Below are positions 1 through 64,000 of a stretch of DNA of 64,000 nucleotides, piece after piece (position 1 is the stretch's first letter; each line of letters opens with the position of its first letter). A model generated the notes under the pieces. The model was given only the letters and a program-made list of their open reading frames with translations. It had not been told where the DNA came from and made no database searches. The position numbers were made by a program, and so were the translations under genes. This DNA comes from Octopus vulgaris (taxonomy: Eukaryota). The DNA lies in contig OX597822.1 of assembly GCA_951406725.2 (NCBI GenBank), positions 39,494,001 through 39,558,000 of the forward strand, read 5' to 3'.

Positions 1-51
1 ATGTATGTATGTATGTATGTATGTATGTATGTATGTATGTATGTATGTATA

Positions 52-260
52 GCAGAAACGTTAGCGCGCTGGGCAAAATGCTTAGCGGTATTTAGTCTGC
101 CGTTACGTTCTGACTTTAAATTCTGCCAAGGTCGACTTTCATACTTTCGGGATCAATAAATAAAGTACCAGTTACGCACTGGAGTCGATGTAATCGACTT
201 AATCCCTTTATTTGTTCTTGTTTGTCCCCTCTACGTTTAGCTCCTTGTGAGCAATAAAGG
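52..260 (+). mobile_element. tRNA-derived SINE, family A (Meta-domain-like centre), 5'-truncated
   Basis: Contains GCAGAAACGTTAGC..., GTCGACTTT..CAT.CTTTCGGG..ATAAA..AAGTACCAG. The same sequence recurs more than 10 times in the window. Confidence 0.8.
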
Positions 261-286
261 AATATATATATATATATATATATATA

Positions 287-501
287 TTTCGTTTTTGGAT
301 TTGGTTTGCAAGATTCTTTATATGAGTTCGTGTGTTGAAGCATATTCTGTTGTGTCTGGGGAGAGTCAAGACTATTGAAAAGGTTGCAAGACGCAACGAA
401 AATTTTAGGAAAATAAAAATAAGAAAAAAAGTGGAAATTTTACCGCTGAGTGTGTTAAATAATAAGGTACTAAAAGAGAATGACTCTCCCCAGATACAAC
501 A

Positions 502-507
<6 letters not shown>
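287..507. mobile_element. Foldback non-autonomous PLE-type repeat between (TA)n runs
   Basis: 27-bp inverted repeat (342-368 vs 481-507), a ~55-bp extension on the left arm only, TA runs on both sides, and an internal HHR motif. Confidence 0.6.
372..408 (+). ncRNA. Minimal hammerhead ribozyme motif, U3-A8 core variant (stem I clipped)
   Basis: cta-TTGAAAA-G-gttgc-aagac-gcaac-GAAA-AT-TT-tag: perfect 5-bp stem II, AATT palindrome in place of helix III, 3-bp stem I cut by the inversion junction. Confidence 0.6.
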
Positions 508-578
<71 letters not shown>

Positions 579-600
579 TATATACATATATACATATATA

Positions 601-677
<77 letters not shown>

Positions 678-717
678 CCCTACATATCTATCCATATACA
701 TAAATACCTATGTATAT

Positions 718-1213
718 ATTCTTTTAATTGCTTCAGTCATTTGACTGCGGCCATGCTGGAGCACCGCCTTGAAGGGTTTTATTCGAACAATTCAAACCCT
801 GGACTTATTTTTTTTTAGTCTGGTACGTTTTCTATCGTTCGCTTTCGCCGAACCGCTACAGGGCGACAAACACACCAACACCAGTTGTCAAGTGGTGATC
901 CAGGGACAAAAACACAGACACAAAGACACACACATGGATACACATACGTACAAACACATACACACACACACACACACGCACACACACACACACATACACA
1001 CACATACGCACGCACGCCGCCACGCGCGAGCTCATACACACATACACACACATATATGACGGGCTTCATTCAGTTTCCGTCTACCAAATCCACTCACAAG
1101 ACTTTAGTCGTTTCTGGGGTAGAAGACACTTGCCCAAGGTGCCACGCAATGGGACTGAACCCAGAACCATGTGGTTGAGAAGCAGCTTCTTACCACACAG
1201 CGAAGCCTGCGCC
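718..1213 (-). mobile_element. tRNA-derived SINE, family B (CORE-like, with an internal TA/TG microsatellite)
   Basis: Reverse complement has a tRNA-like head (GTGTGGTAAG...GGTTCAGTCCC), then GGCACCTTGGGCAAGTG, an internal microsatellite, and a CAGTCAAATGACTG tail. Confidence 0.8.
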
Positions 1214-1290
1214 TGTGTATGTATGAATTTACCTTCCTACCTACCTACCTACCTACCTACCTACCAATCTATCTATCTATCTATCTATCC

Positions 1291-1403
<113 letters not shown>

Positions 1404-1409
1404 TTTACA

Positions 1410-1790
1410 CTTTTACTGTCTTACTTGTTTCAGTCATTTGACTGTGGCCATACTGGAGCATCACCTTTATTCGAGAAAATCGACCCCAGGACTTATTCTT
1501 TGTAAGCCTAGTACTCATTCTATCGATCACTTTTGCCGAATCGCTAAGTTACGGGGACATAAACACAACAGCATCGGTTATCAATCGATGTTGGGGTGGA
1601 CAAACACAGACACACAAACATATACATATATATATACGACGGGCTTCTTTCAGTTTCCGTCTACCAAATCCACTCACAAGGCTTTGGTCGGCCCGAAGCT
1701 ATAGTAGAAAACACTTGCCCAAGGTGTCATGCAGTGGGACCGAACCGGAACCATGTGGTTGGGAAGCAAGCTACTTACCACACAGCCACT
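1410..1790 (-). mobile_element. SINE family B
   Basis: Homologous to 718-1213. Confidence 0.8.
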
Positions 1791-1791
1791 C

Positions 1792-1876
<85 letters not shown>

Positions 1877-2209
1877 ACTGACTATCTATCTGTGTGTCTA
1901 TGAAATGACCTCTCGAATCGGTGCTAGTCACGTATTTTACAAGAAGGATGTATCTGATGGTTCATATCATATCCCTGTATATTACTGCACGGTTGTGTCA
2001 TCAATCCTAGAAAATGTCAAATCGGAATTTACGCGTGACACACCAAAGCATTACTTACTCAGAACGCACCAAAACACTACTTCCGCACCAAAACACCTTA
2101 CCTAAGTACGGCGACACATTTTGTGCGATACGCTCCCTATATGTCACCCGCCAATCTACTGCTGCAGCTGCTGCTACTGCTACTGCTGCTGCTACTGCTG
2201 CTGCTGCTG

Positions 2210-2245
<36 letters not shown>

Positions 2246-3122
2246 ATAATAATAATAATAATGATGATTTCTTTATTAACTACAAGTGTTTACAGGACGA
2301 ACCAAAAATAATGTGTATGTGTGTGAGTGTATGTAGAAGTGAGGGTTTTGCGGGTAGACAAAACTAATATAATGTTAAAAAATTTTAAATGGGAGATCAA
2401 CAATGTGTAATCCTCAATAGGGAGGAGGGCTGCTCAAGGAAAAACCCCATAAAAACCATGGGTACCCTGACTATTGGGGCAGGTGCCTTTTCTTTCTTTT
2501 TTTCGTTTCTTTTCCTCTTTCCAACTACAGGCGTATGCTCAGGGCAGGTCCGTTCACTCGCACCATTCTTTCCATTTTCGCCCCCCCCCCCTTTCAACAA
2601 AGAGGCTAGGAGACACACTTCATTCTCTACCCTTATTTTCCTTTTCAACCCAATCTTGAAGAAGTTCATCAGGGATTGGCCAAAGAGAAAAGTGTTTGTT
2701 TTCAGTCCCTTTCCCTGAGGTCGTTGAGCAGGTGACCCCGCTTCCAAGGCGACCCCAGGCCACATACATTCACGCTGCCGATTTTGTACACGAACATGTT
2801 GCTGGAAAAAGAGAAAAGAAGAAAAGGGCAAAACTTACTTGGTTTTGTTTGGAGGGGCGGATTGCCCGTCCCTCCCGTTGACAAATCACCAAATCTCCGA
2901 TTTCCTGTGAGAAATGAGTTTTTAAGTGTGTGTATATGTTTCGTGTTTTTTGAATGAGTTGTATGTGTGCAGGTAGGGCGAATGTGGGTGTGACAATCTT
3001 TTGGTGTAATGTTTGTGCGTGTTATTATATATATTCCATTAATTCATCGTTGTTTGAATTTATTGCCATGTAGTTCGTAATGTTACTGTCTTTATTTTGT
3101 ATTTAGTGTTGTTATTGCTGCT

Positions 3123-3463
3123 GTTTAGCGAACGGTCTTTGTCCCAGAGCTCGCAAGATGGGAGAAGTCCGAAATGTGGTCCTTTGCTATTCGTAAGATT
3201 CGCAGAAGAGAAAGCAGGCTAACCCCCGACACCGAGAGCATCGACGGATGGATGCGCATCCAGGCCCAGCGGTTGCGTAGGACGTCGGGGACAAGAAACA
3301 GGAAGAAAGAGCGAGAGAAAGTTGGGGCGAAAGAGTACAACAGGGGTCGCCCCCACCCTGCCGGAGACTCGTGGAGCTTTAGGTGTTTTCGCTCAATAAA
3401 CACACACAACGCCCAGTCTGGGAATCGATACCGCGATCCACCGACTGCAAGTCCGCTGCCCTA
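3123..3463 (-). mobile_element. SINE family C (tail type 1)
   Basis: Shared family C head/body (GCGGACT.GC.GTCG..GGATCGCGGT.TCGATTCCC...TATTGAGCGAAAACACCTAAAGCTCCACG). Confidence 0.75.
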
Positions 3464-3464
3464 G

Positions 3465-3848
3465 TAGGAGCACTCCGTCGGTTGCGACGATGAGGGTCCC
3501 AGCTGATACGATCAACGGAACAGCTTGCTCGTGATATTAACGTGCAAGTGGCCGAGCACTCCACAGGCACGTGTACCCTTAACGTAGTTCTCGAGGAGAT
3601 TCAGCATGACACAGATTGTGACAAGGCTGGCCCTTTGAAATACAGGTACAAGAGAAACAGGAAGAAAGAGCGAGAGAAAGTTGTGGTGAAAGAGTACAGC
3701 AGGGTTCACCACCATCCCCTGCCGGAGCCTCGTGGAGCTTTAGGTGTTGTCGCTCAATAAACACTCACAACGCCCGGTCCGGGAATCGAAACCGCGATCC
3801 TCCGACCGCAAGTCCGCTGCCCTAACCACTGGGCCATTGCGCCTCCAC
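3465..3848 (-). mobile_element. SINE family C (tail type 2, shared with 12330-12655)
   Basis: Full tRNA-like head GTGGAGGCGCAATGGCCCAGTGGTTAGG with A and B boxes. Tail TTTCAAAGGGCCAGCCTTGTCAC...CCGACGGAGTGCT. Confidence 0.85.
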
Positions 3849-5791
3849 TGTTGTTGCTGCCATTGTTGTTGCTGTACTTGTTGTTGTTGTAGTGATGGTG
3901 GTGGTTGTGTTTGTTGTTGTTTCTGATGCGTGTGTGGAATGGCTAGTGTTCAAGTGTTAGGGGTGGTGGTGTCGATGCAGTGTTTATTTTGGGCGTGTTT
4001 GTTTTTATTGTTTTGATTTTTTTCCCTTCTTGTTTGGATGAAGATTGTTGTTGTTGTTGTTTTTTTTTTTTTGTTTTTGTTCTTAACTGCCAGTCTTCAT
4101 CGTGCTCCGTCTCTCCGGCTGTGCTGTCGACCCCGCTCTGCATCGAGGAGTGAAACATCTTCGGGCGCTGTGAAGTGTTTGTGTGAACTCGGTACCGTTA
4201 TGATCGTTGGTGTTAGTGGTACTCTGGCTGAATCTGCTGATGGTGATGGTGCTGCTGCTGTTGTCGCTAGAGTTCTGGTGGCCGTTGTTGGTGTAGAGAG
4301 GGAAGGTACCCGTCTATCTTCTCCGTTTAGCTTGGGGCTGTCGATTTTTAAATATTTAGGTGAAATGCAAAATTAGCACTTTGGTTTTCTTTCAATCAAC
4401 CCTGACAGGAATTATGCTGCCTCTAGGAAAAAGGATCTGGTCTAGGATGAGATCCACATTCTTTTATGCTGTTTGAATGAGGAGTTTTACTGTCATTCCA
4501 GACTAATTTTCCTTTTTGGTCTGATAGGCTTCGAGGATTTTCGAGTTTTCCTCAATGTCTATCATCACTGCCGCATTTAGCGAAGGAATGGCTATTTCTG
4601 GCGGCACCTGCTGGATTATAATTTTGGCCAGTCTCTGACCGCAGTAGTAAGGAACTAGCAACAGCTCCTCGCTTTTGAGGGGATTCAGAGAGTGATGTTT
4701 GGCTTCTTTCTTGGTAAAGAATCGAACGTCCACCATTCTATAAGCCTTTCCTCTCTGTATATAGTCCATTAGATTCCAGACAGAACCTAAAGCTTGTTGT
4801 ATTTGAGCCTCTGTAGCTCTTTTCACCCTCCTTGATCTTAACCCGATTGTACGGTACGTCACTGTGCGACGTATCGTAGCTTGGATTGTCTCAGGTGGTG
4901 TATTCAAATTTACAGCTAGTCCATCCATCTCTCTCGATTAGCAGTCTAGCATATTTCAGTTCTTCTGATGATAATTGTATTCCCTGAAGAGGTGCCTTGG
5001 CTACTACAGCGAAAGAAAGCTTTGAGGGGCTGTTCCAAGCCGTTGTAGCGGTTTGCGTCTTAGCTCTTTCATTGTCTTTGTCGTTGTTGTTGCTTTTGTT
5101 GCTGCTGTTGTTGGTTTTGTTGTTGCTGTTGTCATCTTTGCTATTGTTGCTGTTGTGGTTGTTGATGGTGCTGCTGTTGTTGTTGTTGTTGTTGTTGTTG
5201 TTGCTGTTCCTGATGTTGCTGTTATTTACTGCCTACTCATCCGTTGCCTCGCTCAAAGAAGGGCCTTCACCGCTTACACTCTCGAAGCTAATGTTTTGCC
5301 CTCGAATAATATTGCTAAAAACAGAGCCTTTGCTTTTCAAAAGACCCTCTGAGTGATCTTCATTGAAAACATTGGCTCCATTGTCCCTCTTGTTCGTTTC
5401 CTTGAGAAAAACACGACTATCGTCTGTTTTGTCTCTCAGACCGAAGTCACCTCGCACGCATGCATCCTCTCCCATCGGCACTTGGTGACGCTCCTCACTT
5501 TCTCCCTCTCTCTCTCACATATGAACGTCACCATGTTTTCTGTTTTCTCCATGTTGGTGGGGAAAACGTACACAATTTCGATTTAAGAAAACAAAAACAA
5601 CTGACCGGTCCCCCAAAGCTGGGACAAAATAGGAGGATAAACTCGTCAGTCAACAGCAAATAACTTGTTGTCCAATATGTTATAAACTTAAAGGGTGCAA
5701 ATACACAATCATGTAATTATTCTTTATAAAATTTACGGAGCGAGGTCAAGCATGGCTTGCCAGGCTGACGACCATAATAATAATAATAATG

Positions 5792-5864
<73 letters not shown>

Positions 5865-5865
<1 letters not shown>

Positions 5866-6420
5866 GCTCTAATGCAATACCAGACAGTGGCTCTCATGGC
5901 TTCTGATCTTAACTGATTGGAAGTGTTATCATGTACATTGTTTTGTCTTGGTATAATACAGCAAATATTCTGCTCGATACCACAGATTTGCTTGTCAGCT
6001 GTTTGACCATAACCAGTTGACCATGTCGTTTAGTGGCTGACGATATGTGCATCTCTGACCACGAGCAGAAGTAATGGGGAGCATCATAGCTGTGTGTTGA
6101 GAGGAATTCTTGGAGGTTTGGATAATTCACCTTTGGAAACATGGGTGTTTAGTTCAACATCTTTAAACAATCCTTATTCAGGGACCTTTTGAGCGGGATG
6201 GGTTACTCAACCAGAAGAAAATTCTGACTGGGCCCCAGCTGCAAGGTCATGTGCTGTTTATCTTGATATGAGATCACCATGTAGCGCACATATGGTTGTG
6301 ATGCATGTGCCTTGTGTACCCTTATCAGACAGGTAGTCGTGATGGGTACACTGGGCTTCGTATACTTTACCCCAGTGTCACTTTGATGGCATGCACTGCT
6401 CTCTCACTCAATAATAATAA
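5865..6420 (+). mobile_element. 3' end of a (TAA)n-inserted non-LTR retroelement (R4/Dong-like 3' UTR, inferred)
   Basis: Bounded by (TAA)n. The terminus CACTTTGATGGCATGCACTGCTCTCTCACTCAATAATAA recurs inverted at 62050-62145, also at a TAA run. Confidence 0.55.
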
Positions 6421-7074
6421 TAATATTAATAATAAGTATTTTGTCAGTTTTATTTATTGACCACAAAGGCCTAAATGTAGAATATGAGACATATCCTGCA
6501 TAAAAAAGGCGGGTGGAGTGCATATGCAATAAACAAGGGTGTGGGAAAATCATGGACAACATAAAGAACAAAGAAAGTAAGTAAAATTATAGTAATCAAA
6601 TGCAATTAGTTCACCTCATTACTCCTAGAACCTTCCGTTTCGGTCACTCCTTGCCCTTTTCCATCTGCAAACAGGATCTTCAGCATTTACTCGTGAGCAT
6701 GACTTTCATCAGGAAACTACCCTTTTTATCGTTTGGATTAAGGCTAATCCCCATCTCTCGTTTCCGCGTATTTAGTAATTCTTGGCTTCATTTATAGATT
6801 TTATCAATAATTTCATTGGATTTGCGTAATACTGTAGAAGAATGGTGTAATTGGTTCACTCCAGGTGGAATTGTTCCCTTCCACGAAGTTGTACATTAAC
6901 CTGTTTGCTTTCAGAATGGACCCAGAAGATTGCTATATTTCTGCTGGGCCCATATTCTCATTGCCGCAAAGACCATCGATTGGAACTGTTGCTCTGAGTT
7001 TATGGCTATCCCAGTGCTGGAATGGAAGGAAACTTCACGATCTCTTCAGTATATTACCACGTCGGTCCCTGGTG

Positions 7075-7869
7075 TCTTCTTCTTCTTCTTCTTCTTCTTC
7101 TTCTTCTTCTTCTTCTTCTTCTTCTTCTTCTTCTTCTTCTTCTTCTTCTTCTTCTTCTTCTTCTTCTTCTTCTTCTTCTTTTTCCAGTCAGGACTCACGC
7201 CATTAGCCACAAAAAATAATCTCTCATTCGAGCTTACTCTAAGCTACTAAGAATGCGTGTGGAAACCTGAAGATCCACCTACCACACGCGATAGATTGGC
7301 GGTTGCACGGGCGTGAAAGATACGTTGTTATCCTCACTCCGTAAACGGAGGCTTTTAACGGGTGGAGAGCTGAACCATCCTAGGGTACAGAGGATTCGCA
7401 ATCTAGACTAGGGTCTGAAGGTTTACCACACCATAGTGGGTTACACCATGGTTCCTCTGCTATGTGGCAGAAGTAGGAAGAGTGGGAAAGTTGTGGTGAA
7501 AGAGTACAGCGGGGTTCACCACTACCTCCGCCGGAACCTCGTGGAGCTTAGGTGTTTTTGCTCAATAAACACTCACAATGCTCGGTCTGGGAATCGAAAC
7601 CGCGTTCTTACGACGCGCGTCCGCTGTCCTAACCACTGGGCCATTGCGCCTCCACTCCACAACTTTCCCACTCTTCCTACTTCTGCCACAAAGGAGAGGA
7701 ACCATGATGTAACCCACTATGGTGTGGTAAACTTTCAGACCCTAGTCTAGATTGAGAATCCTCTGTACCCTAGGATGGTTCAGCTCTCCACCCGTTAAAA
7801 GCCTCCGTTTACGGAATGAGGATAACAACGTAGCTTTCGCGCCCGTGCAACCGCCAGTCTATCGCGTGT
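7075..7869 (-). mobile_element. SINE family C with a (GAA)n tail and an inverted ~213-bp copy of its body upstream
   Basis: Arms 7284-7496 and 7657-7869 are near-identical inverted repeats enclosing the tRNA head (7497-7655). The (TTC)n run at 7075-7180 is the tail. Confidence 0.75.
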
Positions 7870-8476
7870 AGTTGCTGTTGAAGGCGAGGTAACTCTACTC
7901 TGGCCATCCCTGGAACAGTAACCACTGTTGTTGTAACCACAGCATCTATTTTACCTATTGTTTCTATTTCAAGTGCCTTCTAGTATTGCTGTTGTTGGTG
8001 CTGTCTACTGATCCATTCCCTTTTATCGTACCTTGAGGTGGTTTATACACCCACCTCTGTAGCAACTAGGCCTTTTTCTCAGTACCACCAATTTGCTTGG
8101 CTGATTTCTTCTACAATATGGTATATTTCCGGTTTCCGGATTAGTTTGTGTGTACGTGTATGTGTGTGTGTGTGTGGTGTGTGTGTGTGCGTCTGCATAT
8201 GTGCGCACGCGCATGCGTTTGTGTGTGTTTGTGCGTGTGTCTGCATGTGAGAATGCGCGTGTATGTCTTTGTGTGTACGCACGCGCGTTTGTTTGTTTGT
8301 GAGTGTGCGTATGTGTGTGTGTGTGTTTGCCTGTATGTGCGCGCACGCGCGCGTGTTTGTGTGTTTTCTGCAATGGAAGTGTTATCATTCAAAAAATTTA
8401 TTACGTGATATATAAAAAGTTTTCCAGGCAGAATGACCCATATTCATGTGTGCATATATATGTATGTATGTAAATG

Positions 8477-8592
<116 letters not shown>

Positions 8593-9158
8593 CATGTATT
8601 TATATATCTATGTAACTCTATAAATGTGTGTATAAATATTAATGTGTATGTGTATATGAGTATTTGTGTGCATGTGTATGCATATATTCATGTATGCGCA
8701 CACGTTTTGGAGGCATGAAGTGAATTCAAATCACGATATGACGTAAGCCTAACATTATTCATCACCTCGACACGGTTCCCTCATACTTTAAGATGTTATC
8801 TGTATACACATCTGTCTGTCTGTCTGTATGAATGTTCATCAAAAGTCAAAGTACAATTGCTGGCATCCCAACTCCTTGCAGACGTTTTCTGAGACTTGCG
8901 CCAGCATCATTTTCCATTTTCTGTCTAACAAAAACGCTCTCAGGGTCTCACAAGCAACAATCCTAGATTCCAAACCATTTGTTATATTAGAGATTTTTGT
9001 GAAACAATGTAAAGTCTGGGAACAAACTCGATACAATACTGGTATTCATTGACCTCTTTCTTCTTCCGTCATATGTTATAAATCCGAGCCATTCATATTG
9101 TCCTCAAAGCTGCGGGTATCTTTTAGGACGTGATTTCATGCAGAATATCACCTAGCTA

Positions 9159-10420
9159 TTGGGTCATTCCTTAAATACTACTTTTTTTTTCAATTGCATG
9201 AACTAAAAGTCGGACGGGGAAGGTGTAAACTACCTGCATCAACTTGCTATAAAAGCAGGTAGTAATTTTACCTTGGGCTTATTCTTAGTGCAAGTTTTGA
9301 AGAGTGCCGATTTTAAGTTATTTTTTCAAAGCTATACTAGAAGTAACAAAGGAGAATATGCGGTATATTTTGCTTTATGAGTTCAATAAAGGCAACAATG
9401 CAATGGAAAGCGCGAGGAATATTAATGCAGTATATGGTGATTGGACAATAAGTGTAAGCCAGTGTTAACGGTGGTTCTAGAAATTCTCAGCTGGAAACTA
9501 CAGCCTAGAAGACGAGCCTCGTCCTGGAAGATCTGTAGAGCTCGACGAGGATGTCCTACAAATTCTGGTGGAACAAAATCCCATCGTAACTATTGGGGAA
9601 CTACCAGAGAAACTTGGATTTGGTCATTCAACCATTCATCGACACCTGCGCGCCATCGGAAAAGTTAGCAAATTGGGTCAATGGGTTCCTCACCAACTCT
9701 CCGAGTCTAATCGCGCGCAGAGAGTGAATGTGTGTTAGTCTTTGCTGTCACATCTCACGAATGAATCTTTTTTAGACCGCATAGTGACTGGTGATGAAAA
9801 ATGGGTTCTCCATAGAAATGTCAAGCGCCGAAGACTGTGGCTAGGGTAAGGAGAAACAGCGGCACCCCAGACTAAAGAAGGTGTTCACCCACGTAAGGTG
9901 TTGTTATCTGTTTGGTAGGATATGAAAGGTTTAGTCTACTTTGAACTCTTAAACCCAAACCAAACTATAACAAAGGAGGTCTATTGCTAGCAGCATGAGC
10001 GGCTTATGACAGCGCTCAAAGAAAAACGACCATCTTTGGTTTCAAAACGAAAGCTGTTTTTCCATCAGGATAATGCTCGGCCACATACAGTGAGGATGAC
10101 ATTCGAAAGGCTGGACAGTTTGAATGGGAAACGATGCAACATCCACCATATTCGTCGGACATTGTCCCATCTGATTATCATTTATTCTGCAGTCTTCAAA
10201 ATCATTTGGACGGAAAAGAATATGAATTCAGTAGACGAGGTCAGAACAGTAATGGAGGATTATTTTTCGTCACAGACAAGTGAATTTTGGGAAAGGGACC
10301 TTGCAAGTTTACCAGGTAGATGGAAGAGTATTGTAGAAAATGAAGGAGAGTATATTTTAGATTTAAAAAAAACTTTGTTTATCTTAATTTTGACTAATAA
10401 ATGAAGTATATAAAAAAATG
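9159..10420 (+). pseudogene. Tc1/mariner (mariner, D,D34D) transposon with a disrupted transposase (~9337-10365)
   Basis: Motifs EDEPRPGR, WVPHQL, IVTGDEKW, HQDNARPH and HPPYSSDIVPSDYHLF. Several stops and frameshifts. TA followed by TTGGGTCATTCC forms the left TIR. The right TIR was not found. Confidence 0.92.
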
Positions 10421-10653
10421 TTGTCCTTGTTCTTATTGGTGAGTGAGCGACTTTTACCTTTTACACTGATTTATTATTCAAAATAATATTATCGCTGTTA
10501 AATATCTTGGTATTTTGTCAATATGTAACTACAAATGCGTCTGCTTCAATATCATATTAATTCTATGAAAAAAAAATTTTTTTTCCGAAAGTCTTTTATC
10601 GTTTGAAATAATTACGAAATCTTTGACAATTTTCGCCATTGAAAAACCATCAG

Positions 10654-10687
<34 letters not shown>

Positions 10688-10763
10688 GCAGCTGCTGCTG
10701 CTGCTGCTGCTGCAGTTACCACTACTAGTATTGCTACTGCTTCTGCTGCTGCTGCTGCTGCTG

Positions 10764-10824
<61 letters not shown>

Positions 10825-10871
10825 AGCTGCTGCTGCTGCAGTTACCACTACTAGTATTGCTACTGCTGCTG

Positions 10872-10919
<48 letters not shown>

Positions 10920-11250
10920 CTTATAAGAGCTCAAAATCTCTCGTGGAAGCGCCATCCAACCAAAATGTAAATATATGGGAAACTACCACCTGTGTCATCT
11001 CTTGTGACAGGTAGGAGAGTCCAGTTTGCTGGACATTGTTGTAGAGCTGAAAAAGAAGTAATTTCTACTCTTCTCCTCTGGAAGCCATCTACTCGCAATA
11101 CCAGAGGGCGCACACTCTCCTACCCTGATGTAATCTCCAGGGATACAGGCATCCAGCAACAGGACCTCCGTAATGCCATGATGGACCGTGAAGTCTGGCG
11201 TAGCATGGTAAATTCCATTGTCTCGACCACGGTCGAACAATGATGATGAC
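10920..11250 (+). mobile_element. RTE-clade LINE 3' fragment inside a (CTA)n run
   Basis: RRVQFAGHCCRAEKEVISTLLLW...MMDREVWRSMV is RTE-type C-terminal sequence, followed by a short (TGA)n tail. Confidence 0.75.
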
Positions 11251-11574
11251 TACTACTACTGAGCCATTTTGAAAAAGGAATAAAGTTGAAAATCGCTCCA
11301 AAGACCACCACTGTTGAACTGTCGACGTTCAACACATTAGGAGCGAAGTATAAAATCAGAATTGGCTTCAATACTCGTTTCTTAATATATTTTCTACAAA
11401 CAGTATCAGACCGAATATCTGACAAGCTTGGGACCGGATGTGGTCCGGATTGGGACCAGAAGTGGCAACAAGTTAGGAGGAGGGGACGAGTCAATTGCAT
11501 CGACCCCAGTGCTCAACTGGTGCTTATTTTATCGACCTTGACGTCGGCAGAAATTTGACTGATATATATCTGAA

Positions 11575-11870
11575 TGGTGGTTACAGCGTCAGGTTCGCAA
11601 TGAGGTAGTGAGTATGAACCTAGACCAGATTGTGTTGTTGAGCAAGACACTTTATTTCACGTTGCTGCAGTTGACTCAGCTGTAGAAATTAGTTGTGACT
11701 GTTACTGGTGCCAAGCTGTATCAGCCTTTGCCTTTTCCTTGGATAACATTGGTGGCGATGGTAGTGGAGACTGGTATGCATGGGCGACTGCTGGTCTTCC
11801 ATAAACAACTTTGTCCGGACTTGTGCCTCAGAGGGTAATTTTCTAGGTGCAACCCCTTTTATGGATGACG
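11575..11870 (+). mobile_element. SINE family D (CORE-like GAGCAAGACACTTTATTTCACGTTGC)
   Basis: Homologous to 57110-57450 and 56772-56905. Confidence 0.7.
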
Positions 11871-11907
11871 AAAAAAATATTTTAAAAATGAAAAATAAAG
11901 AGCTAAG

Positions 11908-12205
11908 CTGTATTTGTTCCTTCTCGAGTCATGCCTGGCTCATAAGGGCCGGTTTTATTGGCGTATAGGCTGCCCACCTGGACGGGACACCGGTCCGTCA
12001 CAGGTGAGCTGCTAGATGCTGGGGGAAAGAGTGGGAGAAAGTTGTGGCGAAAGAGTCAGTACAAGTTCGCAATGACCTTCTACCGGAGCCGCGTGGAGCT
12101 TAGGTGTTTCGCTCATAAACACATACATTGCCCTGTCTGAGATTCGAACCTGCGATCCCTCGACCAAGAGTCCGCTGCTCTAACCACTAGGTCATATGCC
12201 TCCAC
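11908..12205 (-). mobile_element. SINE family C (tail type 3)
   Basis: Family C head and body with tail CCTGTGACGGACCGGTGTCCCGTCCAGG. Confidence 0.75.
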
Positions 12206-12329
12206 TGAAAGTGTATTTAACAAACTCAAATTAATACATTTCAAAAGCAGGGTCTCTTTGATATTCATTAATGGATTTATAATCCTTAAAATATATCATA
12301 CTGTATCAAGTATATATTTACAGCATATT

Positions 12330-12655
12330 GTGAAGGCGCGTGGTTTAGTGGCTAGGGTATTCGGCTCACGATTGCAAGGTCGTGTGTTCAATTCCCGGCG
12401 ACGCGTTGTATCCTCGAGCAAGACACTTTATTTCACGTTGCCCCAGTTCACTCAGCTTCCAAAATTGAATAGTATCTATATTTCAAAGGGCCAGCCTTGT
12501 CACACTTTGTGTCAAGCTGAATCTCCCTAAGAACTACGTTATGGGTACACGTGTCTGTCCTGTGCTTAGGCACTTGCACGTTAATTTCACAAGTAAGGTG
12601 TTCCGTTGACCGTATCAGCTGGAACTCTCGCCGTCGTAACCGACGGAATGCTCTT
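12330..12655 (+). mobile_element. SINE: family D head with the family C type-2 tail
   Basis: tRNA-like head, GAGCAAGACACTTTATTTCACG, and a tail matching 3465-3645. Confidence 0.75.
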
Positions 12656-13047
12656 TAAATACAGCATATGATGAAAATTAAACGAAGTAAAGAACATGAT
12701 TGCATCTCAAAGATTCAGGTACAAATTAATATACCTCCAAAGCAGAACATGTTTAATCTTTATTAATTCATATAAAATAGAAAATAACAAAACTATTCTT
12801 AATACACCTCATGCAAATTAACCGACTTCGAAAACAATTTCAAACTTAGCCGGTTTTTTGGTAATTCCGGATTTCTCTAAGCCGGATAACGGGTACGGCA
12901 CTGTATATGTTTTTTTTTTTTCAAATGGTCTGGAATCGACAGACATTTGCTAAAGCACAATTATTAATATTTGTTCATTCTCTGCATTATCTAGACTGAT
13001 CTATTGATATCAGAATATTATTTGATTTGTGATTTGAGAATAAACCG

Positions 13048-13138
<91 letters not shown>

Positions 13139-13454
13139 CCTATATCTGACTGTCCGTCTAATGTATAATTGTGTGTGAGTGTGTGTGCATACGAACGTGC
13201 ACACATCAATGCGTGTGTGTATATGTGTCTGTGTGCCTGCGTATTTGAGTGTATGTGTGTGTGCATGTGTGCGTGTGAGTATGCGTCTGTGTGTACATGT
13301 GTGACAATATACAGACATATATTTCTATGAATATATTAAAGGACGTTGAACTTGGATCATGCTCAAAGCAATAATAAAAAAAACCTGAAATATGTTATTA
13401 AATCTCTCATAAGAATAATGATTATAATTACTTTTAAGATTATGATCATCAATT

Positions 13455-13530
<76 letters not shown>

Positions 13531-13962
13531 CATTATCATCATCATTATTATTTAAACATAGGTGTGTTTATGGGAATGTATGAGTATGACATAATTATAA
13601 ACATGAAATCTGAATGTAGTTGTGATACAATTTTATATATATACATATATACATATATTTATATGTATATATTTATGTATGCATATATATATATGTATAT
13701 ATGTATATATATACATGTGTGTAAATATATATGTATGTATATGTGTGTATGTATATATATGTGTGTATATGTCTATAGACGTGTTATGCATATATGTAGG
13801 TGCATATATATATGTATGTATATATGTATATATTTATATATATACTTATATGTATATCTATATATGTATATGCTTATGTATACATATATATATATGCACA
13901 TATATATTTATACATACTTATATATTTGTTTGTGTATATACATCTATACATACATACATATA

Positions 13963-14013
<51 letters not shown>

Positions 14014-14069
14014 ATATATATATATATGTATATATATATATTAGTTAATGAGCTCGATGTATGTGTGTG

Positions 14070-14101
<32 letters not shown>

Positions 14102-15117
14102 TGTATGTATGTATCTATGTGTGTATGTATATATATATATATATTTATGTATGAATGCTGTGTGCGATGTATGTATGCATACGTATACATGTGTATGTGT
14201 GTATGTATGTTGGTGGACGTTTGAGAGGACATCGAACCTTCAACTCTTTACACTCTGACGTGAAAACACCAGCTTGCTAGACAAGTTCTCTGCTCTCTGA
14301 TCTCCGGTGTTGGTTGCCGGGCCGCAATGTTGAGGCCGGCGACATGTTTACACGTGGGCGGAGACAACAATCTGCAAATATGGAGTGTATTAATGTCATA
14401 GTTACCTCCCCTGTCACCTTCACTTTCTCTGACACATATGATAATGTCAAGTTTGTCGGGTCAATATGGTTGTCTCACCAATGGCCTATCGCCTCAATGC
14501 GACTGCGGTTCCGCCGCATTGATGTGTGTGTGTGTGTGTTAATGTGTGTGTGTGTGTGTGTGTATACGTGTATGTCTGCGTATGCATGTGTGTATGTACG
14601 AGTATGTATGAGTGTATGTGTGGGGATACATGTTTAGACACGCGCAAATATTCATACATACGTGCATACATACATACATACATACATACATACATACATA
14701 CATACATACATACATGCATGCATGCATGCATACATACATACATACATACATGCATGCATACATGCATGCATACATACATACATACATACATATACATACA
14801 TGTGCATATATATCATATAAATGTGTTTGTTATACATATAAGTATTCATATATAGCAGGTTAATGGGGATATATAATATAAGCACGTTATATTCATATAT
14901 AAGTATATAAATGCCTATACACACACACACGAGCGCGTGCACATACACATACACACGTGCTCGCGCACACACGCACTCACAAACATGTTAGCCATGCGTT
15001 TGTGTATAGCTGTGTATATATGCACATATGCTATTGTCTTTGCGTAGCTATACGTCTATTTATGTGTGCATATCAGCATTATACATGCATTTATATATGT
15101 CTACGTGTTTATATTCT

Positions 15118-15302
15118 ATAAGGAGTGGCTGTGTGGTAAGTAGCTTGCTTACCCACCACATGGTTCCGGGTTCAGTCCCACTGTGTGGCACCTTGGGCAA
15201 GTGTCTTCTTCTATAGCCTCAGGCCAACCAAAGCCTTGTGAGTGGATTTGGTAGACGGAAACTGAAAGAAGCCCGTCGTGTATATACATATGTATATATA
15301 TA

Positions 15303-15370
<68 letters not shown>

Positions 15371-15575
15371 TGTGTGCGTCTTTGTGTATCTGTGCTTATC
15401 CCCCCAGCATCGCTTGACAAACCGATGCTGGTGTGTTTACATCTCTGTAAGCTAGCGGTTCGGCAAAAGAGCGATAGAATACTAGGCTTAGAAAGAATAA
15501 GTCCGAGGGTTGTTTTGTTCGACTATATGTGGTGTTCCAGCATGGCCGCAGTCAAATGACTGAAACATATAAAAG
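15118..15575 (+). mobile_element. SINE family B
   Basis: Full-length homolog with an internal (TA)n run. Confidence 0.85.
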
Positions 15576-16649
15576 AATATGTGTGTGTGCGTGCGTGTAT
15601 GTATATATACGTGTGAGTGTACGTATTCGCGTGTATATGTGTTTGTATGTGTTTTATACGTGTGTATATGTGCGGGCGTGTTATTGTGTATGTGTGTTAG
15701 TGTGTGTGTGTGTGTGTGTGTGCATGTGTATGTGTGTGTGTGTAATGGTGTGCTCGTGCTTGTGTGTGAGTATTCCTGTGAGTGTATATATTCGCGTGTT
15801 TGCGTGTTATTGTGTGTGTGGCTGTGTGCGTGTGTGTGAGTGTGTGTGTGCGTGTGTGTGTGCGTGTGTGTGTGTGTTTTATCCTTTCCTTGTATAGAGA
15901 TCCGGAAGTAAATTGTCAAACAATTTCGTAATAGGAGCCATTATTTCCCGTCGCGCACACCTCTTTACAAACCCACAGAATTTTTTTCAGAATGTGAAGG
16001 TCAAATGGTTGACCCTTTAGATGTCGCACACCTCTTGTCTTTAGAATCCTTCTGATATTTTAGAACATTTGAAGGTCGAATAGTTGGCTCCTAGATGTCA
16101 CCACAGTCGCACTGTCAGTAAAAATTAAAAATAAATAAAGGCCACAGCATATGATGAAAGCAATTATGAATGCATACGATAGATATTTAACAACAGATAT
16201 TAACCTAAAGTTTAAATAACACTGCAATAACTGGTGTTGGTTTGTTTACGTCCCCATCCATTAGCGGTTTGGCAAACAAATCATTAATTAGCGGTTATTA
16301 ACCTGAGTTTATAACAAGATTTTGTGGTTAAAATTCATGTGAAATAAATTGGCTCAGCTTCTATAATGAACTGAATATTTTAATTAATTTTTTTTATTCG
16401 ATTTCTCAGAAATATTTAATTAGAAAAATATTCATCTTTTCTTTCTTTTCTTTTTTTCTTTTCCTTGTTGCAGTCATTTGACTGCAGCCATGCAGCAGCA
16501 CCATCTTTAGTCGAACAAATCGACCCAAGGAATTATTCTTTGTAAGCCTAGTACTTATTTTATCGGTCTCTTTTGCTGGGGTCGTAAACACGCTAACATC
16601 GGTTGTCAAACGATGGTGGGAGTGGGGACAAACACAGCAACACAAATAC

Positions 16650-16682
<33 letters not shown>

Positions 16683-16772
16683 ATTTTAATCCAAACGGGA
16701 AACAAAAAAACAACAACAAGGGAACAATTACAGTATTATTATTAATAGGCGCTCAGGAAATGGAAGCAGGGA

Positions 16773-16810
16773 GGTATGACGTTTCGAGCGGAGCTCTTCG
16801 TCGGAAACAT
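16773..16810 (-). ncRNA. Minimal HHR-like motif (U4C core, weak stem I)
   Basis: ttt-CCGACGA-A-gagc-tcc-gctc-GAAA-CG-TC. Confidence 0.55.
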
Positions 16811-19696
16811 AAAGAAGGAAGAGAGAGGAAAGAAAGATCCCGGAGCGGGCAACGGAGATAGAGAAAAAAACGGCTGGTGTTAGCAGTAGCACATGGTGAA
16901 AGGCGGATGTTTACGATAACAAGAGCAAAGTGGGTTTTTAAAGGCAAAAGAGTGGAGACAAGGTTGGTAACGCAACAGATGTGTGTGTATGTGTGAGTGT
17001 GTGCGTGTGCGTGTGTGTATGTGTGTGTGTGAGGCGAGGTAAAAAAACAAAAAATATATGTATGTGTTAGTGTGTGCGTCTGTGTGTAGGCGTGTGAGGT
17101 AGGGCGAGACGGTGGTCAGCATAGCAGCAGCATAGCAGACAAAGGTCAGTAGTGAGAAAAGGGAGGAAGGAGGAAGGGAGGGAGGGGAAGGGGTGGGGGC
17201 GTATGTAGCGTGCCAGCGTGTGTTGAGTAGTAGTGTGTGTGTGTGTCCAGTGTCGTGGTAGTATTAGTGGCGAGTAGATTGAATGTGTGTAAGAGTGATG
17301 TATATGTTTAAGCAATGTGTGTATATGTGTGCGCGTGTGTGTAACGAAAAAAAAAGGGGGGGGGTTAGGAAAAGGACTCCAGCGGAGGGGAAGATGGAAG
17401 AGTGGTCCCGCGGAGACGGGCGTGGGAAAACCCAACGACAAGCGACATCCCAGGAACGGGCGGGAGGTCTCGTCGGGTCCAAGGGCGAGGTGCATGCGGG
17501 CGCATGCGTGCGCGAACCGGCCCAAACGCGTGTGTGCGCGAGCCTGCGAGTGTGCGCGTACGTATGTGTGCGTGTGGATGTGTGAGTGTGTCTGTGTGTA
17601 TGTCTGGGTGGCAGTGTGTCCGATGAATGTATGTGAGTATGTGTGTATATATGTGTGTGCATAGATGTATGTCCGTGTGTGTGTGTGTGTGTGTATGTGT
17701 GTATGAGTGTGTATGTATGTGCGTGTGGGTGTGGGGAAGTGTGTGTATGTGCATGTGTGTGCGCGAACATACAGGTGTGTGAGTGAGTGCGTGTGTGTGT
17801 ATGTATGTGTGAGTGTGTATGTATGTGTGTGTAGGATGCATGTATGTGTATGGGTGTATGTATGCGTGTGTGTATGTATGTATGTGTACGTGCGTGTGTG
17901 TGTGTGTATGCGTGTAGGTGTGCGCGTGTGCATGCGTGCATGTATGTGCGTATGTGTGTGTGTGTGCATGTGTGTGGGTATATATGTGTGTGCGTATATG
18001 TGTGTGTATGTGCGTACATGTGTGTGTGTGTGCATGTGTGTGTGTAGGTGTGTAGGCGTGTGTGTATAGGTGTATGTATGTAAGTATGTATGGGTGTGTC
18101 CGTGTATGTGTGTATGTATGTGTGTGTATGTAGCTGTGTGGGCGTGTGTATATGTGTGTGTATGTAGGTGTGTAGGCGTGTGTATATAGGTGTATGTATG
18201 TATGTCTGGGTGTGTCCGTGCATGTTTGTGTGTGTGTGTGTGTGCATGTGTATGTAGGTGTGTGTGTACGTGTGTAATGTATGTGTGTATGCGTGTGTAT
18301 GCGTGCGTGTGTGTATGTAGGTGCGTGTGTATGTGTGTGGGAGTGTAGGTGTGTGTGTGCGTGTGCGTGTTTATGTTGGTGTGTGCGTATGTGAGTGTGA
18401 GTGTATGAGTGTTTGTCATGCATGTGTGTGCGCGTGCAGGTGAGTGTGTGTGTAAGTATGTGTGTGTGTATGTTTGTGTGAGTGTGTATGTGTGTATGTC
18501 TGTGTGTATGTATGTGCGTATAGGAGTATGTAGGTATGTGTGTGTATGTATATGGGTGTATGTATGTGTGTGTGTGTGCATGTGTATAAGTATATGCGTG
18601 TGTGCGTATGTGTGTGTATGTGTATGTGTGTGTGTTTATGTATGTGTGTATGTATGTGTGTAGGTATGAGTGTGTAGATGTATCTATGTATGGGTGTGTG
18701 TCAGTGTGTGTTTGTGTGTGTGTAGGTAGATGTGTGTGTCTGAGTGAGGGTATGGCTGTGTAGGTGTGTGTGTGTATGAATGTAAGTGTGTGCGTATACA
18801 AGTGTAATGTATGTATGTGGGTGTGTGTGTGTGTGTGTATGTGTACGTGTGCGTGTGTATGTGTGTGTGTGTATGCGTGTGAGTGTGGGTGTATGGGTGT
18901 ATGTCTGTGTGTGTGTATGTCTGAAGTGGGTATGTGTGTGTATGTATGTATGTGTGTGTGTGTGCGGGTATGTGTGTGTGTGTATGTGTGTGTGTGAGTA
19001 GGTGTGCGTGTATGTATGTGGGTAGGGATGCATGCGAGTGTGTGGGTATGTATGCAAACATACGCAAGCGCACATCCGAAGCAAGCCCACACACACGAAG
19101 CGCGCTCACGCACACAACGCACAAGCAGTGCAACGCAAGCCCAAAGGGGCCGACCGAGCCCCCAGCGCGCGCCAAGGCGCGCGAGCGCAAAGGCCCTCGA
19201 ACGCCCCGCTACGCGGGAACCGAGGATCCATCAGCCAAAACCGGAAAGCAGAAAAGAGGGGGGCTGCCTGGATGCAAAAAGGTGTATGTGTGTGTGCATT
19301 CAGTGTACGGGTGTGCATGTGTGGGTATGTATGTATGTATGTGCCTACATGTATGTGTGCATGTGTGTGTGTGTGAGGTATGTACGTGCGGTGTGTGTGT
19401 GTGAGTGTGTGTGTATGTATGTGCGTATGTATGTGTGTGTGTATGTGTGTATGTATGTCTGTGTGTGTGTGTGTGTGTAAGTATGTATGCGTGTGTGTAT
19501 GTATGTGTGTGTGTATGTGCATGTGTGTCTGTAAGTGTGTGTGATTAAATGTGTGAATGTATGTACGTAGATGGGTCTACGTATGTGTGTGTGTGAACAG
19601 GCGTGTGGGAGGTAGGTAGGTGGGTGGGAGGTAGGTGGGTGGGTGTGTGTGGGTGGTGTGTCCGGAAAAAAAAAAAAAAAAAAAAAAAAAACGGTC

Positions 19697-20173
19697 TCAA
19701 GAGGAGGGGGCTGTGTTAAGTCCGTGTGGGGTGGTAGTTTGTAGGGTGAAGATGTAGCGTTGCTCCAAGTGGAGCCTGGAAAGTGGGCGACCATTGTGGG
19801 GGGCGAGACCAAACACTGAGATGTCATCTCGGGAATGGCCGGCCGAGCGGAAGTGGCGTGCGACGGGAGAAAAAGAGTGTAGGCGAACGTCCCTCAAGTG
19901 TTCAGTGAAACGGTCGGACAACCGGCGTCCCGTCTGACCTACATACAGCATCCCGCATAGGTTGCATTTAATGCAGTAAATAAGGCCAGACGAGGTGCAC
20001 GTAAAAGAGTGCCTAATGCGTACAGTATGCAGGTTGGAGCCGGTGACAGCGGTGGTGTTGGTGATGAAGGGGCAAGTGTTGCAGCGGGATCTAGAGCAAG
20101 GGAATGATCCGTGTGGGGCTGAGGGGGAAGGGGAGAGGGTGCTGTGGACCAGGAGGTCACGCAGATTGCGGGC
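19697..20173 (-). CDS. PLE GIY-YIG endonuclease domain with Cys-rich linker (5'-truncated, 158 uninterrupted codons)
   Basis: ARNLRDLLVHS...PCSRSRCNTCPFI...FTCTSSGLIYCIKCNLCGMLYVGQTGRRLSDRFTEH...VARHF...LEQRYIFTLQTTTPHGLN. Confidence 0.9.
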   Translation of the reverse strand, partial: ARNLRDLLVHSTLSPSPSAPHGSFPCSRSRCNTCPFITNTTAVTGSNLHTVRIRHSFTCTSSGLIYCIKCNLCGMLYVGQTGRRLSDRFTEHLRDVRLHSFSPVARHFRSAGHSRDDISVFGLAPHNGRPLSRLHLEQRYIFTLQTTTPHGLNTAPSS

Positions 20174-20192
20174 TATATATATATATATATAT

Positions 20193-20229
<37 letters not shown>

Positions 20230-20234
20230 CATAC

Positions 20235-20303
<69 letters not shown>

Positions 20304-20306
<3 letters not shown>

Positions 20307-20652
20307 CGGAGATGTACTTGCATAGCAAGTGATTTGATCTGAGAACGTGTGCTGAAACAAAAACAATTGCAACGTGGAAGGTGTTTGTAAGCCATTTAAG
20401 AAACACACAAAAGCCGTTCGATTCACTTCAACATTTAAGTTTAATTTGTCAAAATATTTTCGTCGCTTTAAGACCGCGACCTGTTCACTGACAAAAATCC
20501 GAGATGCAGCACGGATTTTTGTTAGCGAACAGGTCGCGGTCTTAAAGCGACGAAAATATTTTGACAAATTAAACTTAAATGTTGAAGTGAATCGAACGGC
20601 TTTTGTGTGTTTCTTAAATGACTTACAAACACCTTCCACGCTGAAATTGTTT
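20304..20652. mobile_element. Foldback PLE-type repeat between (TA)n runs
   Basis: Arms 20361-20501 and 20512-20652 are nearly identical around a 10-nt loop. A 57-bp extension is present on the left arm only. Confidence 0.85.
20445..20495 (-). ncRNA. Minimal HHR motif, G3-C8 core variant (mirror copy with U4C at 20518-20568, + strand)
   Basis: tttgtca-GTGAACA-G-gtcgc-ggtcttaaa-gcgac-GAAA-ATAT-TT-tgacaaa: 7-bp stem I, 5-bp stem II, palindromic AATATT in place of helix III. Confidence 0.75.
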
Positions 20653-20659
20653 ATTTATA

Positions 20660-20722
<63 letters not shown>

Positions 20723-20729
<7 letters not shown>

Positions 20730-21024
20730 ATCACGTGACCAACCAGACCATCAGATGTTGTTACACATCGCTGGTCACAATGCGTTCGCATTGTTTTAGC
20801 CTTCGAATGACGCCACCCCGCTGGCTAAGCGAGCAGGCCAACAGACGAAAGAGAGAAAGAGTGGTGAAAGAGTACAGCAGGGATCACCCCACCCTCCTGC
20901 CGGAGTCTCGTGGAGCTTTTAGGTGTTTTCGCTCAATAAACACTCACAACGCCCAGTCTGGGGATCGAAACCGCGATCCTGCGACCGCGAGTCCGCTGCC
21001 CTAACTACTGGGCCATTGCGCCTC

Positions 21025-21026
<2 letters not shown>
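20723..21026 (-). mobile_element. SINE family C (tail type 4, ending GGTCACGTGATCACGTGA at (TA)n)
   Basis: Family C head and body. Confidence 0.8.
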
Positions 21027-21083
<57 letters not shown>

Positions 21084-21114
21084 CTGAAAGGAGCCCTTCG
21101 TGTGTATATATATA

Positions 21115-21165
<51 letters not shown>

Positions 21166-21569
21166 TAATAAAAGAAAGAAAAGAAACCCAAAACACAAAA
21201 AAAAATAAGAAAACCAAAACACAGAAAACAAAACAAAACAAAAAGAGTCCCCCCTCAAGTCCTAATGATTCCCCTGACCAACCCTCTTAGTTGTTTTTGC
21301 TTAACAATTGTTTCAGATATTGGCACGTGATTATGAGTTTTGAGGGGAGTAGATAGAGTCGGTTACATCGACTCCTCGGAGTCGGGCAGGAGAGCATTCG
21401 CTCTAAACGGAAAGCTGGTTGCGTAGCAGGGTGGTGCATTTACAGCTGAGTGGACTGCAGCCACGTGAAATAAAGTTCTTCCAGGTCTGGGGATCGAAAG
21501 CACCCACCTTGCGATTGTGCGTGCAACAAATCCGAACCCCTGCTGTGTCACATCACACACCGTAATATA

Positions 21570-23097
21570 CCTATTTCTTGACTACCCACAAGGGGCTAAA
21601 CAGAGAGAGGACAGATATTGGTATTAAGTCGATTATATCGACCCCAGTGAGTAATTGGTACTTAATTTATCGACCCCGAAAGGATGAAAGGCAAAGTCGA
21701 CCTCGGCGGAATTTGAACTTACAACGTAACGACAGACGAAATACGGTTACGCATTTCGCCCGGCGTGCTAACGTTTCTGCCAGCTCGCCGCCTTGACGAA
21801 CACACCGTAATATACCGACGTCGTCATCCTCACACCCTCATCATCCCCGTCGCCAACAAATATAAGTATGAATAAAAACATTGGTTCGGAACTCTCAGTC
21901 GTAGTCTTCCGAAGTGGCGGAAGGCACGAATATAAGAACATAAAGGCAGGTACGTGAGGTGCGATATTTTGGTTCGATGCGCTGCCGATTCCATACATTT
22001 CCCCCTAATAATTCTTTCTACTATAGGAACAGGGCATGGAATTTTGGGGGAGGGGGTCTATTTGATTATATTGTTCCCGGTGTTCAACTGGTACTTATTT
22101 TTTCGACACCGAAAGAAAGAAAGGCTAACTCGACTTCGGCGGAATTTGAACTCAAGACGTAAGGACAAACGAAATGCTGCTAAGCAAATTGTCCGACGTG
22201 CTAACGATTCCGCCAGATCGACTTTACTTTTTATTCTTTCGGGTCGATAAAATGATTTCAAATTTTGGTACAAAGCTACCAATTTCGGGGGTAGATAAAT
22301 TACATACCATTTAAGATCTGTTGTCGGTGTAATCGACTGATAGCATTCCCTAAAAATTGCTGGCCCTGTGCTAAAATCTCAAACCATTATAACTACACTA
22401 GTACTAGACTGAGTTATATTCTATTTAAATTAATAATGAAACCAAAAATGGATCAGAATTGAACGCGGAACAGCTAGCTAAGATACTGTAAGATATTTCT
22501 TTTCTACTTTAGGCACAAGGCCCGAAATTTTGGCGGCAGTGGGGGCCAGTCGATTAGATTGATCCCAGTATGCAACTGATGCTTAATTTATCGACCTCGA
22601 AAGGATGAAAGGCGAAGTCGATCTCAGCGGAATTTGAACTCAGAATGTAAAAGACGAAATACCGCAAAGCATTCCGCCCGGCGTGCTAACGCTTCTTATT
22701 TCTTTATTGCCCACGGCGACAAACAAGGACAGACAAAGGGATTAAGTTGATTACATCGACCCCAGAGCGTAACTGGTACTTATTTAATCGACCACGAAAG
22801 GATGAAAGGCAAAGTCGACCTCGGCGGAATTTGAACTCAGAGCGTAGCGGCAGACGAAATACCTATTTCTTTACTACCCACAAGGGGCTAAACACAGAGA
22901 GGACAAACAAGGACAGACAAACAGATTAAGATGATTACATCGACCCCAGTGCGTAACTGGTACTTATTTAATCGATCCCGAAAGGATGAAAGGCAAAGTC
23001 GACCTCGGTGGAATTTGAACTCAGAGCGTAGCGGCAGACGAAATACTGCTAAGCATTTCGCCCGGCGTGCTAACGTTTCTGCCAGCTCGCCGCCTTA
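21570..23097 (-). mobile_element. Cluster of family A SINEs, including a three-unit tandem array at 22500-23097
   Basis: Repeated GAAAGGATGAAAGGCAAAGTCGACCTCGGCGGAATTTGAACTCAGA blocks. Confidence 0.8.
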
Positions 23098-23473
23098 TAC
23101 TGTGAAATATTTCAACACAACACTGGCAATTGTCACTAACCCACACCTTCCACCACTGCTTCCGCCAGCCCTCTGTTTATAATACTATTATTATTTATTT
23201 AGAATATAACAAGAGCCACTGTTTCGTTTTGAAATGTTATAGACGGCATATTGTTGATTCTATCCACATATTTTCAGCAAATATTTGTAAACATCATGTT
23301 ATGGTCTTATTTAAAACAAACATTTATATGGGGGAACAAGGAAGGGGAAACACTTGTTTATATAGATTATATATTTTTAGCACAGTAATCACAAACACAC
23401 ACGCATATATATACATTTATACGTATGTGTGTATACGTACATAGGTACATGAATGCATATATAGGAACAAATG

Positions 23474-23512
<39 letters not shown>

Positions 23513-23559
23513 GTGTGCGTGTATGCATGTGTGCGTGTATGCATGTGTGCGTGTATGCA

Positions 23560-23635
<76 letters not shown>

Positions 23636-24139
23636 TGTGTCTGTGTATGTGTGAGTACCTTCTTTATTTTCCACTTTTTCAAAAGTTCTATCAGGCTTTA
23701 TTTCGCCATTCAGAAAATCGAACCCCTGCCCTCTCTTTTAGGATTTTCTAGCATCCTACATGGTTTTACCATGTATTGTTTCTTATTTATTCTTTACCTC
23801 TGATTTCGCTTTATTTTCTTCCCGACCGTTTCCTCATTCTTCTTCAGGCCCGATATATTCCCCATCGGCGCAAATTGACAAGTTAAACTTACCGGCCTTG
23901 TTACTGGAGTTTTGACACACATGGCCTCTCTGTGTTGCTAATCTCGTCTGTTTTTTTTTTATTTTTAAGGTGCTGAGGATAAGGCGGCGTCAAAAAGTAT
24001 TCATATTCGTTTTTATTGCTGTCCAGACAAAGATGGGAGCACACCTTCCATGTCCGTTCGGACAGCTAGCACGAAGATGATTTTTGTTGCCGCTGATGTA
24101 ACACTTAGGTATTCTGCCCTGCATCACCATTCTGACGGA

Positions 24140-24299
24140 CTAGTGGACTGACCGACTTGTGGACTGACCGACTAATGGACTGATCGACTAGTGGACTGAC
24201 CGACTAGGGGACTGACCCACTAAGGGGCTGACCGACTAGTGGACTGACCGACTAGGGGACTGACCGACTAAGGGACTGACTGACTAGTGGACTGACCAA
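24140..24299. repeat. 16-bp minisatellite (CTAGTGGACTGACCGA) x10
   Basis: Ten tandem units read directly from the sequence. Confidence 0.9.
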
Positions 24300-24884
24300 A
24301 TAGTGTACCAACTAGTGGATATCTCATCCGGATGAGATGTTCGTAGGGATAGATCTAAGGTTCAAATCAAACATCATAGAAAATTTTCTTGTTGCCAACT
24401 CATGCACTCTAAGTCACTCTTAACCATAGTTCTGCTTTCTTGCCCATGTTCTTAATTGTGATCCCCCAATTAAAGCAGCTAAAATATTGTGGTTCAAGCA
24501 TTTAGATCGCCGGATGGTGTCATAACTATCTACTTACAAGCCTACTCTTCTGCTTTTAATCATCAAATCAATGGAACCATAGCTCTGGCTTCCCCTTGGT
24601 CGAGTAGATCTCCTGCCCTACATTACTGAAGGCCGACTGGAAAACCTCCCTCGGTGACATTTTTAGAGTTGTCCGTTCTTTACAGAAATAAAGAAATATC
24701 ACTTAGCACTTTATTCTCTCTTCCATGAATTTTGGGGGCAAAATTTCGCAAGTTTTACTATTGTTCTATTAAATTCTCTTTTAGGGGAGAAATGTTCAGA
24801 ATCCCTATGTTAATTGTGGCACTGGTGATAAAAATTGTTGTTGGCGACTTTATACTGTCGTTACTAACACCGCTGTTGTTACTG

Positions 24885-25380
24885 CTCAATAAGTATCCGA
24901 ACTGTTGCGATAGTAACGAAGCTAAAGCACGTAGAGTAAAACCGCTCGGCACAGATTGACCTCAAGCTCTGCTGTGCATGCGCACCAAGATTTAACACTC
25001 TAGCTCACTTCCTCTGTTTACAGCAGTGCTTCGAAAGAGCCTGTGTAGCGTGTGATCGTCGCATTGACTACCACAAAGTTGAGCAGAGAATCTGCGTCAA
25101 ATTTTGCTAAAAGCTTGGCGATACCAGCTCACAGGCCTACGTAAAGTTTTCAAAATTTTTTCATCGTTCTCGACACAGTCACGGAGATCTTGTGCGATTG
25201 AAACTCGAGTGTCTTCTTGGTCGGCTGAAAGCAATTTTGGCATAAACTTGGCAGACACGTGTCTCGTACACAAATCTTCAGTGATAATGGACTGAACTGA
25301 ACCGTAACTGTCCTGCACATCTGATAACTTACGGATATATATATCTACTGATGTTACCAACCCTCGCAATTTAGACACGA
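24885..25380. mobile_element. Rearranged mariner derivative
   Basis: The + strand has EQRICVKFC*KLG (transposase N-terminus). It is joined to a - strand segment SYGSVQSIITEDL...VSAKFMPKLLS. Confidence 0.7.
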
Positions 25381-25601
25381 CCGTTGTACTTCTATGCCAA
25401 GAGTGTATTTAAAAATATAAGAATTTGTTCATGTATTTTATGGGACCGTGAAAATGAGGAATCGATCCCTGAAAATATAGGTTTCTGAAAATACACAGGT
25501 CGATCTCACTTATTTGCTTCTTACAGAAAAATATAAGAATTTAGCTTCCGTCGAGGCAAAAACTCGTTTACTAAAAATATCACAAAGGTAAGTTCACGTT
25601 A

Positions 25602-25694
<93 letters not shown>

Positions 25695-25834
25695 GTCACT
25701 TTGTCCGTCTGTTGTCTGTCTGTGTAAGTATGTACATTTGTATCCATCCATCCATCCATCTAGCCATCTATCCATCCATCCGTTTGCCTGTCTGTCTGTC
25801 TCTATATATGTATATATATCTATATATATATATA

Positions 25835-25894
<60 letters not shown>

Positions 25895-25910
25895 TATACA
25901 TACATACATG

Positions 25911-25944
<34 letters not shown>

Positions 25945-25947
<3 letters not shown>

Positions 25948-26512
25948 GAATGAGTCAAAAAGTAATGCCACTTTGTTTAGGACAGGTATAATTACTAACA
26001 CAGGAACATGTATCATGCATCAAAATGAAGCTGGTCCTCTATGAATCACACCTCTACTTCTTAACATAGTCACCGTTTCTCTCAATAGCAATGTTGCACC
26101 TTCGAATGAGAGCATGTATCCCTGCCCCGTAACCTTCTGTTGACTGTTCTTTGAATCACTTCTTCACCACAGTTTTCAATTCCTTGTCATTAGAATAATG
26201 TTTGCCTCACAAACCCTCTTTCATGGGGCCGAAGAGATGATAGTCTGAAGGCGCTAAATTATTCCAGTGACGAGAAAGTGAAAACTGTAGCGAAGAAGTG
26301 GCTTAAAGAACAATCAACAGAATTTACAGGGCAGTGATACATGCTCTCACTCGAAGGTGGAACATTGCTATTGAGAGAAACGGTGACTATGTTGAGAAGC
26401 AGGAATGTGATCCACAGAGGACCAACTTCATTTTGATATATGATACCTGTTCCTGTGTTGGTAATTATACCTGTCCTAAACAAAATGGCATTACTTTTTA
26501 ACTCCCCCTCGT
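25945..26512. mobile_element. Mariner-derived MITE built from two inverted 3' ends
   Basis: ~250-bp inverted arms ending GAGTCAAAAAGTAATGCCA / TGGCATTACTTTTTAACTCCCCCTCG. The - strand of the left arm reads NLAPSDYHLFGPMK...IERNGDYV. Confidence 0.85.
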
Positions 26513-26526
26513 CTCTCACTCTCCCC

Positions 26527-26583
<57 letters not shown>

Positions 26584-26594
26584 AGGATATATAT

Positions 26595-26938
26595 ATAGGT
26601 GCAGGAGTGCCTGTGTGGTAAGTAGCTTCTTTACCAACCACATGGTTCCGGGTTCATTCCCACTGCGTGGCACCTTGAGCAAGTGTCTTCTACTATAGCC
26701 TCGGGCTTACCAAAGCCTCGTGAGTGGATTTGGTAGATGGAAACTGAAGGAAGCCTGTCGTGTATATGTATTTATATATGTGTATGTTTGTGTGTCTGTG
26801 TTTGTCCCCTCAACATCGCTTGACAACTGATGGCGGTGTGTTTACTCCCTGCAACTTAGTCGCCGATAGAATGGTTTACAAAGAATGTCCTGGGGTCGAT
26901 TTGCTCGACTAAATGTGGTGCTCCAGCGTGGCTGCAGT

Positions 26939-26940
<2 letters not shown>
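26595..26940 (+). mobile_element. SINE family B
   Basis: Homology to the other family B copies. Confidence 0.8.
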
Positions 26941-26969
<29 letters not shown>

Positions 26970-27671
26970 ACATATATATGTACAAACACAGAGAGAGACA
27001 TATATGTTTATACATACACATACACACACATATATACATACATGCAAACGCATTAACTGATATTAGATACTATAACTACCAATTTGAGATAGAAAAGAGA
27101 AACATGCGCTGTTTATTAATAGATACTCGTTCCACACACACACGTGTATATATTATGTATGTATGTGCATGCATATGTTTTTACGTATACACATGCGTAT
27201 GCGTAAACCTATCTGTATATACCTTATACGTGCACACATGCATATACACCCTCTGATAAACATATCTCTATCGTATTATTAAGTCTATTAACACGCACAA
27301 GTATGGATCAGGCCACCATCGTCGGGAACAGAGAACGAGTGTGGTGGAGCCGAGCTGCTGTTGCATGGTTCAAATAAACATGTCGCAAAGTAAATAAAAT
27401 ATATATTTTTCGTGTCTAAAATAGGATTAAAGGCGGTGGAGGTGAGAATTGGCGGCGGTGGCGGCGGTGGCGGCGGTGGCGGCGGCAACAGCGACGGCGA
27501 CGGCGACGAGGATGTTATTGGGTAAGGAAGAAACTCGAGTTGTATTTCTGTTGGGTGACGTGAGAGATGGTCAGATAAGAGTTTCCGGAAGCTGGAGAGC
27601 GAACTTTTTCATCACAATAACAACACTTGCCTTTCGTTAATGGTTTTGTTTTAGTTTTTTTTTAAAAAGTT

Positions 27672-27703
<32 letters not shown>

Positions 27704-27809
27704 TTTCTGTCGTGTTGCTTTTTTTGATAAACAAAGACAACGCGTAGACGTGGAAATTACGATAACGAGAAGACAACTCCTACTCCACGCCACTGTTTAC
27801 TACCGTATG

Positions 27810-27865
<56 letters not shown>

Positions 27866-28222
27866 ATACACACGTACGCACACACACACACAAAGAACAT
27901 ACATACATACACATGCGCAAGATGTTGTTTACTACTTGGATTTATGTCTCAGATACTATGTCTGTCTGTCTACTTGCTGTTGTTGTTGATGTTGTTATTT
28001 TTTCAGTTTAAGATGCGCTCTAATCGTGCAAACCGGTGGCTGTGTAGATAAGACGTCTAACTGCATCACCAGCAGCGCGTAGTTTCGAGTTCAGTCCCAT
28101 TGTGTGACACTTTGGCCGAATGTTTACTCCGCAGTGATCATTGCCTACATAATGAGGTTTCCGAAACGGAAAGCCTATAGGCGCAAGCGTGGTTGTCTGG
28201 TAAGAAGTTTGCTTCCCAACCA

Positions 28223-28847
28223 TGCTGCCAACAAAGCACGCGGAGTTCTGTTTTTGATTCGACGGTCATTCGGAATGCGCACAGCCGCCATATTCCTACC
28301 GCTCTATGTCACGCTGGTGAGACCCAGATTGGAGTACGGGATTCAAGCCTCTTCTCCTTACCTCCTCAAAGACATACTGCATCTCGAAAGAGTCCAGAAG
28401 CTGGCTACCCGCATCGTTCTTGGTCTCAAGAATTTGTCTTATGAAGAAAGGCTGAAGATGCTCGACCTTTATTCTCTAGAAAAACGACGACGCCGTGGTG
28501 ATCTCATTCTTGCTCACAACATCATAAGCGGAAAGTGTAACCTCTCGAAAGAGCTGTTCTTCACTCCTGCTCCAGAGCGTCGGCTGCGGGGTCACTCCGA
28601 AAAGCTCTATCTGCGACGATTTCATCTCAATCAAAAGAGAGGGGCTTTCTCCGCCCGGGTTGCGGATCCGTGGAATAAGCTACCGGACGAGATAGTGAAG
28701 ATGCCAACGACCGCTTGGTTCAAAGTCTCCCTTGACCACAAGTGGCCTGAACTCTTTACATGAACACCACCCTGTACATAACTCCATGTCCCCCTACATG
28801 GCCTTGCTTTTTGCTTTTTGAGCCAAAAAATTAACTAACTAACTAAC
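28223..28847 (+). mobile_element. CR1-group LINE 3' fragment with open frame and (TAAC)n tail, inserted in a family B SINE head
   Basis: LYVTLVRPRLEYG...LERVQKLATR...LSYEERL...SLEKRRRRGDLI...RGHSEKL...WNKLP. The SINE head is split at 28222/28848. Confidence 0.9.
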
Positions 28848-29268
28848 CGCATGGTTCCGAGTTCAGTCCCACTGCGTGGCATCTTGGGCAAGTATCTTTT
28901 ACTATTTCTTCGGATCAACCAAAGTTTGATAGTAAACTATGCCCGGTCGCATATGCAACTGCTCATACTCTGTGCAGTCGAAACACGAGTAGGTCGTCGT
29001 AACCATAAAAAATGCTGTATGACATTGTAAAATAACAGTAAATAAATTTTGAGGATGTACCAGTCTCCATATTCTGTGTCCTTGTAGTTATTACAAATAT
29101 ACGCTCCAGATGATATCATCATCCAGTGAAGGAACACGGAATAACCTATCGGTGGAATTTACAGTTTGAGTGACAACTCGTAGTAGCCATAGACGTTAAA
29201 TACTAGTCGATGCAATTAGCAGTAACCTGGAACATAACTGAGGGCTACCCGGATAACTCTAAACTTAC

Positions 29269-29371
<103 letters not shown>

Positions 29372-29488
29372 TACATACATATATTCAGTTCAAATAAACA
29401 ACCAATTCACAATAAAAAGAATTCAAATAAGAGAAAGAAAAAAAAGACGAAGGAATGTATTAGCTTGACGCTCAGTGAAAGGCGACAG

Positions 29489-29521
29489 TTTGACGTTTCG
29501 AGCGTTGCTCTTCGTCGGAAA
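29489..29521 (-). ncRNA. Minimal HHR-like motif (U4C) in a pLTR-like repeat (~29385-29580)
   Basis: ttt-CCGACGA-A-gagc-aac-gctc-GAAA-CG-TC-aaa. Confidence 0.55.
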
Positions 29522-29899
29522 GGAGAAAGTGAGAAGTTCGAAGATAGAGAAGAAATGTCTAGCAGCACACGTGAAGCTACATTGCTGAAGTCAATATATA
29601 CATTTGTGTGTGTACGTGTATGTGTGTGTGAGCACGTGTGTGTGTATGAGCGTGTGAGTGTATATATATATAAACAATATATATAACGTGTTTTGTTGCC
29701 ATACTTAATAACATTGCTAGCTCCTCATTCATTAAAGCTAAAGTTATAATCTCAATATTTATACGATTCATTTTGATAAAATTCATAAAAATCACTATAA
29801 GTTTAAAATTTTTAATAAAGTCTTTAGTTATTTAGAGAAAATGGAAGCTCGAATCTAGGAGAAACGACTTTATAAAATCTCATTTTAATCGCTGCATTT

Positions 29900-30101
29900 A
29901 TTCTTTTACTTGTTTCAGTTACTTGACTGCCGCCATGCTGGAGCACCGCCTTTATCCAAACAAATCAACCCCAGGACTTATTCTTTATAGGCCTAGTATT
30001 TATTCTATCGGTGACCTTTTGCCGGATCGCTAAGTTACGGTCAAGCGATGGTTGGGGGCAAACTCAGACGCACAAATACATACATATATATGTGTGTGTG
30101 G

Positions 30102-30133
<32 letters not shown>

Positions 30134-30295
30134 AGATGGGCTTCTTTCAGTTTCTGTCTACCAAATCCACTTACAAGGCTTTGATCGGCCCGAGGCTAAG
30201 TAGAAGATGCTTGCCCAAGGTGACACGCAGTGGGACTGAACCCGGAACCATGAGGTTTTGAAGCAAGCTTCTTACCACATAGCCACTCTTGTGTC
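29900..30295 (-). mobile_element. SINE family B
   Basis: Homology to the other family B copies. Confidence 0.75.
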
Positions 30296-30315
30296 TGTAG
30301 TTAGTTTTATTCTAT

Positions 30316-31804
<1,489 letters not shown>

Positions 31805-31824
31805 AGAGAGAGAGAGAGAGATAA

Positions 31825-31883
<59 letters not shown>

Positions 31884-32161
31884 TACACAGACACATACAA
31901 AGATAAATTGATAGATACAACTGAGTGGGCAAACAAAAGTATGAGACAGCCTAGTGCTTTTTTATGTTGATAAGCCTAGTACTTATTCTATTAGTTTGTT
32001 CTTGTGAAACCAGTAACTTATGTGAATGTAAATAAATGAACACCAGTTGTGAAGCAATGATGAGGGTGAAACACAAAGACAAAGACACACACATACACTT
32101 ACATATATACATACATATATATATACGATTGATTTGTTTCAGTTCCTGTCTACGAAATCCA

Positions 32162-34869
32162 TATATATTGTTGTTGGCATCCTTTTTGTCTCGGGAGACA
32201 ATAGAGTTGCGCATAAAATAATCTAGTCCAGCTTTTACATTTCATGTCCAAATACATCTTCTGCTGTGGTTGTGTAGTCCTATCTTGGACGAACACTCCC
32301 TCTGGCAGGTGCCGCAAATGTAGCGAAGACTTTGCCTGGCTGGTTGTAATGTCATAGTTTCTTGACGATTTTTTTTTGTCTTTCCATTTCTCCTCTCTCT
32401 CTATGTCACTTCTTTGTGTTCCCTCTTTTACGGTACGTCGCCAATCTCCACGGTTGCTGGCAACTGCTTCCCAGTTGGTAATATTGATGTTGCAGGCATT
32501 CATGTCCCTTTTGCAAATGTCCTTGTATCGTAAGAACGGTCTTCCCACAGACCTAGTGCCCCTAGCAAGCTCTCCGTTGAGTATGTCAGGGATTCTGCCA
32601 TCTTCCATACGGCTAACATGTCGAAGCCATCTCATATATCTTTGTGTGAGGAGTGCAAACATGCTTGGTATTCCTGCTTGCTTGAGGACATCTTTCTTGG
32701 GGACATGATTCTGCCATTTGATGCGAAGGATTTTCCGGAGGCAGCGCAGGTGAAAGATATTTAGGCGACGCTCTTGGCGTGTGCATGGCGTCCAAGTCTC
32801 ACTTCCATACAGTAGAGTGCTAAGTACACATGCCTGGCAAATCTTCATTTTTGTGGTCTTGGTCAGCTTATTGTTGTCCCATGCCCGTTTGGAGAGTTGG
32901 GCTATCACAGCAGCTGCCTTGCCAATGCGTATATTGAGCTCAGCATCAAGGGATAGGTTGTAGGTGACAGTAGAGCCAAGATAGGTAAACTTCTCCACCT
33001 CCTGTAGTCTGTGCTCTCCAATATGTATGTTTGGGATGTCCGATGTAGCCTGACCCATGATGTTGGTCTTCTTGAGGCTGATAATTAAGCCAAAGTTGCC
33101 ACATGCTTGCTCAAAACAGTTGATGAGCCTTTGTAGGGCTTCTTCTGTGTGTGATACCAGAGCGGCATCATCAGCAAATAGCATCTCCTTGATCAGGACG
33201 TTTCTGATTTTGGTCTTGGCACGCAGACGCGAGAGATTGAACAGTTTCCCATCACTTCTACTGTGCAGAAACAATCCATCATCTGACGTCTGAACGGCAC
33301 GTGACAGCAGCAGCGAGAAGAAGATGACAAATAATGTAGGAGCAAGGATACAACCTTACTTTATCCCGATTTTTATTTGGAAGCCGGTTGATGTTGAACC
33401 ATTATGTTGTATGGTGCCTTGCATATCATCATGGAAAGATTTGATGATCCCCAGCAGCTTTGGTGGACATCCGAGTTTTTGGAGCAGGATGAAGAGGCCT
33501 TTTCTACTTACCAAGTCAAAGGCCAATCAATGAAGGCCATATATAATGGCATTTTCTGCTCTCTGGTCTTCTCCTGAAGTTGGCATATGGAGAATATCAT
33601 GTCAATAGTTGATCTGCTTCTTCTAAAGCCACACTGCGACTCAAGATAAATTCGAGAAGCAAGCAGTTGTAGTCTGGACAGGATAATGCGAGCAGAGGCC
33701 TTTCTAACAATGCTTAGAAGAGAAATTCCATGGTAATTGTTACAATCACCACGGTCTCCTTTGTTTTTGTAAAGCGTAATGATGTTAGCATCCCGCATAG
33801 CCTGAGGGACTGTACCCTCTTCCCAGCACTGACACAGAAGCTCATGAATGTGCCGAAGCAGGATGGTGTTTTTGCCGGTTTTTATGATCTCTAAGGGGAT
33901 GCCATCTTTTCCCGGAGCTAGGGAGTCAATAGACTTGGTGAGCTCTGCTATAGATGGCAGACTGTCAAGTTCACACATGACTGGCAAGATCTTGACACCC
34001 TCGATTGCAGCCTCAGCTACCGTGGTCTCTCGTGAGTACAGACCTGGTAGTACTCTACCCGTGTATCCATTTGCTTGCTTTGGTCCTTGATGAGATCCCC
34101 AGTAGTTGATTTCAGAGGAGCTGACTTGGTTGCGGATGGACCGAGGGCCTTCTTCAAACCGGCATACATTCCACGGGTGTCGCCACTGTCAGCAGCTGAC
34201 TTGATACTCTAACAGATTTCCTGCCAATACATATTTGCACAGCGTCTGGCAGACAGTTGGGTTTCATTTCTTGCCTTTCTGAATTCTTCGAGTGGCTTTG
34301 TAGAAGAATCACTCTTGTATTGCATCAGAGCTGCACGTTTTGCTTCGATAACTGTTTCCAGCTCTAAGAGCCCAGCACTGAACAAAATCTGGGTTTTGCC
34401 TTTCTCTCATGCCGAAAGTATCTATTGATGTCGTATACAAAGCTTCCCTGATATAATTCCACCTACTTTCAGCAGAGGTGGCTGGGCAGCTGCAGAGGGC
34501 AACCTTGATAGAAAGAGCAAAACATTGTCGCAGTGTAGGGTCTGAGGTTCTGCCAGTGTTAATGCGTATTTGACCCATTTTCTTGGAGTGATGGACTTTT
34601 TTAGGCAGAATCCTCATCCTGCTTCTTATTAGTGAATAATTTGTGTCACAATCCACGCTGTGGTAACTACGGGTCAGCTGAGCAGAATTCAGAAAGGATC
34701 TTCGTGTAATGATGAGATCCAGCTGATGCCAGTGGTGAGATCTTGGATGTCTCCAAGATGCCTTGTGGGATGTCTTGTTGGCAAAGAATGTGTTGGTGAC
34801 GCACGGGTTATGGTATGTGCAAAATTCAAGTAGTCTCTGACCATTGTCATTCATGTTGCCAATACCAAA
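32162..34869 (-). pseudogene. RTE (BovB-like) LINE, 5'-truncated, with disrupted APE-RT ORF and ~72-bp target-site duplication
   Basis: SWRHPRSHHWHQLD (APE), LYKNKGDRGDCNNYHGISLLS, ESQCGFR, EMLFADD (RT) and LLYGSETW. (CAA)n tail. Direct repeats at 32089-32161 and 34870-34940. Confidence 0.93.
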
Positions 34870-34940
34870 ACACATACACTTACATATATGCATACATATA
34901 TATACGATTGATTTGTTTCAGTTCCTGTCCACGAAATCCA

Positions 34941-35060
<120 letters not shown>

Positions 35061-35665
35061 TGTATGTATACACACACACGCACACACACAAAGATAAATT
35101 GATAGATACAACTGAGTGGGCAAACAAAAATATGAGACACTGCATAGTCCTTTTTCATATTTTGATAAGCCTGGTACTTATTCTATCAGTTTCTTCTTGT
35201 GAAACCTGTAAGTTATGGGGATGTAAATAAACGAACACCAGTTGTGAAGTAGTGATAAGGGAGAAACACACACACACACATAGACTTACATATATTCATA
35301 CATATACATACAATTGATTTCTTTCAGTTTCTGTCTACAAAATCCACTGACAAGGCTTTGGTTGGTCTGAGGCTATAGCAGAAGACCTGTCAAGTTACCA
35401 CACAGTGGGATTGAACTGAGGACTATGTGTTTTGGAACCAAGTTTGTTACCACACAGCCACACCTGCACCTATTTGTGTGGGGGGTGGATCGGTGTGTGT
35501 GTGTGTATGGGTGTATATATGTATGCATGTGTATATATATATATATGTGTGTGTTTGTGTCTGTGTGTGTGTATGAGTGTGTGTGTGTGTGTGTGTGAGT
35601 ATGTGTGTGTGTACATATTACATGTACATCTATATATACATCTAGACATACATGTTTATATATAC

Positions 35666-36653
35666 ACTAGCAGTATGACCCGGTGTTGCTTGGGTTTGTT
35701 TCCACCCTTTAGAATTGGAATTTTTGAAAAGTAAAATGCAACTTGTTATTCTCTTCAAGTGAACATTTTTCCAGTTGAAATACACCGAGAAATGGTGACA
35801 CAGCAATAGGGATTTTCATGGAAAAAAAAGTACCTTTTTGATGTAAATAATTTTTGGTGTTAACATGATCCTATTTGAATTTTATCTTCTACTGAATGAA
35901 GAGCAAGCCTTCTTCTATCATACTCTCAATTTTGGTCAACTTGCGCTGCAGGGTCTCGAAGGAGATATTGTTAGTTGAAGGCTACCAAACCTGCCACACA
36001 CAGACAACTTCAGCTTTATATATAGAGATTTGCTACACACTACTCTCCATCCTTAATAATGAAACTTGGTAGATCCAAAAGTTAAACACACAGACACACA
36101 CACAGATACACACACAGACACACAAGTTGAGTTTTATATATATAGATTTCTCAACGGGGATTTCAGGGGAGAGTTTCAGGGAGTCGCTGGCGATGTATCG
36201 TGATGATCAAAAATCCGGCCTGCTAAAATTTGGTTAAAGTGATTCAAACTGCAGACTCAACGCAAAATAGTCACATTTAATTCAAAGCGTTAAAAATGTT
36301 ATGAAAACAATTGGTATGTGTTCACAAAGTCCAAACGATTAATACGAAAAATCCCTCCAGGCTACATCCCGAAAATTCATTTGTTTGCCGAATTTCTATA
36401 ATGTTTACGGCGATTCGTTTTTATATCTTGATTTTTTTATTATTTTTCATGCAATTTACGCATACTTGCACGCGTGGTGAACTATCAATTTTTGCACTTG
36501 CGAGATGAATTTCGGAACAGAAATAGCGCAGTTCAATTTTCATTCGCCTAAACTTTAAGTGACCCATTTTTTGTGGTTCTACGATTTGTTGGCTAGGAGA
36601 TGTGCCGGGAAGTTAAACACACAGACACACAAGTTGAGTTTTAAATATATAGA
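35666..36653 (-). mobile_element. Non-autonomous Helitron with three stacked 5' ends
   Basis: TC-initial termini (TCT.TAT..ATAAA type) begin at 36653, 36146 and 36028. A single 3' hairpin plus CTAGT lies at 35666-35695. Confidence 0.6.
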
Positions 36654-36725
36654 TTTCCCTTACATATATGTATATGTGTGTATGTGCTTGTGTGTGAGTG
36701 TGTACGTGTGTGTGAGTGTGCGCGC

Positions 36726-36799
36726 GTAAAGCATCAGACTTTTATAGGTCAGCCTTAGAAGTAAGCTGAGGGTCGTGGGTGCGAGTCCCTCTGCGGGCG
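36726..36799 (+). pseudogene. tRNA-Lys(TTT) pseudogene, 5'-truncated, retaining a 19-nt intron (36745-36763)
   Basis: GTAAAGCATCAGACTTTTA-[taggtcagccttagaagta]-AGCTGAGGGTCGTGGGTGCGAGTCCCTCTGCGGGCG matches metazoan tRNA-Lys(UUU) on both sides of position 37/38. The B box is mutated and there is no CCA. Confidence 0.75.
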
Positions 36800-36810
36800 T
36801 AAATAATTGT

Positions 36811-36982
36811 ATAGGCGCAGGAGTGGCTGTGTGGTAAGTAGCTTGCTTACCAGCCACATGGTTCCGGGTTCAGTCCCACTGCATGGCATCTTGGGCAAGG
36901 GTCTTCTATTATAACCTCGAGCCGACCAGTCTTGTGAGTGGATTTGGTAGACGGAAACTGAAAGAAGCCCGTCATATATATA

Positions 36983-37060
<78 letters not shown>

Positions 37061-37268
37061 TACGTTTGTGTGTTTGTGTTTGTTCCTCCAACATCGCTTG
37101 ACAACCGATGCTGGTGTGTTTACGTCTCCGTAACTTAGCGACTCGGCAAATGTGACCGATAGAATAAATACTAGGCTTACAAAGAATAAGTCCTGGGGTC
37201 GATTTGCTCAACTAAAGGCGGTGCTTCTCCTTGGCCACAGTCAAATGACTGAAAAGAGTAAAAGAGAT
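36811..37268 (+). mobile_element. SINE family B
   Basis: Full-length homolog. Confidence 0.85.
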
Positions 37269-37343
37269 ACATGTAGACGTATATATATGCATATATACAT
37301 ATATATATGTACATACATATGTATATATGTATATAGATATGCA

Positions 37344-37940
37344 TATTTGGGTACAGGACGTCACAAAGCGTAAAAAAACATGATATACGAAAATAAAGTT
37401 GAGTACGCAAACAACGAGAGAAACAAATGGAAAAAAAGACAGCTAACATAAAGAACGACGCCTCATCAGTTGTCGCTTGTCCTTCTACTCCTGATTTCGA
37501 GCATTCAACGAGAATATAAAACTTTGAAGGCAGTTGCTTCCGCGAACCAAAATAAAATTTGAGATTTGAGGAGAGTCAAAGTTGGTAACAAAAACAGGAC
37601 AGTGGAGACATACAAAGAAACCGAACGAAAACAAACATGAAGGGCTAATAGATCAGTCGAGGTAAAGTAGTGAAAGTGACCCTCCATATTTGTTTTCGTT
37701 CGGTTTCCTTGTATGTTTCCACTGTCCTGTTTTTGTTACCAACTTTGACCTTCCGCAAATCCCAAATTTTATTTTGGTTCGTGTAAGCAACTGCCTTCAA
37801 AGTATTATAGTGACATTGCTCGAAATAAGGAGTAGAAGGACAGCCGACAACCGATGAAGGGTCGTTCGTTATGTTAGTTGTCTTGTTTTCCATTTGTTTC
37901 TCTCGTTGTTTGTGTACACAGCTTTATTTTTATATTTCAT
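37344..37940. mobile_element. Foldback PLE-type repeat with diverged arms
   Basis: Inverted arms ~37380-37644 and ~37680-37940. A ~36-bp extension on the left arm abuts the TA-rich run. Confidence 0.75.
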
Positions 37941-37994
37941 AATAACATCGAAAAATACCTTAGGAATGAGAACCCAGGTTCAAAATTTCCCCAA

Positions 37995-38040
37995 GACACC
38001 TGATGAAGGCTGGAGGGTATATCAACCGAAACGTTGTGTT
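37995..38040 (+). ncRNA. Minimal HHR motif, canonical C3-G8 core
   Basis: gacac-CTGATGA-A-ggctg-gagggtatat-caacc-GAAA-CG-TT-gtgtt (one mismatch in stem II). Confidence 0.75.
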
Positions 38041-38629
38041 AACAACAAATAAGAGGACAAATATCCTTCAAATGTAAATAATGTAAATAATGTACATAAT
38101 TCCTCATCTTAAATATAGATGAGTATTTAGTACGAGGCAATGCCATTTGTAAACAGTGGTAATTTGGTATAATGAAGAAGCTGGGAGCCGAAGTATTGAC
38201 CTTACATATAGTGAAGAGAAGTGGGAGAAAGTGTATTTATAGAATTCAAACAGTGGAGGAAATTTACTATTTGTTAAGTCAACCTAATTGAAGATGTTCA
38301 ATTGAATTTGCTTTTAACAAACAATTGATAATAATGTCATGCCTTATAATTTCATCCAGATTGTTAATCTTTAGAATCGCTGTATACAATGCCAAAAATA
38401 GGACGGAAGGAAGAAAGAAGGAAAGAAAGATGAGATAATTCGCGAGACTCTACGAAGACCCAAAGTCAACGGACCAGTTATAAGTAAACAACCAGAACGA
38501 ATTGATTTAGAAAAAGGTAAAAAAACCCAAAATTATGCAACGGGTATATGTGTGTGTGTATATATATATGTATACATTCGTACATACATACAAACATACA
38601 TGGTTCCTTATACACGTTAAAATACTGTG

Positions 38630-38664
<35 letters not shown>

Positions 38665-38666
38665 AC

Positions 38667-39295
38667 TTATAAACAAGGGCTAAAGAAAATGATTTCTATG
38701 CCAATATGCTGATAACAGAGTTTTAAATCGTCAATTTCCACATATCATTTACTCGCTACAGAAAACACGTTGAGCTGGAATTGAGGAAAGCTGGCCAACA
38801 GGATTTTTTAAAAAGTTCGTTATTTCTATATTGAATCAATTTCGGAATTATCTCATAATAGATTTTTCCTCTTCAGTAGAAAATACGAAAATACATAAAT
38901 GAAATACTTACAAGCGCCCATAGAAAAATGCCGAAGCAAAAATCATTTTCGCTTCGGCTTTTTTCCATGGGCGCTTGTAAGTATTTCATTTATGTCTTTT
39001 CGTATTTTCTACTGAAGAGGAAAAATCTATTATGAGATTAATTCCGAAATTGATTCAATATAGAAATAACGAACTTTTAAAAAATCCTGTTGGCCAGCTT
39101 TCCTCAATTCCAGCTCTACGTGTTTTCTGTAGCGAGTAAATAATATGTGGAAATTGACGATTTAAAGGTCTGTTATCAGCATATTGGCATAGAAATCATT
39201 TTCTTTAGCCCTTGTTTATAATTTTAACCTTAAAGGTATTTTAACATGCTGCCACATTTTCTGATGAAAGTTTTTTCTGTAAAATGGCTTCATCC
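38667..39295. mobile_element. Near-perfect ~555-bp palindrome (foldback PLE-type repeat) with an HHR in each arm
   Basis: Arms 38667-38945 and 38949-39221, a ~75-bp extension on the right, and TA-rich flanks. Confidence 0.85.
39006..39066 (+). ncRNA. Type I HHR motif, canonical core (mirror copy at 38823-38882, - strand)
   Basis: tttcta-CTGAAGA-ggaa-a-aatct-attatg-agatt-aa-ttcc-GAAA-ttga-t-tcaa-TA-tagaaa. Confidence 0.8.
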
Positions 39296-39326
39296 TATAT
39301 TAGTAGTAATAGTATTAGTAGTAGTA

Positions 39327-39383
<57 letters not shown>

Positions 39384-39386
<3 letters not shown>

Positions 39387-40434
39387 GGGACAAGAACGCA
39401 AAACACCCAGACAGTTAGGTGATACAAAAAAGAGACAACGAAATATCCAGATAGACGATACAAAGTAAACATGGACGAGTCATTCGGAGTTTTCTTTCCT
39501 CAGTAGAGTTCCTGATTATCTTTGCAATTTCGGCTTGTTATACTCGAGATTGCTCCACTGAGGAAAGAAAACTCCGAATGGCCCGTCCTTGTTTTGTTGT
39601 CCCTTTCTTGTATCACCTACCTGCCTGGATGTTTTGCGTTCTTGTCCCATTTTGTATTATATATATATATATATTTATATATATAGCGGCGTATGTACAC
39701 CTTGGTCACTTATATGTAAATATAAATATATATTTATCTAAATCTTGTACGACTATATTCTTTCTTTCTGAGCCCTTTCATGCTTATTCGTTCATTCCAC
39801 TCTTCGTTCTTTCGTTTCCCCTCTCTCACATTTCCCTGCCTTCTCCTCTTGCTCACTTTTCCTTCTCTTTTCACTTCACTATGTTCCTGTCATTTTCCCC
39901 GCCTCTTCTTAATTCTTCTGCCCCACTGCCTCTACCTCTCTTTCTTTTCTCTCCCCACATGACCGGTGTTCGGCCAAACCTGATCTTTCTTTCTTGGTTT
40001 GGCCGTCGTCCGTGCAACGTCTATATTCCTCCATGTGCCTGTGAAATCATGTATCCTTGCCGTAAGGCTGTTTTTTCCACACACGCCACCTTAATTTAAT
40101 TCGTCCTTAGTTGAAAGATACCTGTTATTATGTCCTGTTATTTGTATTTGTGTAATTTTCTCTGTTTTTTATCCGTCCTTGTTTTCATATACATTCGCTG
40201 CTTTCTTCCAAGGAATCTAATGCTCTTAGCGCAGTTTTTCTTTGGAGCTGGCCAGATTGGAGCAATCTCGAGTACAACAAGCTGAAATTGCAAAGGTAAT
40301 CTGGGATTCGACCGAGGAAAGAAAACTTCGAATGACCCGTCCTTGCTTTTTTTGTATCGTCTATCTGGATGTTTTGTTGTCCCTTTTTTGGATCACCTAA
40401 CTGTCTGGATGTTTTGCGTTCTTGTCCCATTTTG

Positions 40435-40468
<34 letters not shown>

Positions 40469-40539
40469 GTATATATATATATATATATATATATAGATAG
40501 ATAGATATATATAGATATATAGCGGCGTACGCACACTTT

Positions 40540-40543
<4 letters not shown>
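39384..40543 (+). mobile_element. Partial tandem/inverted array of a ~755-bp non-coding repeat joined by (TA)n
   Basis: Inverted 3' part 39384-39557, direct 3' part 39558-39657, full unit 39686-40437, and the unit's 5' end repeated at 40522-40543. Confidence 0.75.
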
Positions 40544-40614
<71 letters not shown>

Positions 40615-41085
40615 GCACATATATATATGGGTATGTGTGTGTGTGTGTATCACCCAAGAGGCTCACAATTAAATACGGTGAAATTATGTCAATGACAAGA
40701 TCACAGTTCGTGCGTCGAAAATTTTGAAACCAAATTATGAATGATTAAGTGAAGTCATGTCGTTGTGCGTGTTTTGAATGGTTAATATGTGTCTCCCACC
40801 ATGTAATCGTTTTAGTTTTAACAGGAGGATCCGGTTCATGTCACTCGCCTTCAAATACAGTTCTTAAAGCTATCCATTGTCATAACAGAAGTAGATATAA
40901 ATATACGAAAATGCATAAATACGCTATGTAACTTATATGCCTATATATATATATATATACATACATACATACATACATGCATACATACATATACACACAC
41001 ACACATATATACATATACCAAAAAGAAGCAATGCACATGCGCGAATTTAAAAATATAAAATGGCGGCAATTTACGAATCGCAATC

Positions 41086-41123
<38 letters not shown>

Positions 41124-41138
41124 CATATATATATATAC

Positions 41139-41213
<75 letters not shown>

Positions 41214-41374
41214 CATATATATATGTATATATACGACTGGCTTCTTTCAGTTTCCGTCTACCAAATCCACCCACAAACCTTTGGTCGACACGAGGCTATT
41301 GTAGAAGACACTTGTCCAAGGTGCCACACAGTGAGACTGAACCTGGAACCATGTGGCTGGTAAGCAAGCTACTT

Positions 41375-43294
41375 TATTTCATAAAAATTTGGCATAAAGG
41401 CATTACAAAGAGTAGCTGCGGGCTGGACATATACATTGATGAGCTGAATGGTGAAATAAGGATGATATTGATGAGAGAAGGCAAAAACGCCCGCCGATTT
41501 TCTTCTTCTCTAAAACTTTGTTCTCTTTTTCTTTTAAACAGAATAAACAAAGCGAGGTATAGAACCTCTCACAACAGTTTTTACAGTTTTTGGACTTAAT
41601 AGTCCATTACAAATATTAATATGCAATGAAATATTCAATATACAATCAACACTAGTCCATTTACAAATGAGGCGCTGAGCCTCTTACACATTATAACACT
41701 GAGGCTTTTCAACTTCTTATCAATTTTCCACCTCATAATCGCTTGTATCCGTGTACTCCGCCATAACCCATGCTTCGTTTAAAATCACGGCGGGGTCCGA
41801 GTTGGCGTTACCCGGCCACGCGCGATATTCTTCTTTTAGTCCGTCCAGCATCATAAACAGGCGTAACGTTATGACGACCACAGCTATCTGCGGAGGCCAT
41901 TCGGAGTCCTGTGTGAAGACCAAAGGTATTCCCTCGTAGTGTTCTTTCACTATCTTTTCCACCTCTCCGCCTCTGTAAAAGAAGACCAACAATTTCTGGT
42001 CCATCTTGCCCGGGTCGGTCAATTTTACCGGTGGCGGCACAATTCCCGCCAATGGTGTCTCTTTCCCCCCTCCGGTGATACAACCGACGAGGCTCCGTAA
42101 CACTCCGGCGTCATGTCTCCGACTGCCGGCAATATCCCGTTTCTCCTCCTCTTCCTCTTTTTTCTTCTCGACTTGGGGAGGGGCGACTTCTCCGTGACTT
42201 GGAGATTCGCATCTCCTCCCTCATCCCCAGGATCCTTAGGTGAGCACCCATTATTGCTCTCCTTCTTCCTTTTGCGGCTCTTCTTTGAGGAGTCCTCCGT
42301 CTCTTCGGCCGCCTTCATTCCCTTCTCTAGAGAGGTCTCCGTCAATCGCTCCGGGACTTTGCTTTGCCCTTGAGAACAGTTCTTTTTTATATGGCCAGGC
42401 TCCAAGCACAGATGACAGTGGGGGGAGGAGTGTCCCTCAAGTATCACCAGATACTTAGATCCGGCCATTCTCAAAAAGTCTGGAAATACCAGACTTTCGG
42501 CTGACTGGGTCCATAGGGTCAAAACAACTTTTGACCCCTCCCAGTCAGCCGCAGGCAGAATATTTACGCTGAGGAGCTTGGTGCTACTGCCACCCAGACC
42601 CCGGCTGATAGTATCTCCTATCCAGTGGGGCTCCTAGAGTAGGTCCTCAAAACCACCATCTTACTTTAAGTTCTTTTAACCAGTTTTTGGGTGGTGTAAT
42701 TTCCCACTCCACCAACTTTTCATTGTTATTTGCCATGTTTTTTCTAAAAGAGTCCAAAAATACAGTTGTTAAAATATAAAACAATTAAAGAAAAAGAAGG
42801 AAGAGGAAAAAAATCCAAACAAAAGGAAGGGAGAGAAAAAATTAATAGTTCCATAAAGTTTTTTTTTTTTTAAATCAAAGATAGAAAAAGAGGGAGCAAC
42901 AGTTCAAAATACAGCAAAGACCACTTGGTACTCCGGGCCAAAATTTAACGCAATTGTAAAACAGTTAAAAAAAATCATTCCAATTTTCTTCTAGGTACTC
43001 CTTAACAGGAACAACACTATTTTCAAACTAAAAACTTTGGCAGGATACGCCCACCAAACTAATAATTTTCACAATTAAGTGAATAATATTTTCACTCAGC
43101 CTCAGGCAGACTAGAGTCTAGTGAGGACTTCTTCTTTGTAAAAATAATTTGCGACATACACTAGACCTCCAAAATTCTTACCTTATGGCTGAATTTCAAA
43201 AGTCTTCAATTTAAGACGGCTTTCAAAAACGAGTCTTACATCTTCGGTATCAAACACAACTCTAATTCGCACATGCGCAATGAGGTAGCAATAA
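41375..43294 (-). mobile_element. ORF1/gag-only non-autonomous L1/Tx1-like element with a 16-bp TSD, inside a family B SINE head
   Basis: TSD GGTAAGCAAGCTACTT at 41359-41374 and 43295-43310. CCHC knuckle CHLCLEPGHIKKNC in ORF 42025-42522. No RT. Ends ...GAAATA(AA). Confidence 0.75.
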
Positions 43295-43344
43295 GGTAAG
43301 CAAGCTACTTACCACACAGACACGCCAGCGCCTATCAGTGTTAT

Positions 43345-43457
43345 TTTCAGTTGTCTTCTACAATAGCCTTGGGCCGACCAAATCCTTGCGAGTGGATTTG
43401 GTAGAGGGAAACTGAAAGAAGCCCCTCTTATATATATACATATATATATATATATGG

Positions 43458-43505
<48 letters not shown>

Positions 43506-43792
43506 TGTATATCTATATATATATACATGCACATAAATATATATATATATACACACATATACATATATGAGTTTGTGTGTGTGTCTTTGTGTTTGTCCTT
43601 CCGCCATCGCTTGACAACCGATGTTGGTGTGTTTACGTCCCTGTAAATTAGTGGTTCGGCAAAAGACACCGATAGAATAAGTACCAGGATTACCTTGGAT
43701 AAGTCCTGCGGTCGATTTTTTCGGCTAAAACTCCTTACGGCGTTACTCCAGTAGGGCCACAGCCAAATGGCTGAAACAAAAGCGCAAAAGAA
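43345..43792 (+). mobile_element. SINE family B, 5'-truncated
   Basis: Homology to the other family B copies. Confidence 0.75.
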
Positions 43793-43840
43793 TCTATCTA
43801 TGTATGTATGTATGTATCTATCTATCTATCTATCTATCTG

Positions 43841-43900
<60 letters not shown>

Positions 43901-44453
43901 AACAGACTCGCACGCGCACACGCGCACACACATGGCTTTAAATATAACTAAGGCTTCCTGGAATGTGTTCATATAGACACAAAACATATTTAAAGGAATT
44001 CAACCAAAAAGGAAAGACGGGAGTGAGAGTGAGGGAGAGAGAGAGATAGATAGAGAGTGAGAGAGAGGAACAGAGAGAGATGGGGTGAGAGGAGAGTTTA
44101 CGATATGGGGAGTGAAGCTGGTGATGTTTATGTTCCATGAAATTGGTTATACGGATGAATACCGTTAATACAAACGATTAGTTATAACAAACAATTAATT
44201 ACGAAGCTTAATCTAGTTTTAAAATAAAGACGATGGAGGCATAACTGCACACAGATACATGGATATAGCCACACACACATGCACACACACACACACACAC
44301 ACGCACACACACACAAACACACACACACACAGAGGGTTATGAGTATATGTATGTGTGTTTGTGCGTGTGTCAGCTTGCATGTCAGCATGTATTATATATA
44401 TGTATATATATATATATACACACATACATATATACATATATATGTGTGTGTGC

Positions 44454-44490
<37 letters not shown>

Positions 44491-44508
44491 CATATATACA
44501 TATATATT

Positions 44509-44551
<43 letters not shown>

Positions 44552-45019
44552 TATTAAATAGTTTTTTGTACCTATACGCATGCGCATACATACATAGATT
44601 ACATTAATACACATATAGGCACATATACATACGAGCATACACTCATACACACACATACGCTCATACATATACTCATAACAATATACGCACACCCATTTAC
44701 ATACAAATAAACAAAATCTGACGTTTTATGTCAGAAATCCATTAATGAAAAACAAATACAAAATATGAATAAAAGTATATGTTTGCTTTGAACATGGTGA
44801 GGTTCTACCCGTTCGAAAATTCTCTAAGTTCAAATGTCGCCGTAAGCAATAAGTACCCTGCCTAGAAAAGAAATAATGACTTTTGAATTTCTTTATAATG
44901 GTTTCAAATTTTGGCCCAAGGCCAGCAACCTCGTCGGACGGGTAAGTCGATTACTTCGGCTCTAGTGCTCAAAAGGTACTTATTTGGTCGACACCGAAGG
45001 CAAAGCTGTCATGTGTGTT

Positions 45020-45083
<64 letters not shown>

Positions 45084-45139
45084 TGTATGCGCGTGTGTAT
45101 GTGTGTGTGTATACTTTATTTGTGTATTAAGGTTACCAT

Positions 45140-45424
45140 TGGTTTCATGTTAAGAAAATATCTTAACCATCCTTCAAGCCAATCACACTAATTCTCATTG
45201 TTCAATATTTACGTGTGTGTGACCGCGTGTGTATAGTTGGCGATTTTTTTTCCTCCGTCTTCCCTTCCTTGGATCTTTCCTTTTCCTATGTTTCTGACGA
45301 AGAGCTCCGCTCGAAACGTTAAATCCTCCTTCTTTCTTTCCTTTCCTGAGCGTCCAATAATACTATACTTGTTCCACGTCCTCGCGTTGTTGTGTTTTCT
45401 CTTTGTGTTTTCATGTTTGGATTA

Positions 45425-45428
<4 letters not shown>
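45140..45428 (+). mobile_element. Solo PLE pLTR-like unit with HHR (45291-45323), ending at (TA)n
   Basis: ttt-CTGACGA-A-gagc-tcc-gctc-GAAA-CG-TT-aaa. The 3' end GTTTGGATTAA-xxx-TATATA matches the end of the PLE at 16681. Confidence 0.75.
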
Positions 45429-45495
<67 letters not shown>

Positions 45496-45497
45496 GT

Positions 45498-46073
45498 AAA
45501 ACATTCAAACACTGAGATTTGAAATCAGTTGTCACTACTGTTCATATCTGTGGATAAATTTTAAAATTGATGATATCACCACTTGTGACATAGGTGGATC
45601 GCAGGTGCAATAACATTAAATACCTATGAATTATAAATTTGTACGAAGCGTTAGGATGCTTAACAAGCATCCACCTGCTAGAAATAAGAGCTAAAGTCTT
45701 AAATTTATCCACCGTACCGCACCAGGATAACAGAGAAAAACAGTATGCGAGGAAAACAGAAAGAATTAAAACATTTAACAGCACCAAAAAAAAATATTAT
45801 GCAATCAAGGATATCCACATACCAGGTTTCGGCTTCTGAGTATTTAAACCCTGAGCCTCGTCAGTGTGGCCTACTGGGTCATAATCCACAACTGTCACTT
45901 TAAACTCTGACTGCAACATAGTGCATAAAATTTTATAAGCAAAACATTCAAACACTGAAATTTGAAATCAGCTGTCACTACTGTTCATGTGATCTGTGGA
46001 TAAATTTTAAAATTGATGATATCACCAACAGTGACATAGGTGGATCGCAGGCGCAATAGCATTAAATAGCTAT
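45498..46073 (-). mobile_element. Retrozyme-like 1.3-mer (443-bp period) with one HHR
   Basis: ~130-bp direct repeats at 45498-45627 and 45941-46073 flank an HHR and adjoin (TA)n. Confidence 0.7.
45815..45869 (-). ncRNA. Type I HHR motif, canonical core, GUA cleavage site
   Basis: ccaca-CTGACGA-ggct-cagggtttaaatactcaga-agcc-GAAA-cc-t-gg-TA-tgtgg. Confidence 0.85.
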
Positions 46074-46776
46074 ATATGCAGTTCCAATTTACAGAAAACA
46101 AAAGACGAAGACAGGTGTGGGAAGAACATGCAGGTGTTTTATTTTGACGCTCGGGAAGAATGGAAAAGTCTTTGACGTTTCGATCTTACGCAGAAAGGGT
46201 TGAGAAGAAAAAAATGGAGAACGTAAAAAAAAAAAAAGAAAACAAACAAAGAAAACGGAGAGCGAAAACAGTGTGTAGGGATTAACGGTTGAATATGATG
46301 AAATGACCTGGATATGAGAGAAAGGAAATGGAGTTGACGAGACTTTATTATTCGCTATGATCTTTTCGACCCATTGTTCGTTTGTGCCTAGCGGCTGAGA
46401 TACTCTACGAGGGGATCGTTAAGATACAGAAGAGATATGAATGGTAAACAACTCACGTTTAACGCCTCTGTGTGCGTGTGTGCACGTATGTATATGTGTA
46501 TGTATGTGCTTGTATACATTTTGCATTTGTGAATAATATGCCTGTTGCGCTTTTAAAACATAAAACCTCGATGTAAAAATGAAGCTCCGAGGCTCATCTC
46601 AAGATCTTGGTGAAGTTGCCAAACAGCATTGATATTCGGTTTCTACGTTTCTGATTGATTAGCTGGCATCAAGATCCATTTAACCACCCCGCTTCGATGT
46701 TATTCTGCATAAAGGACCGTATCAACAAATCTTCGAATTAATTTGATTTGAGTTTATTTCACAGTTAGTCACATCT

Positions 46777-46824
<48 letters not shown>

Positions 46825-46898
46825 CGAAACGCAATATGAAATCTAAGCTAAATCAAGCTACATTATTATTCTAAGGGAATATTCATTCCGCCAATATA

Positions 46899-47814
46899 CA
46901 GGCGTACTGCAATTTAGGTCATTTTGAGTTACGTCTTTTTCGACATTAGGTTTTTTTTTTTTTTTAGAAATTAATGAGATTGCAAAAAAAAAAATTAAAC
47001 CCAAACTTCAGTCGATTTATCCGTCGCAAAAAACATATTTGAAAGAATAACAATTCTAAAAAATACACCTAAAAACCGATACTGAAGAGGAAAATCAAAT
47101 TTTATCAACCGTTATCTGTTTTGATAAATGGCTTAAACATATTTTTACATGTGAAAATATGTAAAAGCCATTTATTCTTTCCTACTCTAGGCTCAAGGGC
47201 CGAAATTTTGGGTCAGGGAGCCAGTCGATTGGATCGACCCCAGTACGCAACTGGTGCTTAATTTATCGGCCCCCGAAAATATGAAAAGAAAAGGCGACCT
47301 CGGCTGAATTTGAACTCAGAACGTAAAGTCAGGCGAAATACCTATTTCTTTACTACCCACAAGGGGTTAAACACAGAGCGGACAAACAAACGGATTAAGT
47401 CGATATTATCGACCCCAGTGCGTAACTGGTACTTATTTAATCGATCCTGAAAGGCTGAAAGGCAAAGTCGACCCCGGCGGAATTTGAACTCAGAACGTAA
47501 CGGCGGACGAAATACCGCTAAGCATTTTGTCAGGCGTGATAACGTTCCTTATTTCTTTATTGCCCACGTAACTGGTACTTAATTTATCGACCCCGAAAGG
47601 ATGAAAGGCAAAGTCGACCTCGGCGGAATTTGATCTCAGAACGTAAAGGCAGACGAAATACGGCTACCGTTTCTGCCAGCTCGACGCCTTAAGTAAAATC
47701 CGTTTACTAAAACAAATATAGGTTGAAAAAATTTTTGAAATATTTATTCGCTTTATGTTGTTTGTTGAGTTAAGTCGTATACCTTGGAAGCAATTCCCGA
47801 CGTAAGTACGCCTG
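46899..47814. mobile_element. Possible Tc1/mariner-type MITE containing a tandem family A SINE array (47172-47690, - strand)
   Basis: TA-CAGGCGTAC ... GTACGCCTG-TA termini. The inverted match is short. Confidence 0.4.
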
Positions 47815-48439
47815 TATTTTGTAATAGGATTCTATATAACTTCAACATAATTTTCATTACTATATGTAATGTAAAAATGATATATAATTTATTTAGTGTC
47901 CTTGACAGTAGCTTGTTACATACATTGAAGTTTTGTTATTTTTTCTTGATGGTTGATTGACAGAGGGTAAATAAAGAAAACGAACTTTTTGCTAATTAAT
48001 GTCAGAAGTGGAGCGACGGCAACCATGACATTTTCAGGTCATTACCAACCCCACATCAGACTGGCTGACATTGAAGTGATTACTGTTGATCTTGAACCTA
48101 TGTCGGTCAACGTTGGAAAAAAACTTTTGACAAGGAAAGTAAGTCGAGAGTGATATTTCTGTTTCCTGCAAGGAAATTCCGATACGCATTAGTCTGGTAA
48201 TAATCTCGAAAGGTTGAATTCTTGTATAATGAAGAACGCCTGTTTTTCCAGGGTCAATAGAATAATGTACCAGTAAAATGTTGAGGTCGATATAATCGGC
48301 TATTCTCCCCACCCCGCAAAATTTCAGGCCGTCTTAGTCGATGTTAGATTATTATTGCGTTTTCTTTCTTTCTCAGGCTGGTTCTTATAACTTGGTTACT
48401 TTTCTTCTCTAATAGCAGGCTACAAGCAGCAGCAGTGAT

Positions 48440-48935
48440 AGGCCTCAAACAACAGTTTCTTTGCCTTTTCTATTCATTTTACACAATCTGATCATCGAGT
48501 GACCTTCGTAATATTTTAGATGTTCTCAATAACCAAACTCTATGCAATAGCTCTTTCTCGCAATCTTTTCGACCTTCTGTACCCATTTTGCAGTGTTGCC
48601 CTCTCCTGTTCCTAATACTCCTACAACTACTGGTATGATAGTTGCCGTCGTTATTTTCCACGTTTTAATCACTTCACACTTAAACTTTTTTTTATAATTT
48701 GTCAACTTTTCTTCTTCTTTACGTTCTATTCATGTGTCGAATAGACATGATGGGCCAATAAGGAGACATATCTTGTGGATTTCCTCAACAACTATGATAT
48801 CAGGTGTGTTGTGCTCGAAGTGTTTTTCTGTTTGTATGGGTAAATCCCTAAAGAGTCGATAACTCACTGATTCAAATATTCTTTCAGGTTGGTGTTCATA
48901 TCACGTCTTTCCACACTCAAACCCCATTTCTGGTG
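48440..48935 (-). mobile_element. Decayed R4/Dong-like LINE fragment (restriction-like endonuclease region)
   Basis: The - strand reads LPIQTEKHFEHNTPDIIVVEE...ICLLI. Confidence 0.55.
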
Positions 48936-49919
48936 CTCTACAAAGGGTTTAAAATTTTGCACTGATACAAATTTACTCAGGACAAGAAGTAACCTGCTTC
49001 CGACTTTATTTTACTTGACAAACGGTATGAACATTTAGGAAAGATGGAGAAACAAATCAACAGATTACAACAGAGAAAAGTAACGCTCAGTTCATCGCAA
49101 CAACATTTAGGTAAAAAAAAGAAAGGAAAACAACTCTGTATAGTTACTTATTGACAAAAATATACAAATTAGAGCGTATACCTTCAGACCAAGCAGAATA
49201 GTTTTTAAATAACATTTGATCGGATGTTATTTTTTGTGAGACATGCCCATAAGTTCGGAAACAGCTGAGTTATTTTTCGCTCGGAAACAGTAATCCAGCA
49301 ACACTCCACCGGGTACAAATCTTGAATTTATTATAAGAATTGGACTTCTACTGGGTAGTGAAATATAATGGACTTGGAAACTCTAGCAAACTGCAAGAAA
49401 CAAAAAGAATCTGAACGGGAAATTGGGTTGACATGGGGTAGGAGATTCTGATACAGATGAAACCTGAAGCACTAGACGAAATTCCTCACCTAATAGAGTG
49501 ATCCCAGGACAACAGTTGCAGGTAGTAGTGAAGGGTGGGAAGCCTCGATGCAACAACTGGGGAAACATCTCAAGTCTTCCTCTTCCCAACAGTAACAGAA
49601 AATAGAAAAGAAAAATGTCTCTACTACAACTAATACTACGACATCAATACCAACAACAAAAGCAGCAACCACAGATAGCTACAGCAACTGCAAGAGTAGC
49701 ATATGCAATTTCAGCAACAATGATTGCAGCACCAGCGACAAGACAGGAAGCAGTACCTACAGAAACAACGCCAAAAGTAGAAGCAACAGCAACAAATACA
49801 ACAGAAGATTCACCGCTACCAAAGGCTACTAGACGGAATAAGAATATAAGGGAATTATTAACCTCTATTTCTGACTCCAAGAAACGAACATTGGAGTATC
49901 TGCACGCTGTACCTTAAAG

Positions 49920-50656
49920 AACAGCCGCAAGAGAGGTAAGCCATGTTCATTGTGCAACAACATGAGTGAAGTGAATTCTATCAGAAATCATAATAGAAAT
50001 GCTACCGTTTATACAGAAGGTGGAACATGTAAAGATTCCCATTTGGTGTACACTGCAGAATGCACGAAACACAACTTGATTTATGTTGGTTGTACAACAG
50101 AACAATTAAACAAAAGGTTTAATGGACACAGATTCGACGTTAGGCACAATAACAGTAGTTCGACAGAACTTGCTAAACATTTCGTTTCAAGCGGCTGCAA
50201 TTTTGAAGAAGACTTGAAAGTGCATATTCTCAGAATCTGCTCCACTTTCATTTCTCAGAATGTATGAGGAGAAATATGTTTGCGGGTTATTAACATCACG
50301 CCCTGGAGGAATGAATAAGATAACAGGAGAATATCATCAAATTTATACAAAACTGTTTGATTAAATATTCTTTCCACTTTTTTTTTCTTTTCTTTCTTCT
50401 GCCGTCTTCTTTTTTCCTGTTTTTTTTTTTCTGTCTTTTTCTTTTCGGCTGTTATGAAATTGTAACTTAAAAACTGATGATGTCATTCCATCAACGTGTG
50501 GACGATGGTTGCTCTCGTTCATATTTTACGTTTAAATTTTTGTAATTTTGAATTTTTATCACTTCTTATTTTGAACTTGATAAGACAGACTTACTGTTGA
50601 AATATCGTTCAACCAATAAAATATCTTACAATCGAATCGCGCTCTTCGTCTTGACT
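49920..50656 (+). mobile_element. Penelope-like element 3' part: GIY-YIG remnant plus pLTR, ending at (ATC)n
   Basis: PCSLC...GTCKDSHLVYTAECTKHNLIYVGCT...LNKRFNGHRFD...LAKHF, then after a frameshift EEKYVCGLLTSRPGGMN. Confidence 0.85.
50566..50619 (+). ncRNA. Minimal HHR motif, U3-A8 core variant
   Basis: ttatt-ttgaac-TTGATAA-gacag-actta-ctgtt-GAAA-TA-TC-gttcaa-cc-aataa: 6+5-bp stem I, 5-bp stem II, ATAT palindrome, AUC site, followed by AATAAA. Confidence 0.78.
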
Positions 50657-50696
50657 ATCATCATCATCATCATCATCATCACAATCATCATCATCA

Positions 50697-50905
50697 AGGC
50701 GGTGAGCTGGCAGAATTGTTAGCACGCCGAGCAAATTGCTTAGCGGCTTTTCGTCTGTCCTTGCATTCTAAGTTCAAATTCTGCCGCGGTCAACTTTACC
50801 TTTCGTCCTTTCGCGGTCGATGAAACAAGTACCAGTTACGGACTGGAATCGATGTAATCGACTAGCACCTTCCCCCAAAATGTCAGGCCTTGTGCCTACA
50901 GTAGA

Positions 50906-50910
<5 letters not shown>
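50697..50910 (+). mobile_element. SINE family A
   Basis: GGCGGTGAGCTGGCAGAA head and Meta-like centre. Confidence 0.8.
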
Positions 50911-50975
<65 letters not shown>

Positions 50976-50978
<3 letters not shown>

Positions 50979-51237
50979 TAGTTTTATTTTTATAGCGTGC
51001 TTTCACTTCACTACCGAGCGCAGCTCTGTGTGCCTTGGGTATGTGCTGTGATTTGTTGTGATGCTCTGATGGTTATTGTATGGAAAGTGCTCTGCGTAGG
51101 ATGTGTGCAGTGCCTAGTAGTGCAATTTTCTGTATGCTATATGTGTTTGTAAGTCCTGGTGTTTTTGTTATGTATTTGTCTGAATATTTTTTTTATCATG
51201 CCTAATGCACCTACTATTTTATCATGCCTAATGCACC

Positions 51238-51240
<3 letters not shown>
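50976..51240 (-). mobile_element. R4/Dong-like LINE 3' end in (TAA)n (shorter copy at 61866-61975)
   Basis: IVGALGMIKK...IQKIALLGTAHILRRALSIQ*, flanked by TAA runs. Confidence 0.8.
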
Positions 51241-51294
<54 letters not shown>

Positions 51295-51749
51295 CATTAT
51301 TTATTACTTTCCACCTCCATCTCCAACTTATCATCTTTCTGCCCTTCCCTTCTTCTTCCTTCTTCTTCCTCCTTCTTCTTCTTCCTTCTTCTTCCTCCTT
51401 TTTCTTCCTCTTTTACAAGAACAACAAGAACAACAACATCAACAACTGTTAAGTCTACCACTGCTGCTACTACTACCCTGTCACCTAGCGTTTTATAAAC
51501 TGACGTGACCATATGAAAAACAAGTGTTTCATTAATCAGGTGATAAACAGCGCTTCCAATGCATACATACATACACACGCGCGTGCGCAGACACGCCAGC
51601 TCAGCCCAGAACATTATCAACACGAAGGGGAATGTTAGCGACACCTTGTGACTGTTTCGTAGACAGGGTGCTCTTTCTCCATCCTTATGACTGTCTTTCT
51701 TTCTTTCTTCCTTCCTTCCCTTCTTTCATTCTTTCTCTCTTTCTTTCTC

Positions 51750-51783
<34 letters not shown>

Positions 51784-53329
51784 TTCCTTCCTTCCCTTCT
51801 TATCATTCTTCCTCTCTTTCTTTTTCTCTTTGTTTTCTCTATCTCTCGCTTTCTCAGGTTCATTTAGTCCATTCATCCAGATATCACCCCCTCCACTATC
51901 ACCACCACCACCACCACTACCACCACCACCACCACCACCACCACAACCGCCGCCGCCGCCGCCGCCACCACCATCACCACGACGACGACCACCACCACCA
52001 TTGCTTCCGCCACTGACGCCAACCCAACCTTCAACCCCACCCTCCACTATCGCCATCACCACCACCGCCGCCACCGCCAGCCCCGTTGCCCTACACCCCT
52101 AGTTCTTCGTTTTGTTTATGTTTTGTGCCGTGGTACGGGTGTATGAGTGCGCGCGCTTGTGCGTAAAAAAAAACCCTTCCTACCCCCCCCCCCCCCCGCA
52201 CCCAGTTACCCCCACATCGGCATTAATGACCCTCCCACCCTCTCTAACTAACAACAAAAGTCGAGATATCTTCAATGACGTAAATGAAATGTTTGTTGTT
52301 GTTGTTGGTGGTGGTGGTTGTAGTGGTTGTGATGGCAGTGTGGGTGATATTGTTCGTGGTTGTGTTAGTGGTGGCGGTAGTGGTGAAGGTGGTAGTGGTA
52401 ATGGTTGCGGTGGCAGTGGTCTTGGTGGCGGTGGTGGTGGTCGTGATAGACTGCTAGTGGTGGAGGTGGTTATGGTAAAAATGTAGTGATGGTGGATTTG
52501 GCGGTGGTGAATACAATTTTAATGATGGCTTTGGTAGTAACGGTGGCGTTACTGTTTATGATTGTTGTTGTTGTTATATTAATTCCAAACAGAGCCTCTT
52601 GTGTGTATGGCATTCCACATCAACAAGGGATGTCGCGTTTTGTTTCACTCGTACGTGGTATATTTCATTTGCGGTCGGGTTCTGATTTTTACGAGGTTGC
52701 CTCTGTGATTAAGGCTGTAGTTTTTTGTTTTTATTATGTTGCCTTCTGGGATATGTTTTTTAGATGCGTCTACAAATATTTTGTTGATTCTATGGACTGT
52801 AGTGTCTATGTCTATCTTGGTGATTATGGTAGTGAGGAATTCTGAAAATCTAGGTCCTGTTTCTTTGGCGGAACTCCTTTCCATTATGCTTTTCTGAAGT
52901 TTGTAAAAATGTGTTTTGCTTTCTTCATTGATGAATGCGTTCTGATAATAACTGATAAACATGGTAATGACAAACATAAATAAATAAATAAATAAATAAA
53001 TAAATGAAAAGTTAGCCTGTGTGGTAAGAAGTTTGCTTCACAGCCCAACCACATGGTTCCGGGTTCAGTTCCGCTGCATGGTACCTTGGGCAAGTAGCTT
53101 CTGCTATGGCCGCGGGTCGAACAAATTATTAGGAATGGATTTGGTAGGCGGAAACTGAAAGAAGCCCGATGTGCATGCATGTATATTTATGTGTGTGTGT
53201 GTGTCTTTGCGTCTGTGTTTGTCCGCCACCACTGCTTGACAACGGGTGTTAGTGTACTTACGTCCCTGTAGCTTAGCAGTTCGGCAAAAGAGAGAAACAG
53301 AGCAAGTATCAGGCTTAAAATAAAATAAG

Positions 53330-53734
53330 GGATCTTTGTGGTTTTCGTCATTGTTTACAATTTAGTTCCAATTGTTTCCAAATTAGGATTATGGATTAAG
53401 TTTTGTATACTAATTATGTTAATGAAATTTATTTTCCCTCTAAATCCATGGTTAAAAAGTTATTAGACTTTGAAATTTGCAAAATTTGGGGGTTTTAGCC
53501 AATCAGAAGCGAGTATTTTATACATCACCGTGAAGTTATGTTAGTATAGTAATCAAAGACGTAGGAGTGGCTGTATGGTAAGTACCTTGCTTACGAACCA
53601 CATGGTTCCGGGATCAGTCCCACTTCGTGGCACTTTGGGCAAGTATCTTCTACTATAGCCTCGGGCCGACCAAAGCCTTGTGAGTGGATTTGGTAGATGG
53701 TAGCTGAAGGAGGTCCGTCGTATATATGTATGTA

Positions 53735-53819
<85 letters not shown>

Positions 53820-54575
53820 GTGTATGTATTTGTGTGTTTGTGTTTGTCCCCCCCCAACATCACATGACAACCGATGCTAGTGTGTTTACATCCCCGTAAC
53901 TTAGCGGTTCGACAAAAATGACCGATAGAATAAGTACTAGGCTAACAAAGAATAAGTCCTGGGGTCGATTTGCTCGAATAAAGGTGCTGCTCCAGCATGG
54001 TCACTATCAAATGACTGAAACAATTAAAAGAGTAACAGAGTAAAGAAGCACCACGTGTTCCATACCTGATTGCGAAGAACTCTTTCCATAGCAACCAAAG
54101 ATGCTGCATATGCGCACATGGAGTGTAAGCACCATGTGTTCTATAGTTGTTTGTTTTCATGACAATTCGATTGTAGAGTGTATAGCAAACCCTCGGTCTT
54201 GAATTTTTAAAACTAATAAATGTCTGTTTTAAGCAATGTTCTGACTGTTATTTCTAGCAACTCCTGCTGGTTTGCTCGTAGCTTTTAAATATTAAATTCG
54301 CTCGCGAATTTTTCAGTTTACTGTAGCTGTTTTAATATTTAGACATGCCGGTGCCCTACTTTTTCTCAGATGATGGAAGAGGCAGCAAACGCACTGTTTT
54401 CTGATTGGCTGAAAATTCTGAAAACTATCAAATTTTGAACACCTGTAACATTTTCGTAAAAGTTTTTCTGGAATAAATGTATAACAAATTCGGATTCATC
54501 GTAAAAAGTTACATCTATATGTTACATTAAAACATTTTATAAATAGTTCGACAGTGACGATAACCACAAAGATCC
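53330..54575. mobile_element. TIR MITE with GG..CC ends and an 8-bp TSD, inserted in a family B SINE and containing another (53555-54040)
   Basis: TIR GGATCTTTGTGGTT(T/A)TCGTCA(T/C)TG. TSD AAAATAAG at 53322-53329 and 54576-54583. Confidence 0.8.
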
Positions 54576-54708
54576 AAAATAAGTATGCGGGAGGGGGGGG
54601 ATACATTCGACAACAAATTTTTCAAGAGGGTGCTCCAGCTTGACTACAGTCTAGTGATTAAAACAAATCGAAGATAAATAACAAATAAAATCCGTAAATA
54701 ATAATAAT

Positions 54709-55082
54709 AACAAGAGCACTCAGAGAGCGCAAACCTCTGCCAAGGCAACACCAACGCACTCCCAATGATTAGTCGGAGATGATTTTAAAATGAGAATATC
54801 TGAAATAAACTCGACTGCCTTCACAAACAGCAATACTTAAAATGAACCCGAACGCTCTCAAAAATTAAGTTTTACAAAACCGGAAAAATTTCCGGAGTCC
54901 TTGTCCGGTACCAAATCGATCCCAAAATCTAATCAGTTCATGCCAGTCGTGAGGTCAAACATCACTGAACGTTTCATCCGAATCCATCAAGTGGTTCTTG
55001 AGATATCTTATCCACGGACCAACAAACAAACAAACAAACGCGATTGAAAACAATACCTCCGCCTTCGCTAAGGCAGAGGTAA
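54709..55082 (-). mobile_element. DINE-1/Helentron-associated non-autonomous element
   Basis: Terminal hairpin ACCTCTGCCTTAGCGAAGGCGGAGGT, (GTTT)n, a subterminal inverted copy GGCAGAGGT, and a small hairpin at the other end. Confidence 0.65.
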
Positions 55083-55149
55083 TATAAATACTGCTCTCAA
55101 AATACTAATACTGCTACTACTCCTAATAATACTACTACTAATAATCATG

Positions 55150-56120
55150 TCTACTATAGGCACAAGGCCTGAAATTTTGGGGGAGGAGGTTAGTCGATTA
55201 GATCGACCCCAGTGTTTCACTGGTACTTAATTTATTGACACCACGAAAGGATGAAAGGTAAAGTCGATCTCAGCGGAATTTGAACTCAGAACGTAGACAG
55301 ACGAAATATCTATTTCTTTACTGGGGCTAAACACAGAGAGGACAAAAAAGGACAGACAAACGGATTAAGTCGATTATATCGACCCCAGTGCGTAATTGGT
55401 ACTTATTTAATCGACCCCAAAAGGATGAAAGGCAAAGTCGACCTCAGCGGAATTTGAACCCAGAACGTAGCAACGTGCTAACGACTCTTCCAGCTCGACC
55501 ATTGCTATTACTTTTATTCTTTTATTAGTTTCAGTCATTTGACTGCGGCCATGCTGGAGCACCACGTCTAATCGAACAAATCGTCCCCAGGACTTATTCT
55601 TTGTACTTATTCTATCGATTTCTTTTGCTGAACCGCTAAGTTACGGGGACGTAAACTCACCAACATCGATTGTCAAGCGATGTTGGGGGGACAAACACAG
55701 ACACAAACAACAAACATATGCATATATATATATACACGACGGGCTTCTTTCAGTTTCCGTCTATCAAATCCACTTACAAGGATTTGGTCGGTCCGAGGCT
55801 ATAGTAGAAAACACTTGCCGAAGCTGTCACGCAATGGGATTGAACTCGGAACTATGTGGCTGGGAAGCAAGCCACCCCTGTGCCTATTAATAGTACTATT
55901 AATAACATTTTCTATTCTAGGCACAAGGCCTGAAATTTTGGGCGAGGGGGCCGGTCGATTAGATCGACACCAGTACGCAACTGGTACTTAATTTATCGAC
56001 TCTGAAACGATGAAATGCCAAGTCGATCTCGGCGGAATTTGAACTCAGAACGTAGCGATGTGCGAAATACCGCTAAGTATTTCGTCCAGCGCTTCTAACG
56101 ACTCTGCCAGCTCGCCGCCT
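55150..56120 (-). mobile_element. Cluster of SINEs (family A dimer, family B, family A)
   Basis: Homology to the families above. Confidence 0.75.
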
Positions 56121-56176
<56 letters not shown>

Positions 56177-56228
56177 TTACTACTACCTCTACTACTACTA
56201 CTACCACCACCACCACCACCACCACCAT

Positions 56229-56311
<83 letters not shown>

Positions 56312-56401
56312 TAACCACCACCACCACCACCACCACTACTACTACTACTGCTGCTGCTGATGATGATGAGGATGATGATGATGATGATGATGATAATAAT
56401 G

Positions 56402-56444
<43 letters not shown>

Positions 56445-58181
56445 TAATAATAATAATAATAATAATAAAAATACGTAAAGAATAATAATAATAATTTAGG
56501 AAAACAGAAAACAGGTAAATGACTGTATTCAGTATAAAAATAAACAGAACACTGTTTCCGGTGGTGTTAGCGTCATCAGGAACAACATCGTTAGTCATAC
56601 TACATCCGTAGACCCAATATTTATTGTAAACAATACATTTACACTGTAACATTATGTAAGTACCCGTATAAAATATTTCTTAAAAATAAACCTTTAAAAA
56701 AATAAGTGATGCACAGATACGTAGGCGTGGTTGTGTGGTAAGTAGCTTGTTTATCAATCACATAGTTCCGAGTAAAGGCGCATGGCTCGGTGGTTAGAGC
56801 GTCGAGCCTACGATCGTGAGGTTGGGAGTTCGATTCCCCGACCGGGCTGCGTGCTGTTGTTCTTGAGCAAGACACTTTATTTCACGTTGCTCCAGTTAAC
56901 TCAAGCTGGGATCTTTTCATTTTGAAGGCCAGATTTTCCTAGTTAACTAAACAATTTGAAACTTCGTATACTGGTAGAATGTGTCAAAAGAAAACATTAT
57001 TGTAAACAAAATTGAAAACAAAATTGTAATTCGTAACTTAAACGTAGTTTAATTCTGTGTGTGTCTGTGTGTGTGTGTGCTTCCATAACTGTATGTGTAT
57101 TGAAAAGTTGAAAGTGCATGGGTTAATGATTAGAATGTCGGGCTCACAATCATGAGGTGCTGAGTTTGATTCCCGGACCGAGCTGTGTGCTGTGTTCTTG
57201 AGCAAGACACTTTATTTCCCGTTGCTTCAGTTCATTCAGCCTTTAAAATAACTTGTCTTGTGAAGTCACTGGTCCCAGGCTGTATCATCCTTTGCCTTTG
57301 CCTTTCCCTTGGATAACATTAATGGCGTAGAGAGGGGAAGCTGGTATGCATGGGAGTCTACTTGTCTTCCACAAACAACCTTGCCTGGACTTGTGCCGTG
57401 GTGGGTAACTTTCTAGATGAAATCCTATGGTCATTCATGACCGAAAGGAGTATTTCCTCTTGTTTTTGAAAAGTTGGTATTTTGATTAAGGATAGCAGAA
57501 CAGTTTTAACTGTTGCTTTAAACTCCATATAAATTCATAAACACAACTTCCAATCTGTTTTCAAACATAGTTTACCTTTAGAATTTTCGTTTGGAATTAT
57601 ATACATTTGAAAAGAGGACAGTGTAGATCTGAGAGCAGAATAAGGCAGGGAATTCAGCTAAACATTTTATACCATCATGATGCTTTAATGTAAAGTTTTA
57701 CCGAGTCTCATGTTTGTATTTTCCGGTATACAAATTGAATTTTTCAGATCAAAATTTCAGCTGGAAAAGGTAGGTCGACCTATATACCAAAAGTGCTTTG
57801 GAAGATAAAAAATTACATGTGAAATACTGCAGAATTTGAAAGATATTAAATGGTATTTGAATGCTTACACCAAATATTTATTTTATTGTGTGCTGGAAGA
57901 TATGATAATCAATGTATGAACTAACAGGTCGTTTCAAATAGCCATCCGATGTTGCTGTGTCTACGTCGCTGTAACCTAGCCGTTAAGCAAAACACATCGA
58001 TAGATTAAATACTAGGCTTACAAAGAATAAATTCTGAGTCGTTTTCTTCCACTAAAAGCGGTGCTCCAGCATGGCCGTAGACACATGGACGAAACAAGCA
58101 AAACAATAAAAAACTATGCCCTGTAAATACCGAGCAACGCCAGGTATCTCTGCACACACACACACACATACACACACACAA

Positions 58182-58242
<61 letters not shown>

Positions 58243-58823
58243 TAACAAATTCACTCATAAGGCTTTTGTCGACCCGAAGTTATAGTAGAGGAGTCATGCC
58301 AAAGGTGGGATTGAATGTGGAACCATGTTGTTGATATCATCATTACTACCAGCTCCACCACCACCACCACCACCACCATCACCACCATCATCATCACCAC
58401 CATCATCATCATCATCATCATAGTCATCATCATCATCATTACCAATAATACTCCCCTCCTCCTTTCCTCTTTCTCTTCCTCTACTTCCTTGTCCCCCTCG
58501 TCATCATCATCATTATCATCAACAACAACAGCAACAACGACAACAACAATGTTACAACTAGAAATGCCACCGAGATGTCCCTTACGTAGTTGCTCGCCTG
58601 CTAGAAATAGCAATTAAATTATATTTCAGTTTATACCCAGCCCTGTCGAAAACACTAAATTTCATTCTTGAATAGAATGTCTCATAATGCAAACGGAACA
58701 GTCACGGCTGGATTGTGTTGGATTATCAGTCGAATCAGTGAAGTTCATGGAGCTAAACAACAACAAAAACAGCAACAGCACGACCACCACAAACAACAAC
58801 ATATACAACTTCTACTATTACTG

Positions 58824-58910
<87 letters not shown>

Positions 58911-58957
58911 CCTGCAACTACATCTACTTCAAAAACAACCACTACTACTACTACTAC

Positions 58958-58993
<36 letters not shown>

Positions 58994-59258
58994 ATTGACA
59001 TCTGATACGTAACACATCTACGTCATCATCATCTTTGACCTCATGATCAACGTCATTCGTCATTCCTCCTCATCAACAGCAGCAGCATCCCCACCACCAC
59101 CACCACCACCACCATCATCATCATCGTCTATCATTATATACTTCGTCAGCCATATCATGTGTGCCTCACGTCAGCATTTAATTGGAAGAGGGTTGGATTT
59201 GAACTGACCACCCACTGTGTGACAGGGTACCCCGGTACAAACGAAAGTCAACCACACA

Positions 59259-59310
<52 letters not shown>

Positions 59311-60401
59311 CACACAGACACACAGACACACACATACATCTACACGTGGGGTCTCAGTTTTATAGGTGTGGCAGTTTGAAACACTGATCTGATGTGTGTA
59401 CTTACTTATGAATGTTTGTGCGTGTGTATGTACGTAGTATTTTTTAGCTGGTATTCAGTCACTGGACTGCGGTCATGCTGGAGCACCGCTTGAAGGGTTT
59501 AATAGAAAACAAAATACCAATCCGTGTTCTTATTTTTGAAGTCTGGTATTTATTCTATCGGTACTTTTGTCGAAACGCTAGGTTAAAGGAACGTGAAACA
59601 AAAACCAACATTAACCGTCAAGTGGCAGAGACTAATACTCTCTCTCTCACACACGCATACGCACACACACACACACACACATACACACACGCTAACACAA
59701 CACACACAAACACACATATAAACACACAATGCACACACACAAGCACACACACACACACACACAAGCACACACACAAGCACACACACAAGCACACACACAC
59801 ACAACACACATACACAAACACACACACTCACACATACAAACACAGACACACACACATTCAGCATTCCACATACAATACGCACACAAAACACACACAAAGA
59901 CACAAACATACACATGCTCACTCATAGAAACACACACACACATGCTCACTCATAGAAACACACACACAAACACATAAACGCATATATAAACACACACACA
60001 CACAGACACACACACGCACACACACAACACACAAACGCACATACAAACACATAAACGCATATATAAACACACACACAGAGACTCACACACACGCACACAC
60101 ACACACATGCTAGAAACAAACAGTACAGAAGATAACCAAAAACGCATAGAAATGCCTATAGTTTATCGAACAAAAACCGTTCGTCAGAAAGAGAGAAAAG
60201 GAGAAAGAAAAGAGAGAAGACGTAAGGAAGTACAGGCAGAAGCGTGGCTGTGTGGTACTTTGTTTCCAACCATGCATACAGCGTGAAGGAAAGAACTCTC
60301 TGAGGTCTAGAACACAGAATAAAGCCCAATAATAATGATTTAAAATGTTTGTCTCAAGGGCAGCTTGCGGGAGGGGATTAAGTCGATTATATAATTATAT
60401 A

Positions 60402-61680
60402 AGGCCGCGAGCTGGCAGAAACGTTAGCGCGCCGGGCGAAGTGCTTAGCGGTATTTCGTCTGTCGTTATGTTCTGAGTTCAAATTCCGCCGAGGTCGACT
60501 TTACCTTTCATCCTTTCGGGGTCGATAAATAAAGTACCAGTTTCGCACTGGGGTCAATGTAATTGACTTACTCCCTTTGTCTGTCCTTGTTTGTCCCCTC
60601 TATGTTTAGCCCCTTGTGGGCAGTAAAGATATATATATCGACCCAGTTCGTAACTGGTACTTATTTAATCGACCCCGAAAGGATGAAAGGCAAAGTCGAC
60701 CTTGGCGGAATTTCAACTCAGAACGTAATGACAGACGAAATACCTATTTCTTTACTACCCACAAGGGACTAAACACAGAGGGGACAAACAAGGACAGACA
60801 AACGGATTAAGTCGATTACATCGGCCCCAGTGCGTAACTAGTACTTAATTTATCGACCCCGAAAGGATGAAAGGCAAAGTCGACCTCGGCGGAATTTGAA
60901 CTCAGAACGTAACGGCAGACGAAATACGACTACGCATTTCGCCCTGCGTGCTAACGTTTCTGCCTGCTCGCCGCTTTATAAACCCTAATAATAATGAGAA
61001 TTTCTCAAGGTGGCAGCTGGCAGAATCGTTAGCACACCGGACGAAATGCTATTGGGTGGGATCGATAAATTAAATACCAGTTGCGTACTGTGGTCGATCT
61101 AAACCCCTGCCCGAAAATTTCTGGCCTTGTGCCTAGAGTAGAAAAGAATAATGAGAATTTCTCATTTCAAAACTTTAACTAAAAAAACTCTCTTAATTCA
61201 AATAAACAAGTATATGCCATTAGGCCATTTGAGTTATTTCCCTTAATCTGTCTTAATTTTAATTCAGGTGAGGCAGGTGATTATCTTTTACTTGTTTCAG
61301 TCATTTGACTGCAGCCAGGCTTGGTCGCTGCTTTCAAGAATTTTAGTCGAATGGATCGACCCCAGGGTATTTTTTTAAGCCTGATAGAATAAGTACCGGT
61401 TGAGTATTGGAGTCAATGTAATTGACTATACTCCTCCTCAAAATTTCGGGTCTTGTGCCTATAGTACAAAAAATTATTATTATTATTATTATTGTTGTTG
61501 TTGTTACTAAGGCATTGACTGGCAGAATCGTCAGCACGCCGGACGAAATGCATTACGATATTTTGTCTGCCTTCACGTAATGAGTTCAAATCCCACCGAG
61601 ATTACTTTGCCTTTCATCCTTTCGGGATGTAATCGACTAGTCCCTCCCCCAAAATTCCAGGCCTTGTCCCTTCGCTAGGA
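60402..61680. mobile_element. Cluster of family A SINEs, including an adjacent inverted pair (60402-60630 +, 60637-60975 -)
   Basis: Family A blocks on both strands. Confidence 0.8.
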
Positions 61681-61683
61681 AGG

Positions 61684-61745
<62 letters not shown>

Positions 61746-61780
61746 CATTATTATTATTATTATCATTATTATTATTATTA

Positions 61781-61867
<87 letters not shown>

Positions 61868-61973
61868 GTAGTTTTATTTTTATAGCGTGCTTTCACTTCA
61901 CTACCGAGCGCAGCTCTGTGTGCCTTGGGTATGTGCTGTGATTTGTTGTGATGCTCTGATGGTTATTGTATGG

Positions 61974-62044
<71 letters not shown>

Positions 62045-62339
62045 CATCATTATTATTGAGTGAGTGAGAGAGCAGTGCATGCCATCAAAGTGACAGTGGG
62101 GTAAAATATACGGAGCCCAGTATACCCATCATGACTACCCGTCTATTTGCGATGGATGCGTGGATGTAATTTGAATGCAGGGATGGATTTTGTTATGAAG
62201 TCACAGTGGGGACACTGATGATTTTGATTTTGCCTGGGATCGGACCAACATGTCCCTTGATTGCAGGATATAATTCTGTTATTTGTTCTGTTTTTTCAAC
62301 TCAAATTATTTTCTTGCGTCGTGACACATTTTACGTCAC

Positions 62340-62755
62340 TCAAATTGATCTAGGCAATAAACCTTCCAATGTTGTTAAATTAATCTGCAAGAATTTTAAT
62401 TGATTGTTTCGGCTTATCGTTATACTGAAGGATGGGTTTTCCTTTACCGCGGAATCCCTCAAATTGTTGGCCATACAAAAGAATTCTTGGAATGCGATCA
62501 TCATGCATTCGAAAACATGTCCTGCCCATCTGCACTGAATTCTCAACTGTCTATTTTCGATACTGGAGATATCACATTTATCTAAAATTTTGACATTTGA
62601 TTTCTTATCTTGCCATTTTGTGTTGCAGATATTGGGCAGACAACACATGTGAAAGGTTTCTAGTTTCATTATATGTCTGTAGTAGGGAGTCCATACTTCC
62701 GTACCGTACAAAAAGTGTGCTCAAAATACAAGATTTGAGAGCACTCTACAACTTG
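62340..62755 (-). mobile_element. Old RTE LINE 3' fragment
   Basis: YGTEVWTPY...LETFHMCCL...KWQDKKSN...RWAGHV. Confidence 0.75.
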
Positions 62756-62759
62756 AAGT

Positions 62760-63098
62760 TGTAACAAAGGGAGAAAATGTAACGATTCTTTTGACATTTC
62801 AGTACATACAGACAGTGCACCGAAGTTAATAAATCAGATATTGTCAGTTTACTGATTGCCTTGAGAATCTCTTATGATCATAATATTTCTGCAAAAGAAT
62901 TTGACAAGCTCAGAATATAAAGATATAAACTCATTGAAATCGAAAACAATGTGGCAAGACGATTACAATAACTGTGAGCACAAGGAATCATCAAAACTGG
63001 AACTAAAAATTATTTGAAACGTGCGAAAGATTATTTTAACTGGCAAGAAATGGAAATAAAATTGTAAGAAGAAATAATAATAATAATAAAAATAATAA

Positions 63099-63129
<31 letters not shown>

Positions 63130-63590
63130 AATAATATTTATTAAAAGGATGTATTTATTAATTGACATGATTATTCCCTGTGATCACAATATAGCGGCGA
63201 AAGAATTTGACAAGATTAGTAAATATAAAGACCTGCTAATAGAAATTGAAAAAATGTGGCATCTCAAGGCGACTACAGTAACAGTGATTGTAGGATCTCT
63301 AGGAATGATAAAAAAAAAGGTACTGAAACCTATTTGAAAATGGTTCCAGGCTTACCATCCCTACAGGAAGTGCAAAAAATCGTATTAACTGGAACGGCTC
63401 ATGTACAGAGAAGAGCACTATCGCTGTGAAAATAACATCCATCCATGAATTTATTTATTTATTACTTTTTAAAAACATATTTTATCTGTGAATTTGCGCG
63501 TGTAATCTGGGAATGCATACAATGCCCTTCTCTGCCCTAGGTGTATGGAAAACACTCGGCGAGAAATGGAAGAAAATTTGAAGAAATAAT
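62760..63590 (+). mobile_element. Two R4/Dong-like LINE 3' fragments in (TAA)n
   Basis: LLIDMIIPCDHNIAAKEFDKISKYKDL...WHLK...VIVGSLGMIKK...QKIVLTGTAHV (restriction-like endonuclease domain). Confidence 0.8.
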
Positions 63591-63603
63591 AATAATAATA
63601 ATG

Positions 63604-63661
<58 letters not shown>

Positions 63662-63662
<1 letters not shown>

Positions 63663-63878
63663 CCTTTCTACTAAAGACTGAAGGTTTGAAATTTGGTGGA
63701 TGGGGACTAGTCGATTACATCAACCCCAGTGTTTCACTGGTACTTAATTGATCGATCTCGAAAGGATCAAAAGCAAAGTCGACCTCGGCCGGCGGAATTT
63801 GAAATCAGAACGCGAAGACGGACAAAATGCTGCTAAGTATTTCGCCTGGTGTGCTAACGATTCTGCCAGCTCACCAAG
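63662..63878 (-). mobile_element. SINE family A
   Basis: Homology to the other family A copies. Confidence 0.75.
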
Positions 63879-63899
63879 ACCGAAAGTTCTGAGAAGTAA

Positions 63900-63959
<60 letters not shown>

Positions 63960-64000
63960 AATTAAAAAAAAAATCTTTTTTTATTTTTATTATTATTATT

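Follow-up and report, generated by a model that had tools for sequence, protein, structure and literature searches.

The palindrome at positions 20304..20652 of the window, by which we mean the whole 64-kb stretch of DNA analyzed here, carries a type I minimal hammerhead motif with a flipped G3-C8 pair, for which self-cleavage is predicted. This G3-C8 state is fixed across a high-copy repeat family. The best joint explanation, to which we give a probability of roughly 60%, is that the locus is the insertion of a Penelope-like element (PLE) pseudo-LTR (pLTR) into a (TA)n microsatellite and that its family carries a G3-C8 motif whose predicted cleavage is weak and dependent on a dimer or on protein. 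The palindrome contributes nothing new; the novelty is the unusual core fixed in a large family. The window is microsatellite-rich DNA of animal type, probably, to judge by its repeat features, from a cephalopod, and no further copy of the 20304-20652 repeat was found within it.

The intact motif lies in the left arm on the minus strand (20445..20495, read from 20495 to 20445). It consists of a 7-bp stem I, the core GUGAACA (G3 U4 G5 A6 A7 C8 A9, with G3 at 20488 and C8 at 20483), a single additional G (9a) ahead of a 5-bp stem II that contains G10.1-C11.1, and a 3' part made up of G12 A13 A14, a palindromic AAUAUU and U17; the cut is predicted between 20452 and 20451. For this arm the core, the two stem lengths and the palindromic AATATT are as the original prediction had described them. 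The right arm holds a decayed copy on the plus strand (20518..20568; G3 at 20525, C8 at 20530) in which U4 is replaced by C (20526) and a G-U pair stands in stem I (20523). G3 and C8 are thus retained in both arms, but comparison of the arms leaves GUGAACA in the left one only. At the positions defining the minimal type I core (U4 G5 A6, A9, G12 A13 A14, A15.1-U16.1 and H17) the left arm and the family conform and the right arm departs at U4. Stems I and II, G10.1-C11.1, an additional base after A9 and a palindromic helix III are all present. The Watson-Crick 3-8 pair is present in both arms as G3-C8; its identity is neither the canonical C3-G8 nor U3-A8, and we therefore file the motif as a hammerhead variant.

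Evidence that the flipped pair belongs to the family comes from public sequencing runs. The stretch or part of it occurs in 20 of the 24 runs listed, from 11 studies, and four of the 24, under three organism labels, were compared over 20304-20530 at 80% likeness with a 3% threshold for variants. These four yielded 9606, 11181, 5811 and 1396 family contigs (contig depth is not taken as copy number, and a dip at 20352-20359 may be an indel) and together 33 variant rows over 31 positions at 3% or more. In none of the four does a variant of at least 3% fall in the 5' strand of stem I, in helix III or at any of positions 3-9, 9a, 12-14 and 17. It follows that G3-C8 is the family state rather than decay, and that the U4C change, which is not among the family variants of 3% or more, is private to the right arm. 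Polymorphisms of about 50% at 20333, 20387, 20413, 20419 and 20439 point to several lineages, all of them G3-C8, and the pair is kept through at least six lineage polymorphisms (~50:50 or 75:25) and the three organism labels. This fixation strengthens the original reading, a minimal hammerhead in which the G3-C8 pair is swapped, and that reading stands.

Within the motif, the only lineage-level change in a stem is at 20449, where U-A becomes U-G in stem I at 10-16%; the remaining variants are changes in loop II (one at 72-80%) and CpG transitions at 1-8%. Pair-breaking lineage variants fall at 0 of 41 constrained positions and at 8-10 of 148 positions elsewhere (Fisher p = 0.08-0.14, the value 0.08 coming from 10/148 and 0.10-0.14 once probable indel effects are merged), which is only suggestive of selection on the hammerhead fold. 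As for stem covariation among copies, the lack of which the original prediction had named among its grounds for refutation, the changes seen are one-sided ones that keep the pair, and no two-sided compensatory change appears in the single-site frequencies of 3% or more; that ground is thus partly borne out. The motif has suffered as much CpG decay as the sequence outside it, so that genomic copies decay neutrally. In run X11 CpG decay is 2.0%, against 3.9-6.1% in the other runs; because X11 is only a presumed RNA run, its coverage and low CpG decay were set aside as evidence of transcription.

Apart from its 3-8 pair the motif closely resembles the minimal hammerheads of PLE pLTRs (Cervera & de la Pena 2014, PMC4209133). 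These share with our motif a type I topology without a stable helix III, a base between 9 and 10.1, G10.1-C11.1, a palindromic 15.2-16.2, and flanks that are U-rich on the 5' side and AU-rich on the 3' side. They are reported as thousands of dispersed copies, and pairs on opposite strands 100-700 bp apart, as here, were already described among them. There are also differences: stem I is 7 bp here and 4-5 bp in the Schistosoma families, and a G at 9a is found in one of the 56 representatives of the same paper. None of the 56 representatives in its Fig. S3 starts with G3, a comparison that is partly circular since the published search fixed the core; the same fixed core applies to the 34 rows of File S2 in PMC8557442, none of which has G3.

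Natural covariation of the 3-8 pair, in the literature as far as it was covered, takes the form of U3-A8 (PMC3088659, PMC4209133), and G3-C8 that of an engineered variant (PMC11167929; PMC8495972; PMC3884650). A natural G3-C8 family was not found in the literature searched, the Lunse et al. 2017 survey of PLE-associated variants lying outside that scope. As in the natural U3-A8 variants (Perreault et al. 2011, PMC3088659; Schistosoma Cercyon), a compensatory change keeps the 3-8 pair; U3-A8, however, requires two transitions that preserve the pyrimidine-purine order, whereas G3-C8 amounts to two transversions and places a pyrimidine at position 8. A close parallel is the C3G/G8C mutant of the anole Poseidon element PAc (Frangieh et al. 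2024, PMC11167929), which has the same flipped pair. In that study the PLE hammerhead needed protein, either single mutant (C3G or G8C) was dead, and the double mutant partly restored cleavage. There the flipped pair is an engineered rescue, whereas here it is the natural state of a family.

How such a core might cut can be outlined from these precedents and from folding predictions. With the pair flipped, residues 3 and 8 would still form the tertiary Watson-Crick pair by which the 2'-OH of residue 8 is positioned, and helix III would arise through pairing between the AAUAUU palindromes of two motifs on the same strand (in tandem copies elsewhere, or in two RNAs). The left arm alone is predicted to form stem I (pair probability 0.89) and stem II (0.99). 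A G3-C8 variant was less active with C17 than with G17 (PMC3884650, as data not shown there), and by analogy U17 may be a tolerable compromise for a G3-C8 core. We therefore expect the family to show weak, assisted, dimer-dependent cleavage, by about two to one over a motif that is dead.

That second possibility keeps the same PLE-derived insertion and treats the G3-C8 motif as a relic, carried along when a drifted master copy was amplified, with cleavage unneeded for transposition. We consider it rather unlikely, although it is the most serious competitor. It draws on the anole element, for which cleavage was dispensable for PLE insertion in vitro, hammerhead mutants leaving insertion unaffected, and for which no RNA-seq reads ended at the cut site (PMC11167929). 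In our data the 5' ends of the family cluster 10-16 nt upstream of stem I and not at the predicted cut (24 of 828 rows listed), and the constraint test described above is not significant. The predicted energetics of the dimer are weak as well: the double-hammerhead fold (-25.4) gains almost nothing over a pair of open monomers (-24.8) and is outdone by a dimer without catalytic fold (-30.6), and G3 is predicted to mispair with U17 (p = 0.68). Against the relic, two changes that jointly keep the 3-8 pair, with the rest of the core and both stems intact, are more than it needs; an unconstrained 3-8 pair would be Watson-Crick about one time in four, and the persistence of G3-C8 through the lineages and organism labels also speaks against drift.

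A stronger version of the favored reading, namely that a natural, working G3-C8 hammerhead was the founding state of a young and very successful Penelope-type family present in several species, is one that we put forward tentatively, as possible but short of probable. If it is true, searches that fixed CUGANGA left a whole layer of such ribozymes invisible, and unseen ribozymes may exist even in Penelope clades that are described as hammerhead-free. Proof of the C3-G8 pair came from a laboratory swap, and a natural flipped family would be evolution's version of that experiment; the patterns with which hammerheads are searched and counted would have to be broadened. The family also offers a clean test of whether PLE hammerheads must cut, since either a weaker but working core was kept or a dead core spread.

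The palindrome that carries the motif has two unequal halves. Its left arm (20361..20501, minus strand) is an inverted copy of a short, pLTR-like repeat whose 5' end is 10 nt shorter than that of the right copy, and its right arm (20512..20652, plus strand) is a tail-less copy ending in an AT-rich/(TA)n run. Each arm is 141 bp long, the arms differ at 5 positions, and the 10-nt spacer between them (20502..20511, plus strand) corresponds to the additional 5' bases of the right copy, which places the true head-to-head junction at 20501/20502. A repeat search gave an alternative of 146-nt arms at 95% with zero gap, a call that arises because the spacer is partly self-complementary. The axis of the palindrome lies at 20506/20507, 11 nt from stem I, close to the ~10 nt first proposed, and the claim of a palindrome with 141-bp arms and a hammerhead in each is confirmed. 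Judged against the family variants, four of the five differences are private to the right arm, and both arms share the same allele at 20387, 20413, 20419, 20439 and 20470 (at 20470 the minority allele), which is what a common template in one insertion event would give.

The left copy continues about 55 nt beyond its arm, to 20304-20307, as a one-sided 3' extension (20304..20360, minus strand) that has (TA)n at its end and is missing from the right arm. We call it a tail by inference from PMC8557442 and PMC11167929. Both ends of the unit run into (TA)n: a (TA)n/(TACA)n microsatellite on the left (20174..20303, no strand assigned) and an AT-rich run with a (TA)n microsatellite on the right (20653..20723, likewise), probably the two halves of the target. 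Family contigs show AT-rich flanks before 20307 (42 contigs, run X2) and before 20366 (13 contigs), which indicates two 3' termini in the family; the long one terminates the left copy, and the right copy stops close to the short one. On the 5' side the family contigs run ~10-16 nt past stem I and then diverge (agreement 0.45-0.54), and loose ends behind 20496-20501 read first as the complement of the spacer letters and then become heterogeneous. Among the 15 joints listed (of 68), six connect opposite strands, all six from run X6; one side of each falls at 20481-20501, and the position of the other varies from 20369 to 20465. One of the 15 goes back. A 7-bp hairpin at 20315-20331 inside the tail, where the family has no variants of 3% or more, could mark a start signal for reverse transcription, comparable with the stem-loop described for the anole element.

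This anatomy fits an ordinary PLE insertion unit. Endonuclease-bearing PLEs are described as inserting into a (TA)n target with a one-sided tail and, at the 5' end, a second copy that is inverted and 5'-truncated (Craig et al. 2021, PMC8557442), and the 5'-5' head-to-head junction, the one-sided tail and the (TA)n target are the same at our locus; Penelope-13_HM in that paper likewise combines an inverted copy with a hammerhead on both strands. The locus differs in lacking any ORF sequence and in its tail of ~55 nt, against the 30-40 bp described there. PLE reverse transcription reportedly has two internal start sites, by which the tail is defined (PMC11167929). By this route a Penelope RT/GIY-YIG protein, acting in trans, would nick the AT-rich target; a short, uncleaved RNA would be copied from two start points close to each other, so that one end has a tail and the other lacks it, and the copy and its adjoining inverted copy would be made from one template. 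The two copies of the high-copy 200-nt repeat, meeting head to head within a (TA)n microsatellite, would then probably be a single insertion of a Penelope-like pseudo-LTR. Three other minimal-hammerhead families in the window likewise end 60-140 nt ahead of a microsatellite, and in one of these families a GIY-YIG remnant precedes the motif.

We found no RT or endonuclease ORF linked to the G3-C8 family, the 5' flanks of the contigs in the public runs being heterogeneous, and its membership among PLEs therefore rests on anatomy. Pattern scans gave three stem-less matches in the viral collection (where a further scan gave 0), one GC-rich chance match in metagenomes and 0 matches in prokaryote genomes, and the family motifs were not found in the supplement text of PMC8557442, in which line breaks could hide matches. 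A coding reading of the arm itself was rejected: a 65-codon open frame has no Pfam family and, as weaker evidence, no longer homolog among 15 candidates, and by hand count only 3 of 11 lineage variants fall at its third positions. Another frame, which begins with an ATG at 20395, stays open for 30 codons to the end of the element and could be the start of an ORF.

Could the repeat be something other than a PLE derivative, that is, a MITE, a fold-back or a SINE-like family with an accidental likeness to a hammerhead? The lack of a parent ORF, the resemblance of the unit to a long inverted repeat and the lack of an Rfam match lend this some color; we nevertheless think it improbable. When the 198-nt arm was shuffled 100,000 times with dinucleotides preserved, the motif never arose with stems of at least 7 and 5 bp; it arose eight times once the stems were relaxed and every Watson-Crick combination was allowed at 3-8 (a chance of at most 8e-5 per arm), and 22 times when the 3-8 rule was dropped as well. 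Relaxed matches numbered 0.013 per shuffled 64-kb window (150 shuffles). Although the descriptor was composed after the motif had been seen, it follows the published minimal-hammerhead consensus, and the hammerhead motif is beyond chance. The unequal arms, the tail on one of them and junctions that vary among copies are unlike the fixed terminal inverted repeats of a MITE or fold-back, a target duplication being unreadable inside (TA)n. At the gathering score Rfam reports no hammerhead in the whole 64-kb window; for 19500-21000 it gives 21 matches up to E = 10, again without a hammerhead and made up of microsatellite and hairpin noise. The gathering score likewise misses the C3-G8 and U3-A8 minimal motifs of the window, and the Rfam test is accordingly of low power.

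A family of non-LTR retrozymes was also considered. Metazoan retrozymes (PMC7229834; bioRxiv 10.64898/2026.07.22.740005) are, like the repeat here, short, non-coding and high-copy with a type I hammerhead, and both are probably moved by PLE proteins. Those reported in these sources form head-to-tail tandems with canonical hammerheads, whereas our unit is head-to-head with a minimal motif and only one of the 15 family joints listed goes back, and we rejected this assignment on that ground.

The idea that the palindrome is itself the functional unit, kept for dimeric cleavage by two hammerheads or for processing of both strands, gains from the near-completeness of the arms and from G3 and C8 in both, yet we judge it very improbable. 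The motifs lie on opposite strands, and the RNA read through either strand is predicted to collapse into one 141-bp hairpin (-234/-237 kcal/mol, with a stem II probability of ~4e-24), which would block cleavage of a dimer in cis. The right copy has its private U4C and is predicted to lose most of stem I (closing-pair probability 0.08, against 0.89 in the left arm), and elsewhere in the family there are junctions at which one arm is cut short ahead of the motif or inside it. The weight that the original prediction placed on the palindromic duplication is not upheld. We would expect no cleavage from the palindrome at 20304-20652, which on the insertion model would be a dead insertion whose read-through RNA is double-stranded. 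Least credible of all is an assembly or amplification artefact (a fold-back chimera): no listed contig spans the whole compared stretch and the opposite-strand joints listed come from one run, but the arms differ at 5 of 141 positions and end at two different family termini, and the junction is asymmetric.

Adjoining the same microsatellite, outside the unit, lies a 5'-truncated, C-terminal GIY-YIG endonuclease of Neptune-type PLE (19697..20170, minus strand). Its Pfam GIY-YIG match (E = 0.001) is under the Pfam cut-off; the product shares 44% identity with the C-terminal end of a protein that carries an RT, a CX4CXXC motif is present in the translation, and no viral relative was found among 14 candidates. 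As a parent for the G3-C8 family it was rejected: the order does not fit, and following its strand for 2.9 kb one reaches another hammerhead family. The fragment seems to belong to that C3-G8 family. After the fragment, on the same strand, comes ~2.9 kb of CA-rich microsatellite with GC-rich islands at ~19270-19060 and 17560-17360, then a decayed hammerhead of the C3-G8 family near 16803 and (TA)n, the stretch continuing to ~16680. The minus strand from 20170 to ~16680 may be a single PLE 3' end whose 3' UTR has been expanded by microsatellite. A GC skew at 16-20 kb is explained by this endonuclease fragment and CA-rich microsatellite stretch.

This second minimal-hammerhead family, with the canonical C3-G8, is represented in the window by a motif at 45294 (45290-45324, plus strand) and by decayed copies near 16800 (16770-16810, minus strand) and 29510 (29489-29521, minus strand); U4C occurs in two of the three copies. 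A U3-A8 minimal hammerhead at 50577 (50571-50612, plus strand) stands behind a GIY-YIG remnant (49875-50264, plus strand, Pfam E = 1.9e-5) and is followed by an (ATC)n repeat, with a CUGAUGA half-core near 50477. Another U3-A8 minimal hammerhead, at 375, lies within a unit at 342-507 whose last 27 nt recur inverted at its start, a head-to-head layout with a very short second arm. Elsewhere, a 216-bp inverted repeat (7281-7496 and 7657-7872, 95%), in which the descriptor found no hammerhead motif, surrounds a SINE-like repeat copy that recurs near 20851-21026. The window also contains open frames that look like broken remnants of RTE-type and CR1/L2-type LINEs and of a mariner transposase, at 32150-34917 (minus), 28083-28763 (minus), 9991-10404 (plus) and 25097-25408 (minus).
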